From positions 483,314 through 547,313 of the forward strand of contig JAHDYR010000011.1 in assembly GCA_019828565.1 (NCBI GenBank): a stretch of DNA of 64,000 bases, in the 5' to 3' direction. Each line of letters starts with the position of its first letter. The first letter of the stretch is position 1. The stretch comes from Carpediemonas membranifera BICM (lineage: Eukaryota; Protista; Fornicata). The position numbers and the translations under genes are program-made. Shown here in pieces: positions 1 through 64,000 of the stretch. Below the pieces are notes generated by a model. The model ran no database searches and was not told the origin of the DNA. It saw only the letters and a program-made list of their open reading frames with translations.

Positions 1-407
1 ACATGAAGGAGAGGTTGAAGATATCGTTGAGGATGAACCATTGGCCGTTAGCCGGGCACAGTGTGAACACCTGCGAGAACATCATAGGGTGCTCGCTATC
101 ATCATCGGCGATGAGCTGGCCGGAGACGAAGACGAGGATGCTGTCGTTGACGGTGGGCTGGATGTTGATGTTGAGGCCCTCGACGTCGTGCTGGACCTTG
201 CGGAAAGAAAGCGAGGTAAGCTTCTCCATAATAGCAGTGGTGCCCATAGCCTGGGCGCCAGAGAACGTGAGCATGGAGTTAGCCTGCTGTGTGAGAATTA
301 GGGTCAGTGGAACGAACGTAAAGGCTCGCGAGGTTAGAACGGTCAGTATCGAAGGTCTGGTAGTAGAACTTGACGAAAGCAGTGCCAATCTGGACCGGGT
401 CGCTCAT
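1..407 (-). CDS. NTF2: Nuclear transport factor 2 (2 exons: 407-318, 286-<1; stop lies just outside the window)
   Basis: Not in the ORF track. Manual translation after removing a 31-nt intron gives MSDPVQIGTAFVKFYYQTFDTDRSNLASLY|QANSMLTFSG...EKLTSLSF...ILVFVSGQL...PMMFSQVF...FILNDIF, the canonical NTF2 sequence. Confidence 0.93.
287..317 (-). other. Spliceosomal intron, 31 nt (NTF2)
   Basis: GTTCGT...TTCTCACACAG; removal restores the NTF2 frame (phase 0). Confidence 0.9.
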
Positions 408-466
408 GGAACAGCAGAACTCAGAATCAGAAATTTCCAGCGTGCAGGATAAGAACAAATCTCCTA

Positions 467-492
467 TGCTATTGAAGGGTCGAAAAATGTGT
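467..492 (-). repeat. Dispersed 26-bp motif, copy A
   Basis: ACACATTTTTCGACCCTTCAATAGCA on the minus strand; 25/26 identical to copy B (9564-9589). Confidence 0.85.
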
Positions 493-518
493 TTATACTG
501 CGCAACATCTCCTGGGCT

Positions 519-1307
519 CTAAGCCGTGTAGCCGCTGCAGAGTACCGCGCCGTTGGAGACAGACCCGAGGGCGGGGAACTGCGCGTCCTTGACGACCTTT
601 CCGCCCTTGCGAGCCTTATCGCCTCTGGGCTTGCCGCCCTTCTTGGTGTTCTTACTCTTGTCGCCTCTAGGTCCACGCTGGCGGTAGAACCACACTGGCA
701 TCGCCTTAGACACGTCGAAGTCAGCCACCTCAAGGCCATCAGCTCTGGCAGCGTCGAGGAAGGTCTTCATTGGAAGAGCGGGCTTGATGGTCACAGACAC
801 GGCCTTGTCGCCGACAACGAGCTCCTGGTTCTTCTGGACGAACATACTCGCCTGCTTCTCGGTGGGGAACGTCGCGGTCCATGTTGTGGGATCGATTTGC
901 GCGAGCTCGGGCTTGGTCTCGTCAAAGAGAGCAAGGACATCCGTCTCAGTGGAGCTAGAAGGCAGCTGCTTCATCAGGACAACGTCCTTCTTTGAGTGCT
1001 CGACCTTGGGGCTGACGAGAACACGGTCCTCGGTGACGAAGAGACCGCTTTTCTTGAGAGCCGTGATGAAGAGATCGAAGTCGTTGGTGATGGCCTGGAT
1101 CTTGTGGAAGTTAAATACAACATCTGTTGGGAGCTGCATGTTTGTGGTCATCTTGGAGAGCATGAATGTGTCCTTGACGAGGTTCTGGCGAGAGAAGTAG
1201 AAGGAAATCTGCTTGACGAGCATTTCCATGCACTCATCTTCTGATATCTGTGCTTTCAGCTGCGCATACTCAACAATCTCTTGTGAAGGTACGAAAGTGA
1301 ACGGCAT
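519..1307 (-). CDS. La-motif + RRM protein, LARP4-like
   Basis: La motif LVKQISFYFSRQNLVKDTFM...FHKIQAIT, then an RRM-like segment (VVLMKQLP...TWTATFPTE). First ATG is at 1307. Confidence 0.75.
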   Translation of the reverse strand: MPFTFVPSQEIVEYAQLKAQISEDECMEMLVKQISFYFSRQNLVKDTFMLSKMTTNMQLPTDVVFNFHKIQAITNDFDLFITALKKSGLFVTEDRVLVSPKVEHSKKDVVLMKQLPSSSTETDVLALFDETKPELAQIDPTTWTATFPTEKQASMFVQKNQELVVGDKAVSVTIKPALPMKTFLDAARADGLEVADFDVSKAMPVWFYRQRGPRGDKSKNTKKGGKPRGDKARKGGKVVKDAQFPALGSVSNGAVLCSGYTA

Positions 1308-1529
1308 TGATCCCGTTGCGTTCTTCTGAGTAAAAAAGTTTTTCTGCAGTGGCCCAAGCAAGCTCTCAGCATCGGCGGCAGACAATATAGAGGCATGCCG
1401 CCACGTATCATGGCGCTAGAGGGTGCGTGGAGGGCACCGGACACATGCCCCAGCCATATATCCCCCCCACCAAGGGAGACAACAGCATGACACGCTTAAC
1501 CGATTTTTAAAGCATTAAACCGCGAACAG

Positions 1530-3011
1530 TCACCGCCTCTCTGGAAGCAGCTCCGTGTCACTAAACTGGGCACTCCTTGCCCTTGTCCCGAGTCTCAGCA
1601 ATGACCCGTTGGCCGTTGTAACCACATCATGGCCAACTCCCAGCAAGCTGTCTGCCGCACTCAGGATAGACGTGGTCCTGATCCCATCAGTGGCATACAA
1701 CACTCCCCGGGCAAGCGTGAGTGCGAGACCCATACCAATGGGCAAGAACTGCTGCGCAGGTACGGACTGAGCGCACACCGGTGTGGCCGGGCCATCGCCA
1801 CACGCCCCATGGGCCACACAGTGGAGCCTGCCCCTGCAGTGGACCCAGCCCTGGTACTCCCCTGACCTCCACTCCACCTGATGCCCCGTGATTACCGACG
1901 GGGCGACCCATGGCGTGCCTAGTCGCAGCACCGGTCTCCTTATGTCCACGACGGTCAGGGTGTCACTACTCTGGACAGACAGCACAGGTGCGAGTGTCGA
2001 GGGTGTGTGGGCATTCATCCAGGGAACGGTGCGGTTGACCACGCCAACAGTGAGGGGAGCTCGACCGACACGGATGGAGAGAGCCGGCTTGGGCTGTCGG
2101 GTGTCCCACAGATACATCCGACCGCCAGCCCCGCCGACTATCAGCGTGTTCGCGTCATGTTGAAGCAACGACCTCCCCTCCACTCCGAGCTCTGCAAGTC
2201 GGGCAGTGGGTCTGAGCGGCGTATGGACGACCACGGTGCGCGAACTCATGGATGCCCACGAGTCCTGGGCCAGCGGTGTCGATGCAGTTACTGCCCCACG
2301 GTGCACTGTTGGCCATGAGGTTGGAACGATCTTGCCCTTGTTCATACTGACGAAAAGAGCACCAGACTCGAGACCGAGGAGAGCCATGCGTCCCTTGGCT
2401 GAGAGAGAGGTCGCAGGTACAGGGTGGCGGTGGATGTGGGTCGGCTTGGGCGATCTGAGGGTCTGCCCGTCCGTGGGGATCAGGGCAAGCGTGTCTGTCG
2501 ACCCGCAGACCAGGAGACCGTCGTCCACAGCGGCTGCATGTGCTATAGCAATGGGACATGGGGCTGCCTGCCATGTGCTTGGATTGTAAAGGGAGTGGAG
2601 GTCGGTGAGGAGCTCTGGGGCCTCATACTCGCCAAGAGTAGTCAAGTCGGACGAGAAGAGGTTCCAGATCGATGTAGAGTACCCGTGGTGTGCGTAGCTG
2701 ACGTTCACTGGTGATAGCAGCTCGATGAATACGTCTGCGTCGACCAGGGCGAGAGTGGCTGCTTCATGAAGCATGCTTGGCAGCCAGATATCGTCGAATG
2801 GACACAACAAACGCCTCCATATGCGCATTCGTATTCTCAGTGGAAGTCCATGGTAGTAGCAAGACAGGACGAATGGTTCTTCGTCGTCTGAGCTACTCTC
2901 TTCAGCCCATCCATGATGCACGATGTGCTGGGCGTCATCAAGCATCGAGAAGGCCTTAAATTCGCTTCCACCGTATCCTGGAGGGAAAGAGGTCATCATA
3001 CCACTTCCCAT
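1530..3011 (-). CDS. Divergent WD40-repeat protein, possible N-terminal F-box
   Basis: 493-aa ORF with WD-like LIVGGAGGRMYLWDTR and LTVVDIR; GLPLRIRMRIWRRL resembles an F-box start. Confidence 0.5.
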   Translation of the reverse strand: MGSGMMTSFPPGYGGSEFKAFSMLDDAQHIVHHGWAEESSSDDEEPFVLSCYYHGLPLRIRMRIWRRLLCPFDDIWLPSMLHEAATLALVDADVFIELLSPVNVSYAHHGYSTSIWNLFSSDLTTLGEYEAPELLTDLHSLYNPSTWQAAPCPIAIAHAAAVDDGLLVCGSTDTLALIPTDGQTLRSPKPTHIHRHPVPATSLSAKGRMALLGLESGALFVSMNKGKIVPTSWPTVHRGAVTASTPLAQDSWASMSSRTVVVHTPLRPTARLAELGVEGRSLLQHDANTLIVGGAGGRMYLWDTRQPKPALSIRVGRAPLTVGVVNRTVPWMNAHTPSTLAPVLSVQSSDTLTVVDIRRPVLRLGTPWVAPSVITGHQVEWRSGEYQGWVHCRGRLHCVAHGACGDGPATPVCAQSVPAQQFLPIGMGLALTLARGVLYATDGIRTTSILSAADSLLGVGHDVVTTANGSLLRLGTRARSAQFSDTELLPERR

Positions 3012-3146
3012 CCATCAGGCAGCACTCACGACGCAACCGAAATGTGCTTTAAAATGCGAAGAACGCTTCTTCTCCAGTTACGGAGGGCGCCACTGTAGTA
3101 GTATGCCGGATGTGATCTGTACACCCCATCCCAATCCCCAGCGCCC

Positions 3147-4784
3147 TTACTGCTCCACGCTCGGCAGTATGTTCTTACCGCTATGAGCCACGGCCAAGGC
3201 CAATGCCATGCCCACGAGCGGGGACAACGGCTTCCTGATATCCACATTGAACCTCCCATCTCTTCTCTTACCCATCACAAACACCGGCAGCCCATCAATC
3301 GGCGAATCCACGATGCAGTTCCTCGAAGACGCCATCTCGCACCGCCCATTCATCTCCAGCGAGTATCCCGTCTCCGTCTTACTCGGTGCTCTCGCAGTAA
3401 ACGTGGCGGGCAGCACTAGCGGCATCTCCAGGACATGGGGCGGGCTGACCGACATTGTCCCCGATGACGGCGACCCAGTGGCGCTGTTGGCTGGACTGCT
3501 GAAGTTTGACCCGACCGCCCGCCCGTGCTTGGGTGTCTTGAGTAGTGTGAGCACCGGTAATATGGGGGCCGTGGACAGAAGCCCCCCCGACTGGAAATTC
3601 ACCCGAGCCACAGTCGCATGGCCTGACCTGAGTTCGAACACGGTCCGGGTCAGATTAGACGTGACGGAGCCCAGCTCAACGCTTCGTTTGTTCGTACCCT
3701 GTACCTGTCTCAGCTTGAACTTCATGCGGGTTCCACTGCGAGTCTGTTTGGCAAAGATCACCACAGAGCCCTTGTCTGCGTGTAGCGCTAGTGTTGCCCA
3801 GCGGTGAATGCCGAGACGGCCAGTTTTCCGGGAGTACACGAATCTCACCAAGTCCTTGGCGTCTCCCATAAAGAGTATGAGTTGTGACCTATCCAACAGG
3901 AGCCGTTGGTGAGTTGTGTGGTCAGCGTACGGCGCCCACCTGGCCATCTCAACAGCCCCAGCCCCAGGCTCATGGTCCTCGGGCTCGCACTCCGAGCTCA
4001 TGTCAGTCGGGTCCGAGAGTAGAAAGGCCGCCAGCCGGAGCTTGGGGCTAGGGATGGCTGATGTGAACCCGCCCGGCGTGGGCAGCGTGCTTGTCGTGTC
4101 CTCAGTCTCAGTCAGGATCGAATCGGTGCTGCTCTCGCTGTGGTGGCCCAAGGCTGAGCCTACCGCCATGGTGTTGAGCTCCCCAGGCGGTGATGTACCT
4201 ATCCGTTTCATCCTAATGGTTGGGGACGTTGCAGGCCTGCCACCCTGCTCTGATGGGGACCCTGGGTCCGGGGCCTGCGTCTTGGACGTTGTCAGCGCTC
4301 CGAGGCGGTTCATCACAGATGTCATCACTGTGGACGCGTGGGAGGCCAGGGCAACGATCTTATCCTTCGTCTGACCGATGGCGTCCGTTGATTCAATGGG
4401 GCAGCTTGTGGTTTGCTCGGGGAGGGCGCGGCGGTTGAACGTCGGGATTCGATTCATACTCTCTGCCTTCTCGCGCTCCAGGTGGATCTGGTGGCTACGC
4501 ATGATCAGCTCGGCGTGGACCTTGCCATCGTCGGTTTCTTGGATCATGTACATGCGGTCAATCTCCTTCGTCATTTCGCGCTGGAGGACTATTGGCGCCT
4601 CGCCCTCATGGTGGGAATCGTATATGTTGTCGTTACTGTCGTAGTCGTCGAAGTCTCGAAGCCGTCGGTGCTGTAATGGCAGGATGTTTCGCGGTGGGCG
4701 GCTCCCAACAGAAACACGGCGAACGATGACCGGCCTTGCATGTTCTGATTCCTGATATCGCGATGATGACGGCTGTATTCGCAT
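3147..4784 (-). CDS. Tubby-domain protein
   Basis: C-terminus YSLEMNGRCEMASSRNC...FVMGKRRDGRFNVDIRKPLSPLVGMALALA matches the tubby C-terminal signature; N-half is low complexity. Confidence 0.8.
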   Translation of the reverse strand: MRIQPSSSRYQESEHARPVIVRRVSVGSRPPRNILPLQHRRLRDFDDYDSNDNIYDSHHEGEAPIVLQREMTKEIDRMYMIQETDDGKVHAELIMRSHQIHLEREKAESMNRIPTFNRRALPEQTTSCPIESTDAIGQTKDKIVALASHASTVMTSVMNRLGALTTSKTQAPDPGSPSEQGGRPATSPTIRMKRIGTSPPGELNTMAVGSALGHHSESSTDSILTETEDTTSTLPTPGGFTSAIPSPKLRLAAFLLSDPTDMSSECEPEDHEPGAGAVEMARWAPYADHTTHQRLLLDRSQLILFMGDAKDLVRFVYSRKTGRLGIHRWATLALHADKGSVVIFAKQTRSGTRMKFKLRQVQGTNKRSVELGSVTSNLTRTVFELRSGHATVARVNFQSGGLLSTAPILPVLTLLKTPKHGRAVGSNFSSPANSATGSPSSGTMSVSPPHVLEMPLVLPATFTARAPSKTETGYSLEMNGRCEMASSRNCIVDSPIDGLPVFVMGKRRDGRFNVDIRKPLSPLVGMALALAVAHSGKNILPSVEQ

Positions 4785-5256
4785 CTAGATGGCACAGAAT
4801 GCCACTTTTGCGAGAATATGAATCTGTGGTTTCCGACTCAAAGTAGTCGAGCTCAACCACAGCCGCGTCATGGCGCAACGAGTGTCGCTGTAGCCCCATC
4901 GGGCGCGATTGCACCGAATCGGAGTTTGCTTTCCCTTTTGGTGGTGAGTGCCGCCAGTTAAGTTGCCAGTCATTATTTTCGAGTGGCGGAGATCGCCGCC
5001 CACCAAAATAAACGACACACGAGTCGGAAGCAGGGTCCTACTGGGTGTCCTAGCCTCTTGATTCGCTTTTCTGAGTTTAGGCCATTTTTACAGGCCAGGA
5101 GGTAATTCTTATGCCTTTCGACGAAGATAGGACGTTTGTTGCTTTAGGAGGTGCGTTGTGGCCGTGTGAACGTGCAGATCAACCTATAACGATGTATTAC
5201 GATCATCTGTACCCCGTTCTGGACGCTTCCATCCTTCGGCTCCCCGTTTTACCCAG

Positions 5257-5457
5257 ATGGCTCAGTCTCACTACTTCTCCCACCCCCGTAACTTCGGTAA
5301 GGGTTCCCGTTCTTGCCGCGTCTGCGGTGCCCACCAGGGTCTGATCAGAAAGTACGACCTCATGGTTTGCCGTCGTTGCTTCCGTGAGTACGCCACTGAT
5401 CTTGGTTTCGCTAAGGTTTGTCCTCAATACGCCCTTCTCTTACCCTAGCTCAAGTAA
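5257..5457 (+). CDS. RPS29: 40S ribosomal protein S29 (uS14); exons 5257-5415, 5449-5457
   Basis: [16 protein letters not shown]...[19 protein letters not shown]...GFAK|LK* after splicing. Confidence 0.95.
5416..5448 (+). other. Spliceosomal intron, 33 nt (RPS29)
   Basis: GTTTGT...CTTACCCTAG; removal gives the normal short C-terminus. Confidence 0.8.
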
Positions 5458-5807
5458 TTCATGTGAATAAACTTGCGTCGAGCACGGATATGGAACAAGA
5501 AGGGTTGATTACAATGGTCCGATGGATGATAGCACGAGACTCGGCCCATCGCTCGCCTGATCTCTCCGGCCGGCTGCGATGGGGTCCCCTGGGCTCGGTC
5601 TCCCTCTTTGGTCGCTCCTTCAATCAATTAGCTTTGGCAAGGGTGAGATGAGCGGGATGACTCTATCGGAGTTCAACCCGACAGACCCGGTGATGATCGG
5701 CATGCCCCACGAGTATCAAGCGACATGTGTTCTTTACGTGTCAATTCTGACCGAGTCGAGTCGATTTTCGCGTTGACACGACCGTGACTTTTTGCAACGC
5801 ATATTTC

Positions 5808-7145
5808 ATGAACGAACAACAGCGTAAGGACTTTGAATACCTTGTTTCTCGTTACCAGAGCACAAAGGGTACCAAGATTGACTGGAACCGCGTTATTCCG
5901 CTCAGCAACGAAGATGATGAGCTGTGCATGTACAGCGAGCTCACTGAGCCCTCTCTGGAGGAAACCAAGACTCTTCTGGATCAGTTGGTTGTTCTCAAGC
6001 TCAACGGCGGCCTGGGAACCTCCATGGGCTGCACCGCTCCCAAGTCCACCATCGAGGTCCGCGACGACAGGTCCTTCCTCGACCTGATCGTCCAGCAGCT
6101 GCAGAGCCTCAACAAGCGTTACAGCGTCGATATTCCGCTCGTTCTCATGAACTCTTTCAGCACGAAGCCCTTTGTGGACGCCGACCTCCCCAAGTACGCC
6201 AGCACCGGCGTCACCATCCACACCTTCCTCCAGAACCAGTTCCCCCGTCTCAGCGCTGCTACTGAGCGCCCCATGACCGAGCTGACTGAGGACGATAAGG
6301 AGTACTGGTACCCTCCCGGCCACGGCGACGTTCTGACCTCCTTCATCCGCTCGGGCCTGCCTGAGGGCGCGCTCAAGGGCAAGAAGTACGTGTTCATCTC
6401 CAATGCCGACAATCTTGGAGGCACAGTCGATCCCATCCTCTTGAAGCACTTTAGCGCCATCGATGCCGAGTTCCTCTCCGAGCAGACTGACAAGACTCTC
6501 GCAGACGTCAAGGGCGGCACTTTGATCAAGTATGACGGCAAGGTGAAGCTCCTAGAGACCGCCCAGGTTCCTGCCGAGCATATGGACGATTTCTGTTCGA
6601 TCAACATGTTCAAAATCTTCAACACCAACAACATATGGATCAAAATACCCGCACTAGCTCGGGCTGTGGAGAGCGGACTCGACCTGGACATCATTGTCAA
6701 CCGAAAGACTGTGCCCACCCCATCTGGCGACGTCCCCGTCATCCAACTCGAGACGGCCGTCGGTGCAGGTATCTCATGCTTCAAGGGTGCCGGTGTTAAC
6801 GTGCCTAGGTCTCGTTTCCTCCCCGTGAAGACTACGAATGACCTCCTTCTGCTACAGTCGGACATCTTTGACGAGGAGGACGGGCTTGTGCGGCTCATCC
6901 CCACGCTCTCGGCCCAGCCCTCGGTCAAACTCGGACCGGAGTTCAAGCTGGTGCGGCAGTTCGACTCGAGATTCAGGGGGATCCCGTCTATCAAGCAGCT
7001 CAAGAGCCTCGAGATTGAGGGCGACGTCGTTGTCGGCAAGGATGTCACGCTCGTCGGAGACGTCGTCCTCAAGGGCGGCGAGAAGCCCCTCGTCATCCCG
7101 GACGGCGCCACTATCAGCGATCGCGTAGTTGACGGCGAGCTCTAA
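5808..7145 (+). CDS. UGP: UTP--glucose-1-phosphate uridylyltransferase (eukaryotic UGPase)
   Basis: Motifs KLNGGLGTSMGC..PKS, WYPPGHGD, SNADNLG, DVKGGTL, FNTNN, VPRSRFLPVK. First ATG is at 5808. Confidence 0.96.
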   Translation: MNEQQRKDFEYLVSRYQSTKGTKIDWNRVIPLSNEDDELCMYSELTEPSLEETKTLLDQLVVLKLNGGLGTSMGCTAPKSTIEVRDDRSFLDLIVQQLQSLNKRYSVDIPLVLMNSFSTKPFVDADLPKYASTGVTIHTFLQNQFPRLSAATERPMTELTEDDKEYWYPPGHGDVLTSFIRSGLPEGALKGKKYVFISNADNLGGTVDPILLKHFSAIDAEFLSEQTDKTLADVKGGTLIKYDGKVKLLETAQVPAEHMDDFCSINMFKIFNTNNIWIKIPALARAVESGLDLDIIVNRKTVPTPSGDVPVIQLETAVGAGISCFKGAGVNVPRSRFLPVKTTNDLLLLQSDIFDEEDGLVRLIPTLSAQPSVKLGPEFKLVRQFDSRFRGIPSIKQLKSLEIEGDVVVGKDVTLVGDVVLKGGEKPLVIPDGATISDRVVDGEL

Positions 7146-7279
7146 ATGTATGAATGCTTTTGATGATCTTTATTATCCGTCCGCACGCCGACAGGTGCCC
7201 TCTTCCCGTCACCACCAGTTCACGGAGGGCTTTTACTTTCCAGTCCATCGCCTCCTCCTCACCTGCCTGCTACGGCCAT

Positions 7280-9457
7280 TTAGAACGCCTTCTTACAAGC
7301 AGCCTTGACCTCCTTCTCGGTCACAGGGCCCGCGAGATCGTTCACGGCCCGGAACACGGCCGCCTTGAGATCGGCAGGGTGCAGCTTAGGCTCCTCGCCC
7401 TCATTCGCCCTGCAGTCGTTGAATATGGCCTCCATAGTGTCGTAGGTGACGTCGCCGACATCTCTGATTGCGACAGTGAGACTGCCGGCGAGAGGGATGA
7501 TGATGTGCTCGATGATGCCCATCACGGCGTACTCCTCGGGGACGCCGAGGGGACAGAAGAGCTGGTTGACGCGCTTCTTGAGACTGCGCTCGACCTCATC
7601 GAGGTAGATCGCCTGTTGCGGCGTCTTTTTCATCCGGGGAACCTCGCCAGCAGAGGACGCGAATGCACCTAGAAGGGGGTGGGTCATTAGACGCGGTGCT
7701 CTCCTGCCAACAAGCGGGGCGAGTCGAGCAGCTTCCTTGGCCACCATCGCCTTGTCTCCCCCAAAGATGCACACGTCGGTATCCCTGTACAGCACGTCGG
7801 CAATCCGGAGGACCCACGCGACGATGTGGGCAGCCCTCATCGTGTAGGGGTTCATGGGGTCGGGCTTGTCGTCCTCAACGGGCTTGAAGAACTCGAGGTG
7901 CTGGGGCATGAACTTGGCGACGACATCGTGCAGGGTCATCTTACGGGCAATCTCGATAACGAGATGCCAGTATTCGGGATCAGATAGGAACACTGACTCG
8001 GGAACCACAGTCGATTTGGAGTCGATTGAGTCGAGAGCGAGTCTGTAGTACTCAGTTCTGAGGCCAAGCTGGGCGATCTCGGCCTGGGGGGCGACTGGCT
8101 TCTTCTTCTTGTTCTTCTTGGGGATGGGGCCCTCGAGGAACTGGACCCAGTCATTGCAGACGACGGTAACCAGCTCGCCCTCCGTCGTCTTGCCATAAAC
8201 TGCCTTCTTGAGCAGCGAAACGAGCGTAGCCGGTCCGCTGGGAGTCACGGTGTCCAGGAAAGGTGTCTTAGCGGGCCCTGTAGGCGGGGTGGGGATGGGG
8301 GCAGTGCCGTCACGCTTGAAACCTTGTACCTCGGCTGCGAGGTTGCGAGCAAAGTCGTCTTCCCTGAAATGGGTGCGGATCGGCTCGAGGATGACGTTGA
8401 GAGCATCAGCAGTAGCCTGTTTCATCGCCTGCTCAGATATGGCACCCGCCTGGAACGCGGCGCCGACTTCAGCGGCATCAGTGAAGTCCTTGCCGTCGAT
8501 GGCAATGGAGCCAAGTCTGGGAATGATGATAAACTTGATGTAATCAAAGACAGGGTTGAGGGCGAGGTCGTCGGTTGGACAGTAGCCTGCCATGATCTTC
8601 ATGGTCACATCAGCGGCGTTGTCGTCCATAAAGATGGCAGACATCGGGTCAGACTTGGACATCTTCGCCTGGCCCTCCTTCAGCCCGAGGAGCATGTGGT
8701 GGGAGACGATGATAGGCTTCTCCCGCCGCCCGATGGTAGTACAGTAGTCTCGGGCGAGCATGTTCACCTTCCGCTGGTCCTTGCCGAGTTGGCAGATGTC
8801 GGACTTGAGGAAGAAGACATCTGAACACTGCATGGAGGGGTACAGGATCTGGGCGACCGAGAGTTGGTCTGACTCACCCCTGCCCATGATCTGGGAGCAC
8901 CGGACGAGGCGGTTCAGGGTGTTCTGGCGCAAGATGTCGAGGACTCGGCTCCAGTACTCAGGGGCTTGTTCGGCGATGTCCTCTGAGGCCCAGCGGAACT
9001 CGACCTTGTCCTCGGAGAGGTCCATGCCGCATGCCTTCCATACTTCGATGAAGTACTGGCCGCATTTGCGGATCTTCTCAAGGTCGCCGCCGAACTTGTC
9101 GTTCATGAGAGCAAACCAGTCGGCGATCCAGAAGACGAACTTGCAGCCCGCGTCGGTCATCTTGTTGACATTGATAGCCTTCATCAGACCTTGAGCGATG
9201 TGCATGCGTCCGGAGGGCTCAAAACCATCGTAGACAATTGGGACACGGCCTTCAGAGACACCATCCAAGAGGGCGTAGAAGCTGTCCTTCTGAGTGGGCT
9301 TCTGGGCCTCCACGGCGGGAATGATCTCCTCGCCGACGCTAGCGCAAAGCGCAACACGATCAAGAACCTCCTGCTTGAGCTCGGGAGCTTCTGTCACCTT
9401 CTGAGCGTCCTGCTTCGGCTTAGTAGCCGCTGCGTTGTTCTGCTTCGGCTCACTCAT
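7280..9457 (-). CDS. YARS: Tyrosyl-tRNA synthetase, double-length (pseudo-dimer) type
   Basis: YDGFEPSGRMHIAQG, YPSMQCSD, GKDQRKVNMLARDY and KMSKS in the N-half; degenerate second copy in the C-half. First ATG is at 9457. Confidence 0.93.
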   Translation of the reverse strand: MSEPKQNNAAATKPKQDAQKVTEAPELKQEVLDRVALCASVGEEIIPAVEAQKPTQKDSFYALLDGVSEGRVPIVYDGFEPSGRMHIAQGLMKAINVNKMTDAGCKFVFWIADWFALMNDKFGGDLEKIRKCGQYFIEVWKACGMDLSEDKVEFRWASEDIAEQAPEYWSRVLDILRQNTLNRLVRCSQIMGRGESDQLSVAQILYPSMQCSDVFFLKSDICQLGKDQRKVNMLARDYCTTIGRREKPIIVSHHMLLGLKEGQAKMSKSDPMSAIFMDDNAADVTMKIMAGYCPTDDLALNPVFDYIKFIIIPRLGSIAIDGKDFTDAAEVGAAFQAGAISEQAMKQATADALNVILEPIRTHFREDDFARNLAAEVQGFKRDGTAPIPTPPTGPAKTPFLDTVTPSGPATLVSLLKKAVYGKTTEGELVTVVCNDWVQFLEGPIPKKNKKKKPVAPQAEIAQLGLRTEYYRLALDSIDSKSTVVPESVFLSDPEYWHLVIEIARKMTLHDVVAKFMPQHLEFFKPVEDDKPDPMNPYTMRAAHIVAWVLRIADVLYRDTDVCIFGGDKAMVAKEAARLAPLVGRRAPRLMTHPLLGAFASSAGEVPRMKKTPQQAIYLDEVERSLKKRVNQLFCPLGVPEEYAVMGIIEHIIIPLAGSLTVAIRDVGDVTYDTMEAIFNDCRANEGEEPKLHPADLKAAVFRAVNDLAGPVTEKEVKAACKKAF

Positions 9458-9563
9458 TCGTTTCACGACTTGGCAATGACTGCGACCCAATCTCCGGAGA
9501 TTGGGCCCGATCTCGCTGCATCGGTCGTCCACGGACACAACTGCGTCACGAACCCGACCTCGC

Positions 9564-9589
9564 ACACATTGTTCGACCCTTCAATAGCA
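9564..9589 (+). repeat. Dispersed 26-bp motif, copy B
   Basis: ACACATTGTTCGACCCTTCAATAGCA. Confidence 0.85.
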
Positions 9590-9786
9590 CACGCCAATCG
9601 ACTTTAAACTGCGCACTCATGATCCTGTTCGCCCAGCTTCTAAGTCAGGCCACCAATGTCTGGCAGCTGTTCGACACTTCTGGATGCCGGCTGAGCCGTC
9701 GTGCAACTTTGCCGTGGGCCAGCAGTTTAAGGTATCGGCTGTGTGGTATTTAGAGGGTTTATGTGGAGGATTCATGTAAAGGTGAC

Positions 9787-9819
9787 TTAGACTCAACAAT
9801 TCTAATCCTACGCAGCACA
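9787..9819 (+). repeat. 33-bp direct repeat, copy 1
   Basis: TTAGACTCAACAATTCTAATCCTACGCAGCACA; 30/33 identical to 10703-10735. Confidence 0.85.
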
Positions 9820-10179
9820 CTACCTCCACTCACCCACTTCAGCCCTCATCTATACCATCAGGCTTTCGTGCTTTCAGTCGTCGGTCTGCACGAAAAGATG
9901 CGTCGTCCATCGTCTGTGTCGAACGCTGCTGTCTTCTTTCGCGTCTGTGCTCGTCTGTTACGCGCTCATCTGTCGTCCATTGCTGGCGTCTGAAGCTCAT
10001 GTCGTCGTCGTCTTCGTCATCTTCGTCTGTTGTGAGAGACACTAGTGGTGGAAAGCGGTTGTAACTAGTAGTAAAGACGCTTTGTGTTGTATGATGCTGG
10101 TTTCTTGTGTTTTGAGGGATGCTGCCAGCTGATGAACCCTGAAAAGAAATGATCGATGCAGGCAGCTCAATAGACTCCG

Positions 10180-10590
10180 ATGCCTTCCAAGATATACACG
10201 GTGAAGGCTTCCGTTAACAAGGCCATTGGCGAGATTAACGGCGGAGGCGATAACAACGCGCCGCGGCGAGGAAATCTTGAACCCGGCATGCGTTCTTTCA
10301 CGCAGGCTAAGTACACATTCACTTGCCTGCTTGCGTGCGTCTCTGCATCTGCGCACGCGTTGACCCCACCGAGGACGGTCAACCTGTTCGACGAGGAGGT
10401 CCTCGCGCAGATCGTCAGCATTGCTCAGCAAAAGGTGTCGAAGGCAAAGGCAGCGGATCGGTGCAGGTGGATTGGCGACCTGGCGATGTGGAGGGATTCT
10501 TTGGTGCACCTTCGATGCAACTTCAGATCAGATAGAGCAATCTCCTTTCCACTACGACTCCCAGAGAGGTGCTCTTCCTCGCTATCATAA
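10180..10590 (+). pseudogene. Unidentified ORF or gene relic inside the direct-repeat-bounded segment
   Basis: 136-aa ORF with protein-like composition but no recognisable motif. Confidence 0.25.
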
Positions 10591-10702
10591 ACTTGCTAAG
10601 TTGAGCAAACACGCGCTGCAGCGCGCGTGATATGCTGCGCACGATTGATAGAGTATGATGAACCACACTGCGATCCTGATGCTGCTCAGATCACTGTGTG
10701 TT

Positions 10703-10735
10703 TTGGACTCAACAATTCTAATCCTGCGCGGCACA
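10703..10735 (+). repeat. 33-bp direct repeat, copy 2 (ends 19 nt before the neuroguidin ATG)
   Basis: TTGGACTCAACAATTCTAATCCTGCGCGGCACA. Confidence 0.85.
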
Positions 10736-10754
10736 GGCTGGCGGAACGAACGGC

Positions 10755-11846
10755 ATGGTAGTGTCTCTAGAATCATATCTTGAGACTCTGGAGACGGCGA
10801 AAGCCTTGCTGCATCCTCTGGTGCAGAAGACTGAAGCTCTTGCGGAGAAGGTGAAGGAACATGCCGTGAAAACGGACAAGTCTGGCAACTCTCTCCTCCA
10901 GATCAAGGCCCAATGCCTTGCCAGCTACCTTGAGAACCTTTATGTATACATATCTCTCCGTATCACTGGCAAAGAGCCTGAAACCAGCATGTCTGCTGTG
11001 TTTGAGCACGTTCTCTGGTGCCGCGTTGCCCTTGACCGGATTAACCGCATAGAGCCCAAGATCCGCGCCGAACTCGACTTCGCGCTCACCTCTGACACCC
11101 CTGCTGCCGCTGATGCCGCCCCCATGGCCACCATGGGCGTGATCAAGCCCAAGTCTTCGAAGGGCGCCAAGAAGGCCGCGACCTCGGACTCTGACAGTGA
11201 GTCAGAGTCCGATGCTGACAGTGAGGACGAGTCATCTGACTCAGGCCTGCTCTCATCGGACTCTGAGGGCGATGACCTCTTCGACGTCGATCTCAACAAT
11301 GAATCGGACGACGGCACTTACCGTCCCCCGAAGATCGCCGCAGACAAGATGGCCGCGGTCCAGGAGACAGCCGACCGTCGCCTCCGTGACAGTGATATCG
11401 TCCGCGAGGTGATGGCCACCCGAGGCGACGCCCCTGTCGAGGAGTCAGTCCATGGTACGAGGCGGCAGGAGCTTGTCGACATCGATGAGGAGGTCATCGA
11501 GCACGAGGAGGAGAACTACACTCGTGTGGTGGGGTCAACGGGCAAGCCCAAGAAGAAGCAGGCTGCGTCCACAGCCCAGCAGGCTGACGAGATTCTCGAC
11601 GGTATGAACGAGATCACGGACATCTTGGACTACGTCAAGGTCAAGGCCACGCAGCTCGAAAGGAAGCGCAGCAATGTTGCCGCGGAGCCCGAGTTCGAAG
11701 AGGTCGAGGCCAGAGGCTACAAGTCCAAGGGCAAGGGGAGCGGCAGTGGTAAGGCTGGTGGTGCCAGTGGAAAGGGCGGTAGGGGTCAGGGTGAGAGAGG
11801 CCGGGGTAGAGGAACAGGGAGAGGCAGAGGCAGAGGGCGGAAGTGA
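10755..11846 (+). CDS. NGDN: Neuroguidin/Lcp5 (Sas10/Utp3/C1D family, SSU processome)
   Basis: GNSLLQIKAQCLASYLENL, RVALDRINRIEPKI, YRPPKIAA, EEENYTR and a basic RG tail. Confidence 0.8.
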   Translation: MVVSLESYLETLETAKALLHPLVQKTEALAEKVKEHAVKTDKSGNSLLQIKAQCLASYLENLYVYISLRITGKEPETSMSAVFEHVLWCRVALDRINRIEPKIRAELDFALTSDTPAAADAAPMATMGVIKPKSSKGAKKAATSDSDSESESDADSEDESSDSGLLSSDSEGDDLFDVDLNNESDDGTYRPPKIAADKMAAVQETADRRLRDSDIVREVMATRGDAPVEESVHGTRRQELVDIDEEVIEHEEENYTRVVGSTGKPKKKQAASTAQQADEILDGMNEITDILDYVKVKATQLERKRSNVAAEPEFEEVEARGYKSKGKGSGSGKAGGASGKGGRGQGERGRGRGTGRGRGRGRK

Positions 11847-12111
11847 GCCCTGCGGATAAACTAACTGCGGATAGAGAGGGATGGTAGTTATGCTGTCTTG
11901 GCGTTCATGGAGGTCAGCCAGTATTATCCTGGTGTGTTGGCTTCGTTTCACAATTTTGTATCGGATCAAATCTGAGCGGATTTTTGACGGATAGGTCTAC
12001 TGTGGCCCCACAGCCCTGGTGCGGCTCCTCTAAGCACCGGGTTGTCCTTGACAAAGCTCAAAATTCTGGTCATGGATGGTCATCAGAAAACAACGAACGA
12101 ACGACAAACCG

Positions 12112-13638
12112 ATGACAGAGGGCTCTGTTGCAAGCGATAAGACCAAGGAGGTCTTTATAGGCGCTATTGACCAAGGCACCACGTCCAGCAAGTTCATCAT
12201 CTTTTCCTTGGACGGCGAGGTCATCTCCGTTGCCCAAGAGGAGCACGGGCAGATCCACCTGAAGCCCGGATACTGTGAGCACAACCCTGAATCACTCATG
12301 GTGCACATCAACTCCTGCATCGAGCAGGCGCTGCTGAAATTTGAGGAAAAGGGCTACAAGCGCTCCCAGCTCGCGTCTGTGGGCGTGACCAACCAGCGTG
12401 AGACCACCGTCCTGTGGGATGCAGAGACTGGTCAGCCATTCTACAACGCCATCGTCTGGCATGACGTCCGCAACGGCCCCCTTGTCGACGAGCTGTGCAA
12501 CAAGGTCGGCGGCAAGTACGGCCTCTACGCCAAGACAGGACTCAGCATCAGCACGTATCCCAGCGCTACCAAGCTACAGTGGATCATCAACAACGTCCCT
12601 GAGGCACGTGAGGCAATGAAGGAGGGCCGCGCCCGCTTTGGAACCATCGATTCCTGGGTGCTTTGGCGTCTCACCGGGCGTCACATCACTGACATCACCA
12701 ACGCCTCGAGAACCATGCTCTTTGACATCCACAAGAAGGCCTGGGACCCTGAGCTCTGCGCCCTCGTCGGGGTCGACCCGTCGTGTCTTCCTGAAGTCGT
12801 CCCGAGCAGTGCAGTTTACGGCAAAGTCACCAGCAAGAACTGTCCGCTCTCTAAGCTCAACGTAGTCATCAGCGGGTGCATGGGTGACCAACAGGCCGCC
12901 CTCTTCGGCCAGAACTGCTTCCATCCCGGGGAGATGAAGTGCACGTACGGGACCGGCTGCTTCCTCCTCCAGCAGGCCGGCCCCACCGCCCCTGAGGTCG
13001 ACCCAGCCTCCGGCCTCCTCACCACCATCGCCTACGACATCGACGGCACCGTCTGTTACGCCATTGAGGGCGCTGTGGCGTGTGCGGGGTCGATGTTCCA
13101 GTGGCTGCGGGACGACGTCGGTATCTACTCCCGGACCAGTGAGATTGAGCCCCTAGCACGCGAGGTAGACTCCTCGGAGGGCGTGATCCTTGTTCCTGCC
13201 TTTACTGGCCTCTTTGCCCCCCGCTGGCGGCCTGATGCCAGAGCCTGCATCGTGGGCATGACTTTCCGCACCAACCGCTGCCACATCATGCGGGCCGCCC
13301 TCGACGCCGTCTCTTTCCAGGTTGTGGACGTCGTCAAGGCCATGGGCGGTGCCCAGAAGCTCAGTGTCGACGGCGGGATGACTGTCAACCGACTCCTCAT
13401 GCAGACCCAGGCCGACCAGCTTGGCGTTGACGTTGAGGTCAGCAGTATGCCTGAGGTCACCGCACTGGGCGCGGCAATGGCTAGCGGGCTTGCTGTGGGT
13501 TTGTATAAGGACTTTGACGATATTAAGGCGCACGGTGGTAAGAAGTCGACCGTGACACCGACGAGTACGGCAGAGCAACGGGAAGCGTGGTCGGAGCAAT
13601 GGGAGAAGGGTATTGCCAGGGCTCTCGACTGGGTTTAA
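12112..13638 (+). CDS. GK: Glycerol kinase
   Basis: AIDQGTTSSK, TNQRETT, GDQQAALFGQ, KCTYGTGCF, PAFTGLFAP, VDGG, TALGAA. The start could instead be 12076. Confidence 0.96.
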   Translation: MTEGSVASDKTKEVFIGAIDQGTTSSKFIIFSLDGEVISVAQEEHGQIHLKPGYCEHNPESLMVHINSCIEQALLKFEEKGYKRSQLASVGVTNQRETTVLWDAETGQPFYNAIVWHDVRNGPLVDELCNKVGGKYGLYAKTGLSISTYPSATKLQWIINNVPEAREAMKEGRARFGTIDSWVLWRLTGRHITDITNASRTMLFDIHKKAWDPELCALVGVDPSCLPEVVPSSAVYGKVTSKNCPLSKLNVVISGCMGDQQAALFGQNCFHPGEMKCTYGTGCFLLQQAGPTAPEVDPASGLLTTIAYDIDGTVCYAIEGAVACAGSMFQWLRDDVGIYSRTSEIEPLAREVDSSEGVILVPAFTGLFAPRWRPDARACIVGMTFRTNRCHIMRAALDAVSFQVVDVVKAMGGAQKLSVDGGMTVNRLLMQTQADQLGVDVEVSSMPEVTALGAAMASGLAVGLYKDFDDIKAHGGKKSTVTPTSTAEQREAWSEQWEKGIARALDWV

Positions 13639-13753
13639 ATTGTGAACTATGATTAGATAGGGTCGCATCGCCTGATCTGGCGTTGACCAGGCTGCACTTT
13701 AGCCTCGCAATTGTGCCATCCGTTTGGTTATTCGATTGTGAAGTTTACAGTGC

Positions 13754-15655
13754 ATGTATAGTCAAAGCCAGCAACCATACGGTCAGCAACCACAGCCAAT
13801 GCAGCCCCCAGGACCGTCATATGGCCAATCATCGCAGCCCGCAGCCCCTCCAGGACCCTACGGCCAGCCCAGCAGCCAAGCGCCGTCATCTAGCGCACCA
13901 TACGGCTTTGAAGAACACACAGTTTCTCCCGCAGCAGCCAGCAGCACATATTCCCAGCCGGGGATGTACAGCTATACGCCCTCAGCCTCTGACCCGTACA
14001 GCATGCCGCAATCCGCATCCTTCACCCCCACTGACATCAACTACGGCGCCCAGGCTATGGCTCCAGACACACAGGTGACCTCCATGGTCGAGCTAAGCCT
14101 CGCTTGCATTAACCTGCCCAATCTTGACGTTCTCTCCAAGACGGACGCCGTTATCGTAGCCTACGAGCACAACGCCATCACACACTCGATGAAGGAGGTG
14201 GGTCGCACCGAGGTGATCAAGGACAGCCTTAACCCGCGATTCGTGCGAAAGATCAAGATGCCCTACTACTTCGAGATGTCCCAGAATCTCGTCTTCCGGG
14301 CCTACGACATCGACGATTGGAAGCACATCAACGACATGAGCAAGCAGGAGCACATTGGCGACTGCCGAGTCTCTCTGGCGGCGATCATTAACGCCCCCAA
14401 ACAGATGCTGACGACCCCTCTCCGCCTTCCAAGCTCGAAGAAGGGACGGGGAGAGCTTGTGATCACCGCCGAGCAGCTTACTGAGTGCGATCTCGGGGCG
14501 ACGTTCAGGTTCCGCGTCTCTGGTCTTCCACGCACCGATCTCTTTGGGTCATGTGATCCCTTCATCGAGATCCGCCGCACGATGGAGTCGGGTGGCTCCG
14601 TGGTTGTCTGGAAGAGCGAATACCACAAGAGAAAGCTCAAGGTGGCGTTCAACGAGACCAAGGTCGACCTTGTCACCCTTTGTAATGGAGACAGAAGTAG
14701 GACGCTCATCATCGCGGTGCTCGACTGGAATCGGTCAGGATCGCATGAGTTTATCGGGCAGGTGGAGCTCAACGTCGACCAGCTCGAGGAGGCTGGCCGG
14801 CAGGGGCAGAGCTTTACTTTCAAGAACCCCCGCAAGTCGACGCCGCAAAAGAGGCAGAAGTCTAGGGGCAAGCTGATCATCGATAAGTTCACCATCCACA
14901 AGGTGCCTACATTCTTCGACTTCCTCCGCCGCGGCCTCCAGCTGCACCTCTCCGTCGCCATAGACTTCACCGCCTCCAACGGCAACCCGGCAGACTCCCG
15001 CTCCCTCCACTACATGGGCGACCCCAACCGCCCCAACGAGTACCAGCAGGCGATCAGGTCCGTGGGCGAGGTCCTGGCGCCGTATGAACCAAACGGAATC
15101 TTCACTGCACTGGGCTTCGGCGCGGCACTGCAGCCTGCGAACCGGGTGTCCCACTGCTTTAACCTGGCTCCGGGCGACGGAACTGTCGCGGGCCCTATAG
15201 GCATCGAGCAGGTTTACAAGCAAGCTCTGGCGAGCGTCAGACTCTCTGGGCCGACACTGTTCGGGCCCATCATAGAGACATGTCGCCGCAGGGCACTGCA
15301 GCGGGGCCCTGGGCACTATGATGTGCTGCTCATCATCACTGACGGCGTTGTAACCGACGTCCAGAACTCAATCAGAGCCGTAGTGGCGGCGGGAAAGACA
15401 CCAATGAGCATCATCATCGTTGGCGTTGGAAGAGAAGACTTCACGCAGATGGAGGTCCTTGACGCCGACGAGGAGCCCCTCATCACAGACTCGGGCGAGC
15501 GAATGGTCCGAGATATTGTCCAGTTCGTCCCCATGCGCCATGTCTCCCGGAGCCAGCAGATGGTCGCCGCAGAGACCCTGCAGGAGCTCCCGCGACAGGT
15601 CGTGGACTGGTACGAACTGGCCCAGCGCATGGGCGTTCCCTTCCTTCTGGACTAG
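13754..15655 (+). CDS. Copine (C2-C2-vWA) with Q/P-rich N-terminus
   Basis: Two C2 domains (NLDVLSKTD, GRTEVIKDSLNPRF, DLFGSCDPF) and a vWA domain (AIDFTASNG, LLIITDG, RDIVQFVP). Confidence 0.93.
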   Translation: MYSQSQQPYGQQPQPMQPPGPSYGQSSQPAAPPGPYGQPSSQAPSSSAPYGFEEHTVSPAAASSTYSQPGMYSYTPSASDPYSMPQSASFTPTDINYGAQAMAPDTQVTSMVELSLACINLPNLDVLSKTDAVIVAYEHNAITHSMKEVGRTEVIKDSLNPRFVRKIKMPYYFEMSQNLVFRAYDIDDWKHINDMSKQEHIGDCRVSLAAIINAPKQMLTTPLRLPSSKKGRGELVITAEQLTECDLGATFRFRVSGLPRTDLFGSCDPFIEIRRTMESGGSVVVWKSEYHKRKLKVAFNETKVDLVTLCNGDRSRTLIIAVLDWNRSGSHEFIGQVELNVDQLEEAGRQGQSFTFKNPRKSTPQKRQKSRGKLIIDKFTIHKVPTFFDFLRRGLQLHLSVAIDFTASNGNPADSRSLHYMGDPNRPNEYQQAIRSVGEVLAPYEPNGIFTALGFGAALQPANRVSHCFNLAPGDGTVAGPIGIEQVYKQALASVRLSGPTLFGPIIETCRRRALQRGPGHYDVLLIITDGVVTDVQNSIRAVVAAGKTPMSIIIVGVGREDFTQMEVLDADEEPLITDSGERMVRDIVQFVPMRHVSRSQQMVAAETLQELPRQVVDWYELAQRMGVPFLLD

Positions 15656-15699
15656 TAAAATACGTACACACGACATGGCTTAATTTATGCCGAGGCCAC

Positions 15700-17193
15700 T
15701 CAGACCTTGTCCAACCCGCTTAGCAGACCCCGACCCGCCCCGACCGTCGCACGTGGGGTAAACGATGTCCGGCTTACTCGTGGGACAAACATCTGGGCCG
15801 ACACGGAGGGCTCGGCTGGACGCTGAACAGAGGGCGACATGGTGGCCGCCAGATGGCTGGTAAGCGCGGACAGCGAGCTCTTGCTCTTAGCACGGTGGGC
15901 CTCGGCCTCAGCTGTCTTGGCTGCGGCGCTCGGCTCGCGGCGAGTGACGGGGGTCAGAGGCGTGACCGAGGGCGCCGCGACCACTACCATTGGCTGTACA
16001 ACAGGCGTGGGGGCCGGTCGTGCGGCCGCGTTGCTGAACATGGAGGTCGACTGGGGCTGGGCTCCGAAGCCGGTGGCTGGAGCCGAGTTGAACGTCGGTG
16101 TGGCGCCAAAGCCGGTCGACGCGGGGGCCGACCCGAAGCCAGTTGACGGAGCCGCGCCGAACCCAGAAGAAGCACCAAATCCGGTGGCTGTTTTGACTCC
16201 AAATCCACTTTGGGGGGCAGGCTGGGCACCGAATCCGGCACCAGGGGTCGCCCCGAAGGACGAGGTCTGCTGGGGTTGCCCGAAAGGACTCTGTGTAGCT
16301 GCGGGCGCTCCGAACGTCGACGTGGCACCCTGCTGGGACGCCCCGAATGCGCTGGGTTGGGCAGTCTGCCCAAAGGGGCTCGACTGGGCCTGACCGAACG
16401 CAGTGGCGGGCCTCGCCTGGCCAAAGGCAGACTGGCCTGTCTGCCCGAACGCTGTGGCCGCCTGGGGGGTGCCGGTCTGACCGAACATGGGCGTGGTGCT
16501 TTGGCCAAAGGTCGAGGCCGGGGCGGACGTGGATGCTTGGCCAAAGGCGGTAGGCTGGGCTGGCTGGCCGAGCGGAGAGGATGTGGCCTGACCGAATGCT
16601 GACGTCGGCTGCTGTGTCTGGCCAAAGGCGCCTCCAGGACGGCTGAAAGGGGAGGAGGAGGCCTGGCCAAATGCACTAGTCGGTTGCTGGGGCTGCTGGC
16701 CAAAGGCACCGGTCATAGGAGACGAGGTAAAACCACTCGCCGGGCGCTGGCCGAATGCAGTCGTGGCGCCTGGTGTCGAGCCGAACCCACCGGTGGACGG
16801 CTGAGTCTGGCCGAATGGACTGGCAGTCGTGGTTGATCCGAAGGCGGGCTTTTGCCCAAAGGCGCTGGTAGACTGCTGGCCGAACATGCCTGTCTGCTGC
16901 TGCGGCTGCTGGGCTGCACCGCCGAAGCCTCCGAAAGGGTTGTTCGTCTGCGGGGTGGTTTGGCCGAATGGGGAAGCTGTGGGCTGAGAAACCTTAGTAC
17001 CTGTGCTCATATTCGCCTTGTAGTCCTCATATCGCATGAGAGCGAGCGGCATGGCGGAATAGCAATCCATGGCATTGATAGATGTGTTGCGCCACGTTAC
17101 AGAACGCTGAATGCCGTTTCTCTTTTCATTTTGGCGTGTAGTAGTCTCCTGGTATGGCCTACGCCTCGAAGCCGTATTCCCCCACGAGTTCAT
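15700..17193 (-). CDS. FG-repeat nucleoporin with GLEBS motif (Nup98/Nup116-like N-terminal part)
   Basis: SINAMDCYSAMPLALMRYEDY resembles GLEBS; more than 25 FG repeats (SAFGQ, SPFGQ, TGFGA). Confidence 0.8.
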   Translation of the reverse strand: MNSWGNTASRRRPYQETTTRQNEKRNGIQRSVTWRNTSINAMDCYSAMPLALMRYEDYKANMSTGTKVSQPTASPFGQTTPQTNNPFGGFGGAAQQPQQQTGMFGQQSTSAFGQKPAFGSTTTASPFGQTQPSTGGFGSTPGATTAFGQRPASGFTSSPMTGAFGQQPQQPTSAFGQASSSPFSRPGGAFGQTQQPTSAFGQATSSPLGQPAQPTAFGQASTSAPASTFGQSTTPMFGQTGTPQAATAFGQTGQSAFGQARPATAFGQAQSSPFGQTAQPSAFGASQQGATSTFGAPAATQSPFGQPQQTSSFGATPGAGFGAQPAPQSGFGVKTATGFGASSGFGAAPSTGFGSAPASTGFGATPTFNSAPATGFGAQPQSTSMFSNAAARPAPTPVVQPMVVVAAPSVTPLTPVTRREPSAAAKTAEAEAHRAKSKSSLSALTSHLAATMSPSVQRPAEPSVSAQMFVPRVSRTSFTPRATVGAGRGLLSGLDKV

Positions 17194-17359
17194 GCCAATG
17201 AGCAAGAGTTGCGCATATTCTGCGAAGTGTCGACTTCTCAGATGATCCGAGTAATATGACAGTCAGGCCAGGTGGTATGGCCCACAACAGCACTCACCAG
17301 CCCTTCACATGTGTGTGTTTCTCTCAACATTGAGTTGCACTATTCAGCACTCGCCGACG

Positions 17360-20300
17360 ATGACCGAGGGAGCGGTGGACGCGTTTCCCGACGAGTATAT
17401 AAGCGTTCTGTGGGACTGTATGTCCCAAATGCTCATCGAGATGTCCATTGGCAAGAAGGGATCCCCCGTCGTGGGATACAGTCTTACCAACGGCAAAACC
17501 AAGCGTGTAACGCATATCCTGGTTCCTGCACCCATGGAAGCTGATGTTCGATGCCTTTTACTGACGAATTCGACGTTCCTGGAGCGCGGTATGACTGGCC
17601 TCACCCCTTTGAAAGAGGGCAACGTTCGCCACCGGGCCTTTGCCGCCGAGCAGGACGTCCCGAAGAACTATACACTCAGAAACGCCCTGAATGCACTCAT
17701 TCCCGCCTGTCCAGATGGCGCGATCCCCCTTTTCTTCGTTCCCGGCAGGCCCCGCGCATTATGGAACGGCAGCAGCGTCCAACGCCCACAGCTCGAGGCC
17801 ACAGACGCTGCGGAGTACATATTCGCCAAGGTCCTCGAGCCAATGGTCATTGACAGTCCAGCTTCCCTCTCTGCGGCCGCCCGTGGTTGCCGCTTCTTCC
17901 TCCCACAGACACCGGACGCCAAGCCGCCGACAGAAGCGATGCCCAACGGAAAGACTGCTGCCAACAGCAAATACCCCCTTCGCCTCGTCCTAGACACACT
18001 TGAGGGCACTCCTGTTCCCACTGCCCTCCCCGCCCTGGTGGCGCACGTCGAGGCGATACGGCCTCTTAACGGGCCCGATGTGCTCAGACGGACGTTCACC
18101 AAGATCAACGAGCACCAGGCGGCTGCTTTGAGGGATAAGATCGCCTTCGCCTGGGCGTGTGATGCTGCCCTGGCGTGTCTGGCCATCCCAGCTCACGTGG
18201 ACGCCGTTCCACGCCTGCTACGGGCGCTAGAGGGAGCTCAAAGCGACAGCAAGCATACCACAGCGTACAGAGAGACCGCGATCGTCGCTATCCTCTCCCG
18301 TGCGTTTGACAGCACCATCGCCCCAGCTCAGCTTTCAGCCATCCTCGAGGCCTCCATGAAAGCTGCTCCCACCTCACTGCCGGCCTTCCTGCCCAAGGCA
18401 GACCCTGCCCTCACGCTTTCCCGGGTCCGACGTGTCCTCGAAGACCCTGGACTGCATGGTGTTGTCGGACCGGCACTCAGGACAGCCGCCGGGTTGCGGA
18501 TATTGCCCAGAGCGGTCGAGATTATCGAGCAGGCCGCAGATAGTCTGACCTTCACCACGGTGGCCATGCCGCTGTCGTCCGCCGGGTCAGCTCTGCTCGC
18601 CGTCCCTCGTTCGTCCCTTAAGATCGCCCTCGGCCTCCTCGTCGAGCGGATAGCGGCCGGGGGGAGAGGCGTGGGCCTCTTCACAGTAACCGGACTGCTA
18701 CTAGACCACGCCCTGGTCGACGCTGACACCGCTGCGACCCTCCTCGCTGCCACTCAACCACTCATCGACACTGTGACAGCTCTTGTGTCGGGCGAGTGGC
18801 GTTCAAACATGCCGCCACACGGATTGTACCTGCACCGCGTCTGCTGCTCCTTTACAGAGCTGGCGACGCTGACTGCCCGCCCCGACACGGCACCCCCGCC
18901 CCCACAGACCCTGCCCGCACCTGACACACTGCCAAATGACGACTTCATTCTCAGACAACTGGCCGAGCTGGTCATACTTGGGGCGGTCGAGTCCCCCGGT
19001 CGCGTCTTAGTCGACGCCCTCGTAGCCACCGCGGCAGGGAGAGAGTTTGTCGTCAGCCGCGGTCTCCTCATGGAGGGGGTCAAGCCTGGGTCGAGGAAGA
19101 CCCTGCGGCGGCTGAGGCCACTCCTGAATGACCCTGCTTTGCTCGTACAGGCCATGCCCGATGCCTTGGGCGATATTCTGACGGCACTGAATTCTGCAGT
19201 CGGTGATGACGATGCAGTTTTAGGCTCAGTCGTGGAGGTGTGGAAGACGCTGGCGAAGCTGCCCCGGAACCCCGCCATCCCGACTAGGGAGAGCCTAAAG
19301 GCCCTGGCAGAGGTCAGAGCGGCAGGTGGGGCTGAGCAGGTATGCACTGAGGCCATCGGGTATATATTGTCAAACGCTGCCTCAGACGCCAAGGACCAGC
19401 GGACTGGAGACGCCCTCGAGCCCGTACTGCACGAGCAGGATGTCGACAAGTTCGGGCTGACCCCCGACGAGGCCGTTCTCGTCGGTCGAGGTTGTGCCGA
19501 CCAAGGGTGCACGAACCCTATGGTGATCCTGGGGCAGATCGCATCAAATCGGATCAAAATCCCATCAGAATCCGATATTAATGTCGTCAAGCATATCACC
19601 AAGATCCACCGCCATCCGTCGAAATCGAAGTACGTCTATCATTTCCTCGACTCCGACCGCACGCCCATCCAACTACACGCGCGACTCGACATCGTTGCGG
19701 CACTCAAGGCTGCGGTCTGCACTGACTGTCTCGCGCTGATCGCCCAGTCAAGACTCACTGCTGAGGCCAGACGGATCGTGTCCAAGCTGATCAATGCCCA
19801 GGCCGACCCGCTGACTCTGCTCAAGTCGGTTGTGGCCTCGATTCCCGACCCAGCAGCTGTAATCGCCCAGCTGTCTGGCGGCATCACCGCGGAGTCACTG
19901 GACGCCTGTGCCGAGCTCCTCTCCGCCGCCGAGCCTGTCTTCCGACTACTCGGCATCCAAGCAGCCTCTGCCCTGGGAGTTGACGAGCTCCCCTTCAGAG
20001 CCTACCTCGCCCTCGGCCGCGTCCTCAAGCAACGCATGGACAACGGGTTCCCCCCCTCTGTCGTGGGCCGGGCCGACACACTCGCGGTAGACCTCGGGAG
20101 AACGCTCAGCGCCGCTCTCCAGGCCATCCCCGTCTGCTGTCGGCGCAGCGCCATGCCCTCGCTCTTCAGCGCCGTACCCCCTGCGTTGGGTGCCCTTCCG
20201 GCACTCACGGCAGAGCCGCTGTGGCGCGACGTGAGCACAGCTCTTGTCGGCGTGATCGCACTCGACCAGGCAGCAGCCAAAGGTGCCCGGAAGGACGGGA

Positions 20301-20656
20301 AGCAGACTGTCAGCGGGCAGCACTTCCTGGCGCTCACTGCGGCCGTATCCTCGCTGCTGGCCGCTCGCCCGGTTCACTGGGCATCGGCTGACCGGCTTGT
20401 GACCACATACATCGACATGGCCGCGTCCTCAGGCTTCCAGCCGTTCGTAGTCCCCGTTCTTGCAGGAGCTATCCAGGCCTACGCCGCGACGGAGTTCAGG
20501 TCGCCCTCGGTCGACGCTTCTCTCGGGGATGCCATCATTGCACTCCCACCTGGGTTGCAGACAAGGGTTGCCAGCCAGCTTGACCGATCCGGGCATGAGC
20601 TGTACGGCGCCCTCTACCAGCTGGGTAGTGTTAAGCAGTTTAGCGGTAATGTGTAA
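17360..20656 (+). CDS. Large helical protein, probable URB2/Npa2-like ribosome biogenesis factor
   Basis: About 1100-aa alpha-helical ORF; C-terminus VASQLDRSGHELYGALY...KQFSGNV resembles the Urb2 C-terminal motif. Confidence 0.45.
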   Translation: MTEGAVDAFPDEYISVLWDCMSQMLIEMSIGKKGSPVVGYSLTNGKTKRVTHILVPAPMEADVRCLLLTNSTFLERGMTGLTPLKEGNVRHRAFAAEQDVPKNYTLRNALNALIPACPDGAIPLFFVPGRPRALWNGSSVQRPQLEATDAAEYIFAKVLEPMVIDSPASLSAAARGCRFFLPQTPDAKPPTEAMPNGKTAANSKYPLRLVLDTLEGTPVPTALPALVAHVEAIRPLNGPDVLRRTFTKINEHQAAALRDKIAFAWACDAALACLAIPAHVDAVPRLLRALEGAQSDSKHTTAYRETAIVAILSRAFDSTIAPAQLSAILEASMKAAPTSLPAFLPKADPALTLSRVRRVLEDPGLHGVVGPALRTAAGLRILPRAVEIIEQAADSLTFTTVAMPLSSAGSALLAVPRSSLKIALGLLVERIAAGGRGVGLFTVTGLLLDHALVDADTAATLLAATQPLIDTVTALVSGEWRSNMPPHGLYLHRVCCSFTELATLTARPDTAPPPPQTLPAPDTLPNDDFILRQLAELVILGAVESPGRVLVDALVATAAGREFVVSRGLLMEGVKPGSRKTLRRLRPLLNDPALLVQAMPDALGDILTALNSAVGDDDAVLGSVVEVWKTLAKLPRNPAIPTRESLKALAEVRAAGGAEQVCTEAIGYILSNAASDAKDQRTGDALEPVLHEQDVDKFGLTPDEAVLVGRGCADQGCTNPMVILGQIASNRIKIPSESDINVVKHITKIHRHPSKSKYVYHFLDSDRTPIQLHARLDIVAALKAAVCTDCLALIAQSRLTAEARRIVSKLINAQADPLTLLKSVVASIPDPAAVIAQLSGGITAESLDACAELLSAAEPVFRLLGIQAASALGVDELPFRAYLALGRVLKQRMDNGFPPSVVGRADTLAVDLGRTLSAALQAIPVCCRRSAMPSLFSAVPPALGALPALTAEPLWRDVSTALVGVIALDQAAAKGARKDGKQTVSGQHFLALTAAVSSLLAARPVHWASADRLVTTYIDMAASSGFQPFVVPVLAGAIQAYAATEFRSPSVDASLGDAIIALPPGLQTRVASQLDRSGHELYGALYQLGSVKQFSGNV

Positions 20657-20849
20657 CGTAAACACAACGGTTTATGACGGTTGGGTGACTGGGGGTAGGC
20701 CCACGGAGTGAGCGTGAGACAATTGCTGGGATTGGTCTGCTCTCCTTCTGTCAAGACGGATGAGCGATGTTTACTCTATACATACGCACATGTAAGCGAT
20801 AAATGGGGTTCATGATGACAGACTGCGACACATTGTCGGCGAGCAGTGG

Positions 20850-21626
20850 ATGGACTCCCTCTCAATTCACATCGTTCCTGTCCTTAAAGACAACTATGTG
20901 TACCTTATCGTCAACGGTGCTGAGCACACCTGCATTGCCGTTGATCCGGGCGTCTCCAGGCCAATTCTCGCCAAGGCGGAGGAACTAGGCTGCAAACTAA
21001 CGCATATATTGAATACACATTGCCATTGGGACCATTGCGATGGCAACATTGATCTCAAGAACGCCACCGCGTGCTATGTGGTTGGTTCTCGACACGATGC
21101 CGCCCGCATACCCGGAATCGATCGGCAAGTGGTCGACGGCGATGTCCTCAGGCTATGTGGGGTCGACATTCACGTCCTTGGGACCCCCGGGCACACCACT
21201 GGCGATGTATCGTACTTCTGTCCCGACCTCCATGCCCTCTTCCCCGGCGACTCTCTCTTCCCCATGGGATGTGGCAGGCTGTTTGAAGGGACGCCTGGGG
21301 ATATGTGGCAGAGCATGCAGAAGCTCAAGGCGCTGCCTGGAGACACTAAGGTGTATTCTGCCCATGAATATACCGTAGCAAACTCGAGGTTTGCAGCACA
21401 CATTGACCCACATAACCCGGCCGTCAAGGCGGCAGCAGAGAGGGCAAAGACGCTTCGGGGGTCTGATGAGTGCACATTGCCGGTGATTCTGGGCGACGAG
21501 CTTCAGTGCAATCCTTTCCTGAGGGCAGACGAGCCAGAGTTCCAGAAGGAGCTTGGTATGGAAGGCATGAGCGCAGTAGAAGTGTTTGCGCATGTAAGAA
21601 GAACTAAGGATGGCTTTAAAGGGTAA
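20850..21626 (+). CDS. gloB: Hydroxyacylglutathione hydrolase (glyoxalase II)
   Basis: DNYVYL, THCHWDH, PGHT, GDSLF, GCGRLFEG, HEYT, NPFLR. Confidence 0.93.
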   Translation: MDSLSIHIVPVLKDNYVYLIVNGAEHTCIAVDPGVSRPILAKAEELGCKLTHILNTHCHWDHCDGNIDLKNATACYVVGSRHDAARIPGIDRQVVDGDVLRLCGVDIHVLGTPGHTTGDVSYFCPDLHALFPGDSLFPMGCGRLFEGTPGDMWQSMQKLKALPGDTKVYSAHEYTVANSRFAAHIDPHNPAVKAAAERAKTLRGSDECTLPVILGDELQCNPFLRADEPEFQKELGMEGMSAVEVFAHVRRTKDGFKG

Positions 21627-22561
21627 ACAATGAAAAGGGCGATAAGCTTGGGAGACAGGAAAAATGGAGCAAATTGATGTTTGTTAGAAACTGAGACCTG
21701 TCAGACAGCCTCCTGTGCATGGAAAATGATTCCACGATCTTCAAATGGCAATGGCGGGCCTTGCAGCCGCTACTCCGAGGAGTACCACGCCAAAAGCTTC
21801 ACGCTCAGCACAAGAGGGGCATATCGATCATCCAGGTTGGATTGGTTACCAAGATATACACGTAAAGAAACGAAGAAGTTGCTATAGTAGCGATCCCGTT
21901 CGAGTATAGTCTTGTTGATAATTGTTAGCCTTAGCCTGCGCGACTTGACGACAGTGGTAAAAATGGCTTAAACTCAAAGTGAACATTTGAACGTTAAATG
22001 GAGTAATATGGCCTTCGCATAGTACTCAAACAAACTTGGTGTTCAGTTGACTCTACCATTTGTGGCTGCCTCCGACTTATGTTTTGATGAGCCTTTGAGT
22101 ATTTGATGAGCGTACCATGCGGTTGACACAAACAATCAACTCAATATGTTTATGACAGTCGGTATTCCGTACCGTTGCCATTGCTAAGACTGATTTGACT
22201 TTGGCTTATCACCCATTGCAATGAGCGCTTTCGGTGTGGCGCACAAGTTGAGATGACGGAGAACTGCACCAGGTCATGTCGGTGTATTGTTTGATTGAGT
22301 CTAGCTGGTAAAGCCGCAATGAAGTCAGGTCGGGCAGGGTCTTCTCCAACCTGTCTTAAATCTCATGAAACAGGGTCAACTCACCAAGCCACTGGAATTG
22401 TAATCGTATAACACCCACCGCTTTCTTTCTCTCTCTTTCAAGCTGGCTCGAAGCGTGTCTATCAGTGGGTCGTGCACACACATGCGAGCTGGCCTCTAAC
22501 GGACACTTATGAATCGCCAACCCCCAATAAACAAGCAAACATTTACAACTCTTGGACCCAC

Positions 22562-25500
22562 TCAGCCCACGCCGAGCCACATTCCAATAGACGCGTCACC
22601 CATCGTCATTCTCTGGGCGACAACGGTAGCGTTCTCACATGTCATTGTCTGGGTTTGTGTCAGCGCCATCGTTGGCCGGTTGAATGTCTTACCCTGGGCC
22701 TGGAGACGACCAAGTGTAGTGGCAACACGGAACCTGGGGAGCAGGTCATCGTCGAGCGGCTGCTGGAGGAGCCTGTTCATTGTCGTTGCAAGAACAGACC
22801 CGGCTGTCGGATTCTCGAACGTTACCGCAATGATTATCTCCGCTAAATACGCCGCTGCATCCGCCGCCTGCGTATGGTCGAGCGACTCGAGTGTGAGAGC
22901 TGAGCAGACGTCGTTCAGGGCCGGCAGGAACGCCGACGGGTCTGAGCTGGACGCCACGTCCGACAGGATAACGAGGACGTCGGGAACATGGCCGGACATA
23001 ACGAGCGACGTGACGAACGGCAACCGGTGTTCAAGTGGCAGACGGCCAAACTGCTGGAAGTCGACGCCTGCCACGCGATAGTACTCCGCCACCTGGGCCG
23101 CGCAGGATAAGGTCGTGGGCACGACGGGGGAGCGGCCGAAGGGGGTTTCGGGGGCGTCCACGGTGTCTATGCAGAGCGGGGCGGCGACCGCGTGGTGCGT
23201 GGCGACAGTGGTCGGGGGTGCAGTCGTGGGGTAGAGCGTGGCCCACAGCCTGGCAAGCGCCTCTGCCCGGTTGACCTCGGGGCACGTGCGGATCTCCCCT
23301 GCGAGCTCTCTGGCGGATATGGGGCGGACCCAGCTGTACTTGGCGCAGATCTTGACGGCCAGCCCTCTGATGTGGAAGGAGCAGTGCGAGAGGAGGGCCC
23401 AGGCGGCGTCAAAGACACGGAGGGAGGTCTCAGAGGCGGCCATGGTCGGCTTGACGGGGACAGCGACGCTGGTGATGAGATGCATACACGGGACAGCAAC
23501 CATGCCAAAGGTCGCGGGCTTGGCCGCCAGTTTGTGGAGCACGTCGATACAGTGGTCAACGAGGACGGGGAAACGTGTGAATACGGTCGCCGCCGAGGCT
23601 CTCTGGCCTGTACCTAGGTCCTTGCCGACGAGTCTGTCCGTGAGGTGCGCGAAGAGCTGTGTCGCCCCGCTCTTGACGCGCCACTGATCTACCTGCAGTG
23701 CCCGTGTGGCGGCAACGGCGACAGTCTCGAGCTGACTAGCGCATGCCTTGAACAGGTCGCCATCAAGGAAGATGGCGTTGACCACGTTCATCGCATGGAC
23801 AGCGGGGCCGGGCCGGGTTGGGTCAGCAGCGTTGATGATCGCGACGAGTCTGTCAACAATGGCCGGGGCGAGGAGGGGGTCGGCCGTGAGCAGGGCCGTG
23901 ACGAGGTAGGGGAGACCCGCAGACGACCGGCGAAGGGTGAGCTTGGGGCTACCGTCCTGGATGAGGTCAACGAGCGCGTTCACACGCGTGTGTATCTCTG
24001 TCGACACCTTGCTGTTACGGACTAGCCTACGGAGGCACTGTGCAGTGTGTTTCATCGCTCCGATGTGCCGTACCTTGAGGAGGACGGCGCAGAACATGTC
24101 CAACAGCTCCGTCGTGGGATGGCCCTCTGTCAGTTGGACGATGAACTCAGTAGCAAACCGGCTGCACCGCCATGCCTTCTTATAAAGCACAGACCCGGCG
24201 TACTCGTCATCATCGTTGTCATGGTCAGAAGGCCGAGTCAGCTCAGAATCGACGATCCCGCTCATTGCCCAGACGATTGTAGACATGGTGCCGACGCACT
24301 TATCCTTCACCTCGGGGGACATGTAACCATTGTAAAGGAGGGTCAGGACGCGAATGAGGCCGGGTGTGGCTTGGATGCGGGAGACGTCGTCCTTGTCGCG
24401 GGTAACCATGGCGGGAAGCACGCTGAGAGCTGATTTGAATGACTCGTATCTCACATCACAATCTGTAGATACGGGGGGGAGAACAGAAACGGACCAGTGA
24501 ATCTGGATTGGCGCCCCCATGTGCATCAGCGTCCTCTTATCAGCGATCTGGGTGATCTGAACGGGGATCCTGGCCTGGGCGAGTCTTATGATGCGGCGGG
24601 CAAGGAGCCCTGCGTACAAATCAGTGTCGGCCTGCTCAGGGGAGGCGCATAGAGCTGCGAGCTTGGCCTCCAGCGGCATGGGGCTGTTAGTGAAGATGCT
24701 GTGGGGCGGCCCGTCAGGAAGGGTCAGGACGTACGTGAGGTCCTCTCTCACGGCGTCGACCGAGCAGAATAGTGCCGGGACAATGGAGTCCCAGGACTGG
24801 ACTATGAGCGCCCTGGCAGCCGGCCAGGTATCATAGTAGCACCGTAGGAGGCATGCGATAGCCCTCTGGTTGGCCAGGCCGTTGAGAGGGTGGAGTCGAT
24901 CCAGCGCTGCTTGGGTCAGCATGACGGCCAGGTCGACGTCAGACGTGATCGGGATACCAGTCTCACCGCCCATGCTGCCCCTGGCTATGCCGTATGTCCA
25001 CGGAGTGACCTTGCGGACCAGCGCGGCGACTGCTTCCCGGATCCTGTTGGGGGCAGTGAATCCGCTGCATTCCATCAACACTCTGAGGCCGTGGAGAACT
25101 ACGGCGATGCGGTCAGAAGTCATGGATCCTTGGAGCGTCAGCACAGTGATGAGGGCCTTGTGACGGGTCTCTGCATCGAGGGCACTGACGCCGCGATGAA
25201 GGACCCGCGTCATGGCTGCGTCAATAGCAGGTAGGGACGAAAGCGAGCACGCCACGACACCCACCTGGAGGGGGCACGTGTTCAGGTCCGCAATGACTGT
25301 GTTCACAGGTATTCTGGAGTGTCTAATGGCCGCCTGGACAATCCTCGGGGGAATCGGCATCTGGAACAACGCAACGAGCCACCCCCTGTGGGCCACATCG
25401 GTCACAGAGGCCAACTGTCCCACGAATCGCGCCACATGGAGGGATGAGGCTGGCGTGGTATCCAGCAGGGCGGGCCTGATTGACTGGACGAACGTCTCGG

Positions 25501-26467
25501 TGGCGATCTTGTCGAGGGGCCGGAACGGTGTCTTCAGGATCGTGGTAAGGGCGGCGTACTTGCCCCTGTATGCCAGGGGGAGGTCGAGAATGGGGTCAAG
25601 CAGCTCCGCACAGCCCCGGCGCCACAGGCTGTCGAGGAGGGCGAGGCATTCGGCCAGGTGGAGGGGCTGGACGTCCGAGAGCTCGTCGATGACCGCCAGG
25701 CCCATGTTTGCCATCTGTACGGAGTCGAGCTTGACTGAAGCCTTGCCAGCCATCTTGAGTGAATCAACCAGCAGGGCCCACGCTTCCTTGCGGGCCCCGT
25801 CACACGAGTCCTGAAGACCAGCGAGACCGAGCGTGATTGCCTCTGGGATGTCCGCGTTGCCCTTGTTCACAGCGACCCTGATCACGGCGACTCGGCCGAG
25901 CAGGGGAAGGTCGGGCTCCTGGGGGAACATGGCGGCGAGAGTACGGACTACGCGGGCGTCACTGCAGCCTAGCATGATCTCCTTATGGTTGAAGGGGACG
26001 CCGAGGCGCTTGCATAACTGGATGAGGGCGGCAACGTTGCTGGGACGAGCGTTGGCGTTGGCCAGCGTCATGAGGCTCGAGAGCTTCACAATGGATGGAC
26101 GGAGGATGGGCACAACAACGTCCCAGACCGCGTGGTGAGAACTACATGCGGACATGATGTCGGAGAAGAGGGCTACGGTCTCGAGCGTGCAGTCGGTGTC
26201 GGCGAGGATGGCGAGCTGTCCCACAGCCATCTTCATGATAACACTGACGTCGTAGTTGTCGTTGGTGATGAGGAAGCGCGATAGAGCACCAAATATGGCT
26301 GAGCGGATGGATAGAGAGATACCCTCGGGGGAAAAGACGGTTTGCGCAAGAATCTTCAGGTGGCCTTCACTTGAAACAACAAGCTTCTTCAGTACAGGTA
26401 TCAGTTCGTTAGGAACTGGCCTTTCCTGGATCGCTGAAAGCCAGTCCATTTGTTCGTTCGTTGCCAT
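22562..26467 (-). CDS. THADA: THADA/Trm732 (DUF2428) armadillo-repeat protein
   Basis: RHIGAM, RRSSAGLPYL, VHAMNVVNAIF, WRVKSGATQLF. Confidence 0.8.
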   Translation of the reverse strand: MATNEQMDWLSAIQERPVPNELIPVLKKLVVSSEGHLKILAQTVFSPEGISLSIRSAIFGALSRFLITNDNYDVSVIMKMAVGQLAILADTDCTLETVALFSDIMSACSSHHAVWDVVVPILRPSIVKLSSLMTLANANARPSNVAALIQLCKRLGVPFNHKEIMLGCSDARVVRTLAAMFPQEPDLPLLGRVAVIRVAVNKGNADIPEAITLGLAGLQDSCDGARKEAWALLVDSLKMAGKASVKLDSVQMANMGLAVIDELSDVQPLHLAECLALLDSLWRRGCAELLDPILDLPLAYRGKYAALTTILKTPFRPLDKIATETFVQSIRPALLDTTPASSLHVARFVGQLASVTDVAHRGWLVALFQMPIPPRIVQAAIRHSRIPVNTVIADLNTCPLQVGVVACSLSSLPAIDAAMTRVLHRGVSALDAETRHKALITVLTLQGSMTSDRIAVVLHGLRVLMECSGFTAPNRIREAVAALVRKVTPWTYGIARGSMGGETGIPITSDVDLAVMLTQAALDRLHPLNGLANQRAIACLLRCYYDTWPAARALIVQSWDSIVPALFCSVDAVREDLTYVLTLPDGPPHSIFTNSPMPLEAKLAALCASPEQADTDLYAGLLARRIIRLAQARIPVQITQIADKRTLMHMGAPIQIHWSVSVLPPVSTDCDVRYESFKSALSVLPAMVTRDKDDVSRIQATPGLIRVLTLLYNGYMSPEVKDKCVGTMSTIVWAMSGIVDSELTRPSDHDNDDDEYAGSVLYKKAWRCSRFATEFIVQLTEGHPTTELLDMFCAVLLKVRHIGAMKHTAQCLRRLVRNSKVSTEIHTRVNALVDLIQDGSPKLTLRRSSAGLPYLVTALLTADPLLAPAIVDRLVAIINAADPTRPGPAVHAMNVVNAIFLDGDLFKACASQLETVAVAATRALQVDQWRVKSGATQLFAHLTDRLVGKDLGTGQRASAATVFTRFPVLVDHCIDVLHKLAAKPATFGMVAVPCMHLITSVAVPVKPTMAASETSLRVFDAAWALLSHCSFHIRGLAVKICAKYSWVRPISARELAGEIRTCPEVNRAEALARLWATLYPTTAPPTTVATHHAVAAPLCIDTVDAPETPFGRSPVVPTTLSCAAQVAEYYRVAGVDFQQFGRLPLEHRLPFVTSLVMSGHVPDVLVILSDVASSSDPSAFLPALNDVCSALTLESLDHTQAADAAAYLAEIIIAVTFENPTAGSVLATTMNRLLQQPLDDDLLPRFRVATTLGRLQAQGKTFNRPTMALTQTQTMTCENATVVAQRMTMGDASIGMWLGVG

Positions 26468-26584
26468 CTCGCTCTCCTCTGAGTTACAGGAGTCGCGCTG
26501 ACGATCTCACGATCTAGCAAGCCACAGATCCCAGCAGAGCCCGGCCAGACGATCATTTACCATAAAATACCCCCCCCCCCCGGC

Positions 26585-28150
26585 CTATACCAGGTCAAGG
26601 CCCTCTTGCATCATCGTTAACAGGTCTGCCACCTCATAGTCATCTGCCATGGCCGGTTCAACGTCGATGAGCGCCTCCTGGATGGCGCCCGAGTGACCCA
26701 TAGCCTCCTCGTACGCGGCAGGGCAATCGGCGTAGTCTTCCAGAGGCCCCAGAAGAGTGACGTCGACTGGGATCAACGGGTCCTCAAGGGCTGCCACAAG
26801 GGCCTGGGCGACACCCTCTAGGTGTCCCTTGACTGCCCGCCGCATGGTCTTGATCTCTGCCTCACTGAACCATCCATTAACGGCGTCGCACGACGCCGTC
26901 TTGATCCTTGCGAAAAATCCTTCGACGATGGTGCGGACTGCCGGAATAAAGGCGATATCTGCAATCTGGAGCAATGGCTGGTGGATGAGCTGGAATGACC
27001 CCACGCCGGCCCTGTTCTTGACGAAGTTGAACTGCAGCAGCGTCATGTTGCTCTCGCTCAGCTTCAACAAGGCGTCAGTCTTCTTGTTCGAAGTCAGAGT
27101 CGATGCGAGTGCCACCAAGTCGCGCATGGGCCCGGCCCTTGCCCTGAAGTCTACCGTCTGCAGCACAGCCGCTGCGGGCTCGGCTCTGGGGTCGAAGCCG
27201 CGTCGGATACTGAGTCTGAACGGCCCCTTCTTGAACGTGTACATGCACAGTGGACCCAACCTCCGCATCTGGGCGCCACTGTACTTGCCGCCGCGGGCCT
27301 CTATCATTGTAGTGAGCCTCGCCTCCAGGTTCCTGAAGACCCACATAGGCTTCTGAGACATTAGATACATCAGGTCGTTCAAGAAGGCCTCGTCCACCTC
27401 TGTGTCTGCCTTGGGGAATGACAGTGGCTCTTTGTTCTCGGCGGGGACTGGATCGTCAGCCGCGAGGGTGGCATAGTGGATACGGGCGCCGGGCTTCTCG
27501 TTGCGGGGCAGGTCGGCGGTGGACACTGGCTGTTCCGTCTGCTCAGCCTGCTCGGTGGGCTCGTTGCCGTCTTCCGCGGCCTCGGGGGCGGCCTGCTTGG
27601 GCTTCCGTCTCTCTCGTTTGACACCGCGGACGACGATGTTGGTCGGATATGCGGTGTTGGCAAGTTTGCTGGGCAGTATTCGTAGCTCTGATGCCTCCTC
27701 CGCGTCAAGCTCCTCCTTGGCCTTGGAGAAAAAGGCCTCTATATCGTTGAGATCGGCTTCTTTGAATAACCGCATCGGTTTGGTGTCCGAATACCACTGG
27801 AAGTCCGCCATCCCGTCGAAGTTGGCCCATTTCCTACACCTGGCGTGGATAGAAGGGATGGTTCGGAAGAACTCGGCGACGCGTCCGTCAGCATAGGTGC
27901 GGCGGACCTTTTGGCGCTTGAACTCGAGAACGAGGAAGTCGCAGGGCTCAGAGGTCGTTGTCATGGGGTTGGAATACTGGTCGGTCTGGTGTATGTGGAA
28001 GTTCAGCTCCGCATCCTGGTCGAAGAAGCTCTGCTCGATGTTCTCGATGCCCTCGAGACGATCAATCGCTACATCGGTGTTCACCACATTAGCAGGTACC
28101 TTGACCAAGAATATGTCCTTGTCAGGGATCACAAGGCGACCGGGGAACAT
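26585..28150 (-). CDS. GTF3C5: TFIIIC subunit 5 (Tau95/Tfc1)
   Basis: VKVPANVVNTDVAIDRLEG, FDGMADFQW, YTFKKGPFR...RGFDPR...QTVDFR. First plausible ATG is at 28150. Confidence 0.82.
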   Translation of the reverse strand: MFPGRLVIPDKDIFLVKVPANVVNTDVAIDRLEGIENIEQSFFDQDAELNFHIHQTDQYSNPMTTTSEPCDFLVLEFKRQKVRRTYADGRVAEFFRTIPSIHARCRKWANFDGMADFQWYSDTKPMRLFKEADLNDIEAFFSKAKEELDAEEASELRILPSKLANTAYPTNIVVRGVKRERRKPKQAAPEAAEDGNEPTEQAEQTEQPVSTADLPRNEKPGARIHYATLAADDPVPAENKEPLSFPKADTEVDEAFLNDLMYLMSQKPMWVFRNLEARLTTMIEARGGKYSGAQMRRLGPLCMYTFKKGPFRLSIRRGFDPRAEPAAAVLQTVDFRARAGPMRDLVALASTLTSNKKTDALLKLSESNMTLLQFNFVKNRAGVGSFQLIHQPLLQIADIAFIPAVRTIVEGFFARIKTASCDAVNGWFSEAEIKTMRRAVKGHLEGVAQALVAALEDPLIPVDVTLLGPLEDYADCPAAYEEAMGHSGAIQEALIDVEPAMADDYEVADLLTMMQEGLDLV

Positions 28151-28237
28151 CGTCTGGTGGCGGTGGCCGGTGCAGCTTAAGCACCATGGTCTACGAGGCC
28201 ATACAGGCATCCACAAGTACCCTAACCGCTTTATACA

Positions 28238-29461
28238 TCACTGGGACTGGCACTGCATGCCCGGCGCGCCGCCGTGGCCCATGTCCTCGTCGCTGTCGTA
28301 CGCGTTCCCCCCAGCCATCGTCTCGCGCAGCTTGGACTGGTCGAAGGGCGTCATCGTGATGGTCTCATCGTCGGCCTTCTCCGTCTCCATAGGGGAGCAG
28401 GGCAGGAGCTTCTTCAGGAGCCCCGTCTGGGTGGCGTCCAGCCTATTCGGGAACTGCACATCAAACTTGATGAACAGGTTGCCCTTCTCGAACGGCCGGC
28501 GATACACTGGCATGCCTTCGCCATCAACACACAGCACCATCTCGGGTGTGATGATCTGACCCGGATGCGTCTGGACAAGCAGCTTACGGCCGTCCATGTG
28601 GGTAATGTGGAACGACACGCCCGTCAGCGCTGACCCGAGGGGGATCGTCTTCTCGATAAACAGATGCTGCCCCTGCCGCTTGAACGTCGGGTGCTCCTTC
28701 TCGGCGACAACAAAGACGATGTCACCCGGCTCGCCTTCAGGCTCAGCCTGGCCCTCGCCTGGGAAAACAATCTTCTTGCCGTTGGACATGCCCTTCTCGA
28801 TGGTAACGTCGAGAACCTTCTTGTCCTTGACAGTGCGGTGGCCCTTGCACTTCTTGCAGCGGTCACTAGCAGGCACAGCCTGGCCCGTGCCGTTACAGTT
28901 GCTACACTGCTGCTGCATCTGCTGGATCATGCCGGGCCCAATCTGACGGTGGACAATCTTCACACCGCGGCCGTGGCAGTCGGAGCAAGTCACGCTCTTG
29001 CCGCTGAGAGAGCCAGAGCCGTGGCAGTCGGGGCACAGGATGTCGCGGGTGACGGCCATCTTGGAGGAGCGGCCCTTGTAGAGGTCGTCGAGGGTGACGG
29101 CCAGGCGGTGGACAATGTCCTCGCCCTTGCGGGGGCCGGCGCGACGCCCACCACCCATGCCGCCGAAGCCACCGCCCATCATGTCGAACAGGTCGGCCAT
29201 TCCGCCGAACCCGCCCATGCCGCCCATGCCGTCGTTCTTGAGGCCCTCCTTGCCGTATTTGTCATAGATATCCTTCTTTTGGCCATCAGAGAGCACCTGG
29301 TAAGCCTCAGACATCTCCTTAAACTTTGCCATGGCTTCTGGGTCATCGCCAGCCTTATCAGGGTGGTACTTCGCCGCGAGCTTGCGATAGGCCTTCTTGA
29401 TCTCTGCATCAGTGGCGTTTCTGCCAACACCAAGGATGGAATAGTAGTCACCGTCAGCCAT
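28238..29461 (-). CDS. DNAJA: Type I DnaJ/Hsp40 (DNAJA/Ydj1-like)
   Basis: J domain with HPD, G/F region, four CxxCxG(xG) repeats and a C-terminal CaaX (CQSQ). Confidence 0.96.
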
Positions 29462-29605
29462 AATGAACTAGCAGTTGCAGGTGAGATCAATTCGATCGAC
29501 TTCTAAAACTGCACCAAAGTCTCACGATCGATTCGGCTATTACGGACCCACAGACCATTTCACAGCCCTACAATGGCGCCAATCTTTACAATAAACACCC
29601 GTCCA

Positions 29606-31177
29606 TCACAAGCCGGGCAGGTCGCCCTCAAGAAGCATGTCAGCATCGCTCTGAGCAGGCTGACTAATGGCCTGCAGCGCCGCCTGTTCCTCTCTCTGCC
29701 TGTTGAGCTCGGCCTGCACCCTCATCTTCTGAGCCTCCTGGTCGACCCTCTGAGCGACATCCGCCCCCTTTCTTTCCCACGGCATCACCTGGTTCTCGGC
29801 GGCGTCCTCCTTCATAGCAGCTCTCTCGATGGCAAACTGGGTCTGCGCGAGGTCGACGTATCTGTCGCTCTCACGCCCACCGCTGCTGGACGAAGCAAGG
29901 TATTGTCCAGAGTGGAAAGTGTCCTTGAGGGCCTCCCCGGGCCGCATCCTGGCCCAAAATCGTGTGTTGTGATCATCGCCAACACTTGCCATAAGATGCT
30001 CGGCCGGGTGGAACGCGAGGTCCCAAATGCGGCTCGACCTGCCTTGCTGTGAGCTGTGGGCGCCCCTGAGGATGGCCACTGGGGCCTTGATGTCCTCGTG
30101 GAACCAGTAGAGCCCGCCGTCGACGTCACCGACGACGAACAGTCTGGGGACCATCGGGTGGAAGCGGACAGCAGACCCCGCCCCCATGCCGTCACCGCTG
30201 ATCGACCGGAGGGGCTCATGGAGCTGCCGAACGTCGTACAGGCGGGCAACCTGGTCCTTTCCCACAGTGATGAAGCGCTGGCCCGTGGGCTCCCAGCGGA
30301 CGCGGTGGATGGCGAGGGAGCGGGCGTTGGGCGTGCGGTGGACCATCTCACCGGACCTGACGTCCCACAGAATAGTGTTGCCGTCCTCCCCGCCGCTCAG
30401 GACGAGGGCCCCGTGGGGATGCCAGTCGACTCCGCGGACAGTCGACCTGTGGCCGTTGACGAGGGAGACGACGGGCGAGCCGAGGGGGTCGCGACGCCCC
30501 CGCTCGGCCTCGTTGTACGGGTTGACCAGGTCGAAGATGGGGATGACAGGGTCGTCGCCGGCCACGGCGATATGGGCGTCGGTGGGGGCGATGGCGACCT
30601 CGAGGGCCTTGTAGGATGAGGCGCTTGCTCTGAATCGCTTGATGCAGTTGAGGTTGTCCTGCCAGTACTGAACCCACCCCGTCTCGTCAGCGGTGATCAT
30701 CATGCTGCGCCCGTGCATCCACTGGATCGAAGTGATTCCCCGCTCGCCGCTGTCCCGCGAGTTCCCCTGGACTACCTCCATTACAGTGTCGAACTTGAAG
30801 GGGCTGCACTGCCAGAGAGTCAGCTCACCGTTGGCATTACCTGTGAGGAGGCGCCGGCCGTCTGGAGACCAGCCGAGCGAAAGGACCTTGGACCTGTTTT
30901 TGTTGGCGCCAGAGTGAATGAAACGCGTCAGGAGGGATCCACCGATCTCTGTCATCTGAAGTTGTGGATTCAAGATGTGCCTTAGGTGCTGCTTGCTGTC
31001 CAGGACCGTGGGACGGTAGTATTGACTGTGGTGCTGCAACCTGTGTTCCAAACCGTACTGAATCGAACTTGCGATGTCTACTTGCTTTCTAGTGACGAAG
31101 TTGCGGAACTCAGTGCCATTGGGACGCTCATGTCCCTGTTCGTGATCCATGTTGTGCTCGCGTCCAGAAGTCGACAT
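29606..31177 (-). CDS. WDR33: WDR33/Pfs2 mRNA 3'-end processing factor
   Basis: TRFIHSGANK, WSPDGRRLLTG..GELTLW, VDWHP, IWDLAFHP..HLMASVGDD.NTRFWARMRPG. Confidence 0.88.
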   Translation of the reverse strand: MSTSGREHNMDHEQGHERPNGTEFRNFVTRKQVDIASSIQYGLEHRLQHHSQYYRPTVLDSKQHLRHILNPQLQMTEIGGSLLTRFIHSGANKNRSKVLSLGWSPDGRRLLTGNANGELTLWQCSPFKFDTVMEVVQGNSRDSGERGITSIQWMHGRSMMITADETGWVQYWQDNLNCIKRFRASASSYKALEVAIAPTDAHIAVAGDDPVIPIFDLVNPYNEAERGRRDPLGSPVVSLVNGHRSTVRGVDWHPHGALVLSGGEDGNTILWDVRSGEMVHRTPNARSLAIHRVRWEPTGQRFITVGKDQVARLYDVRQLHEPLRSISGDGMGAGSAVRFHPMVPRLFVVGDVDGGLYWFHEDIKAPVAILRGAHSSQQGRSSRIWDLAFHPAEHLMASVGDDHNTRFWARMRPGEALKDTFHSGQYLASSSSGGRESDRYVDLAQTQFAIERAAMKEDAAENQVMPWERKGADVAQRVDQEAQKMRVQAELNRQREEQAALQAISQPAQSDADMLLEGDLPGL

Positions 31178-31326
31178 CTTTGAATGGTGGCGAGCAGGGC
31201 CAGGCTGTTGAGTCCCTTGAGCAGATGAGTGTGTTCCGACTGCGCATTTGTTGTATGGGCGGGTGCGCCTGCCGATCCTTAAGATGCACTCGCAGCGACG
31301 TTGAGCGTGATCAAGAACGTGAAAGC

Positions 31327-33448
31327 ATGAGTGTTGTTGATTCTTTCACACGCATTCACGTGTCCAACTTGCCTCCAAAGGCCACGAATGAGACGATCAG
31401 GAAGGCGTTCGAGCACTATGGTCTCATTACCGACATCCAGATCTTCACGACGGCGTTTGTCCCCACTTTCCAGCTCACACAGCCAAGGAAAACCAAGCTA
31501 CGCGTTCGTAGGCTTCAACACTCACAAGGCTGCCCGCGAGGCGGTGCTTCCTGGCATTTGCTCCATCAGAGGTGCCCGCGTAGAACGAGCCAAGCCCCGC
31601 GGCGACGCCACTCTCAAGTCAAAGACCAACAAGAAGCGCGCCGAGGATGCCCAGAAGCGTTCCGAGGAGCGCAAGGCCAGCCTCGAGAAGAGCAAAGACT
31701 TCTTCAAGTCCTTGCTGCTTCAGGACGAGCTCGCCAACGCTGACCAGTCGACCAAGGAGTTCATAGAGGCCAAGGGCGGCAGCGCATGGACTAAGGAGCA
31801 GGCGAGGAAGGACGAGGTTGACCCAGAGTCGGATAGCGACAGCGACAGCGACAGCGATAGCGATGCTCCCATGGAGATGCCGACCAACCTAGGTGGCGAC
31901 AGACCCCCCGCCGGCGACTCCGACTCCGACTCTGATGAGGCAGAGGCAGAGGCTGAGGCCAAGCCCCGGTCCTACCGCGAGCTCCAGCGCGACCCCGATC
32001 GCATCTTCGTCAAGGGCGTCGGCTACAACGCCACGGAGGCCGACATCCGCTCATTCTTCGAGAAATGGGGCACCATAGCTGAGGTTGAGGTGCCTGAGTC
32101 CAAGAACGGCAGCGGGGCCAACGCTGGCGTCGCCTTTGTCACTTTCGACTCCGAGGAAGTTGCCGCCAATGTCATCGCTGAGGCCAACGCTGCCGGCACC
32201 GGACTTCAGCTCATGGGCCGAAACCTGTACTGCGAGCAGGCCATGACGAAGCTCGAGGTCGAGCTCGACGACTCCGTACCCTACAAGGTCAGACGCCACA
32301 TCGAGAAGAAGCGGGCAGCGTCCTCAATCAAGGCGTGGAACACTCTCTACCAGCGGGCTGACACCGTAGCCACTCAGGCCGCCAGCATGCTCGGTGTCGA
32401 CAAGGCTGCCCTGCTCGACATTGACGCTCCCGACCTCGCCGCTAGGATGGCTGTAGCCGAGGCTGAGCTCGCTAATAGCGTCAGCAAAGCCCTGATGGAC
32501 GCGGGAATCGACCCCTCGCCTGAGCCTGGCGCCCAGCGGTCACAGACCACCCTCCTCATCAAAGGCCTGCCCCAGGACGCCACAGAGGACGACATTAGGC
32601 GTCAGCTCAAGGGCGAGCGGCCCAACGTGAAGACCAAGGACGGCGAGACGCCCCGTGCCCGCCGGGACCTGCTCGATCTAGTGCAGGGCGTCCGGCTGAT
32701 ATGTCCCGGGTTCGCGACGGTCAGCTTCTTCGACACGGCGGGGGCGAACAAGGGCCTGCGGTGCCTGCAGCTTGTGCCCATGGGCGCTGCGAGAGTCCGT
32801 ATTGTCGTGGAGAAGGCCGCCGAGCTTACCAACGCCAGGCGGCAGAAGCTCGAGAACCCGGTCTACAGCGATGAACCTGAGACAGTTGAGCAGACCGCAA
32901 CGCTCCACATCAAGAACGTCAACAAGGCGACCACCATCGAGCAGTTTACTGCCAAGATCAAGAGCGCGGCCCCCAAGAGCTTGCACGTGTCGCTGGTCAC
33001 CGCCAAGCGGCAGAGGAAGGGCGAGCACCACCAGGGCTTCGGGTTCGTCGAGTTCAGGTCTGTCCAGGACGCCCAGGCGGCCATTGACGTGATCAACAAG
33101 CTCACACTCGACGGTTATACTTTGGTCGCGCAGTTTAGCAAGACAACGAAGGATGTGATCACAGACGACACCGCCGACGAGGACAAGAGCCGCACGCTGA
33201 TCATGAAGAACCTGCCGTTCAACACCACGAAGCAGGACATCAAGAGGATGTTCAGCACGTACGGTGTGACAAATATCAGACTGCCAAGAAAGCAGGACGG
33301 CAGCGGGGAGATCAGAGGCTTTGGTTTCGTTGATTTCCCCTCTGTGGAGCGTGCTGAGCGGGCTGTTAACGAGATGAAGACGCATCTGCTCAGCAGGAGG
33401 ATAACGCTGCAGTTCGAGAAGAGCGGCAAGCGAGGGCGGGTCGAGTAA
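31327..33448 (+). CDS. RBM19: Multi-RRM protein RBM19/Mrd1; exons 31327-31454, 31483-33448
   Basis: RIHVSNLP...FTTA|QGKPSYAFVGF after splicing; WNTLY..AD.VA, AARMAVAE, GFGFVEF, LIMKNLPF, RGFGFVDF, THLLSRR. Confidence 0.88.
31455..31482 (+). other. Spliceosomal intron, 28 nt (RBM19)
   Basis: GTTTGT...GCTCACACAG; joins two ORFs in frame within RRM1. Confidence 0.88.
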
Positions 33449-33518
33449 TCTCATAAATTCTTGCGGATGATTTATCGCGGTCTTGTGAAGTCTGGTGCTG
33501 GAATCGACTCAAGTCAAT

Positions 33519-34301
33519 TCACCCCAGAGCATCGACGTCGGCCCTCTCCGTCGCGACCAGAGCACCGATGCGTCGCCGGACTTCCAGCACCAGCTCCTCA
33601 CACCCTCCTTCCAGGCCGGCTATGGCAGTGCTGAGTTGGGTCTCGGCCTGCCCGATCTCGTCGGATCCGCACTGAAGGAGGTCGGTCACGTCTCGCCGAA
33701 ACTGCACTCGCTCGAGGGCCATGTTCTCGTCAAGCTGCTCTATCCTACCCCTCAACATCTTCAGGACGGCAGCGTTGCTCGGTTCGGACGAGGGAAGCTC
33801 TTCCGACTCGAACTGCGCCTCCGGCAGGCACTGGCGAATTGTCTCGGCGGAGGGATTCAGCCGGGCAGTCACATAGTTCTTCATGGGCCCCATACCGAGG
33901 CCAGTGTCGAGGGTGATGGCGGAGAGGCCCTCAAGCAGCTTTTCGAGTGCTTGGCGCGAACGAAGCTCTTTGCGTTTCAAAATATCTGTCCTCTTCCGCT
34001 GTTGGGATAATATACGTTTCTCGTCGCCGATTTGCTCGTTGATTCGACCCAATTCCTCTTTCAGAGCAGAAATCGTCTCATCGCGACGAGAAACAAGGCC
34101 TTCCAGTCGCTTCTCGACAAATTCTACACTTGCATGGTCAATTAAAGCTAGTGCATTGCCAACAAAGAGGTCGTGCTGCTGTATGACCCGCTCCAGCTCC
34201 TCAATTCTTGACATTACTTGCTTGCGTTGCTTAAACTGCTCGAAAAAAGAAGCTCCCCAAATGAGACGATCCAAGTAGGGTTTCGCATCAATTGTCGCCA
34301 A
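33519..34301 (-). CDS. Hypothetical coiled-coil protein (start uncertain)
   Basis: 260-codon open frame rich in E/L/R heptads; the listed start is TTG and the first ATG is internal. Confidence 0.55.
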   Translation of the reverse strand: MATIDAKPYLDRLIWGASFFEQFKQRKQVMSRIEELERVIQQHDLFVGNALALIDHASVEFVEKRLEGLVSRRDETISALKEELGRINEQIGDEKRILSQQRKRTDILKRKELRSRQALEKLLEGLSAITLDTGLGMGPMKNYVTARLNPSAETIRQCLPEAQFESEELPSSEPSNAAVLKMLRGRIEQLDENMALERVQFRRDVTDLLQCGSDEIGQAETQLSTAIAGLEGGCEELVLEVRRRIGALVATERADVDALG

Positions 34302-34528
34302 TTTGGCAGTAACAAGGTTCTCGGTGCAACTACCTCCAGAAAGTCGTCAGACAATTAGCTCAAGACCAAAATAGACCGTGTCATAACGGCCAGGTTCGAC
34401 ACAAAGGATGCTTGTACTTCATCTAAGCGTCTGGGACGACCGTGTACTGTTTTCTGATATCTATGTAACTCACGTAAACGCATAGATTTTACGTAAAGGC
34501 TAGTCCTCATAAGACAATACCGCTGAGC

Positions 34529-37500
34529 ATGGCCGTATCCGTAAGTCTTCTGCCGATCTTATCGGCTCTAGTTGCTTTATACAGGTAGAAGAGAGGCTTC
34601 AGCTCACTTCACTCGGGATTAAGTCAGAATCAATCCGTTTCCAGAACGTTTCTCTCCAATCCGACAAATACATCAGCGTTCGCGACGGAACTGATGGGCA
34701 GATGAATCTTTCCATTGTTGATCTCGGCACGCAAGAGACTAACACCTTCCCGAACTTCAAGGCCGATACTGCCATCATGCATGTCTCCAAGAAGGTTGTC
34801 GCTCTCTCTGGCAGCAGCATGATTCAGATCATGGACCTGGACGAGCGCAAGAAGATCTCCAACACCCCCATGAACGAGCAGATCTCCCTGTGGCGCTGGC
34901 TCGACGAGGACACCCTCGGCGTCGTCACGACCAATTCCGTCTACCACCTTACCGACGCCATGTCCGCCAACCCCAAGCTCCGCCGCATGTGTGCCCGCAG
35001 TGACGCCATCAAGCAAGCCGCGGTCATGTCGTACTCAGCCTCCCACGACCGGCAGTGGCTCGCCATCAGCGCCATGGCCTCGGACCAGGGCCGTGCCGTT
35101 GGCAAGACCCAGCTCTACTTCAAGGGCCGTGATGCCTCTCAGATCCTCGACGGTGCCACTGCCTCTGGCACGGGCACGACGACTCACGACGGCAAGACTT
35201 TCCACCTCTTGTCCTTTGTCAACGGCGATCAGATGACAATCCTCGACGTCGGCCCCAAGAACCCTGACGGCACCCCCGCATCCGGCTTCCAGCGCGCCGT
35301 GGTGAAGCTGCCCCTACCCTCGCCCGAGGACTTCCCCCTTACGATGGCCTTCTCGTCCCGCTACGGCATGTGGTTCGTCGTCACAAAGGGCGGCGTGCTC
35401 ATCGTCGTCGACATGTTCGGCACGGTCCTGACGTCTGCCCGCATCGCCTCGGCCCCCGTATTCGCCATCACACCCGCGTCTAACGGCGGTATCGTCGGCA
35501 TCGCCATGGATGGCGCCGTAGTCAACGCTACAGTGGACGACGCCGTTCTCCTCGACAACGTCCGCCGCGTGGACGCTGACCTCGCCACGAAGCTCGCCTT
35601 CCGCTGCCCCTGGCTCGGTGGGGCCCGTAGCGTCATCGACGGCTTCTTTATGAGCCTCTTCCAGGCGGGCGACTACGCCAAGGCCGCCGCTCTTGCCATG
35701 CGCACCGGCACCGAGGGCCTCCGCACCCGCGAGACTCTCTCCCTCTTCCAACGCCAGCCCCAGACGCCCGGCCAGCCCCCCGCAGTCCTCACGTACTTCC
35801 AAACTCTCATGCAGGCCGGCGGTAAACTGCTCGACTTCGAGACGATCGAGATTGCCCGCCCCATGGTCGAGCAGGGCAAGACCGAGCTGCTCGAGCAGTG
35901 GATCCAGACGGACAAGGTCACGTGCTCCGAGACCCTCGGCAACATGCTCTCGAACCAGTCCGCCCTCGCCCTCACGGTGTTCCTCAAGGCCCAGGCCCAC
36001 CACCGCGTCGTAGAGCTCCTCGCCGAGCGTGGTGAGTTCGAGAAGGTGGTCGCGTACTGCTCCAGGGTCAACTATAGCGGGGACATGCCCTGGTTGCTCG
36101 ACCGCGTCATCGCTGCCCGCGGTCCCGTCCAGTCTATCGCCTCTAAGCTCGTCCAGGACAAGCTCATGGAGCCTCACGCCGTCGTAGACACCCTCGTGGC
36201 CGCTGGATTCGTCCGTGAGGCGACTGCTATCCTGCTCGACCTCATCAAGGCCGCTAACTACGACGAGACTACAGCTGCCCACCAGACGAAGATGCTCGCC
36301 ATCAACATCCAGACCAACCCCGACATCGCCGCATCCATCCTTGATCGCCAGATCCTGAAGCACTTTGACCGCCACGCCATTGCCACCATGTGCGAGAGAG
36401 CTCACATGAGTCTTCAGGCAGCCCGCCTCTTCGAGACCCCCGCCGACCTCCGCCGCGTCCTCCTCGCGCCCGATGACATGGTCCCCGACTTCTTTGCCGA
36501 GAAGGTCATGTCGCTCGGCCCCGAGAACGCCATGGATCTCGTCCTCGAGATCGCAGGCCGTAACATGCATGCGTACATGCCCCAGCTCGTCGCCGCATGC
36601 TGTGCTCTCGTCCCTTACCAGGACGCCAACAACCTCATGGCCATCTTCGACGACCGCCAGGCCCACGACGGCCTCTACCAGCTGACTTCCTTCCTCCTTC
36701 GGTCCCACCCCACCGAGGACGTCACCTACAAGTACATCGAGTCCGCCGTCCACCTCGGCCACGTCCAGGAGGTCGAGCGCGTGCTCAGGACCAGTGAGCA
36801 CATCGATGCCCCCCGCGTGAAGGCCTTTTTGATGCAGACTGACCTCTCGACCACCCTGCCCCTGGTCACCCTGTGTGACAGATTCAACCTCGTCCACGAG
36901 CTCGTCGAGTTCATGTACCAGCGCAAGCTCCGTCGTGGTATCGAGAACTACGTCTCCACCTACAACCCGCGCCGCGCTCCCGAAGTTGTTGCCACTCTCC
37001 TCGATATGGAAGCCGACGAAACCTTCGTCTCTGAAATCTGCGCTCACGTGGCCGACAACACTGAGCTGACTGCCGAGCTCGTCACTGTCACGGCCGAGAG
37101 GAACAGGGCTGCAATCCTCAGGGCGACCCTCGAGCAGCGCGTGGCGTCCGGCAGCAGGGACACGGTTACTCACTCTGCGCTCGCACGGATCCTCATTGAG
37201 GCCGGCGAGAAGGAGGCTGCCGTAGAGTTCCTCGAGTCGAACCAGTTCTACGACCACCTCGAGGTTGGCACGTTCTGTGTCAAGCGCGACCCTCATCTCG
37301 CCATCCTCGCCTTCTCCAATGCCCCCGGCACTGAGTGCGAGGTCCCGCTCATTCAGGTGACCAACGCCAACGCGCTCTTCAAGCACCAGGCTCGTTTCCT
37401 CGTCGAGCGCCAGTCTGACGCGCTCTGGGCGATGGTCCTGGCCCCCGACAACGAGTACCGCGAGGACGCCGTCCAGCAGGTCATCCAAGTCCTGCCCGAC

Positions 37501-39564
37501 GCTAAGACACCCGAACAGGTGTCGACTGCAGTCAAGGCCTTCATGAAGGCGGACATCCCTGACGACCTCATCGCCCTCCTCGAGCGCATCGTGCTTGAGT
37601 CTCAGGGCAAGTCCGACTTTGCCTCGCACGCGTCGCTCCAGAACTTGCTGGTGCTAACGGCCATCAAGACCGGCGCCGAGGAGCGCGTGATGAACTACAT
37701 CCAGGTCCTCACCAACTTCGACGGCGCCGAGATGGCCAGCATCGCCGTCGACACCGAGTTGTTTGACGTCGGTTTCGCCATCTACAGCAAGTTTGGCCTT
37801 CACGTCGAGGCTATCCGTGTTCTCATCAAGAACAAGGCCGACATCGACGCTGCCGCCACCTTTGCCGCTGAGGTCGACGTCCCCAAGGTCTGGTCGGCCC
37901 TAGCAGCCGCCCAGCTCGAGGCTGGGCTTGTTACTGAGGCCGTTGACTCATACGTCAAGGCCCAGGACGCCAAGGCGTACGAGACCGTGCTCGCTGCGGC
38001 CAAGCCCGATCATCTCGACGACCTCCAGCGCTACCTCGAGATGGCACGCCAGCACCTCCGCGACACGACGATCGACACCGAGCTGTGCCACGTCCTCGCC
38101 GTCACTGGCCAGCTCGACAAGCTCCGTGAGCTCCTCGCTGGGCCCAACGTCGCCCGCCTGCAGAGTGCGGGTGAGCTTTGCTACTCCGAGGGGCTCTACG
38201 AGGCAGCCAAGGTAATGTTCCAGGCGATCTCCAACCAGGGCTGGCTGGCTGACACTCACCTGCAGCTTCATGAGTACGAGGACGCCGTGGACGCTGCCCG
38301 CAAGGCCTCGTCTGTTCAGACTTGGCGCAAGGTGTCGCGTGCTTGCATTGACGCGGGTCGGTTCGAGGAGGCGACTCTCTGCGGTCACCAGCTGATCACC
38401 AACAGCGACGAGCTTGTCGACCTCATAGAGTACTACGAGGACAAGGACCTCATCAGCGAGCTTATCGAGCTGCTCGAGACCGGTATCGCTGCCCAGCGCG
38501 CCTCCATCGAGATCTTGACCTCTCTCGCCGTCGTCTACTCGAAGTATGCGCCCGACAAGCTCCTGGACCACCTCAAGGCCCACATCCGCCAGGTCAACAT
38601 CGCCAAGCTCATCAAGGTGTGCAAGGCGAACGAGCAGTGGCCCGAGCTCGTCTTCCTCTACGGAAACTATGAGGAGTACGAGAACGCCGCTATCGTCTGC
38701 ATGGAGCACCCTGACGAGGCCTGGGACTCAAAGCGGTTTGCCCTCATCCTCGACAACGTCACCAAGCCTGACGTTATCCTGCGCGCTGTGAAGTTCTACC
38801 TGGATGCCCACGAGGACCTCATCGTCGACCTCCTGATGCTCGTCGGCGCCAAGGTCGACCAGGCCAAGCTCATCGCCATCGTCAGAGAGCAGGGCAAGCT
38901 TCCCCTCATCCGAGGCTACGTCGACAACGTTCAGGAGCGCGACATCGCCGTGATCAATAGCGCCCGCAACGAGTTGCTCATCGCTGACGGCGAGGTGGAC
39001 GCCCTCGAAGCATCTGTCACGACGTACCGCAACTTTGACCAGCAGGCCCTCGCCGCCGAGCTCAAGCAGCACGAGGAGCTCGACTTCCGCCGCATCGCCG
39101 TTGTTATCTACCAGCAGCTTGGCCAGTGGGTTGACGGCGCTGAGGCGTGCAAGGCAGACGGCATGTACGATGTTGCCGTTGACTGCATCGCCGACTCGAA
39201 GGACGATGCCCTCGCGACGGCCACACTCGAGTGGGTTGTCAACAACGATACCTGGGTCGCCGAGGGCGGCGAGCCCCTCGAGGCCGAGGCCGCTGACGCA
39301 GCCCGCGACGGCATGCTCCAGAGCCTCCTCCTCAGGTGCGGCTCGATGCTCGAGCCCCATGTTGTCATCGAGCAAGCGTGGCGCCACAAGCTGACTGATG
39401 TCGTGATGCCCTACCTTATCCTGACAGTCAAGCAGGTCACTGGCCGTCTGGCTGAGCTCGAGGCCCGGGTGAAGTCGCCCGAGCCCGCCCCCAAGGCAGC
39501 GGCTACGGCGGAGGCTGACAGCAACGCCTTTGGCTTCTTCCAGGGCGCGGACGGCTTCCAATAG
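34529..39564 (+). CDS. CLTC: Clathrin heavy chain; exons 34529-34540, 34585-39564
   Basis: Spliced N-terminus MAVS|VEERLQLTSLGI...SDKYISVRD; CSETLG, KRDPHLA, LFKHQARFLVER, LQNLLVLTAIK, WPELVFLY, FRRIA. Confidence 0.97.
34541..34584 (+). other. Spliceosomal intron, 44 nt (clathrin heavy chain)
   Basis: GTAAGT...CTTTATACAG; phase 0, puts ATG 34529 in frame. Confidence 0.85.
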
Positions 39565-39638
39565 AGAATAAACGGAGTATTGTGAGAGTTTATGTGAGAA
39601 GGGACAGCCACATATGAAATTTATGATCCAATCACCCC

Positions 39639-41573
39639 TCACAGCCCCCGTAGGTCCAGCCCCGGCACAGTCACGGGAAATCGGGCGAAGTGCACCAGGC
39701 CGCCACTGAGCCTCCTCGGAGCAGTCTGGCCAGGCTGCGAGAGACCAATACCGCTGAGGTGCCCAGCCACAAACATGTCGTCGTCAGAGAGGAAGATGGT
39801 GTAATCCTGCTCCGACCAAACCTGCTTGAACTCGTCATTTGGCAGGGGTACCCTAGACCAGTCAACCACAGCCGCCCCAGGGACCCCGAGACGGAATGAC
39901 GAGTTCAAACCACGAGCAAACCAAGCACCGTCAGCCTTGCGGCGGATGAACGTGGCCTGTTTTCCGAGGACAAGCTCTGTGACGGAGAAGGGGAGGTCGG
40001 CCTCCATCACGGGCTGGTTGTGACGGTCAGACCCTGGCAAGTGGTGCTTGCTGTTGTTCCCGCCAACGAGAATGGCGCCGTCGGAACGAAGCATGGCTGA
40101 GCTTCCAGCGTTCAACACGGCGGAGGTGACGTCGAAGCTGAGCTTCCTGGGCGCAGGGACGGTCTCCTCGAATCCGTCGAGACCAAGGGCGCCGTACTTG
40201 TTTGAGCCACACACCCAGGTGCCGCGGTTGGTGACGAACATGCAGCTGTATCCATCCGCCACGATCGTCTCGACAGAGTCACCCGACCCCGAGGATCGGT
40301 CGAGAGGCAGGTCGACCTCCGTAAGGGCCCGGATCTTGCCAGTTGTGTCGTTGATGCCCAGTCGACCCGCGATGTTCTTGCCGCAGGCGAGGACTCTGTT
40401 GTTGCCCGCCAGGAACCAGGTTCCGCTCTCTCTGCTGAACACGCCGGTCAGGGTGAAGGGGGTGTGGATGGGTGCGGGCTCGACCACACGCTTGTCATCG
40501 TGACCGAGTCCCAGCTGGCCCCATCCATTAGCCCCGCAAGCGTACCAGCCACGCGTGGTCTGGAAGAAGGTCGACCAGTCCATGGGGTGGACGTGGATGG
40601 TGTCAGTGCCGGCTGGGAGCTTAACCCTTCCTGGGTTAGTCACAAGCTGACTGCCTAAGTCACCTCGCCCGAGCTTCTTCGTGAGGTTGGACCCCCATGA
40701 GTAGACCCCGCCCTTGGTGATGGCGAAGGTCGACCCGTAGCCGTAGTAAATGCTATGGGCATTGCCCACGGGCGGCACTCTGATCCAGAGAGGGCGGTCG
40801 ACCCACGCCCGGCCAAACGACCCGGTGCATTGGCCCAACGTGTTGTTCCCGCAGGCGAACAGACGCGGGGACAGCACAATGAACTGAGCGCCGTCAATAC
40901 GGCGACGCAGAGAGGGTGACGCGACGCTAGAGCGGACAAGGAAGGTCTTGCGGCACAGCATGAAAGCTGCAGGGTCGACACCGCCTGCGAACATGCAGGC
41001 AGCAATGGTGAATGGGACCATGGTATACAGTGCGTCGGGGAGGTCGCCCTTGATGTCGACAGTGGCCCTGGGGGTCTCGATGGCGACCTGGGCGTTCAAC
41101 ATGATGTTAGCACAGTGGAGCAGTGCTTGCTGCCATGTCATGGGCGGTGGCGGGGCTGCAGGATCGCTGTCGTACTCGTCGTATTCGTCGTAGGGGTCAG
41201 TGTCTGTGTGGGATGGCGTGTTGGTGGCCTTGTCCTCCACAAGGGAGGGCGGGAAGGAGTCTGCGAGGCCTGAGAGGAGGGCGCTTAGGGCCTTGACTCG
41301 GAGGAGGAGGGCACCTTTGTTGCAAGGGAGTTCGATCGTGCCGATCGGCTGTGAAGAGAAGGGTTTCAGGTACTCTATACACTTGGTGAAATGTCCAGAG
41401 ATGTTTCCCTGCTGATCTCTCAGTTGTTCCTCCGTTTGGGAGTGAAGCGTGGCGATGAGACCCACAACATCAGCGATCTTCGCCTGAGGCTTAGTGGTAG
41501 TGCAGACATTCTCATTCATTGGATCGCTTGCTTTATCCCCGTGCTCGCCGCGGGTTCTTTCAACTGTTGCCAT
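39639..41573 (-). CDS. RCC1-like repeat (beta-propeller) protein with lineage-specific N-terminal domain
   Basis: Repeats ACGNNTLGQ, SWGSN..KLG, ACGANGWGQLGLG, ACGKNIAGRLG, VCGSNKYGALG. Confidence 0.85.
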   Translation of the reverse strand: MATVERTRGEHGDKASDPMNENVCTTTKPQAKIADVVGLIATLHSQTEEQLRDQQGNISGHFTKCIEYLKPFSSQPIGTIELPCNKGALLLRVKALSALLSGLADSFPPSLVEDKATNTPSHTDTDPYDEYDEYDSDPAAPPPPMTWQQALLHCANIMLNAQVAIETPRATVDIKGDLPDALYTMVPFTIAACMFAGGVDPAAFMLCRKTFLVRSSVASPSLRRRIDGAQFIVLSPRLFACGNNTLGQCTGSFGRAWVDRPLWIRVPPVGNAHSIYYGYGSTFAITKGGVYSWGSNLTKKLGRGDLGSQLVTNPGRVKLPAGTDTIHVHPMDWSTFFQTTRGWYACGANGWGQLGLGHDDKRVVEPAPIHTPFTLTGVFSRESGTWFLAGNNRVLACGKNIAGRLGINDTTGKIRALTEVDLPLDRSSGSGDSVETIVADGYSCMFVTNRGTWVCGSNKYGALGLDGFEETVPAPRKLSFDVTSAVLNAGSSAMLRSDGAILVGGNNSKHHLPGSDRHNQPVMEADLPFSVTELVLGKQATFIRRKADGAWFARGLNSSFRLGVPGAAVVDWSRVPLPNDEFKQVWSEQDYTIFLSDDDMFVAGHLSGIGLSQPGQTAPRRLSGGLVHFARFPVTVPGLDLRGL

Positions 41574-43062
41574 TCGTATTCGTCAGTGTCCTTCTCTCGA
41601 CTTCGACAGCCTGTCTGAACTGCCGAGAAACCTGCACAACTCTCCTAGGCCTGTTGACAACCACGTCATTCATCCCAAGCTGGCCGTTGTAGTTGTCACC
41701 GCCAACCACTCACCATCGATCTCGAGCCAAAAGGATGTCTCCTGGAAGTGCCGCACACAGACACAACGGTGCCTGGATGCTCCCAGTAGACATCACCGTC
41801 ATCAGATGTCCCGAAAGATCCCTCCCTGTCTGCTCTGTTGAACACCCACGTGTCTGAGGCCGTCAGGAAGACATCGCTCGGCTCATGGGGAAGAGGTAGC
41901 GTCCAGAACTCGGTGCTGGCGCACCGGTGGCTCTCCTCCGCTGGCCTGCCCTCCAGCTGACCGTACGCTGCCCTGTAGTGCCCTGTGAACCACAGACGCT
42001 CGCCAAGGACGATGGTGCTCCGAGCGAACAGCCACACATGGGAGATGGGGCCCGGCAAGGGGACGGGGGTGAAGGTGTGGATGGATTCCTGGGGCAGGCC
42101 GACCTCACCGCCCAGGTTGGCCCCCGCCCCGAAGAGGCCGACGTCTGTGAGCACCAGCATGACGTCACAGGAGCTTGCTACAGTGAGTATCGTGGCAGTC
42201 TTAGGAATGTGCAGGGGGATAAACACGGCCGTCGAGCTGGGGGCGTCTGGCCCGAGCCCCAGTCGACCGGAGTCGTTGTCCCCGGCGACGACATGACCTG
42301 CCCTGGGTTGACACGATGATCTGGTTGTGAGACAAATACTGCGGTGACAAGCTCATTGCTATGCCACGGCCGCAGTCTCCTCTCGTACGCCTCCACTACT
42401 GGGCACCCCCACACCGCCCGATGGGGCCCACAGGCCGGACACCAGTCGCCGCCCCAGCGGAACACGCCCTTGGCAGTGACCGCGACCCCGGTGTCCATGG
42501 AGCCGTGGAGGGCGACAACCGGGGGGATTGCCAGGCGGCCAGTGGGAGGGAAGGCCCGGCCGGCATATAACGGGACGAAGGAGGCGGAATCGGCCTCGGC
42601 AGCGCGGCGTGCGAATGCAGTCTTCTTGCACAGGTACCAAAGGGGGTCGTGGCCTTCCCAAGCGTCTGCGGTCATGAGGATGGCCCACAGCGTGCCCTGG
42701 AGCAGGGTGTGCAGGGCGTCCGGGAGCTCTTGGCCGTCAGCCAGCTCGATGTTCATGGACAGCGGGGGGCCGTCTGTGAGGATCGAGCGGGCGCGGTCGA
42801 GGAGGGTTTGTGCCTTCTCGGAGAGAGGGGGGATGGCGACGAGCTTGGCGAGGAGCAATTCAAGCGTATATGAACTAGAAGGTACATCATCGTTCTCTTG
42901 GTCCTGGATTAAGGGCATATTCGTTCGGAAATGACGCGAATAGGCGTGCGCGAGAAGAGAGGGGATGTTCCCGGGGACATCGGCGGCTACGGCGACTGAA
43001 ATGTGATAGGCCTCGATAAGTGCATCTATGGGGTCTTTCGGCGTTGTTTCAGAGGCGTCCAT
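41560..43062 (-). pseudogene. Frameshifted RCC1-like paralogue
   Basis: Shares LPDALxT and LCxKTxF/L with the neighbouring gene. RCC1 pieces lie in different frames (IIVST/RAGHVVAGDNDSGRLG, GLFGAGANLGGEVG, ETSFWLEIDGEW, GGDNYNGQLG), implying about 4 indels near 42302-42330 and 41700-41745. Confidence 0.7.
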
Positions 43063-43415
43063 TGAGTTTGGCGCTCACCTCTTGGTTTCTCTGGTCGCTC
43101 TCTGGTCGACTGCGATGAAGGCCCAGTCCATGCCCGCAGATCCGGTCAACCGTCGACACTGGGACATCTCCTGGTATCTGTCTCTCCAAGCTGCATCCAT
43201 TCTTTGGGCAGAAGTCACCATGGTCTGGGAGGCAGGGTCGAGGCCACGTGATGTCCATGCGCCATCTGGTCAGCACCATCAAGGCATGCCATAAGTCGCA
43301 CAAGACTCGGCTTTCAACCGTCGAAGTTTAATTGTCACAACATAGTTGAAGTCACAATCTCGATTCGACACAGTTCTGTCGAATAATCAACCAGAACCAA
43401 CGAATGCTTGAAAGA

Positions 43416-44598
43416 ATGTCAAGCCCCCGCCTCAGCCTCCTGCTGCTCCTTTTCACGGCTGCACTGTGTGTCAAAACCATTGTTGTCAACGATCCTGAAG
43501 CCTACACGACCAACAGCTACGCCATCCCGAGCCCCGACCACAAGGAGGTGGCGGTCATCAGTGCTGTACACAACGACGACACAAACACTTCCACGCTCTA
43601 CTTCTACGACGTCAAGGCCAGCGATGTGGCCGACGGCGAGACCAAGACCATCACTGAGCCCGACCATACCATCACCATCCCCGCCACCGAGCGCTTTTCT
43701 GCTGTCCTAAACACGTACTACGATCGGGCCTCGAGCACGCCGCACCTCTTCGTGCGTTCGACCGTGGACAAGATCATTGCCTTGCCCTCAGCTACGACGG
43801 CACCACCCTGAACCAGGCGACTATTGCTGACCGATCCGCCGCAATGCCGATGATGTGCGACGGTGAGGTCGTCTACATCATCACCGGCCTCGAGATCCTC
43901 AAGTATAACCTCGATCTCGAGCTGCAGGCTAACGTCACCCTCGGCACAACAGGGACGAGCTACCTGAAAGTCTTGCCGTACAACAAGAACGGCATATCTG
44001 TCGTAGGCCTCGCTTTCGACGCATTATTCGAGCATCTCGTCTTGACCGCCATCAACACCGACTTCACAGCTGTGGTGTCAACCGTCGTATCAGATTTCGA
44101 AAGTGTCGAAGCCCCGCTGTACAGCACAAGACTGAGCGCCTCATTGGCTGGCGCAGGGTCGAGCGAGTTCGGCTTCATCGATTACGACCACGATACTAAC
44201 AGCTGGGTGTTTACGAAGCATGCCACGCTTAATCACCCTGAAGACACGGATGGTGGCGGCATCAGCGCCGTAGTCGATGACACACTCAACGGCGTCGTTG
44301 TCGTGACCACGAGTCTCTTTACCGGCAGAGGCGAGGATTTCAGGATCGCCACGTCAGGTTCTTGGCCGACAGCGATCTCAACCGAATCCCTGGAAGTGAG
44401 ACAGAGACAGGTCTGTACAACCCCGTTGATAGCGCTCGTGGTCAGCGGATCGATCTGGCCTTCGCAGACCTTGAGATTTTCGCTGAGATCAATGACGATG
44501 CGATGACCACCAGCTTTATGTTCAGCACTTACGATGCCGCCGTCTGGGCTCGGGTGGGTCTGCTGGCTGTGCTCCTCGCCCTCGCTGCCCTGATCTAG
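43416..44598 (+). pseudogene. Secreted or GPI-anchored surface protein interrupted by two frameshifts
   Basis: Signal peptide (RLSLLLLLFTAALC) and hydrophobic C-terminus (VGLLAVLLALAALI*). Three ORFs join into about 392 aa if a TTGCC duplication (43777-43786) is removed and 1 nt is added near 44340. Confidence 0.65.
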
Positions 44599-44925
44599 GG
44601 TAATAATCTTGTGATGACAGTTTCAGGTCGTTGACGTGTCTTGCATCGCTTGGTTTAGCCCCCAGACCTGCAGCAACCACACGGAGATACACAGCTACAC
44701 ACATTCTGTGTCTGTCCCGCCCTCGGGCTCGATCTCGGGATCCTGATCACCGCGAGCTCACTGTCAAGATCACCACGTTTTATTCCCTCACCCTTGTTAG
44801 CCACCCGAGCACCATGCTAACTGACCACATCTTCATACACCGCAAGGAAGCATGTAGGCCGGCACGTCCGACTGACTCAAGTCCACAGCCAGAGCGACAC
44901 CACTGCGTCACCGGGAGGAGACGAC

Positions 44926-44955
44926 ACATCAAACATCAAACATCAAACATCAAAC
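44926..44955 (+). repeat. Tandem repeat (ACATCAA)x4
   Basis: Perfect 7-mer repeated four times upstream of the serpin. Confidence 0.9.
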
Positions 44956-45072
44956 TCTGACTCGGGTCCACGGTCTGGGGCGGCGGTGTCAGCGGGAGGG
45001 GGGATATTAGTAGGAGCGGTCACCTGCGCCTGCTGAGGCGTTGTAGAGCAAGATTTCCAGCAAACAACACAA

Positions 45073-46137
45073 ATGAACAAACTAACATTCGAACTCGCAA
45101 AGTATGCATTCAAGGAGGATGAGAACATGGCTACAAGTGGCCTTTCTCTCTTCTATACCCTTCTCCTTGCATACACATCAGTTGAGCCTACATCTAACGT
45201 GGCCCGCGCCATTGAGGCCAAGCTGGAGCTTGATGATGGCTCACTTCAGGCATTCAGAAGGCTTCTGGACAGCATGGAGAAGAGTGAGCTTCTTTCCGCA
45301 GCTGCTGCCTTTGTGCGGGACTTTTCTTCCCTTGACAAGGAGATCGCCACAAAGCAGGACAAGTTCCTCAAGTCCGAAGCCCAGCCCCTCAAATCTGCGG
45401 CCCAAGTCAACCAATGGTGCGCGGATCACACCAATGGCCGAATCAAGACGATCCTGGACGACCTTCCTGCCAGCAGCGCCGCCGTCCTCATCTCTGCGCT
45501 GTACTTCAAGGCCAAGTGGCAGAACGCCTTTAACTCGGGCTCAACCGCCGCAAGACCGTTCACTCTTCTGAATGGCACGACCGTGGAGCTCCCGACAATG
45601 ATGCAGAAGTCGCACAAGAAGATATGGAGCACGAGGGTGTCCAGCGGCTTTGTGAACTTCTACAAGGCCCCCGCTGACGGCATCATCGCTCTTTTCAGCC
45701 TCCCCAAGCAGCCCGGCCCTGACGGCCTCCGGGCCGCCCTCGAGGAGCTTGTGCTCGACAGACCAGAGAAGACGGCAGGCCAGACCCAAACTCTGCTGTA
45801 CCTCCCCAAGTTCAAGATCGAGCAGAGCGTCGTGTGCGACCCGATGCTCAAGGCGATCGGACTCGACCCCCTCTATCGGCCATTCCAGTTTGCTGCCGTC
45901 AGCACTAAGCCTGATGTCGCGGTCGACATGACCGTCCAGAAGGTGTTCCTTGCTGTCGATGAGGAGGGCACCGAGGCTGCCGTGGTGACTGCTATGCGGC
46001 TCCGTAAGACTGCTGCCCGCATCGACCCGTTTGAGACACTCAACTTCGACAGGCCGTTCGTGTTTGCCCTTGTGGACGCTGCTACCGGCAACCGTATCCT
46101 GGTGTCCACGGTGGTCTACCCCAAGTACAAGAAGTAA
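45073..46137 (+). CDS. Serpin (intracellular, no signal peptide)
   Basis: VNQWC..HTNGRI, SALYFKAKW..F, LPKFKI, VDEEGTEAA hinge, FDRPFVF. Confidence 0.93.
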   Translation: MNKLTFELAKYAFKEDENMATSGLSLFYTLLLAYTSVEPTSNVARAIEAKLELDDGSLQAFRRLLDSMEKSELLSAAAAFVRDFSSLDKEIATKQDKFLKSEAQPLKSAAQVNQWCADHTNGRIKTILDDLPASSAAVLISALYFKAKWQNAFNSGSTAARPFTLLNGTTVELPTMMQKSHKKIWSTRVSSGFVNFYKAPADGIIALFSLPKQPGPDGLRAALEELVLDRPEKTAGQTQTLLYLPKFKIEQSVVCDPMLKAIGLDPLYRPFQFAAVSTKPDVAVDMTVQKVFLAVDEEGTEAAVVTAMRLRKTAARIDPFETLNFDRPFVFALVDAATGNRILVSTVVYPKYKK

Positions 46138-46196
46138 ACGCAGGATTGACTTTATGAGAAGAACCATTCCATTCACAGCAAGCGTCATGCCATTGT

Positions 46197-47123
46197 TCAC
46201 AGCCTGTCTCCTGCTCTCCAGGTTTCGAACCTGCGGCCCTCCTCTCTCTCAATAGCCACGCCGCCCATACTACCTGACCCACCGTAATCTGCGGCCGTAA
46301 ACACCGTTGTCGCCAGCCCCCAGTGATCCACGGGGCCGTCGAGGGAGATGCACTGGTGTCCCCGAAGCATATGGCTGAGCCCGTTGGCCTGGAGGAAGTC
46401 TGCGAGGAAGGCCTTGCCGAAGAGGATCCCGGCACCACGAGGGGAGTTGAAAGCAGCCGAGACGTTGTTGGCGGCAAGGATCTCCTCCTGCATGGGCGTT
46501 GCTGGGTCAGACCAGAGCATGGACACCGCCTCCTTGTTGCTGTCATCAGTCATGGTAGTCTTGGTAGCTCTGGCGAGGTCGTCCAGCCCCCATTGCAGAG
46601 GAGGGCCTCCGTGTACGCAGAAGGTGGACTTGTTCACCACAGCACACGCGGGTAGCTCGTTTGCGACGTCTCTGAACATCTGCAGGAGGTCCTGTGAGTG
46701 TGGCCCGAAGAGCTTGGCCACCTCGGAGACGAGACACGCCTTGTTCGAATATGGGTAGATAGGGCGCTCGTGGTTGCCAGCCAAGGCCACAACCTTGCCG
46801 GGGTTGTGCATGGCGAGGGCCAGTGGGCCAAGGAAGGTCCGCAGTGAGTCAGGGCCCCGGTCGACGTAGTCGCCGAGGAAGACGATGGGCTTGATTGCCT
46901 CGGGGGAATCGAAACTGGCCATGGCCCCAGTCTTCAGTATGGCGGTCTTGGTGTCCTGGAATTGCCCGTGAGTGTCCCCGAGCACCGACACTTCGCCCGA
47001 GATCTCCATGAGCACCGGCTGTGAATGGAAGAAGGCACGCGCCTCGGTCAGGAACGTCATGAGCACACCTGATGTGATCTGACTTGTCGGTGAGACTATA
47101 TCTGCGAAACTGAGTATTCCCAT
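46197..47123 (-). CDS. PPP-family Ser/Thr protein phosphatase (divergent)
   Basis: GDTHGQ, GDYVDRG, GNHE, HGG, LWSDP, RGHQ, TVFTAADY. Confidence 0.92.
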   Translation of the reverse strand: MGILSFADIVSPTSQITSGVLMTFLTEARAFFHSQPVLMEISGEVSVLGDTHGQFQDTKTAILKTGAMASFDSPEAIKPIVFLGDYVDRGPDSLRTFLGPLALAMHNPGKVVALAGNHERPIYPYSNKACLVSEVAKLFGPHSQDLLQMFRDVANELPACAVVNKSTFCVHGGPPLQWGLDDLARATKTTMTDDSNKEAVSMLWSDPATPMQEEILAANNVSAAFNSPRGAGILFGKAFLADFLQANGLSHMLRGHQCISLDGPVDHWGLATTVFTAADYGGSGSMGGVAIEREEGRRFETWRAGDRL

Positions 47124-47216
47124 CACCGTCGCCGAACAACAAAGTCAAGCTCCTAAAACGCGAACAGTTTAACCTGGGCGCCAAGCCTGAGTATGCGCCC
47201 TGATAGTGTACAGTCC

Positions 47217-48791
47217 TCACAGCGTGGGGTACGGCAGCGTGCGGCTATCGACCATGGGGTTCATGAGCAGCTTCATGTTCTTATCATGGTCAAAGTCCAC
47301 TTCAAACACATCAGGACGAAGGAATGGGTGCTCCCACGCGTCAAACGTCATCGTGGCCTCCCTGAACTTCGTCCGGACCACAGCCACGAAGCTGGTGACG
47401 GCGGCCTGGAGGACGGAGACGGGCTTCACAGCCCCCACACGCCTGAGGTCGATCTCCATCTGCAAGTAAGCATTGGATTCAAGGAAACGCCGGAATATGT
47501 CCCCAGATACTATCTCCCAGGCCTCCCTCTCCGCCTGGACGAAGAGCTCCCGGCATGGAGTACCCCTCACCGCCGCCCCGATGGCTGTGACTGTTTCGGG
47601 CTTCAGCTTGACCTGGATATCTGCCACATCGGCCACGAACTTGAGGTAAACCCTGCTCGCCATCTCCCGCCTGGCCTCGAGCAGATGTGCGTCCGGAACC
47701 CCGTCCTCGTCTCCGTCGTCAAACATGAGCCGGAAGCGGGCGGTCTCCAGTAAGAAGTCGAAGAATTCGGCAGTGTACCTCGTTTTCATAAATGTCCGTA
47801 AATACTCTCTCGACCTTGGGCTGGAGGCGACGGCTGCAGGGGTGGCTCGACGGACCCGGCCCCGGACAAGCACGAACGAAACAGGGGCCACAGCGTATAG
47901 GGGCAGCCATATGAACGTCACAGACAGGAGGTCCAGGACGCTGAGTGTGATGCCTGCCCATTGGTGGTGGGACGACGCCAGGCCCAGGGCTAGTCGGGGG
48001 AGGTAGAGGAGACGATCCAGGACCAGGCAGAGTGTCACGATGGCGTGGGGAAGGCTTGGGGTCGACCTGACTCGAACCTTGGGCAGGAAGGCGAAGCACT
48101 GGGCGACGATTGCCAGGACGAGGAAGAGGAGGGTTGGGGGGTGCAGCGCCATAAGCTCGACCAGCGTGGTCGAGTGCTTGCCGAGGATAGGGTCGTCTGG
48201 GTACGCTATGAGGATCTGCGCGACGTTGGCAAGCGCGATGGCTGCCACGAAGATACCGACGATGGTGACGACCAGAAGGATTACGGTAAACACGGCACGC
48301 TGGGCACGCATGCGGGTAAAGGGCTTGACTATGTAGCAGCAGACGCAGTAGAGCATGAGGGCGGCGTATAGGGCGTACGCCATCCCCATGTCGATTCCGG
48401 TCTGAAGGAAGCGCCAAAAGTCGGTCATGAGTTCACTTCCGTCTGTGAAGTGGATGTAGGCCTTGAATATGAGATTCACAATGCGGACACAGTTGATGGC
48501 ATAGAGTGATGCGAAGATAATGACTGACGTAGAGCCTCGGATGGACAGCGAGGCGCTAGCAGCGATGAGGAAGACAAATGGGGCCACGAGAACAGCAATT
48601 AGTACCGAAACAAGGCCTGCATGGCATTCTGACCCGATTTTGAGCACGGTGGGGATATCCACCATGGTCGTGATGATGAGCAGAATAGGGCCTGCGAATC
48701 TGAGAGGATGAATGCCGTGTATCAGTGCCAATAGCCGCCCCACTACACTGCCATGCACCCCGGTCACCATGTCCATCACCCATGCCACCAT
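47217..48791 (-). CDS. 7-transmembrane protein fused to a C-terminal RGS domain (start may be the downstream MVDIPT ATG)
   Basis: Seven hydrophobic segments, then RGS-like REYLRTFMKTRYTAEFFDFL...ASRVYLKFV...LFVQAEREAWEIVSGDIFRRFLES. Confidence 0.78.
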   Translation of the reverse strand: MVAWVMDMVTGVHGSVVGRLLALIHGIHPLRFAGPILLIITTMVDIPTVLKIGSECHAGLVSVLIAVLVAPFVFLIAASASLSIRGSTSVIIFASLYAINCVRIVNLIFKAYIHFTDGSELMTDFWRFLQTGIDMGMAYALYAALMLYCVCCYIVKPFTRMRAQRAVFTVILLVVTIVGIFVAAIALANVAQILIAYPDDPILGKHSTTLVELMALHPPTLLFLVLAIVAQCFAFLPKVRVRSTPSLPHAIVTLCLVLDRLLYLPRLALGLASSHHQWAGITLSVLDLLSVTFIWLPLYAVAPVSFVLVRGRVRRATPAAVASSPRSREYLRTFMKTRYTAEFFDFLLETARFRLMFDDGDEDGVPDAHLLEARREMASRVYLKFVADVADIQVKLKPETVTAIGAAVRGTPCRELFVQAEREAWEIVSGDIFRRFLESNAYLQMEIDLRRVGAVKPVSVLQAAVTSFVAVVRTKFREATMTFDAWEHPFLRPDVFEVDFDHDKNMKLLMNPMVDSRTLPYPTL

Positions 48792-48826
48792 TCCATGAGA
48801 ACTTACCGGTTAAGCGGCTGATGATA

Positions 48827-49720
48827 CTACATAGGCACTTTCCTGCGCGCACGGCGGTGGCAATGGGTTGTCTTAGACTTGGTCCCGTTCTTCTTGGGCT
48901 TCGCCTTGGTCTGGTGCGGCGACTTCTTCCTCCCAGCCCCTGCCGCCTTCCCAGTTTCAGCAACCTTGGTACTCTTCCGCACATGTGCTGATGCGGGTCT
49001 CTTCCCTGTCTTCCCTGTCTTCGGTATGGACGGCCGGCTGGGTCGGGTCGGCGTCCGCCGCACACCCGACTCAGAGTCCCACTCAAAGGTCCGAACACGC
49101 CGGGCTGACGTCTGCACAACCAGGGGAGACTCCTCAGCTGATGAGGGGGACGGTGTGCTCGGTCTGTGTGGTGTGAGACTCCCCCCAGGCACCGGTGAGG
49201 CACGTTCGGACCCGTACGGCGGCGTGCCGTCGAACACGGGCGTTCCCGGTCTGCTCGAGAGCGGGGTAAGCTGCACAGCAATGCCAGGTAGCGCTACGGG
49301 GGAGAGGGTCACGGCCTCCAGCATGTCGGCGAGCTGGGCCGGCTGCGGGCCTCGAGGGGGAGTCCGCGGCCTCTGTGGCGTCTGGGGGGCTGCACTGCTG
49401 GGCGGTATGCTAGGGGAGGTCTTGGGGACGAACGGGACACGCTCATGCCGGAGTCTGCTGCAGGTGACGGGTTTGTATGACTGGCGCACGCGTCCTGTCA
49501 GATGCTGGCGGCTCCCGTGCAAGCTGAACTCATTCAATGGCCTAGAATGCGCTGATAGTGGCCTATTGTGATGCGTGAACGAAAATGAGGACGGGATGGA
49601 GGGCAAACTGGTGGGCTTTGGCGAGTCCTTCGCGAGCCTGAAGTTTGCTTCATTGTACGACGCCGATCTTTGTAGTGACTTAACAACTGGACTATATAGC
49701 CCAGCATATGACGAGAGCAT
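48827..49720 (-). CDS. Hypothetical low-complexity P/S/K-rich protein
   Basis: About 297-aa ORF from the first ATG; no motif recognised. Confidence 0.5.
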   Translation of the reverse strand: MLSSYAGLYSPVVKSLQRSASYNEANFRLAKDSPKPTSLPSIPSSFSFTHHNRPLSAHSRPLNEFSLHGSRQHLTGRVRQSYKPVTCSRLRHERVPFVPKTSPSIPPSSAAPQTPQRPRTPPRGPQPAQLADMLEAVTLSPVALPGIAVQLTPLSSRPGTPVFDGTPPYGSERASPVPGGSLTPHRPSTPSPSSAEESPLVVQTSARRVRTFEWDSESGVRRTPTRPSRPSIPKTGKTGKRPASAHVRKSTKVAETGKAAGAGRKKSPHQTKAKPKKNGTKSKTTHCHRRARRKVPM

Positions 49721-50083
49721 GCTTGTGGCGTCACCTCGCCGTGTCGCTTTGGAAGATCGAACGAGATGGATGCGATCCAGCACAAATCTCACGGATCCGA
49801 TGCAATCCCAGGCTATTTCCAGCCAACAGTAGGGAAGGATCCGGGGTTGAGACAGCAATAACTGGCGGGCAGACCTTGTCCTCGGACTGGTGGAGTCAGA
49901 CGAGTCACAGCCAGACTAGAGTGAACTGGGCGAAAGACCGCACCGACCTTTTAACTCATTGAGTGGAAGGGCTCCAGGATGACACTTATGGGCCTGAAGA
50001 ACTGCTGGCAGACCCGAGGAATGGGCTAGTCGGCTTGACACCATCCTTGAAAGTCTATCTCACGCAGTGTTGCGCATTAAAGA

Positions 50084-50109
50084 ACACATTGTTCGACCCT
50101 TCAATTGCA
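50084..50109 (+). repeat. Dispersed 26-bp motif, copy C
   Basis: ACACATTGTTCGACCCTTCAATTGCA; 25/26 identical to copy B, and shares upstream TGTTGCGCA with copy A. Confidence 0.85.
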
Positions 50110-50469
50110 CAACCGGAGGTGTGATAAAACGTTACCTGTATGTCATCACGCAAGTTAACCACCCGACCAACAGGCAACCTGCCACATTTGAACACAATAA
50201 CAAACGTAGCACGTATGCCGACACGGCAGACACACACTCAGGTCCAAAGCCTGTACGACACGGCCGTGTCCCTGGGGGGAGGTTAGAAGGTGCGGTCACC
50301 CCGGCAGAGGCATTCTAGACCCGGCAGTAGCCCTCAGCAAGGGCGACGGCAATGTCAAACTTGAGCCGGTGGATGTGCCAGCGACTCGGGGACTGCGGGT
50401 CGTAGCTTGACGTGGAGCCCGCCCAAGGTGCGTTAACCTGCGATTTTTTGGAGGAATTTCCGACCACCC

Positions 50470-51942
50470 ATGGCTTCAGTTAGGGAGCACATGAAGTGTT
50501 CAACGCTGGAAAACCCGGTATATAACGAACTAGATAGCACGATTAGCGATTTAGAGGAGCCAGCTTCTATTGCAAGCTCCAATCCCAGAAGACTGCCCGC
50601 TGTTGACCTCAGAACGGAGTATTCCGAGTTCTCAGAGGATTCAAAGACGTTTAAGCCAAATAAGTCTCTATTCATCCAGTCCGCATTACTGGAACACCGT
50701 CACATCGACCGGGACAGCGTCGAGGCAGACCAGCTCGACAGCTCTCCGCTCATCAGTCCCCAAGACGAGCCCATCGGCCGCGGTGGTATCCTTAATCCGC
50801 ATGCCGGGTTCGTCCAGTCGTCAGTGATACAGAGCTTATTCGCCCACAAGCGCCAACCGACGCCCGCACCCAAGGCGAGGACGACCTCTCGCCTCCCCGC
50901 CTCATCCACTCCATCGAAGCGTGCAGCCCCTAGTCCTGCGCGAAGGGCTGAGAAGGAGCGCCCTGCGCCCGTGGACCCCCAGCCGAGTCCCGAGACCATC
51001 AGACGCGAGCTGGCGAGAGACAGGCAGCTTGTCGAGGATAAGAGGAGCAGAGCACGGCTGGAGGAGACAGTGAAGGAGCTGAAGGAGGACAACGATCGTC
51101 TGCGGGCAATGATCACGTACGGCGAAATTCAGCGGGTCGACCTCGACAATGAACAGGAGAAGTACGTCTTCAGCGACGAAGACGTGGAGGTACAGCCCGC
51201 ACCGGATGCACGGAGCAGGGATCTGGCGATAGAGATCGACAGGCTGAAAGCGAGGCTCAAAGCCAGTGCGGCAGACTACAAGAGGGCGTCCAGGCGAGCC
51301 GATGAGGCAGAGGCGGAGGGCACCACCATGCGTCGAAAGCTCTGCATCATTCAGAAGCAAGTGGCCACCGCGACAACCCGCCACCGCCAGGAAATGGGCG
51401 CGGCTGCCAAGAAACTCCGCGAACTTAAGGCCCTAGTAACCACGTCTGAGTCGGCGTTGGACGAATCGCGAGCCTATGTCGTCCGGCTGGAGAAGAAGCT
51501 GATTGAGCAGCAGCAGTGTGTCATCGCTCTCCAGGCCCGTATCAGGGAGCAGCAGCCCGTCCTTGGGGGCGAGTCACCCGCCCCGCGGCCGAGGAGGTCG
51601 CCTGTAAGAAGGGCGCCGTCTTCAACTCGTCCAAGGACACTTACAACGGCCACGGCACACGACAAGAGCCCGCAGCGGCTGTCGGCCAGCAGTTACTCGA
51701 ACAGAGGCTACAGCCGTGCGAGTCAGAGGCTGCAGGATAGTGCAATCTCCGCCTTCGACTCGCCACAGTCGATTCATCCCCATGCGCCGATCGAGCGGCA
51801 CAAGCTGTCTGCCCCGTCCGAGGGCGAACAAGGCAGTGTGTTGGACTCTGAGCCCGAGAGCGTGCTGGAGGACGGCGGGGCTGGACCCGACTTCGTCTCG
51901 TCCGAGATCCAGGGCCTGCTCGACCGACACTCGCTTGTGTAA
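50470..51942 (+). CDS. Hypothetical coiled-coil protein
   Basis: 490-aa ORF with a central heptad-rich region and disordered ends. Confidence 0.65.
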   Translation: MASVREHMKCSTLENPVYNELDSTISDLEEPASIASSNPRRLPAVDLRTEYSEFSEDSKTFKPNKSLFIQSALLEHRHIDRDSVEADQLDSSPLISPQDEPIGRGGILNPHAGFVQSSVIQSLFAHKRQPTPAPKARTTSRLPASSTPSKRAAPSPARRAEKERPAPVDPQPSPETIRRELARDRQLVEDKRSRARLEETVKELKEDNDRLRAMITYGEIQRVDLDNEQEKYVFSDEDVEVQPAPDARSRDLAIEIDRLKARLKASAADYKRASRRADEAEAEGTTMRRKLCIIQKQVATATTRHRQEMGAAAKKLRELKALVTTSESALDESRAYVVRLEKKLIEQQQCVIALQARIREQQPVLGGESPAPRPRRSPVRRAPSSTRPRTLTTATAHDKSPQRLSASSYSNRGYSRASQRLQDSAISAFDSPQSIHPHAPIERHKLSAPSEGEQGSVLDSEPESVLEDGGAGPDFVSSEIQGLLDRHSLV

Positions 51943-52040
51943 GGCCTGGAGATCTGTAGGACCGGGACATGGTTTGGACCCTGCCTGTAGCATAGATAAA
52001 TAAACCTCGCTCGTCATGTACATTTATTTAGAGCAAGAGT

Positions 52041-53471
52041 CTAGTACCATTGCGACCTGGGCCTTGGTCTGAAGCCCTCAGGCTTCTGCCGCGTCGCCCG
52101 CTCCTGGGCGAGGTCGGACTGTGCCTGCGCCATCCGAGCGCGCGCCTCATCGACGATCGCCTGCTGCTTAGCCAGCAACGCGTTCCTCTCACGCTCGTAT
52201 GCGTCAGCCTCCTCCTGCTCGCGGCGTCTAGCAGCCTCAACGGTCGCCTGCCTGTCCATGATCTGGCCGGTGAGGTCGCGCTTGGACTTCTCCTGGGCCT
52301 CCTTGCGCTTGTCCACCTCGGCCTTCATCTCGGTCTCGTATTCCGCAAGCTCGGCCTCAACCTCCTCAAGCTCCTTCTGCTGGTCGGCCTTGTGCTGCTG
52401 GATGGCGTCTCTCTCGGCCTGCATCATTTGCTTCCAGTGTGCTACTGCCTCCTCCATAAGCTTCTGCCGGGCCTCGGCCTCGCGGTCCCATACGGCCTGC
52501 TGCTTCGCCTGGTTCTTGTCCTGCTCCGCAGCGATCAGGGCGTCGAGCTCGCTCTCGTCCTCGAGGTCGCGCTGCAGCTGTTGCATGAGGTGTTCTCTGT
52601 ACTGTCGGCCCTGGGCATGGGCAGCGGAGAGCTTCGCCTTGGCCTCCTCGTCCTCGAGAGCTTCCCGCGCGAGCACGCTCTTGACGAACTCGATGTCGTC
52701 CTGCAGTTCTTTCTTCGCCTCCTGCTTGCGCTGCTCGCGCCAATGCTGGTTGTAGCGGCTCGTATCTCTGGCAATCACGCGCTGCTTGAGCATCTCCCTG
52801 CGGCGGGCGAGGGCGTCTTCGGCCTTCTCGAGCTCCCATATGCGGCCCAGTGCCTTGTCTTCCTCCTGCTTCAAGACGCGCGCCTGCTCCTTCGCATCCT
52901 CGATTTCCGCCAGCTGGATGTCGAGAGCAGCCTTCGTCTCCTTGACGAGCTGCTTCTGGGCCTCCTTGTCGCGGATGTCCCGCTGACGTTCCCTTTCCAA
53001 GTCCTTGTGCAGCAGGGCGTCGTAAAGCTTGTCGAACTCGTGGGACTCGATCTCATCCCGCTCCTTCTCTGCCTCCTGCCGTTGGTGGTCCAATGCGATC
53101 TGGTAGGCAAGGACTCGGGACTCGGCGGCGCGGACCTCGTCGCAGCTGTCGTGCCAGCGACGCTCAAGCTGTTCCTCGGCGTATTCGGCGTCAAGAGCAG
53201 CACGCTGGGCACGAATCTGCTCGGCACGAGCCTTAAGCTGTTCGAAACGCTTGTCGGGCGTCATTCTGCGCCTCTCGAGCTCTTCCTTGTATTCACGGTG
53301 CTCTTCATTGTACATTGCCGCGAGCTGAAGCCTAGCACGCTCAATCTCATCCTGAGAACGCGAGAATTGCCCGTTTCGTTGGCCTGTGGGCGTGTACGGA
53401 CACATGTTGGCGAAAATTTGCTTGACTGGTGTTAAGCTGCGGCCGACGGAATTGAGGCTCAAATTCGGCAT
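52041..53471 (-). CDS. CFAP53: Trichoplein/TPH-domain axonemal coiled-coil protein, CFAP53-like
   Basis: EYKEEL...TPDKRFEQLKARA...LERRWHDSCDEVRAAES, WDREAEARQKLM; E/R/Q/K-rich. Start uncertain. Confidence 0.7.
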   Translation of the reverse strand: MPNLSLNSVGRSLTPVKQIFANMCPYTPTGQRNGQFSRSQDEIERARLQLAAMYNEEHREYKEELERRRMTPDKRFEQLKARAEQIRAQRAALDAEYAEEQLERRWHDSCDEVRAAESRVLAYQIALDHQRQEAEKERDEIESHEFDKLYDALLHKDLERERQRDIRDKEAQKQLVKETKAALDIQLAEIEDAKEQARVLKQEEDKALGRIWELEKAEDALARRREMLKQRVIARDTSRYNQHWREQRKQEAKKELQDDIEFVKSVLAREALEDEEAKAKLSAAHAQGRQYREHLMQQLQRDLEDESELDALIAAEQDKNQAKQQAVWDREAEARQKLMEEAVAHWKQMMQAERDAIQQHKADQQKELEEVEAELAEYETEMKAEVDKRKEAQEKSKRDLTGQIMDRQATVEAARRREQEEADAYERERNALLAKQQAIVDEARARMAQAQSDLAQERATRQKPEGFRPRPRSQWY

Positions 53472-53569
53472 TTGGCCGTTCAAATGTTCATCCCCAGACA
53501 CAGCTCGGATGGACCCTGCCGCAGTTATTGATATGCTCCCCTCTATAGTTGGAAAAGAAGCAGGACCGG

Positions 53570-53756
53570 GTTGACATGGTATTATACTTTTAAAGATAAG
53601 AGGATACTTGGTAACGTGTCAACGAGGGTAGAGCGGCGCCAAATTCTTGCTTCAAACGCTCTTCTGTTGAAGTATCATAGAGTGCACAGTGCAAGCACTG
53701 CGTCTCTCCACTTCAATTAGCTTGCCCGGAGGCAAAGACTAGCGGCTGGTTAGCCG
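53570..53756 (-). ncRNA. Candidate Fanzor omega-RNA scaffold / element right end
   Basis: Five consecutive stems starting just before the stop of the Fanzor-like frame, including C(UCCG)G and G(CUUG)C tetraloops on the minus strand. Confidence 0.55.
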
Positions 53757-54083
53757 TAATTGGTGTATTGGGTTATAGTTGGGAAGACGGGCTGGAGGTC
53801 TTGGATTTCTGAAAGCACTGGCTTGATACTGTGCATCCGTCATGAGGCCGCAATCCAAGATGTTCTGTGCAGCAGTCTTGTCTCTGTGGGAGAGATTGAG
53901 CCAAGTGGTGGTAGTAGGATCGGAATTGAGGCGTTGCTGTCTGTACCACGGAGCACCTTGACAATTCGGGTTGTGGCATCGCATCGTGCGCCTCGTGTAG
54001 CGAGTTCTACGGAACCTCGCGCGGCAGAAGGGGCAGACGAGTGAGATACTGCAGTCTTCCGATACTGATTTATAATATATAAT
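53739..54083 (-). mobile_element. 5'-truncated TnpB/Fanzor-like nuclease fragment (RuvC-II Glu, C4 Zn finger, RuvC-III)
   Basis: 114-codon open frame: KSVSEDCSISLVCPFC...MRCHNPNC...HRDKTAAQNILDCG...RNPRP. Confidence 0.72.
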
Positions 54084-54282
54084 TTATATAAACTGCACAA
54101 TGACTCAGGGGTGCAGGGCAAATATGACCCAACCAATTGGTCACCACAGCTGCCTCCTCTCCCAGTGGGGCAACCCTGCACTCGGGGTGTCTGGGATAGG
54201 TGGGAAGCTAGTTGCTTGGCGAGAGGACTGGAGAAGCAAGCTGAGACCTCTCGCAGTTTATGCAAATATCATCGCCGCAGAA

Positions 54283-56754
54283 ATGTCAACAGAAAGGCAA
54301 CAGCGAGCCCTAGAACGGTACCGTGCAATGCAGGACCAATGGGCACGCTACGCCCATCGGATATCTTCGAGGCTAGATCGCCCGATGAATGATAACATGC
54401 TTGCACGCTCTAGAGACTACAGGAGGGTTGTAGAGGTCAAACAAATGCTGGATGCCGCACGCCCACCAGCAAGTCACAGCGAAGATTGGCAAATGTCGCT
54501 CCGTGGCGATGTTGAGAGCGAGAGGTTCGTCCCCATCGGCTCCGTGTTCAGCGGGCTCTTCGTGAAGGTGCAGGGGCCTAGAACTCAGCCTATCATCAGA
54601 ACAGGCGTCCCAGGGTCGGGTGCTGGTGCAATGGCGCAGGTGGCCTCGAAGATTGCGGCGGCCCCGAAGGCGCGTCAGAGGCTTCAGTACCTCCCCGCCC
54701 AGCTGGCACCAATAGAGGCCGACATCGATGGCCTCATTATCGAGGGCCAACCTCTACCTGTTCGGGACGCGATCCCCTTCCCCGACGACGGCGAAGAGAC
54801 CGCTCAGCTTGTCCTCGACGAGCCTGAGGGCGACGCTCCCGCTGGATCCGTCAAGCGCAAGGAGACGCCCGCTAGATCTGTCAGAATCGAGGAGGACAAC
54901 GAGCCCCAGCCCTCACTGAACATTGCCACCCCTAAGCCCGCCCTATTGGCGGCAGGCGGCATCGCAGTGACAGAGATGGCCATTGAGAACACGGGAAACA
55001 CCGTGGTCGAGGTCAAGTGGACCCCGAAACCCCGGGCAACGTCGCTCCTGGGCCTCCGCACGAAGACGGCCCCCGCGATGACGATCACGCCTGAACACAA
55101 GACCCTCATCCCCGGAGAGGTCGCGATGTTCCGTATCATGGGCGAGATCCCCGCCGCCGGCATCTTCTGGTCCGTTTTTGAGCTGACCACGCTGCCCGCC
55201 ATCCCCTCTGCCCCCAAGACGATCGAGTGCACGGTTGGGTCCTTCCCTGAATACGACCCGTTCGTGGAGGACGACGACCTTGAGGCTTTCCACGACGAGC
55301 TGGCCGAGCGGGCTGTTCGTACAAGCATCCAGGACATCGTTGACGGCATGGCGGACCGGGCGTCGACCGTGCTGACCGAGGAGGAGAGAAGGGACCCTGA
55401 CCAGGAGCTGTGGGACGCCGTGAACAAGCAGTACGGCCTCTATTACTCTCCTACCGTCTTCCGCATGCTAGAAGCGCTATTCAGCTCAGCCAGACTGCTC
55501 ATTGACGAGTCTGCGGGAGTGGTCGAGCCCGAGGATCCCAAGTGGGACGCTGACCTCGAGGCCCTCGTAGAGCTCATCCAGTCGCTCCCGGACGAGGGCG
55601 AGGATGGCCCCACACCCCGGCAGACCCACCTTTCCCTGCTGTCCGACGCCCTCCAGCTTGCCGCCACGCCGTCCGACTGTGTTGTCCGGGCGGACTACTC
55701 CAAGTACCTTTCCGTAAGGGACAGACGCCCACTCCGCACAGTTCACCGCGAGGCCGCTGTCCGCGCCCTGCTGGTTGAGCTGCTCGGCACGGCCGTCGGA
55801 CCCGGGTCCGAGTCTGTCCTGCCGACCATGGTCCACACAGAGCCGGTCCCGGCACTCCCCACTGGATCGCCTGAGGGTGTGGTTGGCGGGGTGGTGGAGG
55901 GTGAGGCGGACGCGGAGAACGCGCTGGATGAGCCCGAGAAGGAGGACAGCCTGGTCGGAGACGACGGGGCCGAGCCTGAGGCCGAAGAGACCCCCAAGGA
56001 GACCGAGCCGCAAGGCGACTTCTTCGAAACTCTCGTAGCCCAGGCAACAGAGTTCTACCAGACCCAGGTGGCTGCCGTCACGGAGCACCAGGAGGCACTC
56101 AAGACCGCCCACCACACGTGGGACAAGGCACGCAAGAAACAGGAGCGGAAGCTGGCCGAGAAGAAGCGGATGGCCGCGGAGATCGGGGAGACCTACCTCG
56201 AGACGCCAGAGGACGGCCCCCCGCCGACCCCGGCCCTGCCCCCCAAGCCGGACATGACCGTGACCCTGCCCGTACCCGCCCAGCCGCGCCACGTCCCAGA
56301 GTTCAGCAACCTGGTGAACGGGATGGGTACGATTTATTTCCCACGGCCACCGGAGCCTGAGCCCGAGCCGGAGCCCGAGGACACGACCGAGTCTGCCCCG
56401 TCTGAGGCCCACACGCCGCGCACTCCCCGCACCCAGCGGAGTGCTCGGGCGAAGAAGGAAGAGCCCGCCACGCCGCCCAAGAAGTCGGCCCGGCCCAACG
56501 CCAAGGACAAGAAGACAGAACAGGCCCCGTCGCCCGAGCCGACACCCGAGCCCGAGCCAGAGGTTGACCCTTGGGAGCCGGCGCCTGAGCCCAACAAGGA
56601 CGCTATCGTGTTGACGATGGCCAGGCCACTCATCAGCGGGCTTGTCGAGCGTGCTGTTGGCATCATGGAGGGGGCGGACGGGTTCTGGGCGGTGCTTGAC
56701 AGGGTCCATGCAAGTCTCCGGCAGGTTGATATGGGTGAGTGCGAGGAGGAGTAA
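54283..56754 (+). CDS. MYCBPAP: MYCBP-associated protein-like (MYCBPAP, flagellar)
   Basis: RALERY...W......ISSRLDR....MLARSRDYR, WQMSLR, VPIGSVFSGLF, Ig-like IENTGNTVV..W...LIPGE..F...GIF; acidic, Pro-rich tail. Confidence 0.65.
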   Translation: MSTERQQRALERYRAMQDQWARYAHRISSRLDRPMNDNMLARSRDYRRVVEVKQMLDAARPPASHSEDWQMSLRGDVESERFVPIGSVFSGLFVKVQGPRTQPIIRTGVPGSGAGAMAQVASKIAAAPKARQRLQYLPAQLAPIEADIDGLIIEGQPLPVRDAIPFPDDGEETAQLVLDEPEGDAPAGSVKRKETPARSVRIEEDNEPQPSLNIATPKPALLAAGGIAVTEMAIENTGNTVVEVKWTPKPRATSLLGLRTKTAPAMTITPEHKTLIPGEVAMFRIMGEIPAAGIFWSVFELTTLPAIPSAPKTIECTVGSFPEYDPFVEDDDLEAFHDELAERAVRTSIQDIVDGMADRASTVLTEEERRDPDQELWDAVNKQYGLYYSPTVFRMLEALFSSARLLIDESAGVVEPEDPKWDADLEALVELIQSLPDEGEDGPTPRQTHLSLLSDALQLAATPSDCVVRADYSKYLSVRDRRPLRTVHREAAVRALLVELLGTAVGPGSESVLPTMVHTEPVPALPTGSPEGVVGGVVEGEADAENALDEPEKEDSLVGDDGAEPEAEETPKETEPQGDFFETLVAQATEFYQTQVAAVTEHQEALKTAHHTWDKARKKQERKLAEKKRMAAEIGETYLETPEDGPPPTPALPPKPDMTVTLPVPAQPRHVPEFSNLVNGMGTIYFPRPPEPEPEPEPEDTTESAPSEAHTPRTPRTQRSARAKKEEPATPPKKSARPNAKDKKTEQAPSPEPTPEPEPEVDPWEPAPEPNKDAIVLTMARPLISGLVERAVGIMEGADGFWAVLDRVHASLRQVDMGECEEE

Positions 56755-57010
56755 AGTTGTATCATGGCGGTGGGAGTGGTTGAGGTCCCAGGCTAAACAG
56801 AGGTGACCGGGATCGTTGGTTGAGACTGTTATCTTAACATCCACTTCGCGGTCTTCCATTGTCATGAGACAAACTCCTGTTTGTCTGTGGATTCTTGTGG
56901 CAGCTATGGGGTTCCAAGGCAGCGGACTCAAGATAAGTCGTTTGCTGGTGGTCATGGGATGATTTATGCGATTTATGTGTCTTCATGTATAGCAGAATCA
57001 CATTACCAAT

Positions 57011-57577
57011 ATGCCGTCTAGATCGTCGTCTCGGTCTCGGCGTCGTTTAAGCACATCATCTAACCACTCCGACAAGTCTATTAGATCATCATCTTCTGTG
57101 AAGAGCACGCATAGCGAGCGCGATTCATCATCACGGTTGGTTAAGCTCGATCCAGCCCAAGAAAAGACGCGGAAAACTGTGCGCCGGCTGCTGAAGGCCG
57201 GATACAATGAGAAGGATCTTATGAACATGTTCGGGCTATCCAAAGATGATTTGAAAATGTGCAAATCATCCGCCCCTTATGAGAACTCCAAAAACCAACG
57301 CTCCCATCCCTCTTCCATCCAGGCCTCCTTCGACGGCGGTGCTCAGACATCAAATGACGACACTCTCTCCGTTCTTTCCGACCAGCCCCGAGTCAGTGGG
57401 TCTTCCCGCCACCAGCCCCGGTCGACCCTCAGTCCCAGGCGGCACTCCATAGCCGTGGACATCAAGGCCCTCACGAGAACCCCCAAGGCGCCGCGACGCA
57501 CTCCTGTACGCCGCATCAAGGACCTGGGTCGTGGCATTGGGGAGCTGCTGGCTCCCTTTATTGGACCCATCCCGTGA
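57011..57577 (+). CDS. Hypothetical S/R-rich protein
   Basis: 188-aa ATG-initiated ORF filling the gap; no motif recognised. Confidence 0.5.
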   Translation: MPSRSSSRSRRRLSTSSNHSDKSIRSSSSVKSTHSERDSSSRLVKLDPAQEKTRKTVRRLLKAGYNEKDLMNMFGLSKDDLKMCKSSAPYENSKNQRSHPSSIQASFDGGAQTSNDDTLSVLSDQPRVSGSSRHQPRSTLSPRRHSIAVDIKALTRTPKAPRRTPVRRIKDLGRGIGELLAPFIGPIP

Positions 57578-58069
57578 GAACCCGCAAATTCGCGCCCGCA
57601 GTGCATCGATCGTAATTGATGTGCGACACCGATACGCGTTTTTTTCTTTCGCTGTAACAATACCGTGCTTTCTTTTTGTAATCAGATTAAATACGTAATT
57701 TAATCACTTGCAGCTCATCTACATGCGGCCAGCCGGGGCTAGCCACTCCGCTGGGAGGACCTCGTCCCACGGCAACACACCCGTGGTCCTTCCCCCGAAG
57801 GTGTAAACGTTGAGTAATGGTGGCGGCGGCGATTGTTCGCGCGCCTGAAAGCGGCCAAGCTGGTTGTCAGGCTGTTTACCGTCCATGTTATTTTTGTTAT
57901 TTCAACCGCTGTTTAACTTCCTGGAGTGGCAGGCAGTCGAGTGAAGGGATAGAAACAGTCATATTCTCCCTTCGCAGCACTCCCGTGTGGCAACAGGGTG
58001 CTGGGTCCAGCGATAGTCGGTCGGCGATGACACGCTTAAACTGCACCCAGATTTTTGGCAATTTCTCGC

Positions 58070-59662
58070 ATGAACGTTCTGAAGTCCGAGGCTTCTGAAG
58101 AGAGAGGAGAATTTTCACACCAGTCTACTTTTATTGGTGCTATCGCCATTGCTGACATGCTCAAGACGACGCTAGGCCCTCTTGGCATGGACAAAATCCT
58201 TCAAAGCATGAGTGGTGTTGATTCCCTGACCATCACAAACGATGGTGCGACAATTCTTAGTTCACTTTCTGTAGATAACCCCGCTGCGAGAGTTCTGATC
58301 AATCTCTCCACCACACAGGATCAAGAGATTGGTGACGGCACCACGAGCGTTGTCGTCTTCGCTGGTGAGCTCCTGCGCATGGCCGAGCAGCTCATTGCCC
58401 GCGGTATCCCCGTTCCCGTCATCCGCGAGGGCTACCAGCGTGCCTCTGCGGCCGCCCTTGCTGCGTTGACTGAAAGCGCCAATGCCAACGACGGGAGCGA
58501 AGAGGCGTTCAGAGAGGAGCTCTTCCGCATCGCCATGACGACGCTGTCGAGCAAGATCCTCAACGTCGACAAGAAGTTCTTCGCCAACATGGCCGTGGAC
58601 GCCGTCCTCCGTCTGGGCGGGTCGACGAACCTCGCCAACATCCAGATCATCAAGAAGCTCGGCAAGACGATGGAAGACTCCTTCCTTGACGAGGGCTTCA
58701 TCCTTGACAAGCAGATCTCGGTCGGCTGCCCCGTGGACCTCAAGGCCGAGGACCCGGAGCACCCTCTGCGCGTCCTCGTCGCCAACACCTCTATGGACGC
58801 CGACAAGGTCAAGATCTTCGGCTCTAAGGCCAAGGTCTCGGGCGCCACAGAGCTGGCCGCCATCGAGTCCGAGGAGCGTCGCCGCATGCGCGACAAGTGC
58901 GCCCGCATCATGAAACACGATATCAACTGTTTCGTCAACCGCCAGCTTGTCTACAACCAGGCCGAGGAGGAGTTCGCGGCGAAGGGCGTGATGTGCATCG
59001 AGCACGCCGACTTCGACGGCATCGAGCGTCTCTCGCTCGTTCTCGACGCCGACATTCTCTCGACGTTCGACACTCCCGAGAAGGCCAGGGTTGGCACGTG
59101 CCAGCGCATCCACGAGATCATGATCGGCGAGGACAAGCTCATCCGGTTCGCGGGCGTCCCCAAGAACCAGGCGTGTACCATCGTCCTCCGCGGCGCCTCC
59201 AAGCACCTCCTCGACGAGGCTGAGCGCTCCCTGCATGACGCCCTCGCCGTTCTCTCGCAGACGGTGAAGGACAGGCACACATGCCTCGGCGCGGGCAGCT
59301 CCGAGATGCTCATGTCGCTCGCCGTCTCCCGCGAGGCCGACGAGCGCGAGGACCTGACCCAGGTTGCGATGGGGTCCTTCTCTCAGGCCCTCGAGAACAT
59401 CTGCTTCATCCTCTGCGAGAACGCCGGGCTTGACGCCAACACCATCGTCGCGAAGCTGCACGCTGCCCACGCTGGCGGGCACAAGACTGCTGGCATCGAT
59501 ATTGTGAACGGCTGCGTCGGTGATGCCCGCGAGCTTGGCATCGTCGAGGCCCTGAAGTCGAAGCGCCAGATGGTCATGTCCGCGACGGAGGCGGCGTCCC
59601 AGCTTCTTAAGGTTGACAACATCATCCGGTGCGCGCCTCGCGAGCGGCAGCAGGGCCAGTAA
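58070..59662 (+). CDS. CCT2: T-complex protein 1 subunit beta
   Basis: TLGPLGMDKIL, TNDGATIL, GDGTTSV, FVNRQLVYN, IEHADFDGIERL, IMIGED, CAPRER. Confidence 0.97.
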   Translation: MNVLKSEASEERGEFSHQSTFIGAIAIADMLKTTLGPLGMDKILQSMSGVDSLTITNDGATILSSLSVDNPAARVLINLSTTQDQEIGDGTTSVVVFAGELLRMAEQLIARGIPVPVIREGYQRASAAALAALTESANANDGSEEAFREELFRIAMTTLSSKILNVDKKFFANMAVDAVLRLGGSTNLANIQIIKKLGKTMEDSFLDEGFILDKQISVGCPVDLKAEDPEHPLRVLVANTSMDADKVKIFGSKAKVSGATELAAIESEERRRMRDKCARIMKHDINCFVNRQLVYNQAEEEFAAKGVMCIEHADFDGIERLSLVLDADILSTFDTPEKARVGTCQRIHEIMIGEDKLIRFAGVPKNQACTIVLRGASKHLLDEAERSLHDALAVLSQTVKDRHTCLGAGSSEMLMSLAVSREADEREDLTQVAMGSFSQALENICFILCENAGLDANTIVAKLHAAHAGGHKTAGIDIVNGCVGDARELGIVEALKSKRQMVMSATEAASQLLKVDNIIRCAPRERQQGQ

Positions 59663-59734
59663 ATGCCATTAAAACAGCCATTTAAGCACGTTAAAAATTT
59701 GTGCACTAACCTGCGTTTTCGCATATTCTTGACG

Positions 59735-62700
59735 ATGGAGGCCTATTTCGGGCAAACCGGAAACTCGCAACAGCTCTCCTTCAGTCTTGGCACAGAACTA
59801 ACTGTGGATGATCTGGAAGAGCACCATTTTTCTGCTTCCGTTCCCGAGATTCGTCAAACTGACACGGGCGATGTCTTTCTCTCTGAATTTCACACCATAC
59901 ACACAAGAGACTCCGATGGCAACCAGAGGCCGTGCTTGATGACGTTCAGGCGAGATTCTGAGCATGGGCGTTGGACTGTCAGCTTGAACTTTCTTACAGG
60001 AGTCGAGCCCGATCAAGCGGTGATGCAGTCGGCCCAGAACGACCTTAACGCCAAGGTCACCGCATATCTCCGCAATAGAGACTTCGTCTCTGCTTCTGGC
60101 GAACGTATTCCCGTCCGCGACCACAATCTTTTCGGCAATCTCGTCAGCGTGCACTACACACCCATCCCAGAGCCAGATCCAGAGCCCATCGTAGTCCAGC
60201 CAGTCCCAATGATAGCCTTCTCCTCAGAAGACGACACAGAGCCGGAGATCGAGTTTGAAACCGAGTCGGAGGAGGAGACCTCCCGGCCCTTTTACAACGA
60301 GGGGAAGATGATGAGCGGGGCGACGTGGTTGGAGCTTCTGCGGGAACGGATCATGGAGTTCATCGAACAGGTGCCGTACAAGCCGTTCATTGCTGCTGGA
60401 GCTGGCGTGACGATCCCGCTGGGGTGCTGTCTCTGTCTGCTCTGCTGTATCGTCCTCATGATCGCGACGATCCTCGCGATCTGTCTCCCCACCAGCATTT
60501 ATGTTATTTACAAGTTCCTCTGGTCCGATACTGTAACATTTGACAACTTGGAGATCACTGGGCTCGGCACCTTCGCCAACATCACAGCATTCAACTCTAC
60601 CCTCCACGGCATCGAGCTCGAGGACGCCATCATGAACTCTCTCGTGCTCGACTCGTTGACAGTCACTGACTTGACCACACTTGGGTCGACTTCGCTGTGG
60701 GAAGTGACATCGCCCAATGTCATAAGTCTCCCGGAGCTGGAGGTTACCGGAGAGCTCACGTCTTCTTCAATCACATCAGCCACGCTTAATGCCACTGATA
60801 AGGTCACAGCTGTCATCGTCAACGGCACATCCCAAGTTATTGGTGCGGACATTTCAGCAACGACTGCGCAGTTTACGACAGTCGACGCAACGAACATGAC
60901 CGCGACAGATTCGATGGATACTGTCAATATGACTGTGTCCGGCAACCTTGACGCTGACACGACGGGAAACGTGACTGCTCTAACACTTGACACACTGACG
61001 GTCACAACCCTCCTTACATCGAGTGGGAACACAGTGTGTGCAAATCTGACCTCGGACAACATCACGTCGCCTCTAGTATACGTCAACGGCGACTTTACCG
61101 CTGACGTTGGGACAATTACCACACTGACATCGCCAACGGGCACGATCACGACGTTGACTTCAACTGACGCGACCATCGAAAACCTCGACGTGACAACCAC
61201 TGCGACCATCCAGGACCTGGACGTGACCGCGAATGTCGATGCCGCAACCTTGACAACGAGCGGTCTGGCGACGATGGAGAGCGCCACGGTGACCAGCACC
61301 CTGACCGCTGGGGCCATCGACACTGATTCAATCGTGTCTGACTCCGCCAACTTCGACAACGTCGTTGTTCAGGTGAAAATAGACGTCCCGACCTTAAACT
61401 GCACTGGGACGGGCACGATCGCGACGCTCGAGTCTACGGAGGCGACGATCAGTACAGCCACTGTCTCTACGGCCACCATCACCGACCTCACCGTCGAGGA
61501 CAGCTGCACGCTGGGGGATGCCACTGCGGACTCAATGGATGTATCGACCACTTTATCCGCTAGCCATGTGGACACGTACAGCACCCGCACCAGGTTGATG
61601 ACAACGGATGTCCTGATAGCAACGGATGAGGTCGAATTCAGTGGCACCATCGAAAGTACGGCTGTCGCGACGTTCTCCAAGCTGAACGCCACTGCCTTCG
61701 CCTGCGACAGGTCCGCCTTCTCCGGCCCGATGTACTTCGTGGATGACCTGACCTCAAGGGCCCTAATCCTGGACTCTAGCACTCCCTCGTCCGCCGCGTT
61801 CTACGGCGCTCGTATCAACCGGACAGAGGACACCATCAGTCTCAACGGCGTGCCCCTCACGCAGCTGCACTCCCCCGTTCCCGTCAGCGAGTACTCCTCG
61901 GTGTCCAGCACCACGGCGGGCAGCTACATCGGCGTCGCCACGTCTTACACCGGCAAGCCTGTCATTGGCGCTGTGCGGTCGAGTAACGCGTATCTCATCA
62001 CTTGCATGGATATCCAGTGTAACAACACCAACACCAACGGCCCTATCGGTACATTCACCATGTCCACGGGCGTCCGAAACATCGTTCCAATCCCATACGG
62101 CGTCGATTCATTCACATCAGTGTTCTTCATCGACAGCAGCTCGGACGCTTACATACGTACATGTGACTCGCTCGACTGCACTAGTATCTCGGCCGCCAAT
62201 CAGTACGCTATCAGCACGTCGGCGGGCGGCAACCTAGCTGCAACACGCATTATGGTGGGCACCGCGACAAAGCCCCTGCTCGTCTACTACGACACCACTT
62301 CGTCCCTAGTGAAGTTGGTGCAGTGCACCACCTTAACCTGCTCCACGAGAACTGAGTTGACCGCCGTTGACCTCAGTGCCGGCAGCCCCACGACTGTGGC
62401 TGTGGAGATCGAGCATGTACCCGGGGTTGGCGTGCTCGTGGCAGTGTCGGCCGACACGATTAACACTGTGGAGCTTGTAGCGTGCACGACACTGTCATGT
62501 TCTGCTGTCGATGCTGCGACTAGCATTCTTACCGGGCTGACTGGTGCATGCAAGCCCGTCTTCGGTGCCACGCCCACTGGAACTCCGCTCATTGCATGCG
62601 GGACTGGGACAACGGTGAGGGTTGCCCGGCTGGACACCTCCGCTGAGATGTCCATTGACCTTGCTGCTCTCGGCATCTCTCTGAGTGGCCCGTTCGGCGT

Positions 62701-62932
62701 GGCGTTCACCAATGCCCCCGAGATCTCTGGGCCAAGCGGGTTCACTCTCGCGCTTGTCGACAACACTGGCAGCAACCTCTATGTATACGGCTGCTACGAC
62801 CCGACTTGTTCGGCTAACTCGGGTCTCATTGGTGTCGATTCAGTGGCCGACGGCACGTTTGTTGCTCAGGTCGGTGATGCCGTCATGACCAAGTCAACCA
62901 CGACTGCATACAGAGTCAATGCGTTCAGATAG
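59735..62932 (+). CDS. Type II membrane surface protein with Thr-rich beta-repeat stalk and Cys-repeat C-terminal domain
   Basis: Cytosolic N-terminus, Cys-rich transmembrane segment (LGCCLCLLCCIVLMIATILAICLP), (G/A)TIxxL repeats, then repeated CxxxxC motifs. Confidence 0.7.
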   Translation: MEAYFGQTGNSQQLSFSLGTELTVDDLEEHHFSASVPEIRQTDTGDVFLSEFHTIHTRDSDGNQRPCLMTFRRDSEHGRWTVSLNFLTGVEPDQAVMQSAQNDLNAKVTAYLRNRDFVSASGERIPVRDHNLFGNLVSVHYTPIPEPDPEPIVVQPVPMIAFSSEDDTEPEIEFETESEEETSRPFYNEGKMMSGATWLELLRERIMEFIEQVPYKPFIAAGAGVTIPLGCCLCLLCCIVLMIATILAICLPTSIYVIYKFLWSDTVTFDNLEITGLGTFANITAFNSTLHGIELEDAIMNSLVLDSLTVTDLTTLGSTSLWEVTSPNVISLPELEVTGELTSSSITSATLNATDKVTAVIVNGTSQVIGADISATTAQFTTVDATNMTATDSMDTVNMTVSGNLDADTTGNVTALTLDTLTVTTLLTSSGNTVCANLTSDNITSPLVYVNGDFTADVGTITTLTSPTGTITTLTSTDATIENLDVTTTATIQDLDVTANVDAATLTTSGLATMESATVTSTLTAGAIDTDSIVSDSANFDNVVVQVKIDVPTLNCTGTGTIATLESTEATISTATVSTATITDLTVEDSCTLGDATADSMDVSTTLSASHVDTYSTRTRLMTTDVLIATDEVEFSGTIESTAVATFSKLNATAFACDRSAFSGPMYFVDDLTSRALILDSSTPSSAAFYGARINRTEDTISLNGVPLTQLHSPVPVSEYSSVSSTTAGSYIGVATSYTGKPVIGAVRSSNAYLITCMDIQCNNTNTNGPIGTFTMSTGVRNIVPIPYGVDSFTSVFFIDSSSDAYIRTCDSLDCTSISAANQYAISTSAGGNLAATRIMVGTATKPLLVYYDTTSSLVKLVQCTTLTCSTRTELTAVDLSAGSPTTVAVEIEHVPGVGVLVAVSADTINTVELVACTTLSCSAVDAATSILTGLTGACKPVFGATPTGTPLIACGTGTTVRVARLDTSAEMSIDLAALGISLSGPFGVAFTNAPEISGPSGFTLALVDNTGSNLYVYGCYDPTCSANSGLIGVDSVADGTFVAQVGDAVMTKSTTTAYRVNAFR

Positions 62933-63147
62933 GCGCGTTGATTATACATACCACATCGCTGATAAATCATGTTATTCACCAATGCTGTGCAAATCATGCC
63001 TCTGCAAGAATGGGGATGGAGTCCAACAAAAGCGAGTCGATAGCGGGTATGTATTCCTCCTTTAGACACGCTGCTGCCCCGCCTCGTTGTCCAAACTGGT
63101 GTCCTGCTGCGAGGAGCACTTTATGCGGCATTTTGACAGGATTGTCG

Positions 63148-64000
63148 ATGGCGTCGTTTATAAGCCGTCTAGAGGAGATTCAGGATCGTTTTGACGACGA
63201 GGAGTTCGATAAGGCCATCATTATCATCGATGAGCTTCTCAAGGAGCACAAGAACGATGTTGATCTTGTTCAAATGAAGGCCTATGGCCTTGTGCAAGAG
63301 GATCGCATCCAAGAGTGCCTTTGTTTCATCAATAAGCTCCCTGCTGAGCTCAAGGCCTGTGTCCCCGAGGAATACCAATACTGCCTCTTCAGCAAGCGTG
63401 CCTTTGTCGAGCTCAACCACGTTCTCGCCTCTGTTGACGACTTGAGCGAGTTCCAGCACTACCTCTACTCCCAATCTCTCTACAAGGCAGAAAGCTTTGA
63501 TGCTGCGGCCGAGCATCTCCAGGCTGCCAAGGCACTCACTGTGCTCGACCCCGAAGACGAGGATGACGAGGAGCTCGCCAACGAAATCATCGCCAACGAG
63601 CTCGCTATCACTGTGGCCAGTGGATGCGAGCGAGAGAAATTGGAGGCGATGCGTTCCCAGATCACATCTTCGGACATGTTCGAGGTCCTCTTCAACTTCT
63701 CCACGGGCCTCCTCGACCGCGGTGACCTCCCCGCTGCGAAGAAAATGCTCCAGCACACAGAGGAGGCAGCCCGTGAGATCCTGCAGTCCCATGACATGTC
63801 CGACAGAGAGATTACCGCAGAGCTGTTCCCGATTGAGATGGCGAAGGCCGTGCTGGCCCACACTGCGCTTCTCATGGGCGCGATTGATGGTGATAAGAAG
63901 GCGTCCGACGTTGTCCAGGCTGTGGGCGAGACTTACCGCAAGGCCGTATATTACGGCGCAAGGAACGCTCATGACGTGGCCGTGGCCAACGCCAAGGTCC
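63148..64000 (+). CDS. SRP72: Signal recognition particle subunit SRP72-like TPR protein (runs off the window)
   Basis: Not in the ORF track. MASFISRLEEIQDRFDDEEFDKAI...KAYGLVQ...YQYCLF...SQSLYK...FEVLFNFS...EITAELFPI; the frame stays open to the window end. Confidence 0.7.
   Translation, partial: MASFISRLEEIQDRFDDEEFDKAIIIIDELLKEHKNDVDLVQMKAYGLVQEDRIQECLCFINKLPAELKACVPEEYQYCLFSKRAFVELNHVLASVDDLSEFQHYLYSQSLYKAESFDAAAEHLQAAKALTVLDPEDEDDEELANEIIANELAITVASGCEREKLEAMRSQITSSDMFEVLFNFSTGLLDRGDLPAAKKMLQHTEEAAREILQSHDMSDREITAELFPIEMAKAVLAHTALLMGAIDGDKKASDVVQAVGETYRKAVYYGARNAHDVAVANAKV

Follow-up and report, generated by a model that had tools for sequence, protein, structure and literature searches.

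A dead copy of an apparently undescribed Fanzor1 element with LTR-like ends between two host genes of Carpediemonas membranifera

The window analysed here is a stretch of 64,000 nucleotides from Carpediemonas membranifera. Within it, a CFAP53-like gene and a MYCBPAP-like gene diverge from each other, and a relic of a mobile element lies between them. The relic spans 53668-54238 on the minus strand and represents 571 bp of a parent element of about 2.49 kb (family A). It is internally deleted and dead; its ends were mapped by BLAST. Its outer limit is perhaps 54250 rather than 54238. The features of the locus are as follows.

52041-53408, minus strand: CFAP53-like host gene with a TPH domain (Pfam PF13868, E 2e-13); an RNA-like contig ends at 53417
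53663-53667, minus strand: right flank, the expected place of the 5-bp TSD; by flank comparison, the left side of the window copy has no match to it
53668-54238, minus strand: whole internally deleted family-A copy, ends set by BLAST against other copies
53668-53697, minus strand: 30-bp terminal direct repeat; by sequence comparison, full-length elements have a second copy ~35 bp inside the left end
53668-53715, minus strand: right terminal module of 48 bp with TG...CA at both its ends, in the 5'-LTR position on the opposite strand; this precise end is common to 37 distinct copies
53716-54045, minus strand: retained 3' part of the Fanzor1 gene, by homology to long copies, with the zinc finger (CPFC 54035-54024; CHNPNC 53978-53961) and the RuvC-III Asp (53882-53880)
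54046-54194, minus strand: 149-bp filler that defines a subfamily (16 places), from comparison with other copies
54068-54092, minus strand: hypervariable A/T run inside the filler, pointing at the retained 3' end (copy comparison)
54098-54088, minus strand: promoter-like GTGCAGTTTAT inside the filler (motif match)
54195-54238, minus strand: 44-bp remnant of the parent's 5' non-coding region (parent position ~146-189, by BLAST)
54243-54250, minus strand: probable 8-bp scrap of a type-II left end (GAGGTCTC), judged by comparison with the left-end types
54251-54261, plus strand: host target motif TCGCAGTTTAT, 32 nt before the MYCBPAP-like ATG, with the best possible score in the insertion-site matrix
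54283-56754, plus strand: MYCBPAP-like host gene with its likely true start at 54283 (Pfam PF14646, E 4e-18; RNA-like contig from 54278)

Two other family-A copies match the relic over its full length at 97-98% identity (BLAST). The window copy retains the last 378 bp of the parent (53668-54045), and the left direct repeat and terminal module, the purine tract and the TSD are absent from it. The scrap at 54243-54250 matches one left-end type. We therefore infer that the left end was lost by microhomology deletions after insertion. The window copy makes no nuclease and, because its left end is missing, cannot move again. The filler has no source that we could find in the genomic sequence compared, and its A/T run differs in every copy. 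In one copy (L037:1923-2043), a 121-bp piece of another low-copy repeat sits in this run; it was considered as a route to a helper element and was rejected, because it belongs to a separate repeat present in 12 places.

A minus-strand frame of 114 codons (54083-53742) crosses the relic, and its translation is as given by an earlier, sequence-only reading of this DNA. The first 13 codons are derived from the filler. A 1-nt deletion at 53769, which may be a homopolymer assembly error, puts the last ~9 codons out of frame. The relic is larger than the 53739-54083 that this reading gave. That reading took the frame for the 3' end of a Fanzor-bearing element that had lost REC, WED and RuvC-I. Longer copies of the element confirm this, and they show that RuvC-II is gone too. 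The CPFC (54035-54024), the CxxxxC (53978-53961) and the HRD Asp (53882-53880) are homologous to the zinc finger and RuvC-III of a full-length Fanzor-type protein in many copies, as had been proposed. The Glu at 54057-54059, proposed as the RuvC-II catalytic residue, is encoded by the filler, and homology with the long copies stops at 54045. The parent reads NEFRTSLVC, with its Glu 6 residues before the CxxC, whereas the Glu of the window copy is 7 residues before it, in unrelated filler. The deletion junction falls directly after the catalytic Glu; thus RuvC-II was lost together with REC, WED and RuvC-I. Both the RuvC-I Asp and the RuvC-II Glu are deleted from the window copy.

We searched the C. 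membranifera genome itself (24.24 Mb, 69 contigs) for related copies. The 114-aa frame has at least 150 protein matches. Among those listed, ~50 are 80-100% identical (family A), and ~100 at ~45% identity belong to families B, C and more. The protein homologues on record are all 'hypothetical proteins' of C. membranifera. At the DNA level, 40 scored copies match the relic at 91-100%; nearly all end at 53668 and most stop at 54045. The terminal 25-mer occurs at 123 genomic sites, compared with 0 for a reversed control. These numbers greatly exceed chance. Further copies, which the sequence-only reading had expected elsewhere in the genome, are thus present at both the protein and the DNA level, longer ones among them. 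The search also yielded termini and TSDs, and no transposase was present in the loci read.

Family A comprises ~50 near-identical copies of an element of ~2.5 kb. The proteins of families A, B and C are only ~45-55% identical to one another and all three catalytic residues are kept, which, judged from the sequences, implies long selection for activity. Within family A, pN/pS is 0.74 when variants are counted against the per-codon majority, which is near neutral, and 0.91 for shared changes. None of the scored family-A copies has an uninterrupted frame, although some of the breaks may stem from assembly errors in repeats. In family B, a stop-free frame of 643 codons is located, by coordinates only, at contig C18:237813-239555 (minus strand), and protein P0005 (J8273_6085) is a chimeric A/B Fanzor. 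A and B elements lie side by side or nested at three loci (L049, L075 and L077), so the same target sites are reused. In the left-truncated copies L040 and L032, short stretches templated from the right flank of the same copy stand at the left junctions, as is typical of alternative end joining. A small share of the stretch (0.08-0.09) was found in sequencing runs X6 and X7 from two other organisms, which may carry related elements.

The window itself holds further members of these families, identified by sequence.

9743-10732, plus strand: second Fanzor element, family B, an N-terminal coding piece (starting at 10180) joined to the 3' end
464-507, 9545-9592 and 50066-50111: family-C terminal modules of 43-46 bp

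The family-B element has TG...CA ends, 30-bp direct repeats (9790-9819 and 10703-10732) and a clean 5-bp TSD, and a promoter motif on its left side points at it. The family-C module at 464-507 is a solo module with a 5-bp TSD; this module and the one at 9545-9592 lie in a fixed register downstream of the promoter motif. A 20-bp perfect palindrome was observed at 9486-9505, near a family-C module and just upstream of a gene that ends at 9457 on the minus strand.

What does the intact gene encode? Long family-A copies encode a protein of ~660 aa (~661 codons) whose frame starts with MTSIYTVK and carries TDG, GFDPG, NEFRTSLVCPFC and HRDKTAAQNI. Fanzors are recognized by a DPG and a Glu six residues before the finger, and Fanzor1 by a TDG (PMC10711439). 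The RuvC-I DPG is present as GFDPG in long copies of families A, B and C, the WED TDG lies ~56 residues before it, and a Glu stands six residues before the first CxxC (EFRTSLVCPFC). DPG and this Glu are deleted from the window copy, and the C4 zinc finger followed by RD (RuvC-III) is found in long copies and window copy alike.

A profile search of the 114-aa frame had been suggested by the sequence-only reading. Pfam and NCBIfam recognize neither the frame nor the long proteins (best PF07282, E 0.13), whereas fold and extended-profile searches of the family recover Fanzor1; the silence of the two libraries was thus rejected as a refutation of Fanzor identity. An AlphaFold model of a natural copy (P0001) has a middling pLDDT of 59. 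Foldseek with this model returned SpuFz first (E 3e-5), followed by PpFz, Cas12f, Fanzor2 and TnpB. VIA-align placed the model in the RuvC-Cas12 fold without separating subtypes, as CasPhi, Fanzor2 and others tie at Z 10-11. A Carpediemonas-only profile is marginal against solved Fanzors (E 0.09); it finds environmental proteins of 550-870 aa (E 2e-8 to 1e-3, HH probability 97%), two of which sit on giant-virus-like contigs. When the profile was extended with these relatives, Fanzor1 structures were matched at E 1e-27 to 2e-20, Fanzor2 at 1e-9 and TnpB at 1e-3. Scans of JGI metagenomes and IMG/VR found no relatives.

The protein thus resembles the Fanzor1 nucleases SpuFz1 (8GKH/9CEU), PpFz1 (9CF0) and GtFz1 (9CER) in its ~660 aa, the TDG of WED, the DPG of RuvC-I, the Glu six residues before the zinc finger, the C4 finger and the RD, and they are its best fold and profile matches. 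In contrast, structural alignments with them are only 11-14% identical, ~28 residues separate the last finger Cys from the RD, and a basic insertion precedes RuvC-I. Its closest relatives in sequence match only weakly, at E 2e-8 or worse, and two of them are on giant-virus-like contigs. Our literature searches found no paper on a Carpediemonas Fanzor element and none linking Fanzor with Carpediemonas or metamonads. An uncharacterized Fanzor lineage had been suspected; profile, fold, motifs and literature now point to a very divergent, apparently undescribed Fanzor1, which is probably RNA-guided. Within that literature search, it is the first Fanzor1 case found in Metamonada.

The carrier of this gene has unusual ends. 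Full family-A copies measure ~2.47-2.49 kb, start with TGA(A/G)GT and finish with ACTTCA. A 5-bp TSD flanks 13 of the 19 copies that have both ends; among the exceptions, several have one flank in common with another copy, as if recombined. The final 30 bp are repeated ~35 bp inside the left end and are followed there by a pyrimidine run. On the strand opposite to Fanzor, this run is a purine tract directly before the repeat. The tract next to the 3' repeat is clear in families A and C, weaker in B, and lost in the window copy. Families B and C share the plan of direct repeat, purine tract and TSD, and their solo modules, including copies in the window, are flanked by 5-bp TSDs. Fanzor is the only gene of family A. 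TG...CA ends, a 5-bp TSD, a purine tract, solo repeats and promoter tethering are marks of LTR-retrotransposon integrases.

The carrier can be compared with two groups of elements. SPu-1 (with TIRs and a TA TSD) and the SfAV element are non-autonomous DNA transposons that carry only Fanzor1 (PMC3627910, PMC10711439). Like them, the Carpediemonas element has Fanzor as its sole gene, short TIR-like ends and a TSD, and its right end is expected to form omega-RNA. Unlike them, it has a variable 5-bp TSD, TG...CA ends, a terminal direct repeat, a purine tract, solo modules, fixed-register promoter targeting and an exchangeable left tip. With TRIMs and other non-autonomous LTR retrotransposons it shares tiny TG...CA-bounded terminal repeats, a purine tract before the 3' repeat, a 5-bp TSD, solo repeats and the lack of its own RT and IN. 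Promoter-targeting Ty3 and Tf1 likewise keep a constant spacing to a promoter element when they insert into a gene-dense genome (for Ty3, 10.1101/2021.07.27.453949). In contrast to TRIMs, Ty3 and Tf1, the repeats are identical over only 30 bp, a tRNA primer site is lacking, the nuclease cargo is antisense, and Pol II-type protein-coding promoters are targeted at near-nucleotide precision. We do not file the element as a TRIM, because it lacks two defining features, identical repeats and a tRNA primer site.

Insertion sites share a signal. Among distinct family-A left flanks, TGC occupies positions -15 to -13 in 17 of 18, and A stands at -19 in every one of the 18. On the host strand, the signal reads YGCAGNWT, 11 nt from the element, and it lies 20-55 nt before host start codons. 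In most family-A copies, a host ATG is found 39-67 nt from the element end and the element is head-to-head with the host gene. Family A inserts upstream of the motif, whereas families B and C insert downstream, at mirror distances. The siting of the relic between divergent CFAP53-like and MYCBPAP-like genes had been noted before; the location is as described, and it is not incidental, reflecting the target preference of the family.

The motif precedes 8 of 31 genes in the window, compared with 4% of coding windows and with 2.5 +/- 1.4 after shuffling; it is also on the antisense strand of 7 of the 31 upstream regions, so it may lack a fixed orientation to genes. Besides the copy before the MYCBPAP-like gene, the same motif lies before the CFAP53-like gene at 53442-53432. 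For both genes, 21-23 nt separate the A of the motif from the end of the gene's RNA-like contig. Because it is enriched before genes and keeps this distance to two RNA contig ends, YGCAGNWT looks like a core-promoter element of Carpediemonas. Runs X1 and X2 were taken as RNA, since both flanking genes are covered and 53446-53633 is not. The contig start at 54278 makes ATG 54283 the likely start of the MYCBPAP-like gene; the element supplies two spurious upstream ATGs to the listed 884-aa ORF.

It could be supposed that Fanzor picks the insertion site itself, with the motif as its TAM and with copies made by cut-and-copy repair. A motif at a constant position upstream of each insertion does look like a TAM, and the host repairs breaks only by HR and alternative end joining (PMC8516963). 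We consider this very improbable. Between the motif and the junction lie 6 nt and the TSD, families B and C occupy the opposite side of the motif, and it is enriched before ordinary genes at the frequencies given above. Furthermore, an integrase is required to make clean 5-bp TSDs at new sites, and the copies decay neutrally.

How, then, does the element move? The genome holds Ty3/gypsy machinery: at least 150 rve and at least 150 RT_RNaseH loci, with RNase H upstream of integrase and ORFs up to ~1550 aa. The most telling evidence comes from the left end. Its outer 30-37 nt, the U5 position of a 3' LTR, are of two types that are unlinked to the body (permutation p 0.9). Three sister pairs, L062/L063 (0.31%), L069/L074 (0.37%) and L065/L068 (0.50%), have different left-tip types, each with its own clean TSD. 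The simplest explanation is an exchange of tips before integration, as in intermolecular strand transfer, and this favours reverse transcription over cut-and-paste. Gene conversion is less simple, because it would have to stop exactly at the TSD. At four loci (C13:711528, C13:716979, C19:244532 and C54:404582), identified by coordinates and short patterns, the left tip is followed by TT-TGG, like an LTR/primer-site junction. The two tips on contig C13, 5.45 kb apart, do not form a simple 5'/3' LTR pair, as both are followed by the same bases; among the matches listed, no RT or integrase lies between them.

We favour a non-autonomous micro-LTR, TRIM-like shell that is moved in trans by resident Ty3/gypsy machinery, with a probability of about 0.6. 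The evidence comes from the Fanzor elements themselves and, for the putative autonomous gypsy partner, from search coordinates. The TRIM-like shell would carry Fanzor in antisense. Ty3/gypsy proteins would reverse transcribe its RNA and integrate the product in trans, strand transfer from another RNA would provide the U5-like tip of the 3' end, and a factor bound to the core-promoter motif would tether the integrase. Several observations speak against such a shell. The two terminal modules of family A share only 30 bp, and their 3' halves differ, with unlike remainders of 18 bp and 30-37 bp; standard LTR replication does not yield such ends. After the 5' repeat of family A there is no tRNA primer site (no TGG start), only a 4-8-bp palindrome. 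Copy L037 has neither direct repeat nor purine tract, yet has a clean TSD. In family B, an 18-bp perfect palindrome right after the CA of the 5' module takes the place of the primer site, and this counts in favour of the shell.

Some of these observations lend weight to cut-and-paste movement, in which a non-autonomous DNA transposon, bounded by imperfect ~15-bp TIRs and 5-bp TSDs, depends on an integrase-type DDE transposase (Ginger/TDD, IS481/IS3-like, or gypsy integrase acting on DNA). The repeat and purine tract would be leftovers, and Fanzor would restore excised donors, as proposed for other Fanzor transposons. An imperfect TIR does link the two ends of family A, the ends are precise and many internal-deletion derivatives exist; the unequal modules and the tract-less L037 fit as well, and all described Fanzor carriers are DNA transposons (PMC13565253). 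However, the ends of such a transposon should travel with the body, yet tips swap between sister copies that keep their own TSDs. In addition, the repeat and purine tract recur on the anti-Fanzor strand in three diverged families, and no locus read has a linked transposase. We consider cut-and-paste movement the less likely of the two.

With regard to the role of Fanzor, the right end of an element gives omega-RNA and the flank gives the guide in this protein family (PMC10711439). In the window copy, the host flank beyond 53663-53667 would be the guide. The right module folds as a predicted terminal hairpin, and the whole 3' region is no more stable than shuffles (z -1.0). RNA-like contigs cover the family-wide 3' end and enter the flanks of several other copies; they carry no strand, start or end, and no distinct omega-RNA emerges from them. 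A tenfold RNA enrichment over the last 250 nt, seen in summed depth, was rejected, since the rise per place is ~2-fold, as in DNA-like runs. No obvious TAM is found next to the guide, because the TSD is variable and an 11-nt gap separates the element from the motif.

The filler subfamily, including the window copy, might be a selected guide-RNA-only cassette, in which the 3' end is transcribed from a captured promoter and serves as omega-RNA for Fanzor made in trans. In the filler, a promoter-like motif and an A/T run closely precede the retained 378 nt, and the subfamily has spread to 16 places. Nevertheless, many kinds of deletion derivative have spread equally well, the retained part folds no better than shuffles, and no RNA contig covers the flank of the window copy (53446-53633), hence no guide read-through is seen. 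We regard such a cassette as unlikely.

An intact Fanzor would bind right-end omega-RNA, use the host flank as guide and cut empty alleles. C. membranifera lacks NHEJ and uses alternative end joining (PMC8516963), and it is haploid with signs of sex. The benefit of Fanzor in a host lacking NHEJ would be homing by HR, most likely through cutting of empty alleles in the zygote, since the host is haploid with signs of sex. In the recent burst of family A, Fanzor appears to have been a passenger.

According to a 2026 review (PMC13565253), Fanzor is not known from any retrotransposon; the carriers described are DNA transposons. Within our literature search, LTR-like ends are a carrier type without documented precedent for Fanzors. 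The corrected anatomy of the window copy, the filler subfamily, the mirror-image targeting of A versus B and C, and the unlinked left tips are new. Taken as a whole, we give an even chance to the following: a Fanzor1 lineage of at least three families and well over 100 copies spreads via an RNA intermediate on an LTR-derived shell; a Ty3/gypsy integrase inserts it at a fixed distance from a Pol II core-promoter motif; its inverted LTR tips are the omega-RNA stem; and each insertion programs a guide against a host promoter region. If true, this runs counter to the idea that Fanzor is kept by excising DNA transposons alone. Of this system, the window copy is no more than a dead marker. With the system, the range of Fanzor1 reaches Metamonada. 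It also adds a very divergent nuclease candidate and points to both a core-promoter motif and an integrase that targets promoters with nucleotide precision, in a host without NHEJ and ORC. A Fanzor that is present in high copy number on an LTR-like vehicle, in three diverged families with conserved catalytic residues, would be a test case for donor restoration versus allelic homing as the reason why Fanzor is kept.
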